Assembly (NCBI GenBank): GCA_951406725.2 | Contig: OX597823.1 | Location: 35,650,001-35,714,000, forward strand | DNA length: 64,000 nt | DNA from: Octopus vulgaris | Taxonomy: Eukaryota | Direction of reading: 5' to 3' | In this document: positions 1 to 64,000 of the stretch, piece after piece | Layout: each line of letters starts with the position of its first letter | Position numbering within the stretch: the stretch's first letter is position 1 | Position numbers and translations under genes: made by a program | Notes under the pieces: generated by a model | Told to the model about the DNA's origin: nothing | What the model saw: only the letters and a program-made list of their open reading frames with translations | The model's database searches: none

Positions 1-70
1 TATATAAATATATATACGTGTGTACAGGACACCACAAATAAACGTAGAACTCAACGAGAAACGAAAACGT

Positions 71-95
71 ATACATATACATATACACACATACA

Positions 96-157
<62 letters not shown>

Positions 158-201
158 CATATATATATACATATATATATATATATGTATATATATATGT
201 A

Positions 202-260
<59 letters not shown>
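71..260. repeat. (TA)n microsatellite; a second tract lies at 596-817
   Basis: Direct dinucleotide repeat; source of the YIYI ORFs. Confidence 0.98.
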
Positions 261-594
261 GCATGGCTCAGTGGTTAGAGCGTCGAGCCTACGATCGTGA
301 GGTTGTAAGTTCGAATCCCGGACCGGGCTGCGTGTTGTGTTCTTGAGCAAGACACTTTATTTCACGTTGCTTCAGTTCACTCAGCTGTAGAAATGAGTTG
401 CGACGTCACAGGTGCCAAGCTGTATCGACCTTTGCCTTTCCCTTGGATAACACTGGTGGCGTGGAGAGGGGAGGCTGGTATGCATGGGCGACTGCTGGCC
501 TTCCATAAACAACCTTGCCCGGACTTGTGTCTAGGAGGGTAACTTTCTAGGTGCAATCCCATGGTCATTCATGACCGAAGGGGGTCTTTACCCT
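261..594 (+). mobile_element. tRNA-derived SINE with CORE-like domain (family A)
   Basis: A box TGGCTCAGTGG and B box GTTCGAATCC, then TGTTCTTGAGCAAGACACTT...CTGTAGAAATGAG resembling the CORE-SINE domain; near-identical copy at 7465-7770; inserted in (TA)n. Confidence 0.9.
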
Positions 595-673
<79 letters not shown>

Positions 674-674
674 T

Positions 675-817
<143 letters not shown>

Positions 818-865
818 GGAAAAAAATCAAGATAGAAAATGCTAAAATAATTTTATAAAAAACAT

Positions 866-905
866 TTCAGTACCGGTTTCAGTCATTGAGACTTTTTCAA
901 CTATA
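866..905 (-). ncRNA. Minimal type I hammerhead ribozyme motif, U3-A8 core variant
   Basis: Minus strand: tag-TTGAAAA-agtc(tcaat)gact-GAAA-ccgg-TA-ctg; perfect 4-bp stem II, palindromic stem III, GUA cleavage triplet; stem I weak. Confidence 0.65.
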
Positions 906-1065
906 AGTATGGAAAACAATTAAATTTTGGAAAAATTAAAAGAAAATTTTTAAAAAAAAATATTTGCATAGTTTTCAAATACAAGTGGCATTTTCCTTGT
1001 TTCTACCTGTCTCTGTCTCTCTTGTTTACTCTTGTGGGTTCGAGGTCGTTGTGAATTTTTGGTAG

Positions 1066-1111
1066 AGAAGAAGAAGAAGAAGAAGAAGAAGAAGAAGAAG
1101 AAGAAGAAGAA
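1066..1111. repeat. (GAA)n microsatellite
   Basis: Direct trinucleotide repeat. Confidence 0.97.
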
Positions 1112-2190
1112 TGTGGGAGTGCCAGTAGAATGGACAAGTGATCCGTTGTGGGTGGTAGCAGTAATTGTTGAATTCTGAAACATCTCTTTTGAATGTTTTG
1201 TTTATAAAATTTGCGTGGGTGTTATTCTAAACAGTTGTTCCTTAAAAGTCCTATCTGCCTGTCATATATCAAGAGATGTGTTATGGCTGAAAATCTGTTG
1301 ATTAACTGCTTTGAATCAATGGTTGGAGTGGAACTGTGGTTTTACTATTGAAGTTTATGAGATTGCCATTTGAGTTCTATGTACTGTTGATTTATTCTTC
1401 ATGGTTGGTTACACTTATGATTGTCTTTGGGTGACCTTTAAGAATTTACCGGTCATTCGGTTGGTTGGCTTACATGTACACATACTTAGTTTTGTATATA
1501 TCTACATTTATACACACTCATACGTACAGATACATGCTCACACACATATATATACATCTTTGTACATACTCATGCTCGGACACAGACACCCACACACACA
1601 CATATACAGGTACACATACAGAGCTTCCCTCCACCCAATTTAATTCGTAGGCTTGGATTATCCTGAGACAATAGTAAAAGGTATCCAAGATGTCATGCTG
1701 TGGATTGGTACCTGTAACCTCCTAAATGCAAAAATAACAATGACCATTCGGCCAATACATGTTTCTGGGCGCAATCGTGAGAAAGCGCATTTAATACATT
1801 TAAAGTTTATTTAGTAGGAAGCAGCTGACCATTCTTTCCGTTGTTACTGTGATTCTCGTGCAAACGTGACATCTTTCAGGTAGCATAATGTTCTAAATCA
1901 TGGTCCATTTCCGTTTTAGAAATTTGAGAGTGTACACATTGATTATCGTAGACATTCTCTTCCCCTAACAACTGTTGTCCCTCGTGACTTCTACTATTCC
2001 TTATACTTATTTTGTTATTCTCTACTTTTATCCAGCACAACAGATAAATGTATTTCGATCTCTCTCCGTTCTTTTCTCGCATAAAAAGAATTTATTTCAA
2101 TTCGTAAACCTTTGTCACTTATTCACACAAACCATTATTAGTCACCCCGAGTGGATTTATTGCTTCATTATCACCAACGTGTGTATGCGA

Positions 2191-2241
<51 letters not shown>

Positions 2242-3917
2242 GTACGTATCTCTGTGTGCAGTAAGAACGTGGCACTGTATGTGAACTTGTGTTGTTATAT
2301 GTATTTGTGTGTATATGTCGATCTGTGAAATGTTTAAAATAATCAATTGCAACAAAGACAATAAAGGGGGGTAACTCAAGAAAAACTCAACCAATAGACC
2401 AAAAGAGCTCGATTAAGTAAATATCAGATTAAGTTTTGTCATTGATGTAATTTCTAAACACATATATAGACCGACCTCCAACATAACCATGCTCCAGACA
2501 GTAAAAGAATAAAAAAGGTAAACATAAATTGACTAACAATTTAAACTATGTGTTGTTTCGTCGTATAAAATGGGGTGGTTAATACGATTTTGTCCATAAA
2601 TCACGTTTTCAAAATTTTAATCTCCATCGCAATTTCTTCATTTGTAATTTTTTCGATTTTTTTTTATCGTTATCTACGTAGAAAAATACAGAGAATACGA
2701 ATCTGGAAAATATATATTTTCTCTTATAGTTTAATTTTTCATAAAGAAACACTCAATGCCCTTCCCCACTTCGCCCACCCATCATCTACCAACTTTCAAA
2801 AAGCTAAAATCTCCCAATCTTTCACTTTTGTCTAATGTTTCCTGCATGCGTAGAATTCTACTGAAATAGCCAACTTAAAAAAATACCAGACAACCACCAA
2901 GAAAACTCGACGTGCTAGAAACAACAGGTAAACGATATTATTTCTGAAGAAACTTCCCCCCTTTCCAAAAAGTTAAAAGTGAAACATTGAGAGTGTGTAA
3001 CTTTTTAAAAGTGGTGGAGTGATGGGTAAAATTGCTAAAGATTCGTACTCTCTGATTTTTCTCAGTTGGAAGACCAAGAAAAATATTTGAAAAAAGTAAA
3101 AAATGAATTTGGTTTGGAGAAGGAGAAAGTTAAAATATTGAGAACGTGTTTTGCGGGTGAAGTCCTAATCCCCTGTATCGCAAACATAGGAGTCGGAAGA
3201 AAATTAGGAAAAAATATTGTGGGGCGGAGATGTCACCTCGGATATGCTAGAAAGAAGAGGTAAAAGACAGAATTACTAGGAAAATTTCCTTTTAAGTTTA
3301 TACCGAAGATCAGGGGGTTTTTTTAAGTACGCACATCACAAACACAAGTTACACAATATAAAAAGATCAATTCAATTAGATTGGAGCAATAAATTTGCGC
3401 GTGCACACAGTAATAAATAGCATAATTCGTACAGAAGTTCTACGTAGAGTGTGTATGTGTGTGTGTGTGTGTGTGTGTGCATTGTGTGTCAAAGGAAGTT
3501 ATTTTATGGCATTCGTTCGTTTGAAGAAGCAATGTTGTCAACTCGACATATATCGGATCAAATGATTGTTCGGTAATTTCTGTAATTTTTTACTTTCTTT
3601 AAACTTTGAAGAGAGCAGAAATTAAAACAGAGGAGAAAGTGAAAAGGCGACATTTGCTTTGAAGTGAGAGGAGGAAGTGAAAAATGTATGTACGTGTATA
3701 TGAAATGGACGCATGTGAGAGAGAGAGAAAGAGAGAGAGAGTGAGTGAGTGAGTGAGTGAGTGAGTGAGTGAGTGAGTGAGTGAGTGAGTGAGTGAGTGA
3801 GTGGGTGGGTGAGTGAAGGTGTTGTTGTGATGTATGAATTTTCTTGGATGTATGTATAAGTGGCACTCACTCGCTCTCTCTCTCTCACATTATCTTTCAT
3901 ACACACATACATAAATA

Positions 3918-4021
3918 GGCGGAGGTTGAGAATATGCACACCACCCGTTTTCAATCTAAACGTACCCTAAACCTAAACCCTAACCCTAAACACCGGGTGT
4001 GTGTATTCTTTACCTTCGTCC
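3918..4021. mobile_element. ~100-bp MITE-like element with telomere-like (TAACCC/TAAACC) core
   Basis: Imperfect ~28-bp terminal inverted repeats (GGCGGAGGTTGAGAATATGCACAC / GTGTGTGTATTCTTTACCTTCGTCC); flanking direct repeat ATAAATA at 3911-3917 and 4022-4028. Confidence 0.65.
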
Positions 4022-4061
4022 ATAAATACATATACATACATCTTTTTTGTGCGCACGTGTA

Positions 4062-4103
<42 letters not shown>

Positions 4104-5014
4104 TGTGTGTGAGTGTGACTATTTCATCATGACATATAGAGAAATGGATATCTTTTAATGCATTTTTTTGTTGCGACTTATTTTAATGCAATATTTATGT
4201 GTACATTTTCATAAATGTTTGTCTGAGTAGAATTCTACGCATGCATAGAACTTCGGATAAAAGTAAAATGTTAGAAGCAAATCGAAACATTGTCCGAAAA
4301 TGACCTCAAAACTGTGCAACCCAACCTAGTTTCCGAGGTTATTTTAGTTGGAAAAAAGAGTTTTGCCAAAACATAATTTATTTGGTAGATAGATAATAAG
4401 CAGCTTTATTATAATATAGATGTGACTAATTCGGAGAAACATTACTTTCATTATTCACACATCGTCACTCTCGTGTTTCAAATTTGAAGTGTGAAACTAT
4501 CTTCACTTTCTAATAAAATCTGGTCGTTGTCGAGAAGTTATTTGATATAGTTTGTTGAGATAACGTAAAAAGTATGTAAATGAAAATAAAGTTTTTTTGA
4601 CATATGTGATTGATTGTTCTGGTCTTAACATCAGTTGGTAAGAATAGAAGTCATTTGACGAAGCTTTTTTGTTTGTACTTGGTTCTCCTGTGGCAGGTTC
4701 AATCCGTGGAATATTGGAATGATATCCATCTTGTCAATTCAACAAAATAAGAGGATAGTGGAGAGCATCATTAAAAGGATGAGTTTATGAAACATGTTTA
4801 AAATTATCTCGAACACGAATGAGAATACATTAGCCATAAGGAAGGCAACTTCATTAGATGTGGGCTCATTAAACAGCGTAAATGTTCTTTACTATAGTTT
4901 CCTATAGAAAGAACGAACGCAGAAACACACACATTCTCACAGACATATACACACTCATAGAATTAATAATATTGAAAACAGCAAAACGTACGTACACGAA
5001 ATTCAAGCGAAGCG

Positions 5015-5183
5015 AAACGTAGTCAATGTAGGTGCAAAACATACTTTCTGTAGCTATAAAAAATGGAAAGTCGTTAATTTAGCAAAAGTTACTAAATGTA
5101 GTCAATATAGGTGTAAAACATACTTTCTGTAGCATAGTTATGCTTTAAAAAATGGGAAGTCACCAATTTAGCAAAAGTTACTA
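5015..5183. repeat. Two-copy ~80-bp tandem duplication
   Basis: GTAGTCAAT.TAGGTG.AAAACATACTTTCTGTAGC...AATTTAGCAAAAGTTACTA present twice. Confidence 0.85.
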
Positions 5184-6149
5184 TGCGTCACCAATGTAAC
5201 AAAGTACAGAAAGTAAACATTTTTTCGGAACATGAAGACTTTCTTCACTTTCTTCACGGTGAAGAAAGTTGAAGTCCAAAAAAATTCAGAAGGCAAAAGT
5301 CAATTTTTCGAACAAAAATAATTTATTTTACAATTTTGAAACGAGCTCTGAACCAAGTGTATAGAAAGGAATATGCTGCTGTTGTGAACGTTAATTTAAA
5401 ACATTTGCTGAAGGATTCATATAGCAAGACATAAATTAATTTGGCATTACTATATATTTTTTAACTGTGTAACGTTATAAGCTGTAGAATAAGTACTAAC
5501 TAACGCAGTAAAAATGTTGTGTGGCGTTGATACTCACAGTGAAGAAAACGCTTAGCATGAATATGATAAGGACTGTTAGTAAAGCATTATCTTCAAACTG
5601 GTTAAAAGGCGTGGAATAACATTTCTGTGATTATATTGAAAGAGCCCCTGAGGCTTTCTACTCCACCAAGTTTTTCAGATATATTTTCAAGTATTGTAAG
5701 TGCTGTCAAATCAGCCAAATCTTCATGCTAGTAGCACTTCAATGTGAACACCGTTGTTCGTTAAAAGTCCTGGCCACAACTGAACTGTTTCAAAATCGAT
5801 GCGTATTCTAGGACACACACTCACACACAGACATACATTAACGCACACCTCAAATCTGTCTCTGTCCCTGTGTATGTCTGTCTCTGTGTTTAGGTATGTG
5901 TGTGTCAGTCATCACAAAAATGTATGTATACTGATAGACACATGCACCGTCACACACATATACTTGTCAGTCATCGGCCTAACGTAGGTAACGAACGCGC
6001 GAACACACTCATATAGAAAATGTGACGACGTTGTAGTGGCTGTATAAAATATCGTTTACGATAGGTGACTAAAAGAAAGATTATAATATCAAATTTTTGT
6101 AATGCAAATATGTGAATTAAAATATAGCTTAGTTGGTAATCAAAAGCTT

Positions 6150-6236
6150 ACTGAATCTTTTGATACCCCATATGTCAAAATCGGCATCTCGGTTTTGGAA
6201 TGCATAAGGAAGATACGCACGCACGCACACACACAA

Positions 6237-6289
<53 letters not shown>

Positions 6290-6317
6290 CATACAAACTC
6301 TCTTTTATAGATATAGA
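6150..6317 (-). mobile_element. 5' end of a non-autonomous Helitron-like element
   Basis: Minus strand begins A|TCTATATCTATAAAAGAGAG followed by (GT)n, the same layout as the element at 63620; 3' end not located. Confidence 0.45.
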
Positions 6318-6483
6318 TGAGACAAGTTATTTGTCCAGACATTTAACTGCTTTTTTTACTTTTGGAATGAATAATTAATATTCTAGCGAAAACTTTACAA
6401 ACTTTACAAACTTTTTATTTGAATAGCAATGCACATAATAAGCTTGATGCCATAACAACTTCAGGTACATATGTGTGTATGAG

Positions 6484-6525
<42 letters not shown>

Positions 6526-6559
6526 TGTGTGTATACGTATATATACAAGTAGCTGATTT

Positions 6560-7135
6560 AGTCTGTACATATATACTTTGGGAAATGGCAGAACAGTTCC
6601 CAAGCATCAATGGAGGTCTATATCGTGATGATTGTTTACTTTACCTTAAAAACTACAAAAAGCTAAGAATAGTTTAGTTAAGTTTTACCGTAGAGTTGAC
6701 TTAGGCATCGTTTTTTATTATAATGTAACGAAGGCCAACTTTTTAGATATTACACTTAACTTACCCAATAATTCGTACTTCCCACACCACAAACCATCGA
6801 CCAATCTTAAGTATATTAGCCAATTCAGTAATCATTCTAGGGCAATCACTAGGAACTTAATTAAGAATATTTAATTTAGATTGTCTAAGTTATCTGCTAA
6901 TGTTGACATTTTCAATGGTAAGGCCGAATTTTATAACTCTGCCTTACTTAAAGCAGATTATACACAGAAAGTTACATACATTAATTCCATTCAATCTTAT
7001 TCAACCTTTACTAATGGAGACATGAAATCTAGTTGTAAGGATATAAACGATATCAATTTTAATTTATATGCCAACACCAAACAGAGCAAGGGAGATAAAC
7101 CTTATTTAAACCCCTCTTTTCATTCTCAAGGTAAA
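6560..7135 (+). pseudogene. Penelope-like element reverse transcriptase fragment (GLYRDD type)
   Basis: Translates to GGLYRDDCL, NFLDITLNL..SYFPHHKP, SNHSRAI, RLSKLSAN..FN..A..YN.AL with stops and frameshifts. Confidence 0.85.
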
Positions 7136-7159
7136 TCGTTGTATATATGTATATGTGTG

Positions 7160-7380
7160 GGTGTTTGTGTGTCTGTGTTTGTCCCCCAACATCGCCTGAC
7201 AACCGATGCTGGTGTCTTTACGTCCCCGTAAGTTAGCGGTTCGGCAAAAGAGACCGGTAGAATAAGTACTTGGCTTACAAAAAATAAGTCCTGGGGTCGA
7301 TTTTCTCGACTAAAGGCGGTGCTCCAGCATGATCGCAGTCAAATGTCTGAAACAAGTAAAATAGTAAAGAGTAAAGAGTA
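7160..7380 (+). mobile_element. 3' half of abundant tRNA-derived SINE (family B)
   Basis: GTTTGTCCCCC...ACAACCGATGCTGGTG...GCGGTGCTCCAGCATG...GAAACAAGTAAAA; matches copies at 34625-34835 (+) and 37160-37360 (-). Confidence 0.88.
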
Positions 7381-7464
7381 AGGGAAAAATACACACATCT
7401 ATTTATATGTATATATATATGTGTGTGTGTGTGTGTATCTACACACACACATGTGAAATGTGAA

Positions 7465-7770
7465 GGCGCATGGCTCAGTGGTTAGAGCGTCGAGCTTACG
7501 ATCGTGAGGTTGTAAGTTCGAATTCCAGACCGGGCTGCGTGTTGTGTTCTTGAGTAAGACACTTTATTTCACGTTGCCACAGTTCACTCAACTGTAGAAA
7601 TGAGTTGCGACGTCACAGGTGCCAAGCTGTATCTGCAGTTGCCTTTCCTTTGGATAACGCTGGTGGCGTGGAGAGGGGAGGCTGGTATAAACAACCTTGC
7701 CCGGATTTGTGCCTGGGAGGGAAATTTTCTAGGTGAAATCCCACGGTCAGCCATGATCGAAGGGGTCTCA
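7465..7770 (+). mobile_element. SINE family A, second copy
   Basis: High identity to 261-594 with a ~30-bp internal deletion. Confidence 0.9.
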
Positions 7771-7780
7771 ACACACACAC

Positions 7781-7844
<64 letters not shown>

Positions 7845-7846
<2 letters not shown>

Positions 7847-8010
7847 GACGGGCTTCTTTCAGTTTCCGTCTACCTAATGCACTCACAAGAGTTTGGTTAG
7901 CCCGAGGCTACAGTAGAAGACACTCGCCGAAGGTGCTACGTAGTGGGGCTGAACCTGAAATCATGTTGTTAGGAAGGAAGCTTCTTATCACACAGCCACT
8001 CTTGCGCCTA
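7845..8010 (-). mobile_element. 5' half of SINE family B
   Basis: Reverse complement GGCGCAAGAGTGGCTGTGTGA...GGTTCAG...GGAAACTGAAAGAAGCCCGTCG; matches 42023-42190 (+) and 37390-37527 (-). Confidence 0.85.
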
Positions 8011-8053
8011 TGTATCTACACGCACACACACTCTCTCACACACACACACACTC

Positions 8054-8084
<31 letters not shown>

Positions 8085-8434
8085 AGAACAAAGTGTACGT
8101 ACGCCGCTATATATATATATATAAAATAAATTACAAAATGGGACAAGACCGCAAAACATCCGGACAACCAGTTGATACAAAAAGGGACAACAAAACATCC
8201 AGATAGACGATACAAAAAAACAAGGACGGGTCATTCGAAGCCTTTTATCCTCACTCAAGAACAAGATCATCCTCGCAATTTCGGCTGATTAATCTTGACA
8301 TTGCTCCAATCTGACCAGCTCCAAGGAAAATCTAAGCTAAGAGCGTTAGGTTCCTTGGAAAAAAGCATCGAATGTATACGAAAACAAGGACGGAAAAACA
8401 GACGATATTACACGAATATAAATACAAAAATACA

Positions 8435-8485
<51 letters not shown>

Positions 8486-9194
8486 GGCCATAACATTCTA
8501 CCGCGAACATAAAATGGGAATCACTGCATGTTTCACCTTCTGTATAAATCATATCATTTCTGTTATGATTCCTGATGGAATTCGCTTGACTCATGTTGTT
8601 GCAGAATAAACAGGGCTTATCTTTTTTGCGGTTGTTTTTCAAAGTACAACGTGCAGATACTCTAATGTTAGTTTCCTTGGAGTCAGAAATAGAGGTCAAT
8701 ATTTTAATTCCGTCTAAAAGTTACAATATATGTCTGAGGAAATATCTGTTTGAAACGAGCATATTTTTCCGAAACATGCTGGTAACTTTCATGCAGCACT
8801 TTTGAGATGCCAACGAAATTTTGGGGCCAATTAATCATTAAGGAAATTCTGTTACACATTGTAGTGTGTTTGTTAAAATTATGTGTGAAGGTTTTCTAAT
8901 CTTAACTATCTTATTTGCTATTTCCTTTAATCGTGATTCACTGTAACGGTGTTTGACATGATAATGTTCAAATGCATTTGCATGTTTCCAGTAATCCCCT
9001 ATTTCAGTACAAATCCGTTCTATTCTCAAAAATTAGGATTTCGGATTTGATCGAATTATATGACATAATTATATTATATAATTCGGTCAAATTAAATATT
9101 AAGGCAGTATGAGTCTCCCCAGACACAACAATATTTCTCAACACACGAATTCACATGAAGAATCTTGCAAACCAGATACAAACATGTGTATACA

Positions 9195-9352
<158 letters not shown>

Positions 9353-12300
9353 TAACAGGAATGTACAGGTGTCAATTTATTGCGGTCGTTTCAAGCAACT
9401 CCTTTAATTGATTAATGAAACATCACTTCATTTGAAAGAAAACGTTTTCCTCAGATAACAGCATAGACTTCAAACATAAAAGATACAAGCATTTCCTTAA
9501 GATATTAACATCAATAATGGAACTCAAAATAATTGTTTCTTTTGCGATGTCTGTGGCAAAATGAGTTTCGAAAAAAATATCTTGTTAAATCCACTATAAT
9601 TTAGAGAATAGCAGAGGAGATAGTGAGGGTCAGGATAAAAAGACTGGTGACCTATTTAATTATATTTAGAAGACTTTATAAAGAATGTAGTCTTCAACCA
9701 TTTAGAATAAAATCTATTAGAAATTGTCAACTGTATTCTAGGTAACGGTGATAAACCAGTTAATGTCAGGCAATCTACTAGACTCTCAATGTACTGGAAC
9801 CATATATCTAGCATTACCTACACAAAAGGGTAGGTCATAAAGTTTATAGTAAAGGAATGCCTGATGGGGAAGGGGTGATAAATGAAATAAAGAAGGATAG
9901 GGGTGGCCAAAGCTTATTTTGATTATCATATTAAAGGGGAATATAATGAAAAACCAAAAGGGGTAAGTAATATTGATATCCAATATTCAATTAATATTGT
10001 TTGGGTGTGCGGATTATACCGACCGAGAACGGTGCCTCAGTTTAAATACCTAATTCAATGGAATCTTAATTTCATATATATATGTACAAGCAGTTAACTT
10101 AAAGAGGCTGCCAACACCTCTCATAAATTCCTAGTTATATTTAACCATGCGCAATAATTAGAAACTATATAAACCGTAATAATTATAATCATTTGCTTTC
10201 ACTTATTTACTTCCAGAAGAAATATATCTAAAGTGTCTTTATTCAAGGATGAATAATTTTTCATAAAAACCGTCCAAAATACGTACCTATTCATATCTAA
10301 ACGTTTAGATTTCAATTGAATGGGTTTCTTCAATAAAGACATCCATTCAGTTCTTTCCTATTGACTGATTTAGTTTATTTAATTACGTTAGTCGCTAGCG
10401 TGTATTATAATATATGTAGATAATTCTGAGATAATGGTGGCGTCAATATTATTTCATTCGAAAGTTGTAAGGATCTATATATTTTATATAAATCAGGTTT
10501 GAAGTAACGGACATTAGCACCAAGCCACACATTTATGGGCGAAGATAACAGTGAAATTAAATATCTGGTACTTACTTTATATATAAAAACGTATATTACT
10601 GAGAGAAATTATTTATAATATTAACAGTAGTTAATGATTCCATCACCAATGCTCAAGTAGATATACTAAAGTCTATACTTTGCTGAAGAGGGTTAATAAA
10701 ACTTAAACATATTCAAAATTGTCTCTCTTACTAAAATAATTAACGTATTAGTTACTGAATTAAAATTGTCTTTTCCTCACCACACAAGTGTTTCTAATTA
10801 TATTCTAGACGCTACACTAAATGTATTAACCCTAACTATATGAAACTCCTGTAAACTGGTTCACTTAGAGATTTGATTAAATGTTAGATATTAACATTTA
10901 CCAAGTAAACGACAAAGATTGGGTAGAAATACTTCATTCACAAGCTGCAGATGAAAATACCGGTATTGAAGTTCTCAAACATGAAGCGTCATAATTTCTC
11001 TTGTGATTAATAAGCTTTTCTTAAATGAATGATCTTTTTTTCTTGAAAGAAAGGAAAACTAAAAATGCAATGAGAAAGAATAATTAGTGAAAAATTTAGC
11101 AAACATCCGTCTGTAATTCATGGTGCAAAAGAAATTATTATTTTACTGTGGATTTCATAAAACAATATTCTTAAGAATAATTAATAATTATCTCCTTTTT
11201 ATTATGCTATTTCTTTCAGACTAGCCTAGGGATTAAGGATTAATGTGATCAGCTAATGATCAAAATCAGACTTAGCAGCGCATTGTGTCTTTGAGCAAGA
11301 TGCTTCATTTCACATTGACTGAGTTTATTCCGCTAAAAATTAGTTTTAATGCAGCCCTTTCTCTCTCCAGCTATCACGACCAAGATGTTCCGTTGGGCGA
11401 AAGATGGAGAGGACGTCTGTATATGTTCGCCGCTGCACACGCATCTAAAATACTTTGTCAAAGCATGGTACATGTTAGCTGACTCTCATTCTACCACTCT
11501 TTTTCATAAGGACTGCTTTTAGTGTGAGGAAGAGAACGCGCGCGTGTGTGTGTGTTTGGGCGTAGTGTTGACTTGATAAATAGTGTGATGCAAATTGATA
11601 ATCTTGATGTGACACTAATGAACGCCAACTGGTGTCAATCGACTTCTAATCGGAGTGTCATGGTTATGTGGGGATTGGAGTTTCGTCTTCTTTTCTACTC
11701 ATTTCAAGTTGGCCCAGATCGGGAATTAAATGTATCACAATACATGACTTTTACGGATCTTTACTTTTTGACCTACAGATTTAAAAAATAATTTTTTGTA
11801 ACTAAACACTTTCAAACTTCGGACACTGGTAGAATGTGTCATATAAAACATCTTTTACTCTTAGCATTTTTGAGAAAAGCTTATATTTACGAAGTAATTT
11901 CACGTTAAGGTAGTCCTATTTCGGTAATTTCAACCTATCAATGACGTGTATTCAGCTGAAAAAAATTACTGCTGTTGTTTGTCAACAAGAACTTGATTGG
12001 TTTGGGAAATCTAATTAATTAAATTAAAAAACAATTTCGTAATCAGTTGAGCTACATAGATGTGAATCGATTCCTGTCGAATTTTCTAAGTAATCGAAGT
12101 AAAATAATTGAAAAAAGTGAGGGTATACGGCATAATATCAGTGAGGGAAGCAATGGAGGATTGCACGATTTTCTAGAAATAGCAGGTACATCACCCTCGA
12201 ATCACACCCTAACGTCATAAAAAACAAAGCGAATGACATATTGTATAAGGTAGTCGTAGATGAACTGTATCTTGACAAAAGTTAGAATGGTAACTATTGG

Positions 12301-12734
12301 AAAATTTCCTGTCATAGTCAGCTTTGATCAGAGTGACTTGAAACTAAATAAATTTATTCAGTCGTGTTTAAACTTCTGCGTTGTGTCTAAAAATCTTTAA
12401 CAATCATCAATAATTACTCAAAACCATTGACTTGAAGTTTAAATAGGAGTGTAACAAACAATGACGGCCGATATGCACAATTGTGATTGTCAACATGCAA
12501 CATGCCTACTATAAAAGTGTATGAAGTAGTAATTAATCGATAAAAATTGCGGTTTCGATTCCAATATTCGCCCCCTAACACCCGCCAAAATTTTAGCTCA
12601 GCGATCATCTTAAATAGTACTAGGTAATGTGAGAGCTCTTGTCTCGGTGTAAGGCTGTATTCTTTATGCTCAGAAGTGATCCGGGTATTAGCCGAAGGTA
12701 GCCAGCAATCACTCTCAACAACAATGCCATAATA

Positions 12735-12828
12735 CAGTTCTATATTTAAGAGATGAGGAATTATTTACATTATTTACATTCGACAAATATCCGTCGAATA
12801 TAAATAATGTAAATAATGAACAATTCCA
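12735..12828. repeat. Fold-back fragment of the HHR-bearing repeat seen at 41417-41560
   Basis: Starts CAGTTCTATATTTAAGAGATGAGGAATTAT as at 41417, then switches at TCGAC to the reverse complement of the same sequence. Confidence 0.8.
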
Positions 12829-13388
12829 TAGTTCTTGACGTCTTATGTTAATGGTTTCACGAAGCTATCACAGCAGCGATCCACGCCAATCTACTTGTGT
12901 TATTGATTACTGTTACGAGAAATACAAAATTAAATTGACCTTAGTAATTTTATGCTAATTTAGTGGCATTTATTTTATCGACATTCGTAAATTTTCAACT
13001 ACGTAACCCTCCCAACTCACTCCGAACATCAATACTGAATTTTCAAAACAAACTTTGCAATGCAAATGACAGAATAAACTAAAACAATTCTTGTGTAATT
13101 TAAACCGAACATGTTCGTATATAATAACCACTGAAATGATAAACTTCCTAGATTTAAATATGCTGTAGCTCTTCGATTTTTAATTGATTTAATGTCTTAT
13201 TTTCTCTTTCAGGAGAGAAAAAGACTATTTATTTAATGAACAATATATTGGTCATTTATAAAGGAAAGAAAATAATTATAATTTATAGGGACATAGAATT
13301 CAATAAAAAAAAAGTTGGCAAATTCGACAACACAGAAATACAACATAGCACACAGATATAGAAATATGGCGAACTAACTAGAGAGAAG

Positions 13389-13477
<89 letters not shown>

Positions 13478-13484
13478 GATAGAT

Positions 13485-16400
13485 TTCTTTATTAGCGACG
13501 CAGGCCGTACACAAAGGGGACAATACGATGTAGAATTTTTTTTTTTCGAAATCAATCAAAAGGGAGCGAAACCCTTTTTGTGTAAACAGGGAAATATCAC
13601 ACAGTCGTTGTCAATAATTAGAGTTCCCGATAGGAGAGGAAATGTAACATTAACTAGGTTTTTCTGTGGAAAGAAAAAAATACGTAAAAGAACCACGGTA
13701 ACCTCGGAAACGAAAAAGAAAAGCATTAACATGAGAGCAAGGCGCGATTTCTCTGTTTGTTTTATAGGTTCATGCTCAAGGTGGTTGTCATTTATTTGTA
13801 CTATCCTTGCCACAGTCACCAACCTTTTGTTGAACCTTTCATTAGACAAAATTCCCCTCTCTATTCTCACCTTCCTCTTCAAGTGATACTTGAAGAAGTT
13901 GATGAGGGGTTGGCCAGAGAGGAAAGTGTTTGTCTTTAAACCTTTCGCATGAGTCCACCACACACATTCTTTCACCATAGCCACCAGTACAATAAAAACT
14001 TGCCTTCCCGGTTAAAGGAAGGTAGCGGGGCAATATTCACGATAGACTCGACCGACAACCGAATTCGCCCCACATGTGACAGCAGCCACTCGACATAAAC
14101 ACACAGATCTGAAATTTTAGTACATTGCACGAGTGCGTGCAGAACGGTTTCGTCGCTCTGGCCGCATCTCGAGCAAATCGGTCCAGCAGTGTTTCTTGAA
14201 CCGTGCCTGTGGAGCTTATCCCGAACCGGCAATGCTTCCCGATAGCACTGCCAGGACAGGGATCTCTGGAAATTTCCATAGGTTTCGGCCCGAAAATGGT
14301 CCTAAACGTCGTCGCACCTAACCTGCACTAATCCTCTATAGAACGGACGGCAGAGTTGCTCGAGAGCATGGCAACACTCGCGGTGCCATTCACCAAGCCT
14401 CGATCTCTGTTTGACCCATGATTGCCGTCCGGTCAAAAATGACGAGCTGCGGGAAAGCGCATCTCCCAAACGGCGACCACACCCGTTCACCGTCATCTAT
14501 GAAACGCTGGAGGTGTCGCAGTCCTAGCGCATGTCTGCGCATCATTAACTACGGCATACCTAGCGCTCCATTTAGCGGATATTGGCAGCAAACGTTTTGC
14601 ATGACCATCGGAACGCTTCCGTTCCACAAAAAGCGCAAGAGTATGCGTTCCACTTTTGTGATGGTAGGGTCGAGGACAAGGCACGACGGTCAGACGGTAG
14701 GAGATGATGGATGCGATATACGCATTCGCCACCTCCACCCAATCTTTTAGAGATAGCTTCCTCTTGGCCTATTGCTGGGTGAGAGTTGCCACCCTACTCG
14801 TTATCTCGTCTCAGTTCTTCTCCATTTGGAGGTCTGGACCGAACCATAATCCGAGCAATTTAACCGGGCCATCGCTCCAGTGTCCCACGATGGAGACGAC
14901 ATGGGCTTGCTTCTTCAGGTGCCGAACCGCAAGCCCACAAACTTTTCGGGGTTAATTTTTGCTCCTGTTACCGCTTTGTATTCTTTTAGTGTCTCGCCGA
15001 CCAGGTCGATATGCCTGTGGCTCAACACTATGGCGGTGACAACGTCCGCGTAAGCAAACACGCTTCTCCTACATCCTAGTTCTCGCGGGATATCCTTCAG
15101 CGTCGCCAGCTTGCTCAGTAGTGGCTCTACACTCAATACATACAGAAGTGACGAGAAGGGGGGAATCCTTGCCGGACTGAACGTGTGATGTTAAATGGTC
15201 TAGATAGATGTCCATTTACGCGAACTACCGAGCAGATGTTGCTGTATAAAGCAACGATCCAACATGGAAGACTGGGCCAAAACCAGCTACCCGAAGGACA
15301 GTCTCCAAGTATCGATGGTCGACCTTATCGAAATCATTCGATTGATCCAAATTGCTCAGTATCCCACCCATGCCAAGTTCCTTAACTACCCCGTCTATGA
15401 TGCTGTGCATTAGATGGAGGTTGATACTTTTGCCCGGCATGGAGCATGTTTGCGCTTTGTTGACCTGTTTCTTGGTGACAAGCGCCAACCACACCGGCTA
15501 GCACCTTGGCCAAAATCTTCAAATCTGCTTTGAGCAGAGAGACGGGTCGGAAATTACCTATAACGACACCCTTGTTTGGGACTTTCTTTAGCAGTGTCAC
15601 CACTCCTTGGCTCACAAAACTAGGGATACTTCCGTTTTACTGCTAGTTGCAGTAGACTGTTTCTAAGACTTCTCCAAACAAATCTGGCATATGACAATAA
15701 AGCTCGTAGCTCAATCAACCGAAGCCCAGCGACTTGTGTCTCGCGGCTGTGATGGGACTTTCACAATACTCCACCTCTCTTGCCGAGAGTCGTAGCAGGC
15801 CATGTAGGTAGGCACTAAAGTCCACCCTGCGTTCGGACCCACCAGTCATCTCGAACAGTCGGGCAAAGTGCTGCTGAAAGACCTCACACGTCCTTTTGGA
15901 CTCGTGCAATTCGCGTCCCTGTTCATCCATCAAAGACCGAACGGTGCTTTGTTACCACGTTGCGCCCCCGCCACCCGGGCCTCTCAGGCGGCTGCAATTC
16001 CTTCGTTTCTCAGAGCACGCATCCTAGATCTGATAACGCAACCTTCGTGTTTGTCGTTGAAGTATAGGTCAAGAGCTAACCTCGCCGCCAGCACGTTAGA
16101 CGCGATGCCAGTTCTAAGTGCCTCTTTTCATTTCTTAACTAAGTCTCCCGCTATTCTATTTCGGTCTAACGCTAAAGCCTTGTTATAGCTAGCCGATTCT
16201 GCTTTGATTGCTCTCTTTAGGGCAAACCACCATTTGTTGTTGACGATGGTCCCGTCAATGCCCTCTTAACTAATGTGCTAATCCGGTCTCTGTAAGCCTG
16301 TCGCGCTGAGAAAGACGCTTTCAACTTCCAGTGACCGAGACCCTGTTTATGATTCTTATGCAAGTCTAGCGTACAAGTCGTGAATTTGTGAGCTGTGTAG

Positions 16401-19107
16401 CTGACTATGTGAAATTGGGGACAACCTATACTATCACTATCCACTGTCCTACAGAATGCTCTCTCTAAATACGATCTGGACGACCCAATGTGGTTGGTCC
16501 ATGTCCACATTGGCACATTCGGTAGTCCAGTCGGTACTTGTCAGGCAGTTGGAAACGTCTGAGCAGGTCTATGAGGTATTTGCATCCCATTCTCTTCCTA
16601 ACTCTACCATCATAGTCTAAATGCATGTTCAAGGTAGTCCAATCCCCCACTAAACGTAAAGATCGAGACGTTCCCAGGAAAACTTCTAGACGTCGAAAGA
16701 AATCCGGCCGACCTGATAAGGACGGTGCGTACACTGTTATTAGTCGGATAGCACAGCCGTTACTGCCATCGACATCCAAGACGACCAGCCTGCCCTCCGG
16801 GTCTAAGAATACTGCCCTTACTTTCAGATCCAGACTCTTTCGAAAAAGTACCGCAATACCACTACCGCCCATTCTTGGCAGACACGAGGAAAAATAAATA
16901 TCGAATTGTCTTCCGAATATGAACTGGAGGGTCCGCGAGTTAGAGAGTCTGATTTCGCTGATGGCTATGATATTTACAGTTTGTGACTTGATGTCGTTTA
17001 ACAGGTAACCTTGTTTCCAAGGCCACCCCAAGCCATACACATTTATACTACAATTCTTGAGCATGAATCTGATGAAAGTTGTTTCAGACACAAAGCGAAA
17101 ATAGAAAATGGGAGAGAGACAGAGATTTTTTTACTGTTTCAAAAGTTGATGACTTTCCTCCTCAGTTTCCGTGAGGAGATTTGTATAAAGTTTCTTTTTG
17201 ATAAATGTTTTTAAAATCCCCCTACAGCATTAGGGTAGAGAAATTTCATTAATTTGCGTGTGTTATGTGTGGTGTGTATTATTTGTTTGTGTTGTGGTGG
17301 TGTGTATGGGTGGTTGTTTTTAACATTGTCTTCCATTGAGTAAGTGTACCACCTGATGTATTTCTTCAAGTCCAATTAGTTAGTGTTAATTGCTCTTAGC
17401 ATTGTGGGATTACTTTGCGTTTGTATGTTTGTAGTGTCGTTGTTTGTATTGTCGTGTGTGGAAGTTTTGTTGACGGGAGTAGTAAATTTCCCTGCTTTGT
17501 TTGGCTGAATGGTTCTTTTTTCCCCATTTTCTTCTCCCACTCCATGTGGACATTTGCCATTCTTCCGTGTCGCCTTCATCAAACGACATGTCGGAGGAAT
17601 CAGAAAGTGGGAGGGAAAGGGTATTGGGATCGATTTGTATGTGTGCTAATGTTGATGTTGTTGTTGTTAGTGCTGGTTGGTGGCTGTTGAGATGTGGTGT
17701 ATGGGTTGGTCTTTTCCTTTTTTTCCTGGTTTTGGTGCTTCTTCTATAGTTGTTGTTGTTGGTGGTGGTGGTGATGGTGTTGTTTTTGTCTTTGATGACG
17801 CAGATGGTGATGCTGGTTGGTTTGGTTGCGTTAGTTTGTTGTTTGGTTGAATTGTTTCATTTGTTGGTTAGAGTTTTTTGTCAGTTGTGCAAATGGCGGT
17901 GTGGGTAACAGTGCTGGTTTGCTATTGAGATTTTGGTTTTGTTGTTCTTTAATTTTTGCTAATTGACTGTCTATTTTGAGAGGGTTTTCGCTACAATAAA
18001 AGTAGCAAGGTGGCCTTCTGCCTTCAATGGCCATATGCACGGTCGTGCGATCCGGACGTTTAATTAAATCTGGGAGATTTTCAATTGTTTCTTGATTTGC
18101 CCGGATTAACAGCTCTAACTCTTGTCCAACTCAGTTTTGCTGTTCCACGACGGCAATTTATAATATGTTAATTTTTTCTTCAAAACCATAACAGATGACT
18201 GACACCAGCCATCTTATTTCTATTTCAGGGGGCACATGCTTAATTTTTACCTTTGTTACCCGACCACTGAAGTATGTTGCAATCATTATAAATTCCCCGC
18301 ATTCCAGAATTTTTGTTGAGAGTTCTATTGTGCGCGCTCTTCTGTGTCGAATCTTACCTCGATCGTGGCAAATTTTGTGCTCCTTGCGGTATATTTTTGT
18401 AAGCTCATATGGGCCGTAGACATTCTTCAACTGCTTGTTGAGTGTGCTGTTCCAGTCTTTTAGTTTTTCTGTTCAGGGTTTTATAATTGTTTTTTAAATG
18501 TTCTGCAAAATGTTTTGTGGGGGATTTAGTTTTATTGTTCTGTCGTCTTTGTTTAATAACTGCTTGCATTGCAGTAGTTCCTCTGTTGAGAAGGTCACAT
18601 GTCATTTTTGCCTTAAAATAGAAGCAAAATCGCTTTGTTCATGTTGGTGGTGGCGTGGTAGTGGCAGTGTTGGTGGCAGTGGTAGTGGCACTGGCGATGG
18701 CAGTGGTGGTGGCAACGTTCATTGTCTTAGACATGTATTCATCTTGTCTGCTTTCCTTTCCCACTCGTTCAGAAGGAAAGCTTACGTCAAACTGTGTGTT
18801 GTCGTTGTTTTCCAATTGTGTGTGAGTGAAAGTGAATTGATATTTCCTTTTTTACTTGTTGTCGTTGGCAACAAAGGAAATTCCTCGTTGAAATTGGTTA
18901 CTGAGACGCTGTTGATCTCAAAATGGTTAGCCGTATTTTTTTCACAAACGAGATTTTTGAAGATGCAATTTTAAAATCGAAAATTTGCCCTAGAGCGAAT
19001 TTTCTAGTGAAGAAACTCGCTCAGGCGAAAGCATATGTTGTTAAGCACCTCTTTCACAAAACATATATTTTAAAGACTTACGAGGTACGACGCCACAACA
19101 GCCAGTC
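13485..19107 (-). mobile_element. Full-length decayed Tx1/L1-type LINE flanked by (GATA)n on both sides
   Basis: ORF1 remnants ~17800-18600 (KVKIKHVPPEI, IEGRRPPCYFYC); APE endonuclease 16465-17091 (SINVYGL, IIAISE, VYAP, LVGDW); RT (NFRPVSLL, DQSNDFDKVDHRYL, YADVVT); C-terminal CSRC..ETVLHALVQC; AATAAA at 13488-13493 just before (ATCT)n. Many stops and frameshifts. Confidence 0.92.
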
Positions 19108-19122
19108 GATAGATAGACAGAC

Positions 19123-19213
<91 letters not shown>

Positions 19214-19779
19214 CGAACGGACGGATGAATGGATAGATAGATTATCTACTTATTTATTTTCAAATCATTTCACGTCCAAACTTCAGACAATATCAATTAT
19301 CGCGACATGATAAAGCTTTTGTATCCATTAGACACATTGATTACTTTTAACAGTGTTGTATGTTTTCGTTTCCTAAATCACTTGATTCAAAAGTTAGAGA
19401 AATAGAAGAAATAAACTATACCCGTGTAAAGAAGAATCATGTTACAGCAGGGCGGTGAGTAGTCGAGCCAAAAATAATAATGTTAGATGGCTGATAAAAA
19501 GCAAGCAAAACTCTCATATCATTTTAATCATCTGTCAGTCGTTATTGTCTTTTAACGGCAATATAATTCATTATTAGAGGAGATAAATGGAATTCTATCT
19601 GAGGTATAGCAGATAAACTCATTGCACAATGTATAAAATCTGTATAATTGTAATATAGCATTGACCTATAGCATAAAGTACCAGTCAAGTACTAGGGACG
19701 ATGAAATCAACATAACTCTTCCCATCTAAATTAATAGCCTTGCGCAAAAATTAGAAATTATTATTTTTGTATTATTATT

Positions 19780-20300
19780 GAGTGAAAGAGCGGCGCATGT
19801 CATATGAAGCCTAACATATCCATCATGACTACCTGTCTGATAAGGGTGCTCCAGGCATATGCATCACAACCATATGTGTATATGTGCGCGACATGGTAAT
19901 CTCATATCAAGACAAGCAGCACATGACTTTGCAAGGGGGGCCCAGTTCTTCACGTCGATTAGCTCATCCCTTTCAAAAGGTGCTTGAACTAGGGTTGTTT
20001 TAAGGATGATGAACGAAAACCTGTTTCCGGAAGTAAATTATTCAAACTTCAAAGAATTCCGCTCAACCCTTGGTTATGATACACCCCCGCCCTAACTGCA
20101 GCTCGGGGTCAGATATGTTCATATCGTCAGCCACTAAGTGACATGCCCAACTGCTTGACGTCAAACAACTGACAATCAAATCTCTGGTATTGAGCAGAAT
20201 ATTTATTGTAGCCCATCTATTATACCAAGACAAAACAATGTACATAATAACATTTCCAATCAGCTAAGATGAGAAGCCATGGTACTGCATCAGGGCATTT
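19780..20300 (-). repeat. ~520-bp interspersed non-coding repeat associated with (AAT)n (family D)
   Basis: Reverse complement aligns with 25071-25580; the likely terminal part recurs at 42755-42826; copies abut (AAT)n/(ATT)n. Confidence 0.85.
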
Positions 20301-20344
20301 ATTGTTATCATCATCATCATCATCATCATCATTATTATTATTCC

Positions 20345-23170
20345 TTCGTAACACAATGTAGGTAAAAATGCACCGGAGTCTTTAGTCATCTGTGAAGTTA
20401 CAAGGACCTCAGATAGATAATACTTTACTTAAGGTGTGTGCCGTGTCCAATAAGGATGCTTTTTGCAAGACATCAATCTTGTATGGGATTTCCAGTTGCC
20501 TTAATAATTTTGAAGTTTCAATGGGATTGAGCCCAACGCTCCGATCACCATTGGTATGGAATGCAAGAGGGTAATGTAAAAGTTTACATTACCCTCTTGC
20601 ATTCCATACAGTCTTGCCCCTTCCACTTTCAGTTCGGAGTACTTGGTGATATTTTCAACCCCTTTACTCACAACATTTATGACATTTGGTATGGCTACAT
20701 CAATGATCTGACAGTATTTGTTTCTTTTATTCAATATGACAATATCCGGTCGACGGTGTTTGATTACACGGTCCATCTGAAAACCATAGTCCCAGAGTAT
20801 CGTTACTTTTCCATCCTCCTGCATAAATTTACTTGGTACATGTTCGTACCAGTTCTCCGTTACTTTACATTGGTATTTACGGCATACAAGCCAATGAAAA
20901 TATACACACATACACATACACTTTATCGTGGCGGCGCTTGTATTCATTTTGTGCAAGGCTCTCTCATCAACTTACCAAGTGGGTCACATTTTCCACACTC
21001 TTTCCACAATGTCTTCATTTCTGCGTGTCAGAAGTTTTATAGATGTTATACTTCACTGAATTGGTAGTGAAAGCCTAGTCTTGTGCAGCAATGATCAGGC
21101 TTTCGGTGGTACGCTTCAAATCCCCTTGCTCAAGCCATGCCCACGATGCTGTATTATCCTTAACGTCTTGTGCATTCCTTTCAAACTGTCCCTGCATTCT
21201 CATTGCAAGAAGGTCTTCTTTTCCTTTCTCCTCAGATCTTTGATTAAAGTCTTCCTTGCCCATCATTTCCTCTGCATTTACACCCATATCTTTCGCGGCA
21301 TATTGTAGCAGGTCTTCATCACTATTTATCAAATACTCGGCAAGCGAGTATTAGTCCTCTACGACCATTCTTTTCTTTTCATATGCAGTATGTCTACGTT
21401 TGCTTTAGAGTGTACTCTCCCCCCCCCCCCTGCAGCGTCATCAACTTTCTCGCCTTTCTATCCAGTGCTGATATTTCTTCCTTAGTCCATTTGAGGATGG
21501 ACGCACTATATCTGACCACCGCAACGCCCAGATATTCATTGCGGTAATCAAATTTTTAGCATTCAGGTTGGATTTCAACACCATCTTCACCCTTTTTTTG
21601 CTACGCCTCGCTGTCCTTGACTTTCATTTCTCTGTGTAGAATGTCATCCAGCTCCAAAATCCTAAATATATCTATACCCACTACCGTCGGGTTCACCCAT
21701 GGTCTCTGCTGATGGTAACCGCAATCCTCTGCAGGCTGCTTACTTCCCTCTTTTCATATTAAGTACTGACCATTTGGTAATCCCAAATTCCATACCGATG
21801 TCCCCACAGTTCTGGACTGTTTTGGTTAGGGAATCTATCTGTTTTTCAGATTTCCCAAACAATTTCAGGTCATCCATAAACAGAAGATGGTTCAATGACG
21901 GGCCTTTCTTCCCACATTGGTAGCCCAAGTTAACTTTCCTAAGTGTCATTATTATGGGTATTAGTGCAAATACAAAAAGTAACGGAGGAAACGAGCCATC
22001 TTAGAAGATTCACCTTTTAATATTAACTTCTCCAAGGAATACATTTCCACTCTTTCATGCTATTCATCAGAAAATTTGTGATATTGTCAGCAACACCAAA
22101 CATCTACAGACATTCAACGATCCATATCATATGCCTTCTTAAAGTTAATCCAAGGCATAGACATGTTTGTATGATGTCTTCTACAATGCCTCAAAACTGT
22201 TTCATTGGTGACCAGGTGATTTTTGGTATCCTGAGAACTCTTCCTAAATCCTTTTTGTTCCCTCGGTAGTATTTCTTCCTGTGCCAGGGAAGTGTATGTT
22301 TTTGCGGCACATATTCCAGTGAGTATCTTCCACATTATGCTTAGGAATGCTATGGGACGGTAGTTTCCCACGATATTCCCCTTTCTTCTATCTTTCATTA
22401 CAAGTGTTGTTCTCCCAGTTACCATCCACACGGGGACTGTACCTTTCTGGACACACTCATTCAATTGGGCTGCTAGTCTTTCATGCACCGCGTGGCATCC
22501 CTTCAGTCAGAAGCCATGAATCCCATCTGATTCAGGGGCTTTCCATTTAGGCACTTTACTCACTTGTTCTTTCACACTACCCGTGCTTATTACAATATTC
22601 ATTATCTAGTTGGTTCAATTCCCCTGCATGTCCACCCACCACAGTATCAGGGCCACTGTATAACGTTCCCGTTCCTCATCCTTAACAGCCCCATCACCGT
22701 TCCCCTGTTCCTCCTGTCTACTCTTCTCCCTGCTTTCAACTCCTACCTCTCTGTTTTCAACTCCAACCATCCTTTGTAACTCATCCGCAAGGTCTCTCAG
22801 GCTCTCACTAATCCGAGATATTTCTACTCCAGTTAAGTATCCCTTTCTCCTAATTACTCTCGCTTGGTTCATTAGTTTATTTTCTGACATTGGACACATG
22901 TCCTTTTCCATCCAAAATTTCAAGGTACGTCGGCCTACTCCGCGACTTCTTTCCGGTTTTGCTCTTTCATGACATTCAATAAGTGTTTCTTTTTGCGCAC
23001 ACGGTGTATGTGATCTGTTGTGACATAACAACTGTCCGAGGCCAGATCACTGTCCCTGGTGCGGGCGAAAAACCTTCACTATGATCGGCTATAGCTTCAT
23101 TCTCGCCGTTAATTCTTTCATTCTTGTTTTGCATCATAATTTCATGAGTCGTTCGTGGAGTTCCCACGGG
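20345..23170 (-). mobile_element. Decayed R4/Dong-type non-LTR retrotransposon (RT + restriction-like endonuclease)
   Basis: NYRPIAFLS, EQKGFRK, WINFKKAYD, NHLLFMDDLKLF, TESLIIAAQD, ILWD..DRVIKHRRPDIV..IIDVAIP..KYSEL, IPMVIGALG in colinear broken frames. Confidence 0.9.
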
Positions 23171-23602
23171 AGTTGTTATTAAGATCCCATCTCTCTGTTC
23201 CTCTCTTTATTTGTATATACACGTGCACATGTATGTACAAACACATACATATATAAATAACGTGCTTGCATTGTGTCGCCTCCATAACCAAAGAGAATAT
23301 TATCATTATCACTATCGTCCTACCTATAGCATTAAAAAAAATTATCAATAATAATATGGTTCCCGGTACATTGCAGCAGATCTTCGTCACTATTCACCAA
23401 ATACTCAGCAAGCATTCTCTTTTCACTCCTTATACAATGGTCTATATTAATCAGTTCTCTGCCACCATTCGGTACTTTTTGGATATCTCACTCCATTAAA
23501 AAATTGGGTTATCTCCCCCAACTAAAAAAAATTGAAATAAGCAAAAATTACCAACTATTCTTTCTTTTCATATACAGTTTGTTTACGTTTGCAGTTAACA
23601 CT

Positions 23603-23679
<77 letters not shown>

Positions 23680-23682
23680 TTA

Positions 23683-25020
23683 CTTATAGCTACAATGTGT
23701 TGAACTGGAATATGAGTGAAGTAAAGAATATAGATAGAAAAATACGCAAGCTGCTGAGTTGTAATAGGATGCACCACCCAAAGGCAGACGTAGATCGCCT
23801 TTACCTTCCCAGAGCCCAAGGAGGTCGAGGCCTGATCCAATTTGAACTGGCTTACAAAACAACCACAATTGGACTGGCCAAATATCTCGAAATTTCGGAT
23901 GACTGGATGCTAAAGCTCGTGGAAAATCACGAGAGACGAAAGAAGCTTCATTCTATCATAAAAGAAAGCAAAAAATTTGCTATTGATCTCGTGCAGGATA
24001 CCCAAACTGAACAACCCGAGGGAAGTACGGCAACTATTGTTGCAAAGAAGGTGAAAATGATGGCAATGAAAAAAGCGCACGAGCAATTGGCTGATAGGTG
24101 GGAGGAGAAACCTCTGCACGGCAAATATGTGACCCGCAGCAAACAAGCTGATGTTGACCAGAAGCAAACCCATCAGTGGCTACGGAGTTCAGGGCTAAAA
24201 GCAGAGAGCGAAGGTTTCATCCTGGCTGCTCAAGATCAAAGCCTATTAACCCGGAACTACCAGGCCAATGTGATGAAAAATGGAGCAGACCCAAAATGCC
24301 GATTCTGCAACGACATAATTGAAACAGTGGACCACCTAATCTCTGGATGTAAAGTCTTAGCACCAGTGGAGTATAAATTAAGACATGACAGAGTTGGCCG
24401 ATATCTACACTGGCTAATAAGTCGGCATTACAATATCAAAACTGCCGACAAGTGGTATAATCACCACCCTGAGGTTGTAACTGAAGGAGAAAATGTAACC
24501 ATTCTGTGGGACTTTCCAGTACATACAGACCGAACCATCAAGGCCAATAAACCAGATATTGTTGTGAAAGACCAAAACAATAAAGTTTGCTTATTGATCG
24601 ACATGAGCATCCCCTGTGATCATAATATCTCAGCGAAAGAGTTTGACAAGCTCAGAAAATATAAAGACCTACTCATTGAAATTGAGAAAATGTGGCATCT
24701 CAAGGCGGTTACAATACCAGTGATCGTAGGAGCACTAGGAATGATCAAGAAGGGAACCGAAAATTATATGAGAATGATCCCTGGCTTACCATCCCTGCAA
24801 GAAGTGCAAAAGATTGTCTTAACTGGTACATCACCCGTATTGAGAAGAGCATTGTCGATGTGAGAACTGTTGCTGCTCATGTATATTAATTTAACTTAAA
24901 AAAAAAATGAACTATTGAGTTTGGTTTAATGGCCTACCAATGTATACTATAAGTTTCTTTGCCCTAGGAGTCGGGAAGACACTCGGCAAGATATGGAAGC
25001 AAATTTGAAAGAAGAAAAAA
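23683..25020 (+). mobile_element. 5'-truncated young R4/Dong-type LINE in (AAT)n; open ~390-aa C-terminal frame ending at 24863
   Basis: DRLYLPRAQGGRGL, ESEGFILAAQDQ, CCHC knuckle CRFC..ETVDHLISGC, RHD, KPDIVV..LIDMSIP..KLRKYKDL; (AAT)n on both sides. The ORF-track poly-I N-terminus is microsatellite read-through. Confidence 0.95.
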
Positions 25021-25022
25021 TA

Positions 25023-25070
<48 letters not shown>

Positions 25071-25073
<3 letters not shown>

Positions 25074-25580
25074 GCTCTGATGTAGTACCAGGCAGTGGCT
25101 CTCATGGCTTCTGATCTTAACTGATTGGAAGTGTTATCATGTACATTGTTTTGTCTTGTTATTAAAGATGGGCTACACCAAATATTCTGCCCAATACCAC
25201 AGATTTGCTTGTCAGTTGTTTTACCTTAACCGGTTGAGCATGTCCCCTTGTAGCTGATGATATGAACATCTCTGATCACGAGCAGAAGAAGTTGGGGGAG
25301 CATCATAACCATGTGTTAGAGAGGGATTCTTTGGGGTTTGAATAATTCACCTCTGCAAACATGGGTGTTTCCTTCAACATCCTTAAACAACCCTTATTCA
25401 GGGACCATTTGAGCAGGATGGGCTACTCGACCAGAAGAAAATTCTAACTGGGCCCCACCTGCAAGGTCATGTGCTGTTTATATTGATATGAGATCACCAA
25501 GTCTCGCACATATGGTTGTGATGCATGTGCCTGGAATTCCATTATCAGACGGGCAGTCAGGATGAGTATACTGGGCTACG
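25071..25580 (+). repeat. Family D repeat, second copy
   Basis: Inverted homolog of 19780-20300; begins right after (AAT)n. Confidence 0.85.
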
Positions 25581-25639
25581 TATAAGGCCTATTGGCCTTA
25601 ATTTCTTTATCTGTGTGTATTGTTAACAGTCATCCATGG

Positions 25640-27760
25640 AGACCAAGATACGTAAGTCCATTTTCTTTTCTCTAAGTTAAGTGGTTACACTTAGAGTTGG
25701 CTGTGTAAATGTTCGGAACCTGGGTTCGGCTTGGAAACAGGGTCATCTGCTCAACAATCGCAGCTCCCTAAATTTAGATAAGACAGCATTTAGTGATCCT
25801 GAATTGCCGGGAAACATGCTCTTGTAACCGTTTTCGAATACTATGATGTGTTCTCATCTTGTGATCTTGTTGGGAGCGGGCGGTGGTGTAGCAGTGTTAT
25901 TCAGAAAATCTTTAGGTCCTTGGACCAGGACGGTAGGTTGGTGGTCCTAGATGTGAATGACGGTGAAGATAGTACCTTCAGACTGGAGGCTGTATGTGCT
26001 CTGACAGGGGCTGGAAAGCTCGGTTTTGATGGTTTGTCCTATGAATTCTGTGTGTTCATGCCAGATTTGTTTGGCGGCTTCTTAGCAGACATTTACCATA
26101 ACCGACAACATAACGAAAGAATTACTAATGCTTTAAGCCGGGATGGGGTGACATGGCTGAGGAAGAACACCGGCAATGAGGACGTCATAAGGAATTTTAG
26201 GCTCATAACTCTGCTAATTACAGAGTTTAAGATTTTGGCCATGCTGTTAATAGTTGATAGTCTCGTCTGAGAAGCACAAACTTGTGTAATCCCAAATAAG
26301 TCTATCCACAACAACCGCTACCTTATGCGATACAACATAGAGGTGGTTGGGCTTAAAGCTGGCTTCAGTGAGACCTTTATCAATTTGGACCAGCTGAAAG
26401 CATACGATAGGGTTGACCATCACTACTTGGAAGCCATCCTTAAAGCGACCGGTTTCTGGCCCGTTTTCAGAGGAGGCTGGATCGCTGCAATACACAGCGA
26501 AATCTGCTCCTTGGTCAAAGTAAACGGCCACCTTCCGGAACAGTTTAACATCGATTGGTCCGTCATGGCTGCCTATTGTCGGTACTTTTGTTGGAGCTGG
26601 CTATTGGGCCGCGGAAGTTGGAAGAATTGAGGGGCATCCCCTTCAAACTGGAATACCGGAGGACAATGACGCCATATGCGGACGATGTAACTGTCGTAGT
26701 TTCGGGTTCCGCCAAAGTGGAGACGGCCGGCTTCATGATAAAAGAATATTAGTCGGCGGACTTGCGACCGAGCACCAGGAGAGGCAGTTCGATGCCGCCA
26801 GACAGCGTCGTCGGAGGCTGGACTGACGGACCAGTTAAACTGCTCGGGATCTGGTTCGGTTCCGCGTTCCAGGAGGATACGAACTGGGACGAAGTGATAA
26901 TAACTGGGACAGGGTAGCATGTCTTGCCCAGAAATGGGTAAGACATTGAAAGATCGTGGATAGATGGCGAATGCACACATCGTCTCCGTCATCATTTATC
27001 GCCGGACCGTAATGCCTTGCCCTAATTACTGCTTGGTCATGTTGGGGCGTCTCTTGCTTATTTTCTTGTGGGTGGATGGGACGAGTTTCAATCGTCAGGC
27101 GGTCGGTCTGCTGCCAGCTCCCTCTGCGTGGCTGCTCAGGCACACTGACTTTCGATGCGCATACACGCGCTCATATTGCGGTACCTGCAACGATTTCTAG
27201 ACGGTTAGCGTGTGTGGGCTCCGTTTGTGATGCAATTTTGGTTGAAAGATAGACCAGGACTAAGCACCCGGTACCTAGAATATCGTCCGGCACTCACTGT
27301 CTTCTACAACAGGATCGGTGGATGCTCCACTTTAGATATATATAAAGGATTAGCAGCGAGGAAGTGTGACGACGTTCTCAAGTAGACCCTGAGCGTCGAC
27401 GAAAATGAACTGATTAGTCTGTTCCGGAGGACTTTCCTGTCGGGGACTACCATAATTTCCAGATATCTTTGGCCTAACACTGCTACCGGAGGGCGCTGCC
27501 AGTTTGAGATAAACCCTATAGACATTGATGTGCTTTCAGATCGATTTGTCCGAGGTTCACGCAGCGCGACGAACCACTCTATGTCCAGGCATTAGTGACT
27601 TATGGAGTTATGTCCAACAGCTACTATTACGTGTAAGACAGGTCTATCTATCGACCGAATTGATAGTGATTTTGCCCCGCCGCCTTCCTTTAATCGTGCA
27701 TGTAAGGCAGTTTATTTTATCTGGTGACATTTTGCATTTTGTTTTGGCAGCCGTATAGTG
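25640..27760 (+). mobile_element. Internally deleted, decayed Tx1-type LINE ORF2 related to 13485-19107
   Basis: LDQDGRLVVLDV, NFRLITLL, NLDQLKAYDRVDHHYL, YADDVTV, GPVKLLGIWFG; the endonuclease start is joined directly to the pre-RT region near 26020. Confidence 0.85.
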
Positions 27761-28068
27761 ACGACCGGACCTGTGCTGATCACAAAAAGGGCACGCGCCG
27801 GGCAAGAGACCTTATTTACGCTGTTTTTGTATTAATTTATGGTCCATTACTCTCATACAGAGGAAAGTGGTGATCAGGTGTTACAACCACCAGTATTTTT
27901 ATCGAGACACTATGTCTAGAGGGGTTTGTCTCAAAATACTCAAAGGGATTTCTCTCCGCCTAAAAGTTTAAGTAACCTATCCTGCGCTGGATACCAACCT
28001 AGTACTCTGAGCTCAGCCCTTGGTGAAATATATACAATGACAGGGACACTTTTCTCTTTAAGTTGCCA

Positions 28069-28069
<1 letters not shown>

Positions 28070-28147
<78 letters not shown>

Positions 28148-28190
28148 CATTATTATTATCATCATTATCATTATTATTATTATTATCATA
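28070..28190. repeat. (ATT)n microsatellite
   Basis: Direct repeat. Confidence 0.97.
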
Positions 28191-28930
28191 TTCTTCTTCT
28201 TTCAAAATTGTTTTCATTTCTTGCGGAATATCTTCCCAATACCTAGAGCAAAGAAACTAACTGTATACATTGTTAGGCCATTAAAATAACGATACCAGAT
28301 TGTTCATTTACAAATTCATGTGACAGAAAAAAGGTGGAGAAAGACAGAGAAAAATGGAAAAAATGGAAAAAAAGAAGAAATAATGAAAAAGAAAAAGAAA
28401 ATAAAGGGGAACAGGAAAGAAAATTCACAGCGACAATGTGTGACGTACCAGTTACGACAATCTTTTGCACTCCCTGCATAGATGCTAAGACAGGGAACAT
28501 CCTCAAATAATTTTCAGTTCCTGTTTTGATTATTCCAAATGCACCTACAATCACTGGTATTGTAACCGCCTGGAGATGCTTCATTTTTTTTTTCAATCAA
28601 CAAACCTTTTATCCTCATCATTATTATTATTTGATGAAAACTCTCAACCTATTTTGCTGGGTATAATGGAAAGTGTCAGCTGTCCACAGCCAGCTGACTA
28701 AAGAGACACTTGTTTACTGGTCATGCTTCAAGAACCCTGCGAATAATTCTTGCAGTTCCAAGCAATACTGATTTTTGTGTTCTACATTTACATCTGTACC
28801 GACTTTTTGAGCCATGTTAGTAGTTGAGTGCTGATACTTCCAAGTACACCAATTACTATTGGTATCACGTTTACTCTCCTCATTGACCACAACCTTCATA
28901 TTTCCCACTTCAAATCGTCGTAGTTCAGTT
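28190..28930 (-). mobile_element. Two short 3' fragments of R4/Dong-type LINEs
   Basis: HLQAVTIPVIVGAFGIIKTGTENYLRM...VQKIVVTGTSHI (28435-28585) matches the end of the 23683-24863 frame; a second, more decayed endonuclease tail at 28700-28930. Confidence 0.75.
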
Positions 28931-29222
28931 CTTCTTTGTTATTATTATTTTGGACTTGATCAGATTCGATCTTATTCCTGGTAGAAATTATGGGGATACC
29001 AGATTACTACCTGTAACCTTAGGTACACACAAGTTTTCGACAGTCTTTCAAGTGCTTAGAACACTCCTGATAATCTTTGCTGTCGTGATTAGCTCCTCAT
29101 GATTAGCCATTGTGGTACTGTCTTTAATTCTGAAGACACATTAGGAGTTCAGTTTAATATCTTCATCTGTTACACAAAGTTTTCCCTGGTGAAATATATA
29201 TATATGTATATATGTATGAATA

Positions 29223-30482
29223 CAGGGTGTCCCGAATTTAAGGCAACTGAAGATTCGGGCTTTAATAACTATCAAATAAATGTGATAAGATATAAAAATT
29301 ATACATCATTATAAAAGCTTAGTGTGTCTTCATTTTGTTTCAGACTAAACAAATTTAGATTTATAAATTAGATAATGGCTTTAGACCGGAATCCAATCAT
29401 AACCCTTCACAAAGGAGTCGAAAGTAATACAGCTATAGCAAAAAATTAAAATTAACCGAACATTCTGGAAAATGGTCAAACAATTCCAAGAGACTGGTCC
29501 CACTGCTGATCGACCTGGACGTGACTGCAAAAGAAGTGTACGGACCCCTTAGCTTATGAAAAGTACCAGAGAAAAGATACGGCGAAATCCTCGTCGTTCC
29601 GTTAGAAAACTGGCTGCGACAGCAAAAATGAGCCGAATATCGATGTAACGAGTGCTGAAGGAGTATCTCAGGACCCACCCGCCCTCATGAGCTCACGCAA
29701 AGCCATGAGATTGGAGAGAAATCGTCCTATCCTGCGTTAGATTGCCGAAGGCACGCTACCCAATCTGGTGTTCACTGTTGAAAAGAAATTTGACTTCGAA
29801 CAGACAGTAAACCTCCAGAATAACCGACTTTGGAGTGTATTTGGCTCCGTCGTGGGTAGACTCATAAATCGACATTAAAATCCACAGTCAGTTATGTTTT
29901 GGGCGGCTACGATTGCCACTGGAAGTTCTCCTCGCGTTTTGTGTCCTCGGTTGTTAAAATTAACACTTAATGATAAATTAACAACATTCTGGAAGCTGAA
30001 CTACATCCATGGATGAACGAGCATTTTCAAGGCGCACCTTGAAGTCTCCAACAGGACTCGGCATCTTCTCACAGCTCCAAGCAGATACAACACTGGATTC
30101 AGAAAAACATTCCGCCGTTCATAGGCAAGGATGTATGCTCTCCCGAAGTCCCGATCTCGACCCGTTAGATTTTTGTGTTTGGTTCATTTGGGAGAAGAGG
30201 GTCTTGAGTACTCCTCATGCTTTGCTCGAGGCGCTCTAAAAGCAAACCTGCGCCAGGATTGGGATTCGATTACGCAGGAACAGCTGCGTGCCGCGTGTGA
30301 AGCATTTACCCCTAGACTTAAGGCTGTGATTCGAAACAGAGATGGTCATATCGAATAACTGTGGTAGTGTCATAATTGTGTTTCTTTTACCATTGCATTG
30401 CAACGCTCGGACCAGAAATATAACAATGGTTTGCTTTGGCAAAGTTGAAAAAAGTTGGTTGCTTTTATTTTGGAACACCTTG
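29223..30482 (+). mobile_element. Tc1/mariner-superfamily DNA transposon (maT/DD37D-like), decayed transposase
   Basis: TA|CAGGGTGTCC ... GGAACACCTTG|TA ends; RRNPRRSVRKLA, VFTVEKKFD, QQDSASSH, SPDLDPLDFCVW, RLKAVIRNRDGHIE. Confidence 0.9.
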
Positions 30483-31373
30483 TATAGATATATATTGATT
30501 GCCATTCTTGTATATAACTGAATGCATCAGCAGTTTAATGGATAGGAATTTCTTCGGGTACATATATCGGAGTGTCTTCATTACATGGAGTGTAAAATAG
30601 TATTTACTGCGTGCTTACTGGAATGCTAATACATTACTTTACGGCCCTTTACACTTCTTGGCTCTGTTTTTCATGACAGTGATTTCTGAAGTTCCTCGTC
30701 TATTTAAAATGTAATTGCACGTTGCCATACAATATGACTACAATTGAACGATAGAGCTTCGTATGCTATGAGCTGCTATTCTACTAAACAAATGTATCAG
30801 CCATTTATGGTGATTTAAACGTATGAATACAAAGACACATACACACAAGTAAAGAACTCGAAACACTATAATGTGAGAATGTATGAATGTGTATACATAT
30901 GTATACACATGGATATATGCATACATATGTGTGCGTTTGTTTGTGTGTATATATATATATATGTACATATATATACATACTCACACACACATATATATAC
31001 GTACACACACATGCATACATACGTGTGTGAATATCTATGTATGCATATATATCTGTGTGTATATTCGATGTGTGCGAGGCCGTTAACAATGCAGGGTTTT
31101 TATGTTTTAAATAAATGACTTTCTTTTTCGTCTCTAGTTATTTCAGACATGCTATTGCTAACGACTTTTTCTACTCAACTGTTATATTCTCACTACTTCA
31201 TGATGCATCTCACAAAATCCCCCAAATGTATGTATGTATATATATATATATATGTATGTATGTATGTGTGTGTATATATATATATATGTGTGTGTATTAT
31301 ATATATATATATATATATACATACATATATGTATACTTATATACATATTTATCTATTTATTTGTGTTTGTGTT

Positions 31374-31416
<43 letters not shown>

Positions 31417-31739
31417 ATATGTGTGTACGAATGTATATGTATATAGTGTATTTCAGTATTCTTCTCAAAAAATCAATTTCTCGAAAGGCTTCTGGATTTC
31501 ATTTACTTGAATATAAAATAAAAAGGAAAAAAACAATAATTCCTACCATCTTACATTGATTTCATTTCGTGCATTTTAGAAACCCCTCTAAAATTAGGTT
31601 TTCTTTTATTTCATCTTATTTTTGTAATTTTACAGAAATTCGTCAATCGAGTATCACCATTTAGAATTCATCCGATCTTTACATTTCAGTAATTGTCCCT
31701 TTTCTATTTATTATTATTATTATTGTTGCTGTTGTTGCT

Positions 31740-31862
31740 CTTCTTCTTCTTCTTCTTCTTCTTCTTCTTCTTCTTCTTCTTCTTCTTCTTCTTCTTCTTC
31801 TTCTTCTTCTTCTTCTTCTTCTTCTTCTTCTTCTTCTTCTTCTTCTTCTTCTTCTTCTTCTC
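31740..31862. repeat. (TTC)n microsatellite, about 40 units
   Basis: Direct repeat. Confidence 0.98.
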
Positions 31863-32893
31863 CTCATGTTCGGATTTTCTCATAAATAGAGAACAGAGTA
31901 ATAACGAAGAAAAAACTAACTGAAACAACAAAAAAATTAAATAATTGAAATATTTTCAAAGAACAAAGAATAACATAACAAAATCGAGATGACGGAATAT
32001 TCCTGAATGTGAAAATAATATCTCATCATAGCCTAATGTCCTTATATGATTTCCATCCACCATAACGAATCACCTTTACACAATAATTTTCCTCCTGAAT
32101 ATCCGTTTTTACATCTAATAACGTTCTCTTCACGTTGAGGCAAAGGACTACTGCAAATCAAGATCATAAAAGACACTTTTAAAAGTTTCTATTGGAAGCT
32201 CCTAGGTTTTGATTCCAAATCTGTCTTCGATAAAATATGTTGGAAAAATATGTTGTATAGAATACGGAGTTTCGAAAAATCGTGGGACATTTTATCTTCT
32301 GACTTCAGATCTTTCTCAACATCCTGGGGTCGATAAAGTAAGGATCAATAGATTTACATTCCTTTAGAGCAATGAATTAAATTTTAACAGTTGATTAGTC
32401 AACTAAAATGTTTACCGGGTACAATACAATCTCAATTCTTGGTTGAAATTTCACTTAAAACTGACAGATTATTTCATAGAAAAAGGTATGGATAAGCTAG
32501 GTTCTATATAAGATATAAAACTATTGACGTAATTCGAAAATACATAAAAGAAACACAATAAAACAAATGTAGATACAGGCTGGGCCCTTAGTCCCAATTG
32601 TGGAATACAAATTTCATTCCAAAATAATTAATTATCTAGCATCTCTCCTTGATGATTCTGAGATCGAATTCTTCAGGTATAATAAAATATCAGTAATATA
32701 AATGCGCATTCTTTTTTAACTAGTATACCCGTGACGTCGAAAATGCCTATTAGTTCTATTAATGATAGAAACTAGGGCATCAACACAATGGGAAAAACCA
32801 ATGACAAATGTCAGCAATTTAGTAAACATTTACAAACACAGAATTGAAGCACTTAAAGAATAAGATACAATTGTAACGTCTCAATTGAAAATA

Positions 32894-32972
<79 letters not shown>

Positions 32973-33169
32973 GCATGTATGTATATATATATACATTTAT
33001 TTATATTAAGGGCATTACTATACATAAATGCCTCACACTTGGAGGGACTCTTAAAGTCAAAATTACCATAATAAACACATTGTACCGAACGCGAGGGAAT
33101 ACAACTCTCGAAGCGAGACTTTTAAAATAGATTCAGCTGCAGATCATTTTTATGTGCCTTGATTATGCA

Positions 33170-33227
33170 TGCACTGACGATTAAAAAATGCATTTTGTGC
33201 ACTAAGTATGAAATCATATGATCTGCA
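33170..33227 (+). ncRNA. Type I hammerhead ribozyme motif within a (TA)n-flanked fold-back element (~33000-33343)
   Basis: tgca-CTGACGA-[tta..tgca ttttg tgca c taa gtat]-GAAA-tcatatga-TC-tgca; canonical core, palindromic stem III, AUC triplet; stem II partly decayed. Confidence 0.72.
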
Positions 33228-33340
33228 GCTGAATCTGTTTTTAAAAGGCTTTAATATATTTAAAGGGAATAATTAATAAATTTTTCCCTTATGAGGTTTT
33301 TTCACGCTAACTACTTGATAATTTCTTATAAAGATTTTAT

Positions 33341-33372
<32 letters not shown>

Positions 33373-33375
<3 letters not shown>

Positions 33376-34598
33376 GGTGCGTAAGATATTTGAGGATAGA
33401 TTTATGTTTATAAAAAAAAAACAGATATATAATAACAGTTAATAACTTTATTTATCAAAAAATGCTATGAGGATATAAAAAACCTTTTCTCTAATGTTAT
33501 TCGATAAAGTCACCTTCAGCTTCAACAACTGCTTCTGTACGAGATCTATATCATCTACATGTTCGAATCATGTATTCCTAGTTCATTTTGGATATTACTC
33601 TGACTATGGCAGCTTTCAAACAATCTTTGGTGTTATGGGCATGTTCATTGACTTCTCTCTCAACAACGCTCCACTGGATTGAGATCTGGGGAATTAGGAC
33701 GCCAAATGTTATGTGTTATATGATCGTGAAAATTTTCAGCCATCCATTTCTGTGTCATTGTGCAGAGTCTTACTGTGTCATAGTGCAGAGTCTTACTGAA
33801 ATATATATGGCCTTCCATTGCATAAACTGTCTATCCAGGGCTTAACAATTATTTCCAGGAGTTCAATGTAGGTTGTAGACTTAATTCTAAGGCCTTGTGG
33901 AAAGAAGTAAGGAGGCATCACATGTCCTTCATTGATGACTATCCCTAAAGCCATGACAGTTACAGAAAATTTTGTATGCATAAAACTTGGAACTTGAGAA
34001 GGGTCTGCACATAATCATCTATCATTTCTTCTGTTAACTTTTTGATCTAGGTCAAAGTTTTTCTCATTTGAGAAAAACCAAAAATTAAAACTTCTTTTTC
34101 TGGATTTTTCAATTTGTTTAAAAGCCTTTTGGATTAGATGTAGTGATTTTCTTTTGCTATTTCTGACAAATTCACTTTTCCTCATCATATAAGACATATC
34201 TCTGATGTCTTCGTGGACAACATTTCTGACTGTTCCTTCTGATGCATGGAGATCTTTTGCAATTGACCTCATGGAATTTCTGGGATTGTAATCAATGGTC
34301 TGTTGAACTTGTTGGATAAATTCAGGTGTTCTGATAATTTCAGAGCGTTTAGTATGCTCTTTTTATGCTTTGATAATGGTAATACGTTTCCGTCGTCAGT
34401 CTCTAGCTACTTACAAAATTTGTCGATGAAAGACCTGGCAACTTTTAAAAAGTCGAGATATTTCTAAATTGCTATGCTCAGCCTCTATAACCATAATAAC
34501 AGTATGCCTCTTAATTTCTGAAACAAAGATTATACAGTTAGCAAAAAATGCAGCAATGACCTTAAAAAGGTATATCTTCAAATACCTTACGTACCCTG
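33373..34598 (-). mobile_element. Tc1/mariner (maT-like) DNA transposon in (TA)n
   Basis: TIRs CAGGGTGCGTAAGATATTTGAGGATA / TATCTTCAAATACCTTACGTACCCTG with TA flanks; MRSIAKDL, FSNEKNFD..KVNRRNDR, VMALGIV..EGHVMPP, RPYIFQ*DSA, WRPNSPDLNP. Confidence 0.92.
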
Positions 34599-34624
34599 TA
34601 TATGTATATATGTATATATATATA

Positions 34625-34835
34625 TGTTTGTGTGCCTGTGTTTGTCCCCACCCTCGCTTTACAACCGATGTTGGTGTGTTTACGCCCACGTAACTTAGAG
34701 GTTCGGCAAAAGGGAAAGATAGAATAAATAGTAGGTGTACAAAGAATAAGTCTTGGGGTCGATTTGTTCGACTAAAGTGCTCCAGCATGGCCGTAGTCAA
34801 ATGACTGAAACAAAGAAAGGAATAAAAGAAAGAGT
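34625..34835 (+). mobile_element. SINE family B, 3' half
   Basis: Homologous to 7160-7380. Confidence 0.85.
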
Positions 34836-34838
34836 GTA

Positions 34839-34908
<70 letters not shown>

Positions 34909-35102
34909 CATACATACGTACAATAAAGGTCAAGCTTCTTTCAGATTCCATCCACCTATTCACATAGCTTTTTTCGGCCCATTGACATAGTGGAATACTA
35001 TATATATATATATATATATAAAAAGTTGAGTTGTGGGGTATCGCACGAGTGGGATTATATAAGAAAAAAGGTTTGAAAATGCAATTTAAACGATGTTTAT
35101 TT

Positions 35103-35143
35103 ACTTAACCGGTTTCACTCTTTGGTAAAAGATTGTCAAAAGT
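35103..35143 (-). ncRNA. Minimal HHR motif (U3-A8), left arm copy
   Basis: Mirror image of 35853-35893. Confidence 0.55.
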
Positions 35144-35852
35144 TACATTTAAGGAAACATTGAATAATATGGGTTCAAAAAAGTTTTTTACATAATTGTC
35201 ACATTGAATATTATGCATTCAAAAAAGTTTTTTACATAATTGTCACATTGGATATTATGAATTCAAAAATGTTTTTTTATACATAATTGTCACATTACAT
35301 GTATAACAGCAGGCACGGACACATCTATTCACACCCGCATACTAACCTCCTGATAACCCCAAAATCATTCATGCATAAAGGGGAAGTATACACCACATTG
35401 GCTACTTCTTCTGTTCTCTCAGTTCAGCCTTTCTGCTAATACTGACAGGTCAGTAAAAACATACTTAAAATATTCTGAGATGTACAAAAAATCCATTTTA
35501 ATTTTTGCTGTCAAAACGCTGTATATATATACCAAAGATTGTATATATATACATGTAATGTGACAATTTGCGACAACCAATAATTAACGCAACCAATTCC
35601 CAATAATATATTTGTTTTATCCTTTTCTGCCAAATTTTCCCAAATATTCTCATCACACTATTGAACTTCTCTGTTACCAAACACTATATTTATACATGTA
35701 ATGTGACAATTATGTATAAAAAAACATTTTTGAATTCATAATATCCAATGTGACAATTATGTAAAAAACTTTTTTGAATGCATAATATTCAATGTGACAA
35801 TTATGTAAAAAACTTTTTTGAACCCATATTATTCAATGTTTCCTTAAATGTA

Positions 35853-35893
35853 ACTTTTGACAATCTTTTACCAAAGAGTGAAACCGGTTAAGT
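35853..35893 (+). ncRNA. Minimal HHR motif (U3-A8), right arm copy
   Basis: actt-TTGACAA-tcttt(tacc)aaaga gt-GAAA-ccgg-TT-aagt; 4-bp stem I, 5-bp stem II with 2 extra nt, palindromic stem III. Confidence 0.55.
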
Positions 35894-35932
35894 AAATAAA
35901 CATCGTTTAAATTGCATTTTCAAACCTTTTTT

Positions 35933-35968
<36 letters not shown>

Positions 35969-35971
<3 letters not shown>

Positions 35972-36545
35972 CATATATAAGAGTGTATAAGTATTTATAT
36001 ACGGAGAGGAGACCCTTGACAAGACGCCTTACGTGATACAAAAGGCAGCGAAACTCAAACTACGAAAAAGAGTAAATTCAAAAAGAATGAAAACAACAAT
36101 TATTTATAGTTAATCCCAAACTCGAGTTTCTGTATTAATGAACAAATAAATTAATTTGTCATCCGCACTTCCTCAGTGGGTCGCTAAGGCAATGAATAAT
36201 TATGTAGCTATGCGTACCTTATGTTTTCAAATCAACCGCACAAGTGCAGTCACATAGTCATTAGCAAATAATAAAATGAAAACTGCGTATCAAAAGGCTT
36301 TGAAATTATTAAAATTTTACTGTGAAAATTTAAGGGTAGAAAATTTAGAAAAATTTCATAACGGTGGCTAGCGCGCGTAATAAAAGTCAATATACAACAT
36401 GTTTTCATATATAAGAATGCATAAGTATTTATACACAGAGAGGTGACACTTGACAGGAAGCGTTACATGCTATTGACTTTTATTACGCATGCTAGCCGCC
36501 GATATAAAAAATTTTCTAAATTTTCTACCGTTATAATTTTCATAT
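35969..36545 (-). mobile_element. Non-coding PLE/retrozyme-like element with terminal direct repeat and 5' inversion
   Basis: ~70-bp direct repeat 35969-36038 / 36403-36472; inverted repeat ~36320-36391 / 36471-36545; HHR inside; (TA)n on both sides. Confidence 0.7.
36115..36180 (-). ncRNA. Type I hammerhead ribozyme motif
   Basis: ccca-CTGAGGA-[a gtg cgg atga caaat taattt atttg t tcat taa tac a]-GAAA-ctcgag-TT-tggg; canonical core, long stem II, palindromic stem III. Confidence 0.78.
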
Positions 36546-36982
36546 TATATATATATATGTTTAGTTGACGAGTTAAGAATATTTATGACCACACCTAGTC
36601 ATGAGCTGTCAACTCACTCTTGCCCTTCATTCTAAACAGATACAGTACTCTAGTCTTAGATTTAGTAGTTGATAAAAAGACAAACAAATTGGAAATGCAC
36701 CACAATCCTTTACAAACTATGACACCAGTAAGCTTCATGCATTTCTTGGAAGTGTAGTATATTCTTAGCTACAATAGCGACAACATGGATTTCTTCCATC
36801 TTTGTGCTCTGTTAACGTATTTGAGTAAAATTATATTAATGTGTCCGACTGATTAAAGTTCTATTTGAGCAGCTGATGATAGTCCTACATTTAAATTGAT
36901 ATAATAATTGCATAGTTCAATTAAAAGAAGCTGCTTGAAACGGTCGTCATCATCACTTCTTGATATTCTGTTACTTATTTTG

Positions 36983-37031
<49 letters not shown>

Positions 37032-37159
37032 TTACATAATATATGTAATATGTATAAATGTATGTGTAGCTATTGAATGTGTACAAATCAGATAAGTGCC
37101 AAGCATATTACAGCCTACTAATAAATTCCAGGCTTAAGCGAAACGTTTTTGTATAACAT

Positions 37160-37367
37160 ATTCTTTTACTTGTTTCAGTCATTTGATTGTGGCCATGCTG
37201 GAGCACCGCCTTTAGTCGAGCAAATCGACCCCAGGATTTATTCTTTGTAAGCCTAGTACTTATTCTATCTGTCTCTTTTGCCGAACCGCTAAGTTACGGG
37301 GACGTAAACACACCAGCATCGGTTGTCAAGCGATGTTGGGGAGACAGACACACAAACATAGACGCAC

Positions 37368-37412
<45 letters not shown>

Positions 37413-37527
37413 AGGCTTTGGTCGGCCCAAGGCTATAGTAGAAGACATTTGCCCACGGTGCCACGCAGTGGGACTGAAACCGCAACCATGTGGTTGGTAA
37501 GCAAGCTACTTACTACACAGCCACTCT
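37160..37527 (-). mobile_element. SINE family B, near-complete copy
   Basis: tRNA-like head (GAGTGGCTGTGTAGTAAG..GGTTTCAGTCCC), internal (GT)n, 3' tail GACCCC..GCTCCAGCATGGCC..GAAACAAGTAAAA. Confidence 0.9.
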
Positions 37528-37591
37528 AATATGGGTAAATTAAGAAGTGGAGTGAATACCAAGTGTTATTTAAATAACATATAAATACTTA

Positions 37592-37720
37592 CATTGTTTC
37601 ATACGATCAACTCACATCCATAAACCACGTTACTAATAGTTTCACGTACTTGGGTTTCAATGCATATGAAACTATTACTAGCATGGTTCATGTGTGTGAG
37701 GTGATCGTATAGAACAAAAT
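37592..37720. repeat. Imperfect hairpin with ~53-bp arms
   Basis: CATTGTTTCATACGATCAACTCACA...AATAGTTTCA versus TGAAACTATT...TGTGAGGTGATCGTATAGAACAAAATG. Confidence 0.85.
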
Positions 37721-37791
37721 GTTTACTCTCGCCAGACGGAGTACTCTTTTTGTTGAACGCTGTTACAGGGATCAATTCATTATATATATAG

Positions 37792-38560
37792 ACATGGTTT
37801 CATGCGGCAGGATTCAAGAAAATTTGGCCAACTACAAACATCCCACGCAGATCCTGCAGACAAGGCCTGCTGAGTGAAGCAGATGATTAGGAATGCGCTG
37901 CAGATCTCCCTGAGTGGAACGACTAACCAGAGATCATCAAGAAGACCGGCTCGAGATCCGACATAGTGCTCCACTCCCAGAATGCCAAGATCCTCCTGAT
38001 CGAACTCACTGTACCTTACGAAACCAGGAGTGAAGATGCCCATGTCTACAAGATAGAAAAGTACGCCGACTTGGCCAGAGATATGAGGGACGCTGGATTC
38101 AAAACCAATGTCTCCGCAGTCAAGGTTGGCGCCAACGGATTTGTAGGCTCATCTGGCTACAACCTCAAGAAACAACTGGCCATCTCTCGAAGAAGCAGGA
38201 CTAGAACCTTGAGAGCCATGGGAGAAGCGGCGAAGGCTTCAAGTTGGATCTGGTCTAGAAGGATCAAAGGCCAACTTCATAAGGCTTAATTTGTCCCAGT
38301 TCAAGCGAGTACCAAATTGGCGTAGTCGTGTAAACTGCGCCTCTGGAGCCGGCGATCCGGATTCGAATTCCGCTAGGTCGTCCGAGCGCTCACCAGTGCA
38401 CCCAGCTGGAAGCGGGTACTTAGCCGTTCTCAGGACCGCAGCACACGTCACAGCAGTGCTTGAAACCAGAGAAACCAATCCCACCTAAGGCGTACTAAGT
38501 CAGAGGTTAAGGGCCGAAACACTTGCCTAAAGGGGGTTTCTCCTCTGAGGACCACCTGTT
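37792..38560 (+). mobile_element. 3' end of a Hero/NeSL-like non-LTR retrotransposon (restriction-like endonuclease + 3' UTR)
   Basis: RSDIVLHS..LLIELTVPYE..EDAHVYKIEKYADL..AVKVGANGF..A.KASSWIW; starts right after a short (TA)n. Confidence 0.85.
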
Positions 38561-38579
38561 GTTACGCTCTCCCCGAGTT

Positions 38580-40551
38580 TCTCGAAGAAGGAGAAATAAG
38601 CTATATGAAATCTCTGAGCGAGATGTAAACAGTACCAATACGGAATCGTAACATAAAATTGCCAACCAAGTCTGACGTCCTATACCAGACTGTGTTACTC
38701 ATGTTTATAGACGTCTCTACCAGCTGGCTAACGACACACATTCTGTGTCCGATTAGTGTTTCTGAGGCGAGGTAAGCTCTCCCATCCGTAGCCTTATGTG
38801 ATACACAAGAACTCGAGTTTCTAGGTGGTTACCCGGCCTCCGTGAATGTTAATCATATCATAGTGATGAAAAGTCACTCCACTCGCAAAATACTATATGC
38901 TTTTCCAGCTACAAACCGTCGCTGATTTGGAAAAAGGAGAAATAAGCTATATTAAATCTCTGAGCAAGATGTAAACAGTAGCAATAAGGAATTGTAACAT
39001 ATAATTGCCAAACAAATTTGACGTCCTATACGGAATGTGCTAAAGACGTTTATAGCCCTAGGAAGATATATCTACCAGCTGGCTAACGACACATATTCTG
39101 TGTCCGATTAGTGTTTGCGAAGGAAATCAGCGCTTCCATCTCTCGCCTTATATGATACACAAGGACTCGAGTTTCTCGGTGGCTATTTGTCCAAGGGGTA
39201 TGTTAATCACCAGCTCGTGATGAAAACTCACTCCACTCGCAAAATACTAGGTTTTTCTAGCGACAAACCGTCGCTGATCTCGAAAATGGAGTAATAAGCT
39301 ATATTAAATCTCTGAGTGAGAGGTAAACAGTAGCAATACAAAATCGTAAGATGTAATTGCCAACCAAATGTGGCATCCTATATGGGACAGTGGTACTGAC
39401 GTTTATAGCGCTGGGAAGACATCACTACCAGGAGGCTAACGACAGTCATTCTGTGTCCGATTAGTATTTGCTAGAGGAGGTCATTGCTCCCATCCTTAAC
39501 CTTGTGTGATACACATGGACTCAATTTTTTAAGTGGTTACCCGTCTTTAGCGTGTGTTAATCACTAGCTAGTGATGAGAATCCACTCCACTCTCAAAATA
39601 CTATATGTTTTTTTTCCAGCGACAATCCGTTGCTGATCTCGAAAAGGTAGAAATAAGCTATTTTAATGTATGAGCGAGATGTAAACAGTAGCAATACAGA
39701 ATCGTATCATATATATGCCAACCAGCTTGGATGTCCTATACGGGACAGTGCTACTGACGTTTATAGCCCCAGGAAGACATCTCTACCAGCTGGCTAACGA
39801 CAAACATTCTATGTCCGGTTAGTATTTGTGGCGGGAGCTCATCGATCTCATCCATAGCCTTACGTACTACACACGGACTCGAGTTTCTAGGCGATTACTC
39901 GTCCTCAGTGTGTGTTAATCACCAGCTATTGAATCGTAACATGTAATTACGGAATCGTAACATATAATTGCCAGCCAAATGTGGCGTCCTATATGGGACA
40001 GTAGTACTGACGTTTATAGCACTAGGAAGACATCTTTACCAGCTGGCTAACGACACACATTCTTTGCCCCATTAGTATTTTCGAGGGGAGCTCAGTGCTC
40101 CCATCCGTAGCCTTATGTGATACAAAAGGGCTAGAGCTTCTGAGTAGTTACCCGGCTTCAGCGTGTGTTAATCACATGGTAGTGATGAAAAATCACTCCA
40201 CTTGCAAAATACTACATGCTTTTTCCACCGACAAACCGTCGCTGATCTGGAAAAAGGAGAAATAAGCTATATTAATTATCTGGGTGAGATGTAAATAGTA
40301 GCAATAAGGAATTGTAACATATAACTGCCAACCAATAATATAGCCTGTTTCTCCTTTTTTGTGGTCAGCTTCGCAATACTGATCAGCTCGCAAATACTAA
40401 TCGGACACAGAATGTATGTCATTCTGAGATGTCTTCCTGGGGCTATAAACCTCGGTAGCTTTTTCCCGTATAGAACAGCACACTTGGTTGGCAATTATTT
40501 GTTACGATTCTGTATTGCTACTGTTTACATCTCGCTCAGAGATTTAATACA

Positions 40552-40555
<4 letters not shown>
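38580..40555 (-). repeat. Tandem array of ~354-bp units (about 5 units plus an inverted partial unit), each with a decayed hammerhead ribozyme; retrozyme-like
   Basis: Anchor GGAGAAATAAGCTAT (or variant) at 38590, 38936, 39288, 39646, 40256; HHR positions 38803, 39157, 39511, 39869, 40122; inverted segment 40334-40553 followed by (TA)n. Confidence 0.9.
39869..39915 (-). ncRNA. Best-preserved HHR of the tandem array
   Basis: acacaca-CTGAGGA-cgagtaatcgccta-GAAA-ctcgag-TC-cgtgtgt; intact core, GUC triplet, 6-bp stem I beyond one mismatch. Confidence 0.8.
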
Positions 40556-40591
<36 letters not shown>

Positions 40592-41502
40592 TTATGCATG
40601 TATGTATAGGCGAGCATGATGTATATATATACATGTGCAAGATGGACAGCGTAGTGTTACTCAACGGGAACCAAGAACAAACTGGTGCGTTTTTGTAGAC
40701 TTTGCTAGATCTGTGTAGATAAGAAAACATTGATATTTGTGAAAACTAGGATTATATGAGGAGCGCATTGTTTGAGGATTCTACAAAGAACAACTAAAGA
40801 GAGATATTTATTCTTAACTTATAGGTTGAATGTCGTGTAGAGATTAATATAAAGGAAAAATGAGGAAAGTACTACTGAGTGTAGATTTGCAAGCAAAGAT
40901 GGCGACAAATGGGATGGATTCTTCAACTGCTTGCAGCTTGGAATTTATATAGAAACTTATATTAGAATTTATATTTATATGGAAACATTCTGCAAATGTG
41001 TGTATGGGTGTGTATATATTTCTGTATACATATGTATATATATGTGCACTTTCAAATGTATGTGTGCATGTGTATACTTGTGTGTGCGTTTTTATGCGTG
41101 CCGGTATACGTGTTCATGAGTGTGCGCAGGCGTTGAACCGTTGCTTCTCTTATTATTGATATTGTTGGAAAGCCACAAACACTAAACTCTCCAGTTTATC
41201 TTCCCAAATATATCTAACGCTTTATTTTATACTCACCATCGTTGCCGGGCAATTTTTACAATAGAATGTCTTTTATAAATTTTTGTTTATTCTATGTCAG
41301 ACCATGCCTTCCCCAACAGATAGGCCTCTTGATCAGGTCAGATTTGTTCGACCGTTTCGCATGACTTTATTCATTAAAACTTACTAAAACTTCAGAAATT
41401 CTTACACTTTAATGCAGTTCTATATTTAAGAGATGAGGAATTATGTACATTATCTACATTATTTTCATTCGACGGATATTTGTCCTCATCTTGTTTGTTG
41501 TT

Positions 41503-41548
41503 AACTCAACGTTTCGGCTGATATACCCTCCAGCCTTCTTCAGGTGTC
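41503..41548 (-). ncRNA. Minimal type I hammerhead ribozyme motif (PLE type) within the repeat at 41417-41560
   Basis: gacac-CTGAAGA-a-ggctg(gagggtatat)cagcc-GAAA-cg-TT-gagtt; perfect 5-bp stem II, AACGTT palindrome. Confidence 0.82.
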
Positions 41549-42022
41549 TTGGGGAAATTTCGAGTTCGATTCCAAGCAGTGACCTGGACATTAATAATAA
41601 TAATACTAATAATGATAACAATAATAACAACACTAATACTAATAACCTATGTTGCCATATAGCCTTTCATCTATTTATCTATGTATGTATAAATATGTGT
41701 CTGTTATTTGTGAAAGAAAACCGAAATACAAAGAGAAAGGAAACGAGATGAAACAACAAATCAAACAGAATATATTAAACAAAAACTATGCACGTTCGTT
41801 GTTGAGAGCAGGTGCTACACCACAAGCAATTATACATAATATATAATTACCAATGTATAGCTTTTAGTGTTTGAATTTATATGTGTAATGCTTAAACACA
41901 CAAACACACACACCCATACACACATACACACAAACGTATATATGACTGCTACCAAATATGTACATATACAAGAATGTTTTAGCATGCACATACACACACA
42001 TATATATATATATATATACATA

Positions 42023-42190
42023 GGCGCAAGAGTGGGTGTGTGGTAAGTAGCTTTCTTACCAACCACGTGATTCCGGGTTCAGTACCACTGCGTGGCACCT
42101 TGGTCAAGTGTTTTTCTACTATAGCCTCCGTCCGATAAAAGCTTTGTGAGAGGATTTGGTAGAAGGAAACTGAAAGAAGCCCGTCGCATA
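42023..42190 (+). mobile_element. SINE family B, 5' half
   Basis: GGCGCAAGAGTGGGTGTGTGGTAAG...CCGGGTTCAGTACC...GAAAGAAGCCCGTCG. Confidence 0.87.
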
Positions 42191-42400
42191 TATATTCCTT
42201 GTATTGTTTGTCTTGTACTCTGTTTTTTCGTTGTTAAAAAAAGTCCGTTTCCTTGTTTGATTTTATGTTTTCGTTTCTCGTTGTGTTCTACGTTTATTTG
42301 TGGTGTCCTGTACTCATACATGCATGTATATATACATATAGATGTAGGTATGTACATATATGTATGAATGTATGCATATGTTTTATTTATTAAATTGTTG

Positions 42401-42448
<48 letters not shown>

Positions 42449-42452
<4 letters not shown>

Positions 42453-42750
42453 GATGCGAGGGGTATTTGAGGACAGTTTTGTTATACAATAAAACAACTA
42501 TATTTCAGCATCAATAAAGATGTGTTTGAATAAACATTTGTGCAATTAGTCTTGATAATGATTTTTTAAAGCAAATTATTCTATGAAACCACCTTTGGCA
42601 TCGAAGACTCCTTCAATGCAGGACCGAAACCCCTGGCATGCTGACACTATATGGTCCTTATTCATTTTAGACATCACCTGGACAATGGCGACCTTCAGTG
42701 AATCTATGGTATTATGAGGATGACGATTAGTCTCCCTTTCAACAGCGGGT
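42449..42750 (-). mobile_element. 3'-terminal fragment of a maT-like transposon related to 33373-34598
   Basis: TA|CAGGATGCGAGGGGTATTTGAGGA resembles the TIR at 33373; the minus strand reads ACQGFRSCIEGVFDAKGGFIE, a transposase C-terminus. Confidence 0.7.
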
Positions 42751-42825
42751 AATCATGAAGGGTATATTGGGCTTCGTATATTTGTACCCTAGTGTCATTT
42801 TGATGTCATGCGCTGCTTTCTCACT

Positions 42826-43065
<240 letters not shown>

Positions 43066-45325
43066 CCAGGAACACCTGGGACGTTTAACATATGGGAGCG
43101 ATAAAACATTACTCCGAAATCTATCCAAAAACATCGGGAATAAAGACAAAAAATGGAACCTAAAATAACTGACGAAATAATAACTAATACTCGTTAACAT
43201 TTATTTCTATATTCCAAACGAAATGATATATTTTAACTGTGTATCATCTCCATCACTCGTACAACACATGTAAACACGTTCGCCACATTACGATCCAATC
43301 AACATCAGACCATCTCCGTCCCCAACCACCATGCGCGAAACAAAATTGAAAAATAAATTAAATATTATTCGTATTATTCGACCCAAGGACAACAAACGGG
43401 AAGTACGTACCTCAAACTTGTTACACACAAGAAGTACAAAAAACTACACGTGCAAAACTATTTAACACCAGAAATGAACGGGCTGGTACCCTACGAAAAT
43501 GATGACCATCAAAATAACGGGCCGGACGTTATTCCTCATGTCCCGCAAATAAAATCAAAAACGCATAAATAGACTCGTGAGGAATATATTTCAATCCTAC
43601 ACGCTTACTTTACAGCAGTGCTTGACCTACAGGGCGGGAGCATAACAAAAAATACTGATAAAAAATCTGGAAGAGAAATAACCTAAATAAAGACTTGGAT
43701 ACAGCAATGAACCTTAATAAACTAGATAACATACGAAGATATATTCTCAAAACAAACAAATACCAGAAATAGAACACTTAGAATGAAAAATACATCATCA
43801 AAACATAGATAGTAACCAAACAGCAATGCCAAATAATATCATCAGCCCTGGGGCTGTAAAAGACGAGGACGGACGTAACATGTCCAACAAAAACAAAGTA
43901 AACAATGAAAGACAGCAAACCCAGACTGCAGAAATGTATAATGATGAACAAAATGCACCAAACCAAAACACCACAAACAAAAATATGAATGGGAGGGAAT
44001 ATGAAACAAATCTTAAACCTGCAAACAGTAAAGATGAAATCAATGATTATGATACTCTAAAAATGAGCGTAATCAGAGAATTGAAATCAGACATCTTAGA
44101 ATGAACCACCGATTGTACCTCCCAAAAATTAAAATTGATAATAAAACCACATCAATAATAAATAGCATAAACGTGGCCGTCACAGTAATAACAGCCACGG
44201 GAACAAATGTCAATATGACCAGGCTATATAATGTATGCAGCAGCCTCTGTGGCCACAAAGAAGCTAGATACTCCCTCTAGCCCATTCAAACCATCACCGA
44301 GACAATCCCTGTGGATAAATAATATCCAGAAAAAAATAGAAAATAAGAGAAAGGATCTGTCAATCCTTAATGAAACTAGTAGACAATCAACACTACTAAG
44401 CAACAAGAAGAGAATAAAAATACTACGTAAAAACAAAATTACAGAAAAGGTACACCTGAGGTAAAAGAACAGTTAAAGCAAGATAACCTCGAAAAGCACA
44501 AAGAATCCGCCGGTATGAGAAACGCCAACGTTTCTTTGAAGAAAATAAGCACTTCAACCCCAAAAGATTCTATCACGTACTTGCCAAAACTATTGTAGAG
44601 ATCAATGCAGCACCAACAGCAAAAGAAGTGAAAAACTTTTGGAAAGAAATATGGTCTGTGAAGGAACAACCTCAGAAAAGGTCTATCAAAACAACGAACA
44701 CTGCACCTGAACAACTCTGGACCCCTATAACAACTGAAGAAGTCATACTGCAAAAACTAAGCAACTGGAAGGCTCTCAGGCACGACAAGATCCCCAACGT
44801 ATGTTTAACATACCTAAAAGGAACACATAAAAAGCTGGCTGAGAAATTTAATGAAATATTAGCAAAGCCAGAGACAATGCCTGAATGGCTCACAGAAAGG
44901 AAAACAGTCCAAATTCCCAAATCCACTGAAACATCAAACACACAAAATTACAGACCGATAACTTATCCCCCTACAATTTACAAAGCTTTTACTGCAATAA
45001 TGTCGCAGAGAATGAGCAAAAATCCGGAAGAAAACAACCTGTTTCTAGAAGTGCAGAAGGGATGCTGCAAGGACTCGTATGGCTGCAAAAATCAGCTACG
45101 GATCAATAAAGCCATAACTGAAGACAGCCGCAGAAAGAAGAAGGGTCTAAGTATGGCCTGGGTTGATTACCGAAAGGCTTTTGATAGTATTCCCCACACA
45201 TGCATCCTAAAGACACTAGCCATGAACAAGGTAGCATCAATAATCATAAGATATATAAAGCATTACATGAATAAATGGCAGACAGTGCTACAGTTCTAGA
45301 GCTCAATGAGAAAAACAAGATAATA
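43066..45325 (+). mobile_element. 5' portion of a decayed R4/Dong-type LINE, starting directly after (AAT)n
   Basis: FWKEIWS, LSNWKA..DKIPN, PEWLTE, NYRPIT..TIYK, QKGC..SYGCKNQL, SMAWVDYRKAFDSIPH; jumps to ELNEKNKII near 45300. Confidence 0.88.
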
Positions 45326-45329
45326 ATAG

Positions 45330-45525
45330 TAATAATAATCTTTTCTACTCTAGGTACAAGGCCTGACATCGACCCCAGTACGCAACTGGTACTTAATTTT
45401 CGACCCCGAAAGGATGAAAGGCAAAGTCAACCTAGGCAGAATTTGAACTCAGAACATAAAGATAGACGAAATACCGCTAAGCATTTCGACTGGCGTGTTA
45501 ACGTTTCTGCCAGCTCGCTCCCTTA
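45330..45525 (-). mobile_element. tRNA-derived SINE family C
   Basis: Reverse complement GAGCTGGCAGAAACGTTAACACGCC..GAAATGCTTAGCGGTATTTCGTC..GAGTTCAAATTC; homologous to 60357-60770. Confidence 0.85.
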
Positions 45526-45530
45526 ATAAA

Positions 45531-45607
<77 letters not shown>

Positions 45608-45656
45608 TAAAAATAATAATAATAATAATAAAAATAAAATAATAATAATAATAATG

Positions 45657-45698
<42 letters not shown>

Positions 45699-46149
45699 TA
45701 ACAACAACAGTAATAACAATAATAATCTCAATAGTATAGACATACAAACCATACACATTACATACATGCGCGCACACACACGGCCACTCACTTTCCCCTC
45801 TTCCCTATCAGCAGAGAACAACTACACAATCTAGATACTTAGTACAACCATAACAACACCATATGCACACAGGACCCCCCACATATCTTAATGAACCTTT
45901 TGATTGGTGAAAATTAATAGACAGCTTTCAGTTGAACACTCGTAACTTCTAACTCCGCCTGACGAAATGGGGGCATGAATTTGATGTCCATAAATATTAC
46001 AAATTGTATTGTAGTCATCCCAGGAATGCGGACTGTGATAACAAAAATCATGTGATTTGTAGAAACGTGCGTAGTGATACATAAAACATATTTATAAATT
46101 TTCAATTTATAAATAAGTCAAGCGCGAGCAAAGGATCACCAAAAGCTTC

Positions 46150-47612
46150 AACGTAATATGTATAAAAAGAAACCGGAATTTTGCAATACCATTTTATTCA
46201 CTTAGTTTAATATGTTTACACTTTTATCGCTTTTAAAACATTTTCCATTTGAAGCAATGCATCGGTCCAGATGTGTTTTCTATTGTTAGATGCAGTGTTG
46301 GAACTCTTGCAAAGCGATGCCTTCTAACTCCTCCGTCGTTTTCTTCTTCTACTCTTCCACACCTGCAAAATGTTTTCCTTAAAGAACTTTTTTCATTCGA
46401 GGGAACAAAAAAGGTCACAATGAGCAAGATCGAGTGAATAGAAAGGATAAGTAAGCAGGGTCACGTCATATTTGGTCAAAAACAGTCTCACACTCAATGT
46501 GGTCAGCACAGTTGCATTGTCGTGATGAAACTACCACTCTCCGCTTTGTCACAGGTGGGAAATTTTCGTCACAGCGCGTCTCGCAAACGCTTCAAAACTG
46601 CCAAGTAAAATGTCTTTTTGGCAGTTTGACCAGGAGTAACAAATTCTGTGTAGAAAATTCTTTTCGCATCGATGAAGCAATATGACTAGGCTATATAAGA
46701 GAAATGATCTGGCAATCCTTAATGAAACTAGTAGACAATCAACACTACTAAGCAACAAGAAGAGAATAAAAATACTACGTAAATACAAAATTACAGAAAA
46801 GGTACACCTGAGGTAAAAGAACAGTTAAAGCAAGATAACCTCGAAAAGCACAAAGAATCCGCCGGTATGAGAAACGGTATCAGCATCGCCTTAACATTGG
46901 ACTTCACTTAACGCGCATTTTTGGTGCATGGTGACATTGAATGCTTCCATTGACTTGATTGCTGCTTCGTTTCTGGATCGCAGCCGTAGCACCAGCTTTA
47001 TCCACCAGTGATGACTTTCAAAAAAACGATTCGGATCAAGCTGCAGCTGTTTTTACAGTTCACGACAAGAATTCAGTCATGACTGCTTTTGATCTTCCGT
47101 GAGGCATAAATTTTGCTGCAGCTCTTTTCATTCGCAATTCCTTGCTCAAAATTATTTGGCAGCAGCCCCCAGGACACACCTGTCATATCAAGTCGTGAAA
47201 TTTCGTAATGTTTTCATTTGTTCGTGGGGTCGACGTTGGTCTGCAAGCGACAAGTGATCATTCCTAAAGCGTGAAAACCAATCGTAAACCTGTGTGTTGC
47301 TCATGGCAGCGTCCTTGTAAGCTGTTTGAAGCAATCACTACTGTTTCGGCCGCCATTTTCCCCAGCAGAAAACAGAATCTTACGAAAGCACGTTATTCCT
47401 TCGTTTCAGTCATCGCAAAAATCGACGAAAAGAGGAGGAGTATTGCAAAACAAAGACGCACCACGTTAGCGGTACGACCTAACCAGACGACGCCGGTCGG
47501 CAGACTGATGCCTGAGGGTTGTACCAAGTGGCTTCTGGCGGTGGAAGCCTGAACTACAACGCGCTTGTCCCACAGAGAATGTTTCCGGTTACTTTTGGGT
47601 ACCTCCTCGCAT
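46150..47612 (-). mobile_element. Decayed mariner-type DNA transposon
   Basis: Inverted termini containing AAAAG.AACCGGAA (~46165 and ~47590); minus strand shows HHDNA, FLFPRMK and ITGG*SWCYG-like mariner motifs. Confidence 0.75.
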
Positions 47613-47959
47613 ATACTCATGCATAAACACATGGTGGTTGTCGACTCGTTAAACATGTATGACCATGGCTGACTAAAGAAAGTGTATCACAGTATTACTA
47701 GCTGTGAGAATGACTATGGCTCTTGACTCCTACCAGCAATTTACAGAACTCGTTGGAGGTTACGCCATGTTACTTGTCACAGTAGCGTTTAAAATCGGAA
47801 ACAACATTTACTGAAGACAATCCTAAATCTGATGACCCTCATTGTTTACAATGATCCCAATTTGAAAAGTGTGTACTGTGACGCATGCAAAGTCTATGGC
47901 CTGACTAACTGAAGAGTTCTTGAAAAAATATTCATCTGTAAAATTTTATGGAACATGAT

Positions 47960-48630
47960 TTTAGAGTTCAAAAATTTAAATAGTTTTAGTGCAAAACTTA
48001 CAGCAAGTTTGTAAGATGAACAAATAGAAAAGTGAGTCATTAATGTGTTGTTTGATCGTCCAAATATTAATGAAAACTTGTTGGAAAGTGTCATAACATA
48101 TGAAGAAATGTAATTGTACGGTTACTATGGCGCCTCATTGATTATATCACCGTAACCACGAAAAGCATGTCAGAGATGCTCAAATGTGAAGGTGATTTTG
48201 CTCGTCTTTAATTTTTTAATGAAGGAACATTGTTCATCATGTTTTCCCCGTATTTATATAATCAGCAAAGAAGTATACTTGAATGTCTTGTGGCTTTTGA
48301 AAGAAGCATTCCGAAGGAAAAGATGTGGGGCGTAGACAATTGTAACCTAGATGTTCAATAGATTTAGCCCATGCAAACATTTTTTGTTCCTAAAGTTGAA
48401 ATTTATTTTGGAATGTCACTGATTACAGATGATGGAAGAGATCAAAGAAAATTCACGAGAAGCACACAGTGGTCTTGAAAACCTGATCCAAAACTAGAAA
48501 AGATTTCAGGACATGTGCATTAGCAATGGGGAGAATTATTTTGAAGAAGAAAAGTTTCATTATACTGGAAATAAAACAATGAATTTGATTTGATTTTAAG
48601 ATCGGTTTTTGTTTGGAGAGTGCTCTTATA
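47960..48630 (+). mobile_element. Highly decayed mariner fragment
   Basis: DLAPCKHFLF-like motif near 48360 and C-terminal CISNGENYFE. Confidence 0.55.
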
Positions 48631-49101
48631 CAAGCACATTTCTAGACTTGATAGACAATGCTGCACCACTTCAGAAATACGGAGATACATCTGGCGCTGT
48701 AATAGAAACTAGCATTAAACAGCTAAAACATGGGGGATAGTTATAAAACAATAATAAGAGTGAGAAGAAAATGAGAATAGATTAAATCTAGTGATAGGTA
48801 ACGAAATTTAATGACATGGCAATCACATTGAATAGAGAAAAACATTGGAAAAAATACTTAGCTTGCGGTGTATAAAATCTATTAACGAAGGTAGAGTACA
48901 AACCACTTCCAGATCAAAAAATTCATATAATATTTCTTTCAAAAACTTACCACTGCAATTTTAGAAATTGTTTGAATCACCATAAGACTATGTAATGTCT
49001 ATTTCTCTATTTGTGCTTACAAGAGTGTATATGTCTGTGGGAACATTGTTATATATATGGCCACAGGTGAATAGTTGAAACCAATTAAATCATAAACCAA
49101 T

Positions 49102-49252
<151 letters not shown>

Positions 49253-49349
49253 GCAATAAGTGTGCAAAGTTAAATTTTTCGATTCTTGCTATCTCATTTT
49301 ACTAATTCCAGTAACAAACGCACATTTACCACATTCCATTTGCTTGAAA

Positions 49350-49387
<38 letters not shown>

Positions 49388-49479
49388 TGTGTGTGTGCAT
49401 GCAGCGCGCGCACACACGTCTTTATCTACGTATGCACATACAAATATATGTATGTAAGTGTGTAAGTATGTATTTATGT

Positions 49480-50130
49480 ATGCCAAAACAACTCTTTTAT
49501 GAAGAATTAGCTAAAGGTAAACGACCTCCACATAAACCAAAAAGAAGGTATAAGGACTTGCTGAAGACTTCCTTAAGAGATGCTTGCATCTCTCCTGATA
49601 CATGGGAAGGCGTAGCTATTGATCGTAGCAGGTGGAGAAGGATTGTGCACGAGGGGACAGCTACTTTTGAGAAATCACGAATTGCACATGAGAAAGTAAA
49701 GAGGGATGTCAAGAAGGGCATCGCTGTTACACTTCCAGATGGCAATGGTCTTCCTTTGATTCTGACATGCAATGTCTGTGCAAGACCCTGCCCCAGTAAA
49801 GCTGGACTCAAGAGTCATATTCGTAGTCATAAAGCGAGACAGATGAGTGACAACCTGGCGACTGGTAGTGGTGTAACACACCATACTAATCATATCTGTC
49901 GGACATGTGGAAGAGAGTGTAATTCGGTAGGAGGACTTAAACGACATGCAAAGATACATGAAGCCCAGTTACAACTACAACTGGCTATTACCGGTAAAGG
50001 TTTTAGTTGCCAATTCTGTACAAGACATTGTAGATCTTTAGCTGGGCTAAAAAGTCACATTCGATCACAGCACCCATAACAGTTAAGCTTCGTGCAATGG
50101 CCATACTCGATAACGAGGAGGCAGCCATCA
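49480..50130 (+). mobile_element. 3' end of an RTE-clade LINE; open frame to 50079 with three C2H2 zinc fingers
   Basis: PKQLFYEEL..GKR....PKRRYKD.LK..L......WE..A.DRSRWR is the RTE C-terminal signature; CxxC..GLKSH...H three times; short 3' UTR, then (GTAT)n. Confidence 0.88.
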
Positions 50131-50599
50131 CGTATGTATGTATGTATGTATGTATGTATGTATGTATGTATGTATGTATGTATGTATGTTTGTATGTACA
50201 AGTGCACGAGTTATTGTATATAATTTCAAGTGTAGTCACTCAACATAATTCATTAGAGCTCGTTGCATGAATATATTCTCTGCTTCTTGCTTCTATATAT
50301 CTTCCATTTCACATGAATGTATGACCACGCGCACGAGGACATCGAATAAAGATTTCGATAAAAGTAGATCGATAATGTGACCCTTTTGTTATCTACCTTC
50401 AACTAGGGAACTATGTATCAGTGTTCGAAACCATCTCCTTCCTTATAGGAAGATTTCAATTAATTAAAAATAGAAGGGAACGTTTAAGAAGCATACAGCA
50501 CTGAAGGAGCAAGAGTTAGCAGGATGTTGGAGCTCAACCGACAAGGAGCCTGGACAAAGTGAAACATTACCTAGTGGTATCTTTTGTGGCCTGACATCC

Positions 50600-51410
50600 A
50601 ACGTATCAGATTTCTGTCTACGACACTTTACCAATTCCAACAAACCTTCACACATAGAATAAGAGTGAAGCACCACCCCGTCCCTTCTGTTCTAAAACAG
50701 AGTCCCTTCAATACCTCCTCAGCAGCTACCCCAGAGCCTTAGCCGATGGCCGCTGCTGCTGACAGCATGACCAGTGCTCAGGGTGCTTGCGGAGGCGATA
50801 TTGACAGCCATACAGTCCAGTAAATACCACCCAAGAAAGAGACCGTCTTTCGCGGAGCTGGCAACAAGTTCAGTTCATTGAAACTTCGGCGACCATCGTA
50901 CTTTCTTTCACAGCCCCAGACTGACAGCTGAGAGTGCGTCTCGTGGAACGGTTAAAGTACCTAGATCACATCGTATCAACAACACTCCGACCAGACATAG
51001 TGATCTTCTAAAATTTCACCAGACAGATGATCATGTGGAAACTGATGGTTCTCTGGGAGGAACACATACGGGAAGCTTGGCTGGCAGGTACTTCGGAAGG
51101 CAATAGAATTGGGTTGTCGAGGTTTTGTAGGTTTTCATTCTGCAAAGTTCTGACTAGTCTTGAGGTTACTGGTGCAGCCAAGAGGAGGGCTACGAATTCC
51201 GTCACTGACACTGCAGAGAAGGCAGCTACCTGGCTTTGGATAAAGAAACATCGCTGTTCGCTGCTACTGATGTGCAAGATGGGAATTGGCCAACCCCAGT
51301 TGGTTCAAATGAATGAGGAGGTCTGGTATTAAAAGAGCTGATATCCCCTGAGGGCCCCATAAATATCACTGACGATGCATCCCAGAGCATCCTTGACACG
51401 TATCTTTAAA
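50600..51410 (+). mobile_element. Decayed Hero-like non-LTR 3' fragment
   Basis: TTLRPDIVIF, LMVLWEEHIREA, L.VTGAAKRRA..VTDTAEKAATWLWIKK. Confidence 0.75.
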
Positions 51411-51520
51411 CTATAGTAAGCTGTTTTTATTAATTTTTTGTGTACTCAGAAATCTGCTAAATCATTTGTAGATTTTTCTGATGAATATATATACTCTGAT
51501 AGGTGGGCTAGCCCGGAATC

Positions 51521-51598
51521 AACCGAGGAAGTTGGTCTTACTGAAGATGGCAACGGAAATTGCCAAAACTGACCGGTCAGTCTAAGGAATTCTCGGTT
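51521..51598 (+). ncRNA. Type I HHR with extended stem I; GAAA altered to AAAA
   Basis: aaccgag..ctta-CTGAAGA-t-ggcaa(cggaaa)ttgcc-AAAA-ctgac(cg)gtcag-TC-taag..ctcggtt; all three stems pair perfectly. Confidence 0.82.
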
Positions 51599-51783
51599 CG
51601 GTGATCGGGGCGATTGCAGCCGCAATCAGAGTATATGTTATGGGCTTTGTAACAGCATTAGAGAATGTTAGGTCCAATTTCTCGCAATGTAGGTGTTATT
51701 CACACCGTCAGTCAAGTTTAGTTGACGACTATAATTTTCCATTACGATATAACGTTGCAAACAGCTGTTTTCATTACTTGATA

Positions 51784-51817
<34 letters not shown>

Positions 51818-51829
51818 ATTTAGAGAAAA

Positions 51830-52170
51830 ACCTTCAATAATGAACGCTTCAAGACTGACTTCATCACCAAGGCCACATGCCTAGTACCAGAAGAAAATAC
51901 CTTTAGATTCGACAATAAAATATGTCGACAAATAAAGGGGAAGGCAATGGGGATGCGGTTTGCACCTTCATAAACAAAGTTAGTTATAGAATACTTGGAA
52001 GAAAAACTTTATGAGGAAGTAGAAAAGTACAAGAAATATATCATTAAAAAGTAGAAACGCTTCCTTGATGATTACTTCATCTTCTGAGACAGATCGAACG
52101 AAGTTCTAAGTATATTCAACAATATACTGAACACACTTCACCCATCCATCAAATTCACGACAGAATCCTT
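51830..52170 (+). pseudogene. Penelope-like RT fragment (RFLDD type)
   Basis: NTFRFDNKICRQIKGKAMG.RFAPS, LEEKLY, KRFLDDYFIF, LNTLHPSIKFT. Confidence 0.85.
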
Positions 52171-52329
52171 TTGCAGTTAATTCGGCATTATTAAATGACT
52201 ATATGACCAGTATTAAATAATCTCCCAATCTACATACCCTCGCAAACAAAGCAATAAATATTTATGAAGCAAACATTTCCACACATTCAAGACTCCTCAC
52301 AAACGCCATCACCACAACATACAAAAGCA

Positions 52330-54050
52330 CTCGTAATTCCACATACTATGGCATAAACACAGAAGCAAAGGAGCTAGCTATCTGCCTTAAGATAAAGGAC
52401 TGTGTGGACTGTCTCGCCACGTGACTCCCCACCATATTACACTTAAGGATCATAAGCCAATTTCAATTCCAACGCCAAATACAGGCGTATCAACCTCTCC
52501 AAAAGCGAAATAGGTATCAGTAGCAAGTGTATTTTTGATACTTTCAACTCTGACATCAGAAGGGATACAGGGTTGACTCATGGAACTCCAGTGCAGCTGT
52601 GATAGACTGGTTCCGCGGTATCGAGAATAAATCAGCCTGAAAATTCAGCCAGTTCAACATTGTTGACTTCCACACTTCCATATCTAAGCCCCTCCTCCTG
52701 AAGGCCCTAGCTTTTGTTGGACAATTTACCATCATTAGTGATCTTGATATCCGAACCATCATGAATGCCAGAAAGTCGAATGTTCGGTTCACAACGATTC
52801 CTCCTAGGTGATCCATTGTTTCATGTCCCTTTGGAGAATTTTGACGGGGCTGAAATCGCCGACCTCGTCAGGTTATATATCTTGGATACCCTTCAAGAGA
52901 CGTACACATCCAAATAGGTCAACCCTCTATAGGGGTGATGGCCAGACTATCTCAAGCCATATGAATGGTCACATCATGGTTAACGTCAGGAAGAACTTGA
53001 TAAAAAATATTGAAAGATTTCGGCCTGTCCATAACGGTCACTACCAACCTGATTACGGTCGATTTCTTGGACATAATATTAGACCTGAACACGGGCAAAT
53101 ACTACCCCTACAGCAAGCCTAATGAAGAAACGGTATATATCCACAAGAGCTCAAACACATCCCCCACCACTGTAATTAGAAATCTATTTTCCGGCATTAA
53201 CAAATGGGTTTCTAAACTCTCAGCCATTATGGAGAACTTTAATAGGGCCGCCCCTCACTGCAATGATGTTTTCGCTAGGAGCAGATTTTCAGAGAAGCTC
53301 ACGTATGTGGACGAACCTCAAACTCGCTGTCCTCACCCCAAGAGAATTAAAAAAGGAAAATTATCTGGTATAAATCCCCCCATTTAACCTAGAAGTATCT
53401 GCCAACGTAGCCAGGGGCCTCCTGTCGTTAATAAAGAAACACTTCCTCAGAGGCCATAAGTATTACAAACTCTTCAGCCTCCATAATGTCGAGGTAAGCT
53501 ACTCCTGCTTAGACAACATTGCATCTAACACCGCACGCATCAACAGATGTAAAGATGTGGCCACACAACCCAACCCCAATCTGCAAGTGTCGGAACTTAC
53601 CACTTCCCTCAAGGAACATCCTGCCTCTAGGAGGATCCTGACTCTAGATGGATCCTGCTTCTCAAGGGCTTTAGTATACAGAGCCACACTTACACCATCC
53701 GATGGCATTACTAGGCACTATATGGACATGACAGTCAATAACATCAAGGGAAGATACTCCTAGAATTTGCATTCCTTTAGATCTATGGACAGAGAGAACT
53801 CCACTTCCCTGTCGCACTTTCTCTGGAGACTTCGTAACCTCTGAGATGAAATATCCAACATCCAATGGACTACTGTCGACAGGGCGCCACCATATTAACC
53901 CGGTGCCCCTAATTGCCAGCTGTGTCTCCGCGAAATAGAGCATATCGTTTACCAACCCGCAGTATCTATCGACAAGAAATATGAGGCATCGTACACCTTT
54001 CTGGTAAATTTCAAGTCATTGGTCACCGACAACCCGGATATATCTCCTTA
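52330..54050 (+). mobile_element. Decayed Penelope-like element (RT + GIY-YIG endonuclease)
   Basis: TLKDHKP, INLSKSEIG, FDGAEIADLV, LYRGDG, DFLDIILDLNTGKYYPYSKPN, then DGSCFSRALVYRA..HYM.MT.N.IKGRY, STSLS..LW.L, CQLCLRE. Confidence 0.9.
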
Positions 54051-54572
54051 GTACCAGCCATCCCTAGTACCGCCTGCACCAAGGTCACTGTAACAAATTA
54101 ACCCCCATGAATAACACCGAAGATCACAAATCCCTAACACTTATCAATTCCTGTCAACCAACATTCTCATCCCTTGTACATCACCCCTTGTGCATGACCA
54201 CACAGGCGTATGTGTGCGCGCACTTGTACGTGAGTGCGTATATGCATCTCTTCACCGTAGGCATGCGTATGGATGTGTGTGTGCAGGTGTACATGGGCGT
54301 GCGTACATGCCCTTATACACCCATGCGTGTGATTGTATGTATATGTGCGCACTTGTGTGTGCGCGCGTGCTAACGTCCAGTTGTAAACATTGACTCATTG
54401 ACTATCTTCAATCGAACTCTCATTCAGACCCTAATGGCTGAAGACTAGCCACACGCTTGAGTACAAAATGTCCGAATCAAACTGTTTTTATCTATACATG
54501 TAGCTCCCAATAAATGTGTTGAGCTTCCTTCTTTCGTTTGTCTACTCACTCGAATGTGTGTGTGTGTATTTG

Positions 54573-54630
<58 letters not shown>

Positions 54631-54680
54631 TATATATATATACGTACACATGTAAGTATATTATATATATATATATATAT

Positions 54681-55853
54681 TGTTACGGAATCACCCGTCG
54701 TCGCCCGTCCCGAACGGCTCACACAAGTTCCGCCACGGAACCCAAAGAGGCGGAGAGAGGAGATACAGATAGATACTGCCACAACCCCAACAGCACAGAG
54801 ATACAGAGGCACAACCCGAGATACAACCCAAAGAGGCAAGGCAACAACTGGCAACACTGGCTTATATTCAAACAACAGTTTATACGACAATTACAATTGT
54901 TACAACATCAAGATACATCAAAGCATGCACGTGACTACTCAATACATAATACAACAGCATTTCAAGAGTACAACTCAAAGCATAATACAACATCATGTAA
55001 CAATATATCAGTCCGGAGACACAACAAGTCATATACAGTATTTCAAAGGTACACATCACAGATAACGTCACATCAACAAGTCATTTACTCTTCAACTCAC
55101 AATGTTCTTTATCGACTACATCGACAGAGTCTCTGACTGTTCTTTTCACTGTTCAATACACCGTGACACATATCAATGCACAAACACATACCTCAATTCC
55201 TAACTGAATCTGCCAGTGTCCCATTCCTCTCAATACTGCTAATTCCTCTGAATACTGCTAATTCCCTTGAATACTGCTAATTCCCTTCTGTGCCGCCAAG
55301 CTTTCTCGCATCCAACTTGCTCCTAAGAATTCCAACGCTTGCTCCTTAAATCCAAGGTCCGTCTGTCTTCTTCGAGGACCGGCCAGCGACTGCCAGATCC
55401 GTCTGTGTTCTTCGACGACCGCTCAACGACTGCCCTTCTTGACGACCAACTGCGAACTACCAGACCTCACTTCGTCTCTGTCCTTCTTCCACTCCCCTCA
55501 TCTCCCTCTGTCTATATCGCTCTTACCCTCTCTAACTGCCCTGGTCCTTATATCCTATCTATATCGCCTGCTGTCTCTTAGCCTTTCTATTTGCTCTCTG
55601 ATCTTACTGCCTATCTCTATTTGCTCTCAGCCCTCACTCTATCGCTATCGCCTGCTGCCTATCACCCTCTCACGACAGCTCTCAGATCCTTTAATCTGTC
55701 TTCCTCTTCACTTCTTCAAGGGGTGCTTAGAATGACCTCCAATTCACCCGAATCTGACAGGACAATGGGTTTATCCTAATGTAGGTCACTGGGACATACT
55801 ACACTGGCTAACCCAGGTCACTGGGACATACTACACTAGCTAAGCCCGTAACA
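54681..55853 (-). repeat. 3' LTR (1173 bp)
   Basis: TGTTACGG...CCGTAACA inverted ends; by eye differs from the other LTR by one 3-bp indel and two substitutions. Confidence 0.97.
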
Positions 55854-55866
55854 CTACCCCCTACCT
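55854..55866 (-). other. Polypurine tract
   Basis: Minus strand AGGTAGGGGGTAG immediately before the 3' LTR; contains the ORF stop codon. Confidence 0.85.
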
Positions 55867-57819
55867 AAGCTTTTGTCGACCCGACAAAGCATAACAAACT
55901 CGCACCTCCGAGCAGCAGACTCTCCAGGGGCTGGGGGTCCCCTCGGGTGGTTTCTCCTCCGGGGGTCTCACCTCCCACGGCCACCACCTCAGCACCAGCC
56001 ACAGGTTGGCACCTTCCCTCTGCGGCTTGGGTAACACCTCCGCCAACGCCGCCAGGCTTCCTACTAGCCGCCCACAATAGGCGCACCGTCCGAGGAGGTT
56101 CCTCAAATCCCTCACACAGGAAGGGTCCGGCCAATCCTTCACAGTGGCCACCTTCCTCAGGGCTCTATAGCCCACGTAGCACCTTGCTGTACCATCTCCA
56201 TTCCGCGCAATTATCGCTGACGACCACGGACCATTCTGTCCTTTCACTGCTCCCTGTCGCCGATATCTCCTCTTGCGCTGCTGTACTGGGGCCTTCCTCC
56301 GGCCTCGCTGCTTCCTCAAGCGACGACCGCCTTGGTCGACTAAACGTTCTGCCAGGTCCGTGCGACCAGCATCCAACAACCTTCGCGACCAACGTCCTGC
56401 GCTTTTCACCAACACCCGAGTGCCAACCAAGCACCGGCGACTCCCTGCGGACCGCCTCCGCAACTGCACAGGTAGACCACCATCTCCGACTGCATCACTG
56501 TATTGGCAGAACTGGCCCTGCCGCTGGTCTACCGTCCGGCGCAGTTCCACGATTTTCCCTCTGCAAATCGCCTGCGCAGCCTTCAATAACTCGGCCGACT
56601 CAACCAGCGCTCTGTCAACTTCTGCCTCCACCAGGGTCCAGCCGACCCTCAATTGAGCTCCTATTCCGCACTGCATGTCGGGCTCCACCGGCCCCACGCA
56701 ACCATCGAATACAGAGCTCCCCCAAGTGCCAACAAAGCACCAGCGACTCCTTGCAGACCACTTCCTCAACTGCATCCGTGGGCCACCACCTCCTTCCACT
56801 GCGTTGCCGTATCGGCAGAACTGGCCCCACCACTGGTTCGCCATCTGGCACGATTCCTCGATTTGCCTTCTGCAAATCGCCTGTGCCACTTCCAAAAGAT
56901 CGGCCGACCCAGCCAGCGCTCCACCAGCTTCTGCTTCCACTAGGGTCCACCCGACCCTCAATCGAGCTTTCACTAGGCACTGCCTGTCGGGCTCCACCGG
57001 CCCCAAGCAACCATCAACCACAAAGCTCACCCAACGCTGAAGCAGTCTTCCTGGTCTCAGTGGACCCACCACCGTTCGCAGCCGTCTCGCCTCGTCAACG
57101 GGCCTGGTCCTTTTCCTCACCAGCTTCCGTACCGCAGGCTTCACAACACGCACGCTCGGCCGCCAGTCCATCCACGCCTGTGGCCTCTCCACAGTGGGAA
57201 CCATACAGTCCCTCTGGGCCCCAAGAGACAGGGGTCCAGACACCAAAGGACCCGCACACAGCATAGCACCTGCCGCGACCATCACACACAGAGCCGGAAC
57301 CTCGGACTCAGCGACATTCTCCCCAGACCTCGCCAGCTCTTCGTCCTGAGCTCCGAGAGACAGGGGTCGAGATGCCAAGGGCTCCAGACACGGAACAACA
57401 GCATCAGCCATAACACCTTTCACAGGCCTTTTGGTTACTTCAACCTCTACGGGTTCCAAATCACAAGATTTCTTGGGTACAGCGTCACAAATTTCGGCAA
57501 CCAGCCCAGGTTCCGCAAACACAGCCGGTCCAGCATCACAGATTTCGGCAACACTTCCTTCACTATCTGTTTCCCTTGATGCTTCGTTCGACGGGCAATC
57601 TCTGCCCACAGGACCGTCGCTATCCTCGGTCCAACACCGATCCTTCAAAGCTGACCCATCCGCAACCTCAAGCTCCCGCTGATCTGCCCACAGGCCCTGT
57701 CGCCTCCTGTCCATTCTCTCCACGAACGCGTCCGTCTGCGCCATCTGGCCCCTTAACATCTCCACAATCAGAGCAAGCGAAATCTCCTCGTCTCCGGTCT
57801 GACAACCAGACAAATCCAT
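55861..57819 (-). CDS. ~652-aa single ORF of the LTR element; novel N-terminal part plus vestiges of Gypsy pol, no catalytic RT/RNase H/integrase
   Basis: Uninterrupted from ATG 57819 to TAG 55861. DAGRTDLAERLVDQG..KQRGRR, GPWSS....GDGTARCYVGYRAL and VKDWPDPSCVRDLRNLLGRCAYCGRLV echo Gypsy DLGRT..H.IDTG..KQ.PRR, SPWSSP..KKDG..RFCVDYR.LN and WP.P....VRSFLGL..YYRRF. Confidence 0.75.
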   Translation of the reverse strand: MDLSGCQTGDEEISLALIVEMLRGQMAQTDAFVERMDRRRQGLWADQRELEVADGSALKDRCWTEDSDGPVGRDCPSNEASRETDSEGSVAEICDAGPAVFAEPGLVAEICDAVPKKSCDLEPVEVEVTKRPVKGVMADAVVPCLEPLASRPLSLGAQDEELARSGENVAESEVPALCVMVAAGAMLCAGPLVSGPLSLGAQRDCMVPTVERPQAWMDWRPSVRVVKPAVRKLVRKRTRPVDEARRLRTVVGPLRPGRLLQRWVSFVVDGCLGPVEPDRQCLVKARLRVGWTLVEAEAGGALAGSADLLEVAQAICRRQIEESCQMANQWWGQFCRYGNAVEGGGGPRMQLRKWSARSRWCFVGTWGSSVFDGCVGPVEPDMQCGIGAQLRVGWTLVEAEVDRALVESAELLKAAQAICRGKIVELRRTVDQRQGQFCQYSDAVGDGGLPVQLRRRSAGSRRCLVGTRVLVKSAGRWSRRLLDAGRTDLAERLVDQGGRRLRKQRGRRKAPVQQRKRRYRRQGAVKGQNGPWSSAIIARNGDGTARCYVGYRALRKVATVKDWPDPSCVRDLRNLLGRCAYCGRLVGSLAALAEVLPKPQREGANLWLVLRWWPWEVRPPEEKPPEGTPSPWRVCCSEVRVCYALSGRQKLR

Positions 57820-57856
57820 AGCGAAAAAGAACCGATCGAAACGCAGCAATCAGGAC

Positions 57857-57875
57857 AATCCCACTTCTGACACCA
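57857..57875 (-). other. Primer-binding site complementary to the tRNA-Leu 3' end
   Basis: TGGTGTCAGAAGTGGGATT, 2 nt downstream of the 5' LTR; complement of the metazoan tRNA-Leu(CAA) 3' end AAUCCCACUUCUGACACCA. Confidence 0.9.
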
Positions 57876-57877
57876 GT

Positions 57878-59053
57878 TGTTACGGAAGAATCACCCGTCG
57901 TCGCCCGTCCCGAACGGTTCACACAAGTTCCGCCACGGAACCCAAAGAGGCGGATAGAGGAGATACAGATAGATACTGCCACAACCCCAACAGCACAGAG
58001 ATACAGAGGCACAACCCGAGATACAACCCAAAGAGGCAAGGCAACAACTGGCAACACTGGCTTATATTCAAACAACAGTTTATACGACAATTACAATTGT
58101 TACAACATCAAGATACATCAAAGCATGCACGTGACTACTCAATACATAATACAACAGCATTTCAAGAGTACAACTCAAAGCATAATACAACATCATGTAA
58201 CAATATATCAGTCCGGAGACACAACAAGTCATATACAGTATTTCAAAGGTACACATCACAGATAACGTCACATCAACAAGTCATTTACTCTTCAACTCAC
58301 AATGTTCTTTATCGACTACATCGACAGAGTCTCTGACTGTTCTTTTCACTGTTCAATACACCGTGACACATATCAATGCACAAACACATACCTCAATTCC
58401 TAACTGAATCTGCCAGTGTCCCATTCCTCTCAATACTGCTAATTCCTCTGAATACTGCTAATTCCCTTGAATACTGCTAATTCCCTTCTGTGCCGCCAAG
58501 CTTTCTCGCATCCAACTTGCTCCTAAGAATTCCAACGCTTGCTCCTTAAATCCAAGGTCCGTCTGTCTTCTTCGAGGACCGGCCAGCGACTGCCAGATCC
58601 GTCTGTGTTCTTCGACGACCGCTCAACGACTGCCCTTCTTGACGACCAACTGCGAACTACCAGACCTCACTTCGTCTCTGTCCTTCTTCCACTCCCCTCA
58701 TCTCCCTCTGTCTATATCGCTCTTACCCTCTCTAACTGCCCTGGTCCTTATATCCTATCTATATCGCCTGCTGTCTCTTAGCCTTTCTATTTGCTCTCTG
58801 ATCTTACTGCCTATCTCTATTTGCTCTCAGCCCTCACTCTATCGCTATCGCCTGCTGCCTATCACCCTCTCACGACAGCTCTCAGATCCTTTAATCTGTC
58901 TTCCTCTTCACTTCTTCAAGGGGTGCTTAGAATGACCTCCAATTCACCCGAATCTGACAGGACAATGGGTTTATCCTAATGTAGGTCACTGGGACATACT
59001 ACACTGGCTAACCCAGGTCACTGGGACATACTACACTAGCTAAGCCCGTAACA
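57878..59053 (-). repeat. 5' LTR (1176 bp)
   Basis: Direct repeat of 54681-55853. Confidence 0.97.
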
Positions 59054-59054
59054 C

Positions 59055-59102
<48 letters not shown>

Positions 59103-59229
59103 ATTAATTAATAAGGGTGAGAGAATTAGATACTAATTTAATAGTATATTTATTCCACACCAAGTGGCCTAGTGCTACGAGAAACCTGGATTATTATAAT
59201 ATTTTATAACATATTATAATATTTTCACA

Positions 59230-59564
59230 AAATAAATATAAGAGAGTGGTCACTATATTGATCACTCTAGCACCAGTTAATCCAAAAGGTTTCAACCACG
59301 AAAATACATGTTTCCCATGAAAGCCAGTACGACTGTTAGCTCACACGGACAGGGCAAATAAAAAATAACAAAAATACAGATTATTTTGGGACAATAGCGA
59401 AACAATTGTCCCAAAATAATCTGTATTTTTGTTATTTTTTATTTGCCCTGTCCGTGTGAGCTAACAGTCGTACTGGCTTTCATGGGAAACATGTATTTTT
59501 CGTGGTTGAAACCTTTTGGATTAACTGGTGCTAGAGTGATCAATATAGTGACCACTCTCTTATA

Positions 59565-59571
<7 letters not shown>
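59230..59571. repeat. Near-perfect palindrome with ~165-bp arms and ~9-nt spacer, between (TA)n tracts
   Basis: Arms are reverse complements with a single-base indel; centre GGGACAAT-AGCGAAACA-ATTGTCCC. Confidence 0.96.
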
Positions 59572-59651
<80 letters not shown>

Positions 59652-59848
59652 TAAGTAATTAAGGGTTTAGCAACGATTTGCCTCACCACACACCGAATTT
59701 AGAAATAGCAGTCAAAGAGTTATAGCTATTCTTTCTACTAAAAGGGAGATCCGATATATAAGATACATATATAGGGTTGCGAATATTCATTTATAAGTAT
59801 CACCACCAGTGGCCTAACATGTATAAATAGTCAATAGACAGCATGTTC

Positions 59849-60022
59849 ATATTTTAAAATAGTGTACATTTAAACACAAAAGAAAATTAGCCTTTAACAG
59901 GTAATTTTTACATGCTAGAAGAAGCAGCTTTAGGCGTGTTTGGGTGCTTCTTCTAGCATGTAAAAATTACCTGTTAAAGGGTAATTTTCTTTTGTGCTTA
60001 AATGTACACTATTTTAAAATAT
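59849..60022. repeat. Hairpin with ~78-bp arms and 18-nt spacer, between (TA)n tracts
   Basis: ATATTTTAAAATAGTGTACA...CTAGAAGAAGCA / TGCTTCTTCTAG...TGTACACTATTTTAAAATAT with two mismatches. Confidence 0.95.
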
Positions 60023-60356
60023 ATATATATATATTGGCCTGCTCGCTTAGCCAGCGGGGTGGCGTCATTCGAAGGCTAAAACGATGCGAAGCGCATTGTG
60101 ACCAGCGATGTGTAGCAACATCTGATGGTCTGGTCGGTCACATGATCACGTGATATATGTATATATATAATTACATGTGTGCGTAAAAGGAGAAAATTGA
60201 TAGAAGAGTTTTCATCGGCTTTGAGAAATCAACTTATCTACTTGCTCATTCAATTTAAATATGAAAGTGGCTAACTATTCAAACAGACTCGGAATATTTA
60301 TTTATTTAATTATTTTTCCCTCTTCCCTTAATCCACATGGTATATTATACAGCAGA

Positions 60357-60770
60357 AGGCACCGAGCTGGCAGAAACGTAAGCACGCCGGGCGAAATGCT
60401 TAGCGGTATTTCGTCTGCCGCTACGTTCTGAGTTCAAATTCCGCCGAGGTCGACTTTGCCTTTCATCCTTTTGGGGTCGATGAAATAAGTACCAGTTACG
60501 CACTGGAGTCGATATAATCGACTTAATCCGTTTGTCTGTCCTTGTTTGTCCTCTCTGTGTTTAGCCCCTTGTGGGTAGTAAACAAATAGGTATTTCGTCT
60601 GTCTTTACGTTCTGAGTTCAAATTCTGCCTTGGTTGACTTTGCCTTTCATCCTTTCGGGGCCGATAAATTAAGTACTGGTTGCGTCCTGGGGTAGATGTA
60701 ATAGACTGGCCCCTTCCCCCAAAATTTCAGGCCTTGTACCTAGAGTAGAAAATATTATTATTATTATTAT
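60357..60770 (+). mobile_element. SINE family C with internal partial duplication and (ATT)n tail
   Basis: GGTATTTCGTCTG..TACGTTCTGAGTTCAAATTC..GACTTTGCCTTTCATCC present twice; tail CCTAGAGTAGAAAATATTATT. Confidence 0.88.
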
Positions 60771-61140
60771 TATCTTGTTTTTCTCATTGAGCACTGTTTT
60801 CAGTTTTAATTCAACTCGTCTATAGTATTCTTTTCTTATCTTACATTTGTGTGTGTTGTATCGTATCTGGTTCATTTATTCCTAAGTTCCTAATTATGTC
60901 TTCATTGATTCCTATGTTCCTAAGTATGTCTTCATTGATTCCTAAGTATGTCTGGCTTTGGTGTAATTCTCTTATTTCATTTGCTTTATTTAGTGTGACG
61001 TTGCTACTCTTAACTAGTCCTCCTCTTCTCAAGGTTGCTTTGGCACATTTTCCTAAGCCGAATTTCATGATTATTTCTTTGGTAAATCCATGTACAGTCT
61101 GTAGTAATGTTCCCGGTTGTTTGTCATTTGTAACGCAGTT
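60771..61140 (-). mobile_element. R4/Dong RT fragment
   Basis: MKFGLGKCAKATLRRG, YLGINE, KIRKEYYRRV.L.LKTVLNEKNKI. Confidence 0.82.
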
Positions 61141-61199
61141 CAGTGGGCATCCTCGAGATTTCTTGCTTTGGAAAATGCTTCCTGCTAGAATTTGACACG

Positions 61200-61250
<51 letters not shown>

Positions 61251-61326
61251 AAATAAACTTTTATTGCAGTTCCAATAATTGTCCAATTACTGTTTTTCTA
61301 TATCGTGTTCGTATATAATTAGATAC

Positions 61327-61377
<51 letters not shown>

Positions 61378-62389
61378 CGCGTGCGTGTGAGTGTGAGTAT
61401 GCGCGTGCGTGTAAGTATGCGCTTGCGTGCCTGTGTGTAGGTATGTATGTATATATGTTCATGTAGCAACACAATATTACAACTTCAGTATTTCAGATCA
61501 CCGAACTATTTTTATGTTTAATTATTATATTATGAAACTTGTTTCATACATGTCAACCGCCCATCGGCTCCCCACATCGCATTGCTTCAGATTTGTAAAT
61601 CCTCGTTAAACTATGCCAAACTTTATTCGATGTGAAACTAAACGGAATATAGCTCATAGCTACGAAGGAAACTACATCATGGTTTATACTCTTCTAGAAA
61701 AGTGATCGTGTGAAGGAACCCTGACAGGCTTCAACATGTTTACTACAGCATTACGGGAATATTTGCGCCTCACCCGCTAAGAATTTGCTGTTTATCCCAT
61801 ATTTCCTTACACTTCAAATACATGTTTGTTTATTTCAGCTCCAGGTTTCACATTCTGGTGGTGCATACGTAATATTAACTGCTGTCAAATTCACCAATTT
61901 AATTATCAACGCGAAGCTCTCCGCTACATAAACCTCGATGTTATGGCATGCTTTTATCTGATGAGTTTTCCTTACCAATAGTTCGATACCCGCATATTTC
62001 CTGCTGTATTTCATTCCACAGCAAGAATAGGAATTATTTAGCATATACATATGTATCTCTGTATATATGTATATATCTACATAAAATACACGCATACATA
62101 TACACATATAGTATACATACATACACACTTATATATTATGTATGTATGTATTTATATATGTCATTATTCAGTTTCATTTCAAGATTTCAATAGTGAAAGA
62201 GTCGGTTTCTAACCTAGATACAACGCTCCTTCATTGGAATTTCAACAACAGCAACAGGGTATTCTTGTATGTATGTATGAATTATGTATGTATGCATGCA
62301 TATATATGTGCAGATTTGTATGTTTCGCTTTATGTATGTATTTCCATACATATAGTTGCATGTCTTGACCTGCTCATATATGCTTAAAT

Positions 62390-62710
62390 GATAAACTTCT
62401 GGAAAGTTTTACAGAATCATACAGTTCCAGCGATTGGTTTAGATCTATAGCCTTTGAATCAGCTTTCTCCTTTCTGGTTTTGAGAAGCCTAATTTCTCAA
62501 AATTGATATTTAGGCAGTGTCTTACATATCTCAGTGTACCACTAATTACAGGAACAAACCTGGGCTTGTAATCTGGATAAAGTAACTGTAGATTCCTCAA
62601 TAGTTCAGCGTGGGTATTTTCTTTGCCTCTGATCTTTAGCATTATGTTAACGTATGTTGGACAGCTGATTTCCACAACTAGACACAGTTTCTCTTCTCTA
62701 TCCTGAATAT
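62390..62710 (-). mobile_element. R4/Dong-type endonuclease 3' fragment
   Basis: VVEISCP..VNI..K...KEN..AELLRNLQLLYPDYK..FVPVISG.L. Confidence 0.65.
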
Positions 62711-63142
62711 GTATGTATACGCACGATGACCGGCGTTTACCTCGATAAAAGATGTGCTCAAAGAAAAGCTGATCAAGACCCTACTTGCCAGTCTCTTCAA
62801 CGGCACCGTCCTCTCAGCAACCTAATCCACAAGTGAAAAATATACTACTACGAAGAGAAAAGATATTCAAAATGAGGTAAATTGCAAACGGTGTGGAGTG
62901 AACGACGAGAACGCTGAGTATCTAAAACAGAAGCAGAGAAGTTGTCGAGTGGTATCTAAGAGATTGGAAAAGGCCACTTGGAACGCCTCCACAAAGATGG
63001 GAAGTCGACGACTAATTAAACGACTTCATCTAAGACGGAAAAGAACACAATCGAGAAAGAATTGAATAGGAGCCGCAATGTGAGTAGCAGGTAATGACAA
63101 CATCGAATAGTCTGTTTAATACAGGTGATATATATATGTATG

Positions 63143-63189
<47 letters not shown>

Positions 63190-63619
63190 TTAGAGATAAA
63201 ACCACTATTAGGCAAATCAAACAGTGAAAAACATAAACCAAAGCATAGAAATAAAATTAATTAATATAATATACAAAGAATATATAAAATATAAAATTCA
63301 AAATTTAAATTATTTAAATTTAAAGTTAAAATTTTTTTTTTAATTTTTAATTATTAATTTATACTTATAAATTTTCATATATAAATATATATACATATAT
63401 ATTTTTTTATTATTTTTATTTTTTATTTTTTATTTTTTATATATATTTATTTATTTATTTATTTTTTAAAAAAATATAAAAAATAAAAATAAAATTAAAA
63501 ATATAAAATTAAAAATGAAAATAATAAATATATATATATATATATCCTTAAATCCTTAAAAATGTTTTAGCCCGAAGGCCGCGGCCATGCTGGGGTACCA
63601 CCGCTGAAATATATATATA

Positions 63620-64000
63620 TCTTTATATATAAAAGTGAGGTTGTGTGCTGTCTGTCTCCTACGATTTAGATTCCTAACTACTCCCACATTCTGCGGTGCA
63701 GTTTAACCAAAACCGGGTATCTTATAGTCGTGATTCATATCGAGCCCTTCTGGGTATTAGCGCGCGTCTACGATGAGTCTACGATTTTAAAAAAAAATTA
63801 CCATCAATTTTTCCCATTTTTTAATGCATTTTTGGCATATATAAGGGAAGTAACTCTCTAAAAATATATTATTAAATCTCAGAACGTAAAAAGCTTCAGT
63901 AACACCCCCTTTGTGGTTAGCCATATTGAGATGGCTATTATACTTTACATCTCTAAAAATGCTTATATAGTTATTTCCCTTACAAACCCGAGCAACGCTG
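63620..64000 (+). mobile_element. Non-autonomous Helitron-like element, 3' end cut by the window edge
   Basis: Begins A|TCTTTATATATAAAAG followed by a short (GTCT) run; ends in CCCGAGCAACGC.G, the start of a typical subterminal GC hairpin. Confidence 0.65.

Follow-up and report, generated by a model that had tools for sequence, protein, structure and literature searches.

When a transposon contains an open frame, this is usually taken to prove that a functional protein is made, and non-autonomous LTR elements tend to be imagined as non-coding or as carrying gag only. The element described here, located in a 64-kb stretch of Octopus vulgaris DNA (the window), raises the question of what keeps a frame open when the residues it encodes look almost free to change.

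Results

Anatomy of the element

The main features of the element are as follows.

54681..59053, minus strand: whole non-autonomous Ty3/Gypsy-derived LTR element (4,373 bp), inside a (TA)n tract
57878..59053, minus strand: 5' LTR (1,176 nt)
57858..57875, minus strand: primer-binding site (PBS), tRNA-Leu type by sequence match, starting 2 nt inside the 5' LTR
55861..57819, minus strand: single ORF of 652 aa, a deletion mosaic of gag-pol
55854..55866, minus strand: polypurine tract (PPT), holding the ORF stop codon
54681..55853, minus strand: 3' LTR (1,173 nt)

A direct LTR pair with TG...CA ends, together with PBS and PPT, is present, which identifies an LTR retrotransposon. The LTRs, whose termini read TGTTACGG...CCGTAACA, are 99.6% identical, 2 substitutions and one 3-nt indel being all that separates them; the first-pass annotation had likewise described LTRs of about 1.17 kb separated by about three events, with an intact tRNA-Leu PBS and PPT. 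The first 12 nt of the PBS are identical to the Leu-tRNA PBS published for the Steamer family (Gypsy C-clade), and this 12-nt sequence is reported to be common to branches related to Steamer as well (PMC8905726). Steamer LTRs, in contrast, measure 153-219 bp and start with TGTAACA, those of the octopus element 1.17 kb with TGTTACG. No tRNA gene was found across the window, and the Rfam matches all fell in the flanking microsatellite, below cut-off. The insertion lies in a (TA)n tract, with ATAG versus ATAT at the flanks, so that a target-site duplication of 4-6 bp cannot be told apart from the repeat.

The ORF begins at an ATG at 57819, 38 nt past the PBS, and ends at a stop (55861-55863) within the PPT. 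Its 652 codons occupy 96.8% of the 2,024-nt interior, as had been anticipated, while the longest frame in 12,000 Markov-simulated interiors did not exceed 449 codons; the distinction drawn earlier from non-coding TRIM and LARD elements is thus maintained. The remaining two sense frames contain 33 and 17 stops. A 465-codon frame on the plus strand had no Pfam match and no Met was seen in it; it was taken as a by-product of composition.

Composition of the open reading frame

Judged by sequence comparison, the coding remnants of the ORF are homologous to Ty3/Gypsy gag-pol. They are arranged as follows.

57661..57789, minus strand: aa 11-53, predicted long helix, likely gag N-terminus (structure prediction and a weak crab match)
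57595..57636, minus strand: aa 62-75, decayed CCHC zinc knuckle ahead of the pre-capsid segment (family profile)
57175..57180, minus strand: junction 1 (aa 214/215), pre-capsid gag fused in frame to the protease end
56721..57034, minus strand: duplication unit A (aa 263-365), PR-RT spacer
56415..56725, minus strand: duplication unit B (aa 366-468), 78% identical to unit A in nucleotides, offset 309 nt
56158..56414, minus strand: RT N-terminal (fingers) remnant, aa 469-554
56005..56157, minus strand: junction 2 at 56157, followed by what is left of the RT thumb (aa 555-605), no palm
55864..56004, minus strand: C-terminal stretch of 47 aa for which no homologue was found; neither RNase H nor integrase is present

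The interior had been read as a gutted Gypsy pol. The gutting stands, but the ORF joins gag to pol: the putative gag N-terminus is predicted as a helix (pLDDT block means of 86-97 over aa 11-50) and weakly matches the N-terminus of a crab element (pairwise E of 0.13). Similarly, RNase H and integrase are missing as stated, yet traces of the two other motifs considered absent, the protease and the CCHC knuckle, were recovered, both detectable only through sister copies. The protease C-terminal end lies at about aa 215, and a family profile of the aa 62-75 region matches real knuckles with a best iE of 0.001-0.013 among 138 proteins. Comparison of P0010, P0022 and P0147 with P0164 shows that capsid, nucleocapsid and protease core are missing at junction 1.

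The description of the fingers as joined straight to the thumb was confirmed. The only PDB match, a weak one (E of 0.67), is to Ty3 RT and aligns RT residues from about 97 to 121 before junction 2 and residues 274-313 after it; hence, about 150 aa of palm have been lost. Two separate pol matches are borne out by 150 listed representatives, and the Pfam order of matching relatives is PR-RT-RH-IN. A Pfam search of the ORF itself at E values up to 10 gave no match, unlike what is expected of an autonomous Ty3/Gypsy element, with its capsid, protease, YxDD-bearing RT, RNase H and integrase. A dUTPase origin of the spacer is no more than a lead: PF00692 appeared below cut-off in one distant relative and matched none of 19 aligned relatives. 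The 103-codon internal duplication had been overlooked in the first-pass annotation.

A dispersed octopus family and its source lineage

The element belongs to a dispersed Octopus family represented by 42 gene models, in keeping with the multi-copy, non-autonomous and recently inserted family previously suggested. None of the 42 models covers the whole ORF. In six (P0003, P0006, P0016, P0153, P0154 and P0160), a stop or a loss of frame falls within the element; most others exit it around aa 163-185, through what looks like predicted splicing, the tail of P0010 being ambiguous. Sister proteins differ by numerous whole-codon indels, although the in-frame character of indels in gene models is biased, because models are selected for openness. 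The palm deletion is old: it is common to copies of 81% identity, which disposes of the idea, raised beforehand as an objection, that the ORF is a unique recent deletion product.

The best matches of the ORF are invertebrate Gypsy pols, and ancestry from a class II endogenous retrovirus is not indicated. Helper-type proteins (P0164, P0107, P0077) and crustacean proteins (P0162, P0023, P0165, P0021) represent the source lineage; they match the ORF at 42-49% identity across the spacer and 43-51% across the thumb, P0010 being intermediate. Unlike the octopus ORF, these proteins retain capsid, protease or RT palm. A search for helper DNA in metagenome contigs and viral contigs found nothing, and a search for longer proteins yielded three, all partial. 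One lead towards a helper is a contig of 83% identity that departs from the element at 56151, close to junction 2. No published description of the octopus family was found in the openly accessible papers searched.

Amino acids change almost freely

Comparison of duplicate units A and B gave a dN/dS of 0.73, not distinguishable from neutral, with 22, 22 and 20 differences at the three codon positions; the first-pass annotation had named a dN/dS near 1, along with frameshifts in most sister copies, as a refuting result, and the dN/dS part of it is seen here. Among the shared variants listed, 18 of 22 are nonsynonymous and 4 synonymous, against an expectation of 25-31% synonymous (P of 0.25-0.36). 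Relative to a crab outgroup, changes are distributed 26:5 and 16:2 (p of 0.0002 and 0.001), amino acids of the octopus ORF changing 4-8-fold faster than those of helper-type relatives. The amino-acid exchanges lean slightly to the conservative side of neutral (mean BLOSUM of -0.35 versus -0.50, reached in 3.9% of null draws). A BLOSUM comparison with helper-type pairs showed overlap and discriminates poorly. The structure model has a mean pLDDT of 49.7, and a Foldseek search with it gave no fold match, an empty result that says little since the model is of low confidence; a search of the ESM Atlas with aa 1-215 was uninformative (best score of 0.78). Altogether, the amino acids look nearly neutral from these sequence comparisons. 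Selection on the protein sequence, as for packaging or hijacking of helper particles, had been proposed earlier; with the capsid deleted, a dN/dS of 0.73 and no predicted fold, there is little to support it.

The frame is retained beyond chance

Five rearrangements mark the lineage, namely junctions 1 and 2 plus three duplications (309 nt, 132 nt and 17 codons). All are in frame, for which the chance is about (1/3)^5, or 0.004. Helper-type relatives agree with one another at 224 sites, 114 of which have changed in the octopus ORF; neutral change at these sites, which cover one third of the ORF, is expected to create about 10 stops, and the probability of finding none is about 6e-5. Fourteen distinct divergent contig pieces within the ORF, chosen from the best 32 of 2,740 contig pieces, cover 2,513 nt with 362 substitutions. 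Eleven of them are gap-free, at 81-85% identity, and the remaining three have 3, 30 and 2 gap letters, the piece with 2 counting against a kept frame. Retention of the frame beyond chance, as the first-pass annotation had suggested, is therefore supported at the sequence level by the deficit of stops and the five in-frame rearrangements.

Variants were ordered by support, and those considered are the best 40 of 336 sites and the best 12 of 73 indels. This ranking favours the LTRs, which have greater depth; these 12 indels all lie in the LTR part.

Discussion

Coding non-autonomous LTR elements are already known, among them IAP 1Δ1, TR-GAG and MaLR. By analogy, the closest precedent is mouse IAP 1Δ1, which may also offer the best model for the working mode of the octopus element. 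In IAP 1Δ1 (Saito et al. 2008), an internal deletion produced a single in-frame gag-pol fusion ORF; the element is reported to need gag and pol in trans, to be still mobile and to have a cis-acting translation product (PMC6466679, PMC7411935). The octopus ORF is likewise an in-frame gag-pol fusion made by internal deletion, a cis effect being assumed here by analogy. IAP 1Δ1, however, belongs to the class II retroviruses and carries a single 1.9-kb deletion, whereas the octopus element is Ty3/Gypsy, combines several in-frame deletions and duplications stacked on one another, lacks capsid and has changed at about half of the conserved residues. The TR-GAG elements of plants are also non-autonomous, have just one ORF and show signs of activity, but are described as smaller than 4 kb and encoding a GAG precursor (PMC4350172); the octopus element measures 4.37 kb, has lost capsid and nucleocapsid by deletion and owes two thirds of its ORF to pol. 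ERVL-MaLR, likewise a large group of non-autonomous LTR elements, has an internal ORF related to gag, 464 aa long in one THE1D copy and described as of unknown function (PMC11359688, PMC6466679), yet it is mammalian, related to ERV-L and devoid of pol, and no sign of frame-only selection was seen there. In sugar beet, 15 of 115 non-autonomous families are reported to keep partly decayed RT, RH or INT pieces (PMC13570524); those remnants are described as fragmented and patchy, in contrast to the one full-length open frame in octopus.

The combination of near-neutral residues with an unbroken frame suggests that translation is likely needed, rather than a particular protein. We thus lean, with some reserve, towards selection for translation in cis without selection for protein sequence. 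The long-lived Octopus family derives from a Ty3/Gypsy element whose gag-pol was trimmed by in-frame deletions and duplications to a single frame of 652 codons without enzymes. The 5' LTR would drive transcription, the RNA would be translated, and RNAs translated to the end would likely be copied better by a putative intact helper, largely whatever protein results; helper proteins would carry out packaging, reverse transcription and integration. The most likely route is that a stop at the PPT leaves a 3' UTR no longer than the LTR, so that the RNA would escape nonsense-mediated decay, to which retroviral RNAs are expected to be subject when their 3' UTRs are long (PMC2925335). Alternatively, passage of the ribosome might direct the RNA to assembly sites. 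Inserted copies would decay like dead ones, while those still transposing would be filtered for an open frame. Translation in cis is no general requirement, since mini-Ty1 and mini-Ty3 are mobile in trans with most of their interior deleted (PMC4974528). A bolder formulation, offered tentatively, is that the lineage may be an LTR-retroelement counterpart of defective interfering RNAs, having moved for long enough that half of its conserved residues changed, its frame kept through successive deletions and duplications purely since translation to the PPT licenses helper-driven replication. Those described for coronaviruses (van der Most 1995; Kim 1993) are parasites of RNA viruses in culture; the octopus family consists of integrated LTR elements evolving over long periods.

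It is less probable, though worth weighing, that the protein itself does the work in cis, on the pattern of the IAP 1Δ1 fusion, with either the gag N-terminal helix or the basic C-terminal half (29% K+R in aa 469-555) tethering the RNA to helper Gag in a sequence-tolerant manner. The confidently predicted helix, the slightly conservative exchanges and the mouse precedent fit such a role, as does aa 4-56 being marginally the best-kept region (74-81% across older subfamilies). However, regions nearby are kept nearly as well (69-80% for aa 139-183), RNA signals in the 5' region could account for the conservation of aa 4-56, capsid and knuckle are lost or decayed, and a helix by itself needs no 600 extra open codons.

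That the frame is under no selection at all appears improbable. The present copy would then be a lucky open survivor of a family that moves regardless of frame; the element was indeed selected for study by its ORF, the broken and incomplete gene models point the same way, and patchy coding remnants are found in the sugar-beet families (PMC13570524). Such luck sits badly, however, with the missing stops in one third of the ORF, the five in-frame rearrangements, the gap-free divergent contig pieces and the many stops in the other sense frames.

A benefit to the host, whose genes would splice in the 5' part of the ORF and so keep it open, is very improbable: although most O. vulgaris models exit by predicted splicing, and predicted models link the ORF to choline transporter-like 1 (P0171) and to a RING/death-domain gene (P0002), the exit points vary, as with predictor artefacts, and the openness of aa 185-652 would be left unexplained.

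A-to-I editing is strong in coleoids, and editing of the element RNA would yield A-to-G change altering residues without creating stops, in line with a sense strand of 39% G, with an enrichment of Arg, Gly and Trp and with A/G differences about twice as numerous as T/C ones (base ratio of 1.37); it is nonetheless largely refuted and the least probable cause, given that polarising the changes gives a symmetric picture (A>G 14, G>A 15, T>C 14 and C>T 5; within the duplicated units, G>A 9, C>T 8, A>G 8 and T>C 6) and that in-frame junctions are beyond its reach.

The octopus family thus separates strong frame retention from near-neutral amino acids. If selection does act on translation in cis, the family would be a natural demonstration that LTR-element RNA needs translation to propagate, a question answered so far mainly in IAP 1Δ1, and a natural experiment measuring selection on translatability alone. 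On a more practical level, dozens of octopus 'hypothetical proteins' and some chimeric gene models are explained as pieces of a transposon.

An LTR element with a single open interior frame

54681-59053, minus strand: LTR element with two LTRs, PBS, PPT and a single ORF

The LTRs measure 1,173 and 1,176 nt and are distinguished by two substitutions and a 3-nt indel, few enough to indicate a recent insertion. Two nucleotides separate the 5' LTR from the PBS, whose first 12 nt are those of the Leu-tRNA PBS given for Steamer in the available text of PMC8905726. From an ATG 38 nt after the PBS, the ORF runs for 652 codons to a stop within the PPT, covering 96.8% of the interior. These features bear out the first-pass annotation, which had described a recently inserted LTR element with an intact interior ORF. 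Because the flanks on both sides are (TA)n, no target-site duplication can be called. The last two PPT bases are identical to the two bases preceding the 5' LTR. The (TA)n insertion site, together with a loose LTR end that continues into CA/TA repeats in one sequencing run (X12), hints at microsatellites as preferred insertion targets.

Mosaic organization of the ORF

A Pfam search of the ORF gave no matches, and its map was drawn from sister and helper-type proteins:

aa 1-56: likely gag N-terminus, with a weak match to a crab element
aa 62-75 (57595-57636, minus strand): CCHC knuckle in decayed form; true knuckles are the first matches of a profile built from the N-terminal parts of family members
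aa 214/215: in-frame joint of pre-capsid gag to the protease end, from comparison with P0164, P0010, P0022 and P0147
after the aa 214/215 joint: PR-RT spacer, a tandem duplication of a 103-codon unit
aa 469-554: RT fingers, joined to the thumb at 56157
aa 555-605: RT thumb; about 150 aa of palm absent relative to Ty3 RT

Near its start the AlphaFold model has a single long helix of high confidence, formed by aa 1-56. The decayed zinc knuckle precedes the pre-capsid gag segment, a departure from the usual order that may stem from rearrangement or from a helper lineage with its knuckle at the N-terminus. In the helper-type Gypsy protein P0164, capsid and protease sequence lies between the two segments joined at aa 214/215; in the oldest family models (P0010, P0022, P0147) these segments are adjacent, and the spacer unit is present once in P0010. 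The last 47 aa match nothing among the proteins compared. Read from this map, the element encodes neither capsid nor enzyme and, lacking both, would have to depend on a helper, given the Ty3/Gypsy life cycle.

Family copies and the age of the palm deletion

Protein searches yielded 42 distinct family gene models, 41 labelled Octopus vulgaris, spread over 19 or more scaffolds that differ in length, and one labelled O. sinensis (P0003). One model is identical to the window ORF over 158 of 158 residues, which places the host as O. vulgaris or a close relative. They fall into young (92-100% identical), older (about 55-65%) and still older (P0010, P0022, P0147) groups. Part of the interior is present in 20 of the 24 listed sequencing runs (three organism labels, nine studies), and contig pieces were compared in four runs. 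The fingers-thumb junction is common to P0003 (84% identity) and to an 81%-identical contig piece, found in two runs, that covers 56088-56264 gap-free. This sharing removes the possibility of a unique recent deletion product, and the palm deletion is old and common to several copies. A contig 83% identical across the thumb (56008-56151) departs from the element at this junction and is possibly a helper or another deletion form.

Retention of the frame and change of residues

The frame has been retained. Five rearrangements in the ORF are in frame, namely both junctions and three duplications (309 nt, 132 nt and 17 codons). Fourteen distinct contig pieces, from 32 shown of 2,740, lie wholly within the ORF and differ from it by more than 8%; near-identical pieces, recurrences of one piece across runs and pieces extending into UTR or LTR were set aside. 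The fourteen carry 362 substitutions; 11 are gap-free, and the gaps in the remaining three amount to 3, 30 and 2 letters. Of 73 indels, the 12 displayed all fall in the LTR part, where depth favours their display. At one ORF joint whose inserted letters are known, the net length comes to 45 nt. None of the 42 gene models spans the full ORF; in six of them the protein stops or goes out of frame within the element (near codon 151 in two models and near codons 178, 236, 261 and 642 in the others), breaks that are inferred from proteins and may include assembly errors in repeats. Broken single copies are expected from post-insertion decay and are not decisive on frame selection.

Residues present a different picture. 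The duplicate units have a dN/dS of 0.73, with differences by codon position of 22/22/20; the 22 listed shared variants comprise 18 nonsynonymous, four synonymous and no stops, and an additional one-contig block of 15 variants comprises 11 nonsynonymous and four synonymous. None of these three sets departs significantly from neutrality. With a crab outgroup, private changes of the two units stand at 26:5 and 16:2 against P0164 and at 20:4 and 12:1 against P0107, another helper-type protein; for the older P0010 the figure is 13:6, not significant. Exchanges in the ORF deviate only a little from neutral expectation, towards the conservative side. The AlphaFold model (mean pLDDT 49.7, isolated helices) is weak evidence given its shallow alignment, and a fold search with this low-confidence model found no match. 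The amino acids have not been conserved. The first-pass suggestion of selection on the protein or on its translation survives in part: the deletion is shared and the frame kept, but near-neutral amino-acid change speaks against a conserved protein sequence.

Possible reasons for an open frame

Most likely, and on balance probable, propagation of the element RNA would require translation to the end of the ORF. A stop at the PPT would hold the 3' UTR to LTR length and spare the RNA from nonsense-mediated decay, a pathway expected to target retroviral transcripts whose 3' UTR is long (PMC2925335, available text); alternatively, translation might direct the RNA to assembly sites. In Ty1 and Ty3 a single RNA pool serves translation and packaging, and mini-Ty elements are mobile without most of the interior (both from the accessible part of PMC4974528). 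Selection on the frame alone is a real possibility, at somewhat less than even odds.

The main rival, a sequence-tolerant protein function in cis, seems rather unlikely.

An open frame by chance and ascertainment is distinctly improbable. The longest frame in simulated interiors reached at most 449 codons (Markov nulls of orders 1-4, 3,000 each) versus 652 in the element. The ORF differs at 114 of 224 sites where helper-type relatives agree (79 one-step, 35 multi-step); about 10 stops would be expected there (0.064 per nonsynonymous change), and none is observed.

Host chimeras are a very improbable cause. Most of the gene models other than the six broken ones exit the element at about aa 163-185; many O. 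vulgaris models (P0002, P0171, P0168-P0181) begin in the ORF and splice out in this range, and in two of them the sequence continues into a known host gene: choline transporter-like 1 in one, a RING/death-domain gene in the other. Such models are either artefacts or real chimeric transcripts. A-to-G editing, which would alter residues without stops, is the least credible, since polarised changes are symmetric.

Comparison with known elements

In its working the element most resembles mouse IAP 1Δ1, in which an in-frame gag-pol fusion promotes retrotransposition in cis (PMC6466679 and PMC7411935, in part). By membership tests the element is not an IAP, TR-GAG (PMC4350172, in part) or MaLR (PMC11359688, in part), and is neither a TRIM nor a LARD. 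Decayed pol remnants are known in sugar-beet families but are described as patchy in the available text of PMC13570524. Coronavirus defective interfering RNAs are likened by title only (reference list of PMC8255065). The available portions of PMC6238403 and PMC10886601 give no account of the octopus family, nor did the literature search, which covered papers, yield a description.

Other features of the window

55869-57266, plus strand: antisense stop-free frame of 465 codons lacking Met, a little longer than the 449-codon null maximum
52808-54015: broken frames resembling, we presume, a Penelope-like retroelement; no Pfam match
38550-40353: diverged tandem array of ~354-bp units
35056-35940: perfect 251-nt inverted repeat with arms 383 nt apart, either MITE-like or an assembly feature

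Follow-up and report, generated by a model that had tools for sequence, protein, structure and literature searches.

The palindrome at positions 59230–59571 of a 64,000-nt stretch of Octopus vulgaris DNA (referred to throughout as the window) turns around inside a putative hammerhead ribozyme core, which raises the question of how the inversion arose and whether the ribozyme determined where it turns. Both inverted-repeat formation and the role of the hammerhead in Penelope-like elements are called open in the cited portions of two studies (PMC8557442, PMC11167929). A preliminary description of the locus had placed the turn-around point at the palindrome of hammerhead stem III and proposed that the inversion arose by template switch or fold-back at that palindrome, or at the cleavage site, during reverse transcription. 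We find that in the palindrome, here termed P1, the end of a high-copy repeat is present twice, head to head, and that the two copies are joined via 3 shared bases.

P1 comprises 342 bases, with a left arm of 166 nt and a right arm of 167 nt on either side of a 9-nt spacer. The arms are exact reverse complements save for a single run, which holds 4 A on the left and 5 T on the right (59496–59500); the near-identity of the long arms reported earlier is borne out with this one run-length difference. The spacer and the beginning of the right arm read AGC-GAAA-CAATTG-TC-CC, and the left arm closes with GGGACAAT, likewise as first described. The mirror centre lies at 59400, inside GAAA, whereas the stem III palindrome is centred 5.5 nt away, at 59405.5. 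No target duplication is visible in the sequence around P1. The locus contains the following features:

59056–59099, no strand assigned: left (TA)n tract, a likely target site, common to the LTR element that ends at 59056.
59105–59229, minus strand: one-sided extension of ~125 nt beyond the left arm, likely an optional 3′ tail of the element, ending ACCCTTA beside (TA)n.
59230–59395, minus strand: left arm, an inverted 5′-truncated copy whose 5′ end is family position 59405, in loop 3 and upstream of the predicted cleavage site.
59393–59395, no strand assigned: 3-nt microhomology, present both where the left arm ends and in the native sequence that non-inverted members carry.
59396–59404, plus strand: 9-nt spacer of native sense family sequence, comprising the base of the putative stem II 3′ strand, GAAA and the start of stem III.
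59399–59410, plus strand: probable hammerhead 3′ half with GAAA, a C-G pair, the palindromic loop AATT and GUC; cleavage is predicted after 59410.
59405–59571, plus strand: right arm, a sense, 5′-truncated, tail-less copy of the repeat's 3′ end that, with spacer and microhomology, starts at 59393.
59575–59650, no strand assigned: right (TA)n tract, a likely target site.

The P1 arm belongs to a high-copy repeat. Thirty-five words sampled from 59105–59565 were sought in public sequencing runs, and at least 0.69 of them were found in 20 of the 24 listed runs, from 10 studies. Contigs of four of the 24 runs (X1, possibly the source sample, X2, X6 and X7; 4 studies) were compared with 59356–59568 at 85% likeness, yielding 828 matching contig records in X1 and 1214 in X7; summed depth is not taken as copy number or truncation frequency. 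Recovery of non-inverted family members had been suggested as a check, and such members are present in all four runs. Among the matches listed, 8 records in X1, 1 in X2, 1 in X6 and 13 in X7 depart from the window sequence at 59393, and beyond this position the departing records of all four runs (4 studies) share one AT-rich upstream sequence. Other family records start at 59393 with 0 differences (59393–59473 and 59393–59466; X2, X6).

These records define the junction. Both P1 copies are 5′-truncated relative to the non-inverted members: the right copy starts at 59393–59396, and the end of the left copy maps to family positions 59405–59408. Because the non-inverted records break off at 59393, the junction holds 3 nt of microhomology, in which bases 59393–59395, upstream of GAAA, are shared with 59405–59407. 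Since non-inverted members also carry the motif and the spacer, the GAAAC-AATT-GTC motif and the spacer are native family sequence. The single run-length difference of the arms matches a common family variant, a deletion at 59496 (18 contigs in X1, 26 in X7, 1 in X2 and 1 in X6), and both arms carry the same allele at 59467 and 59476, two often-variable sites. The near-identity of P1 to prevalent members suggests that it may be a young copy; arm-to-arm conversion could also keep the arms alike. Scans of viral and prokaryote contigs returned 0 family members each, and none was found in metagenome collections, where two 22-nt pattern matches (L001 1298–1319 and L002 3001–3022) lie in the same unrelated eukaryote-like coding region, are alike over the 22 nt only and are attributed to chance. 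The arm motif is absent from the supplements of PMC8557442 and PMC13282606 (one text file each, in which line breaks or the other strand may hide matches), and a 12-nt match to it in a supplement sits in an unrelated ORF and was discarded.

The position of the junction argues against a direct part for ribozyme cleavage. GUC (59408–59410) and the bases that follow the predicted cleavage site are present in both P1 arms; the junction was therefore not set by cleavage, and a turn at the cleavage site is rejected. Judging from the sequence, neither template appears to have been cut after 59410, unless it had been re-ligated. That both templates were apparently uncut at the predicted site agrees with in vitro data in the cited part of PMC11167929, where mutating the hammerhead left insertion normal and uncleaved RNA served as the principal substrate. 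An origin by annealing at the stem III palindrome is rejected on similar grounds: it would yield a spacer-less palindrome without GAAA, and P1 has both spacer and GAAA. Joining at microhomology during reverse transcription is the likeliest way in which the inversion arose, and the geometry places the event neither at the cleavage site nor on the stem III palindrome.

The motif at the turn is probably a 3′ half of the kind known from Penelope-like hammerheads. GAAA, A15.1-U16.1, C15.2-G16.2, a palindromic loop 3 and an NUH triplet are all present at 59399–59410, and the C at 59398 fits C11.1. Penelope-like hammerheads, in the cited portion of PMC4209133, likewise have GAAA preceded by C11.1, a C15.2-G16.2 pair, a palindromic 4-nt loop 3 and GUC. 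In block-shuffled windows, the probability that a relaxed 3′ half, defined as GAAA, a palindromic C..G stem/loop and TH, lies no more than 10 nt from a chosen position is ~0.0025, or ~1% over the four palindromes considered below. No CTGANGA or TTGANAA occurs upstream of the P1 motif in the window, in keeping with the earlier remark that the CUGANGA half is absent here, and family members show no CUGANGA/UUGANAA core in the visible 36 nt before GAAA. The latter excludes a compact minimal hammerhead with a stem II of 4–8 bp. The motif had been read as half of a minimal hammerhead; its GAAA, palindromic stem III and GUC stand, but the compact form does not, and the putative stem II in the P1 family must far exceed the 7–8 bp reported for hammerheads in the cited part of PMC4209133. 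At the gathering score, Rfam gave 0 matches in the whole window.

Complete motifs in which stem III is palindromic and stem I has 3 bp or more occur in the window at 35857(+), 35139(−), 900(−) and 36176(−), the first two belonging to opposite arms of a single repeat; none arose in 30 shuffles. In the hammerhead at 36176(−), 39 nt separate the core from GAAA, and its distance to (TA)n, 150 nt, is near that of P1. Over the 10 bases that end 2 nt before GAAAC, 36176(−) and the P1 family agree fully (10/10) and in the same register; in this match, first spotted by eye, 6 bases come from loose ends and 4 from the window, and its chance is 1e-4 to 6e-4 over 24 motifs. As 36176(−) is a complete long-stem-II hammerhead that shares these bases in register, the P1 family probably bears a hammerhead of the same kind; the lack of significant similarity between the P1 arm body and that element speaks against this. 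A core with a 39-nt gap would fall just outside the 36 nt visible in the family, and the far end of the loose upstream sequence may, by eye, close a short hairpin like the tip of a long stem II. Hammerhead-like motifs also lie upstream of (TA)n at 36176(−), 36873(+), 9454(−) and 900(−), three of them with 39 to ~57 nt between core and GAAA, which suggests long-stem-II variants that short descriptors would miss. A second motif in the right arm, GAAAC-AT-GTA at 59486, has no core upstream and was taken as chance.

Four of the close inverted repeats in the window, P1 included, are head to head and have flanking TA tracts; those at 20554, 12760 and 37594 have no TA tract beside them and were left out of this set. 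The four are:

59230–59571: P1, turns inside the putative hammerhead core.
59849–60022: P2, with a spacer without GAAA.
35056–35940: P3, turns 167 nt upstream of its own core.
36323–36545: P4, turns 84 nt downstream of the homologous cleavage site.

P3 is a perfect 251-nt inverted repeat with a 383-nt spacer and TA on both sides; a 37-nt AC-rich extension is present on its left arm only, and both arms contain a hammerhead with a U3-A8 core variant. The TA-adjacent head-to-head repeats at 59770–60022 and 36323–36545 have clearly homologous extensions (0/1000 shuffles), and both their junctions lie near CATG. The arm body of P1 has no significant similarity to the P2 arm (870/1000 shuffles).

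The extension of P1 (59105–59229) has no partner on the right side of the palindrome. Summed over three other tails of the window, its similarity amounts to a score of 100, which 3 of 2000 shuffles reach; among ten control flanks one scores 98 against this 100 (804+, itself the end of a hammerhead-bearing fragment). Pairwise comparison with the extensions of two other palindromes gave 4/1000 and 77/1000 shuffles, the latter for P2, which alone is not significant; neither is the comparison with the 59651–59770 fragment (780/1000). One of the compared extensions adjoins a body homologous to the 36176(−) element (0/1000 shuffles). Runs with 29–32 of the 35 words (0.83–0.91) exceed the number expected from the arms alone (P 0.016 to 0.0003, simple binomial; 0.08 to 0.003 with junction words counted too), an excess suggesting that the extension segment is itself repeated. 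Minus-strand ACCCT(T)A closes the extensions or fragments at 59105–59120, 59651–59670, 59770–59780 and 36323–36340, and in three cases TA adjoins it. These ends possibly mark a conserved reverse-transcription start, like one reversed telomere repeat.

This layout recalls Penelope-like elements. In the cited portions of PMC8557442 and PMC3846280, these elements and the inverted junctions of Penelope show an inverted 5′-truncated copy and a one-sided tail, with (TA)n targets in the former. P1 resembles in particular the inverted 5′ pLTRs of EN+ Penelope-like elements (Penelope/Poseidon, Neptune, Hydra and Naiad; Pen2a of Adineta vaga) in its head-to-head truncated copy, short junction overlap, extension at one end, (TA)n target and lack of a visible target duplication. 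It differs from them in that no ORF lies between its arms, its junction falls inside a putative hammerhead, and its extension of ~125 nt is longer than the 30–40-nt tail given in the cited parts of these papers. The repeat is likely a (TA)n-targeting Penelope-like retrotransposon, a judgement from layout, with no ORF linked to the family. The previously suggested link to the 5′ inversions of Penelope-like elements accordingly gains from the (TA)n tracts, the one-sided extension and the high copy number, and stands as a likely, layout-based membership. Non-LTR retrozymes, described in the cited parts of 10.64898/2026.07.22.740005 and PMC7229834 as short non-coding units with a type I hammerhead and related to pLTRs, are head-to-tail tandems, whereas P1 is head to head; P1 was rejected as a retrozyme, a second copy of the arm in direct orientation not being found in the window.

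We consider it most probable, at roughly 55%, that P1 represents two 5′-truncated copies of the 3′ end of this high-copy, likely Penelope-like repeat, derived from two cDNAs joined by the 3-nt microhomology. The element endonuclease would nick both strands within (TA)n, and the two nicked ends would each act as primer on an uncleaved RNA copy, with reverse transcription beginning at a tail-bearing start in one case and at a tail-less start in the other. Both reverse transcriptions would stop early in the structured hammerhead core, one in loop 3 and the other 6 nt into the putative stem II, after which the complementary cDNA 3′ ends would anneal and be filled in. The part played by the hammerhead would be no more than that of a pause site, with neither its own cleavage nor its palindrome being needed. 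Elements of this scheme have precedent in a Penelope-like protein that acts on AT-rich DNA, where it cuts and extends both strands; it starts reverse transcription at two sites delimiting the tail, is predicted to dimerize and uses mainly uncleaved RNA (cited part of PMC11167929). A two-cDNA origin is favoured by the presence of P2, P3 and P4 in the window, two of which have a similar extension on one side. Several observations count against it: the extension exceeds published tails and has moderate homology to other tails; the arm body has no significant similarity to the hammerhead-bearing 36176(−) element (164/1000 shuffles); and the 3-bp end pairing at the junction is, by fold computation, not stable by itself. 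A related scheme is L1 twin priming, in which two primed cDNAs are joined by microhomology to give a 5′ inversion. In L1, however, the two parts cover different stretches of one RNA; the P1 copies cover the same stretch, so that two templates or a fold-back are needed.

A fold-back is the substance of the main rival to the two-cDNA origin, self-priming on a single template, which we regard as possible if doubtful. A cDNA (or antisense RNA) would have reached 59393, folded back on 3 bases over a 9-nt loop and copied itself, and the tail would later have been lost from the right end, during integration or after. Arms that are alike save for one run length are in its favour, as are the microhomology and the orientation of the spacer, which suit a minus-strand fold-back; self-priming has been proposed for Penelope inverted junctions (cited part of PMC3846280), and endonuclease resolution for a one-sided tail (cited part of PMC8557442). 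The extension, however, is on the left copy only and the spacer runs on into the tail-less copy; a self-copying cDNA would have needed a further step to add the extension. The arm difference moreover coincides with a family variant, and the native sequence, folded as DNA, shows no fold-back at the junction end. The placement of the extension and the match of the arm difference to the family variant together favour two cDNAs over a simple fold-back; the second argument is weakened because a run-length difference may recur by slippage or assembly error, and the otherwise identical arms, with the same alleles at 59467 and 59476, fit one template as well as two. An origin at the DNA level, either as a MITE or foldback transposon or through a repair or replication template switch in an existing insertion, is very unlikely: the long near-perfect arms, short spacer and TA-rich DNA would suit it, yet family members are non-palindromic at the junction and continue into unrelated upstream sequence in all four runs, the extension is one-sided and target duplication is not visible. 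Membership in a MITE or foldback family was rejected because members lack the inversion upstream in the four runs, and for want of a visible target duplication. Least probable of all is an assembly or library artefact from a chimeric fold-back read. No contig piece across the P1 junction was found among the matches listed in the four runs, but the records were filtered, so this gap neither confirms nor denies the junction. No listed run is on record as RNA; X2, which may be RNA, likewise has no listed piece over the junction, and this counts neither for nor against its transcription. The asymmetric flanks, a spacer of native family sequence with microhomology and the three other such structures of different geometry in the window all speak for a genuine insertion.

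A further possibility, which we consider unlikely, preserves a structural role for the ribozyme as a hotspot of inversion. Two RNAs would pair antiparallel via the palindromic stem III as a dimeric hammerhead, hold the cDNA ends and concentrate junctions there; in such a non-catalytic role the stem III dimer of a Penelope-like hammerhead would stall both reverse transcriptases and seed head-to-head inversions, the long stem II making the site a hotspot of the family. Palindromic loops 3 permit dimers (cited part of PMC4209133), and both truncation points of P1 lie inside the 18 nt that make up the putative core. In addition, one X1 contig joins 59381 to 59424, which we read as another inversion of the P1 family, a second junction-like joint 9–14 nt 3′ of the predicted cleavage site. 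This joint, however, is a single contig, and the stretch open to comparison shows such skips only at family positions 59405–59444, a range biased to the hammerhead; no strand-change joint was found among the matches listed. The pairing used at P1 is not that of the palindrome, and hammerhead mutants left insertion in vitro unchanged (cited part of PMC11167929). Only one of the four TA-flanked palindromes in the window, P1 itself, turns at a hammerhead half, and the general tie between hammerheads and inversions that had been proposed is therefore not seen within the window. Among the papers listed by searches of open-licence literature, no title or abstract opening linked hammerheads to inversion junctions.

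Most probably, P1 is an unremarkable instance of an insertion shape already known. Its junction is resolved to the base, with 3 nt of microhomology and both templates seemingly uncut at the predicted ribozyme site. Sequence data from the many copies of its family could suffice to show if junctions gather at the ribozyme, and if one or two templates are used. If junctions do cluster there, the hammerhead would gain a structural role in retrotransposition.

The window, whose repeat landscape has a cephalopod-like look, contains further elements of related kinds. A broken ORF at 52300–54000 (+) recalls a Penelope-like RT/GIY-YIG protein, although Pfam searches of two frames near 53000 returned 0 families. 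At 38580–40560 (−), a tandem array of ~355-nt units that are 78–81% alike contains remnants of type I hammerheads, with a full core kept at 39908(−), and looks like a decayed non-LTR retrozyme. Immediately to the left of P1, direct repeats of 1.18 kb at 54680–55856 and 57877–59056 are 99.6% identical, have flanking TA tracts and enclose an ORF at 55861–57849(−), by which features the pair is identified as a young LTR-type insertion.
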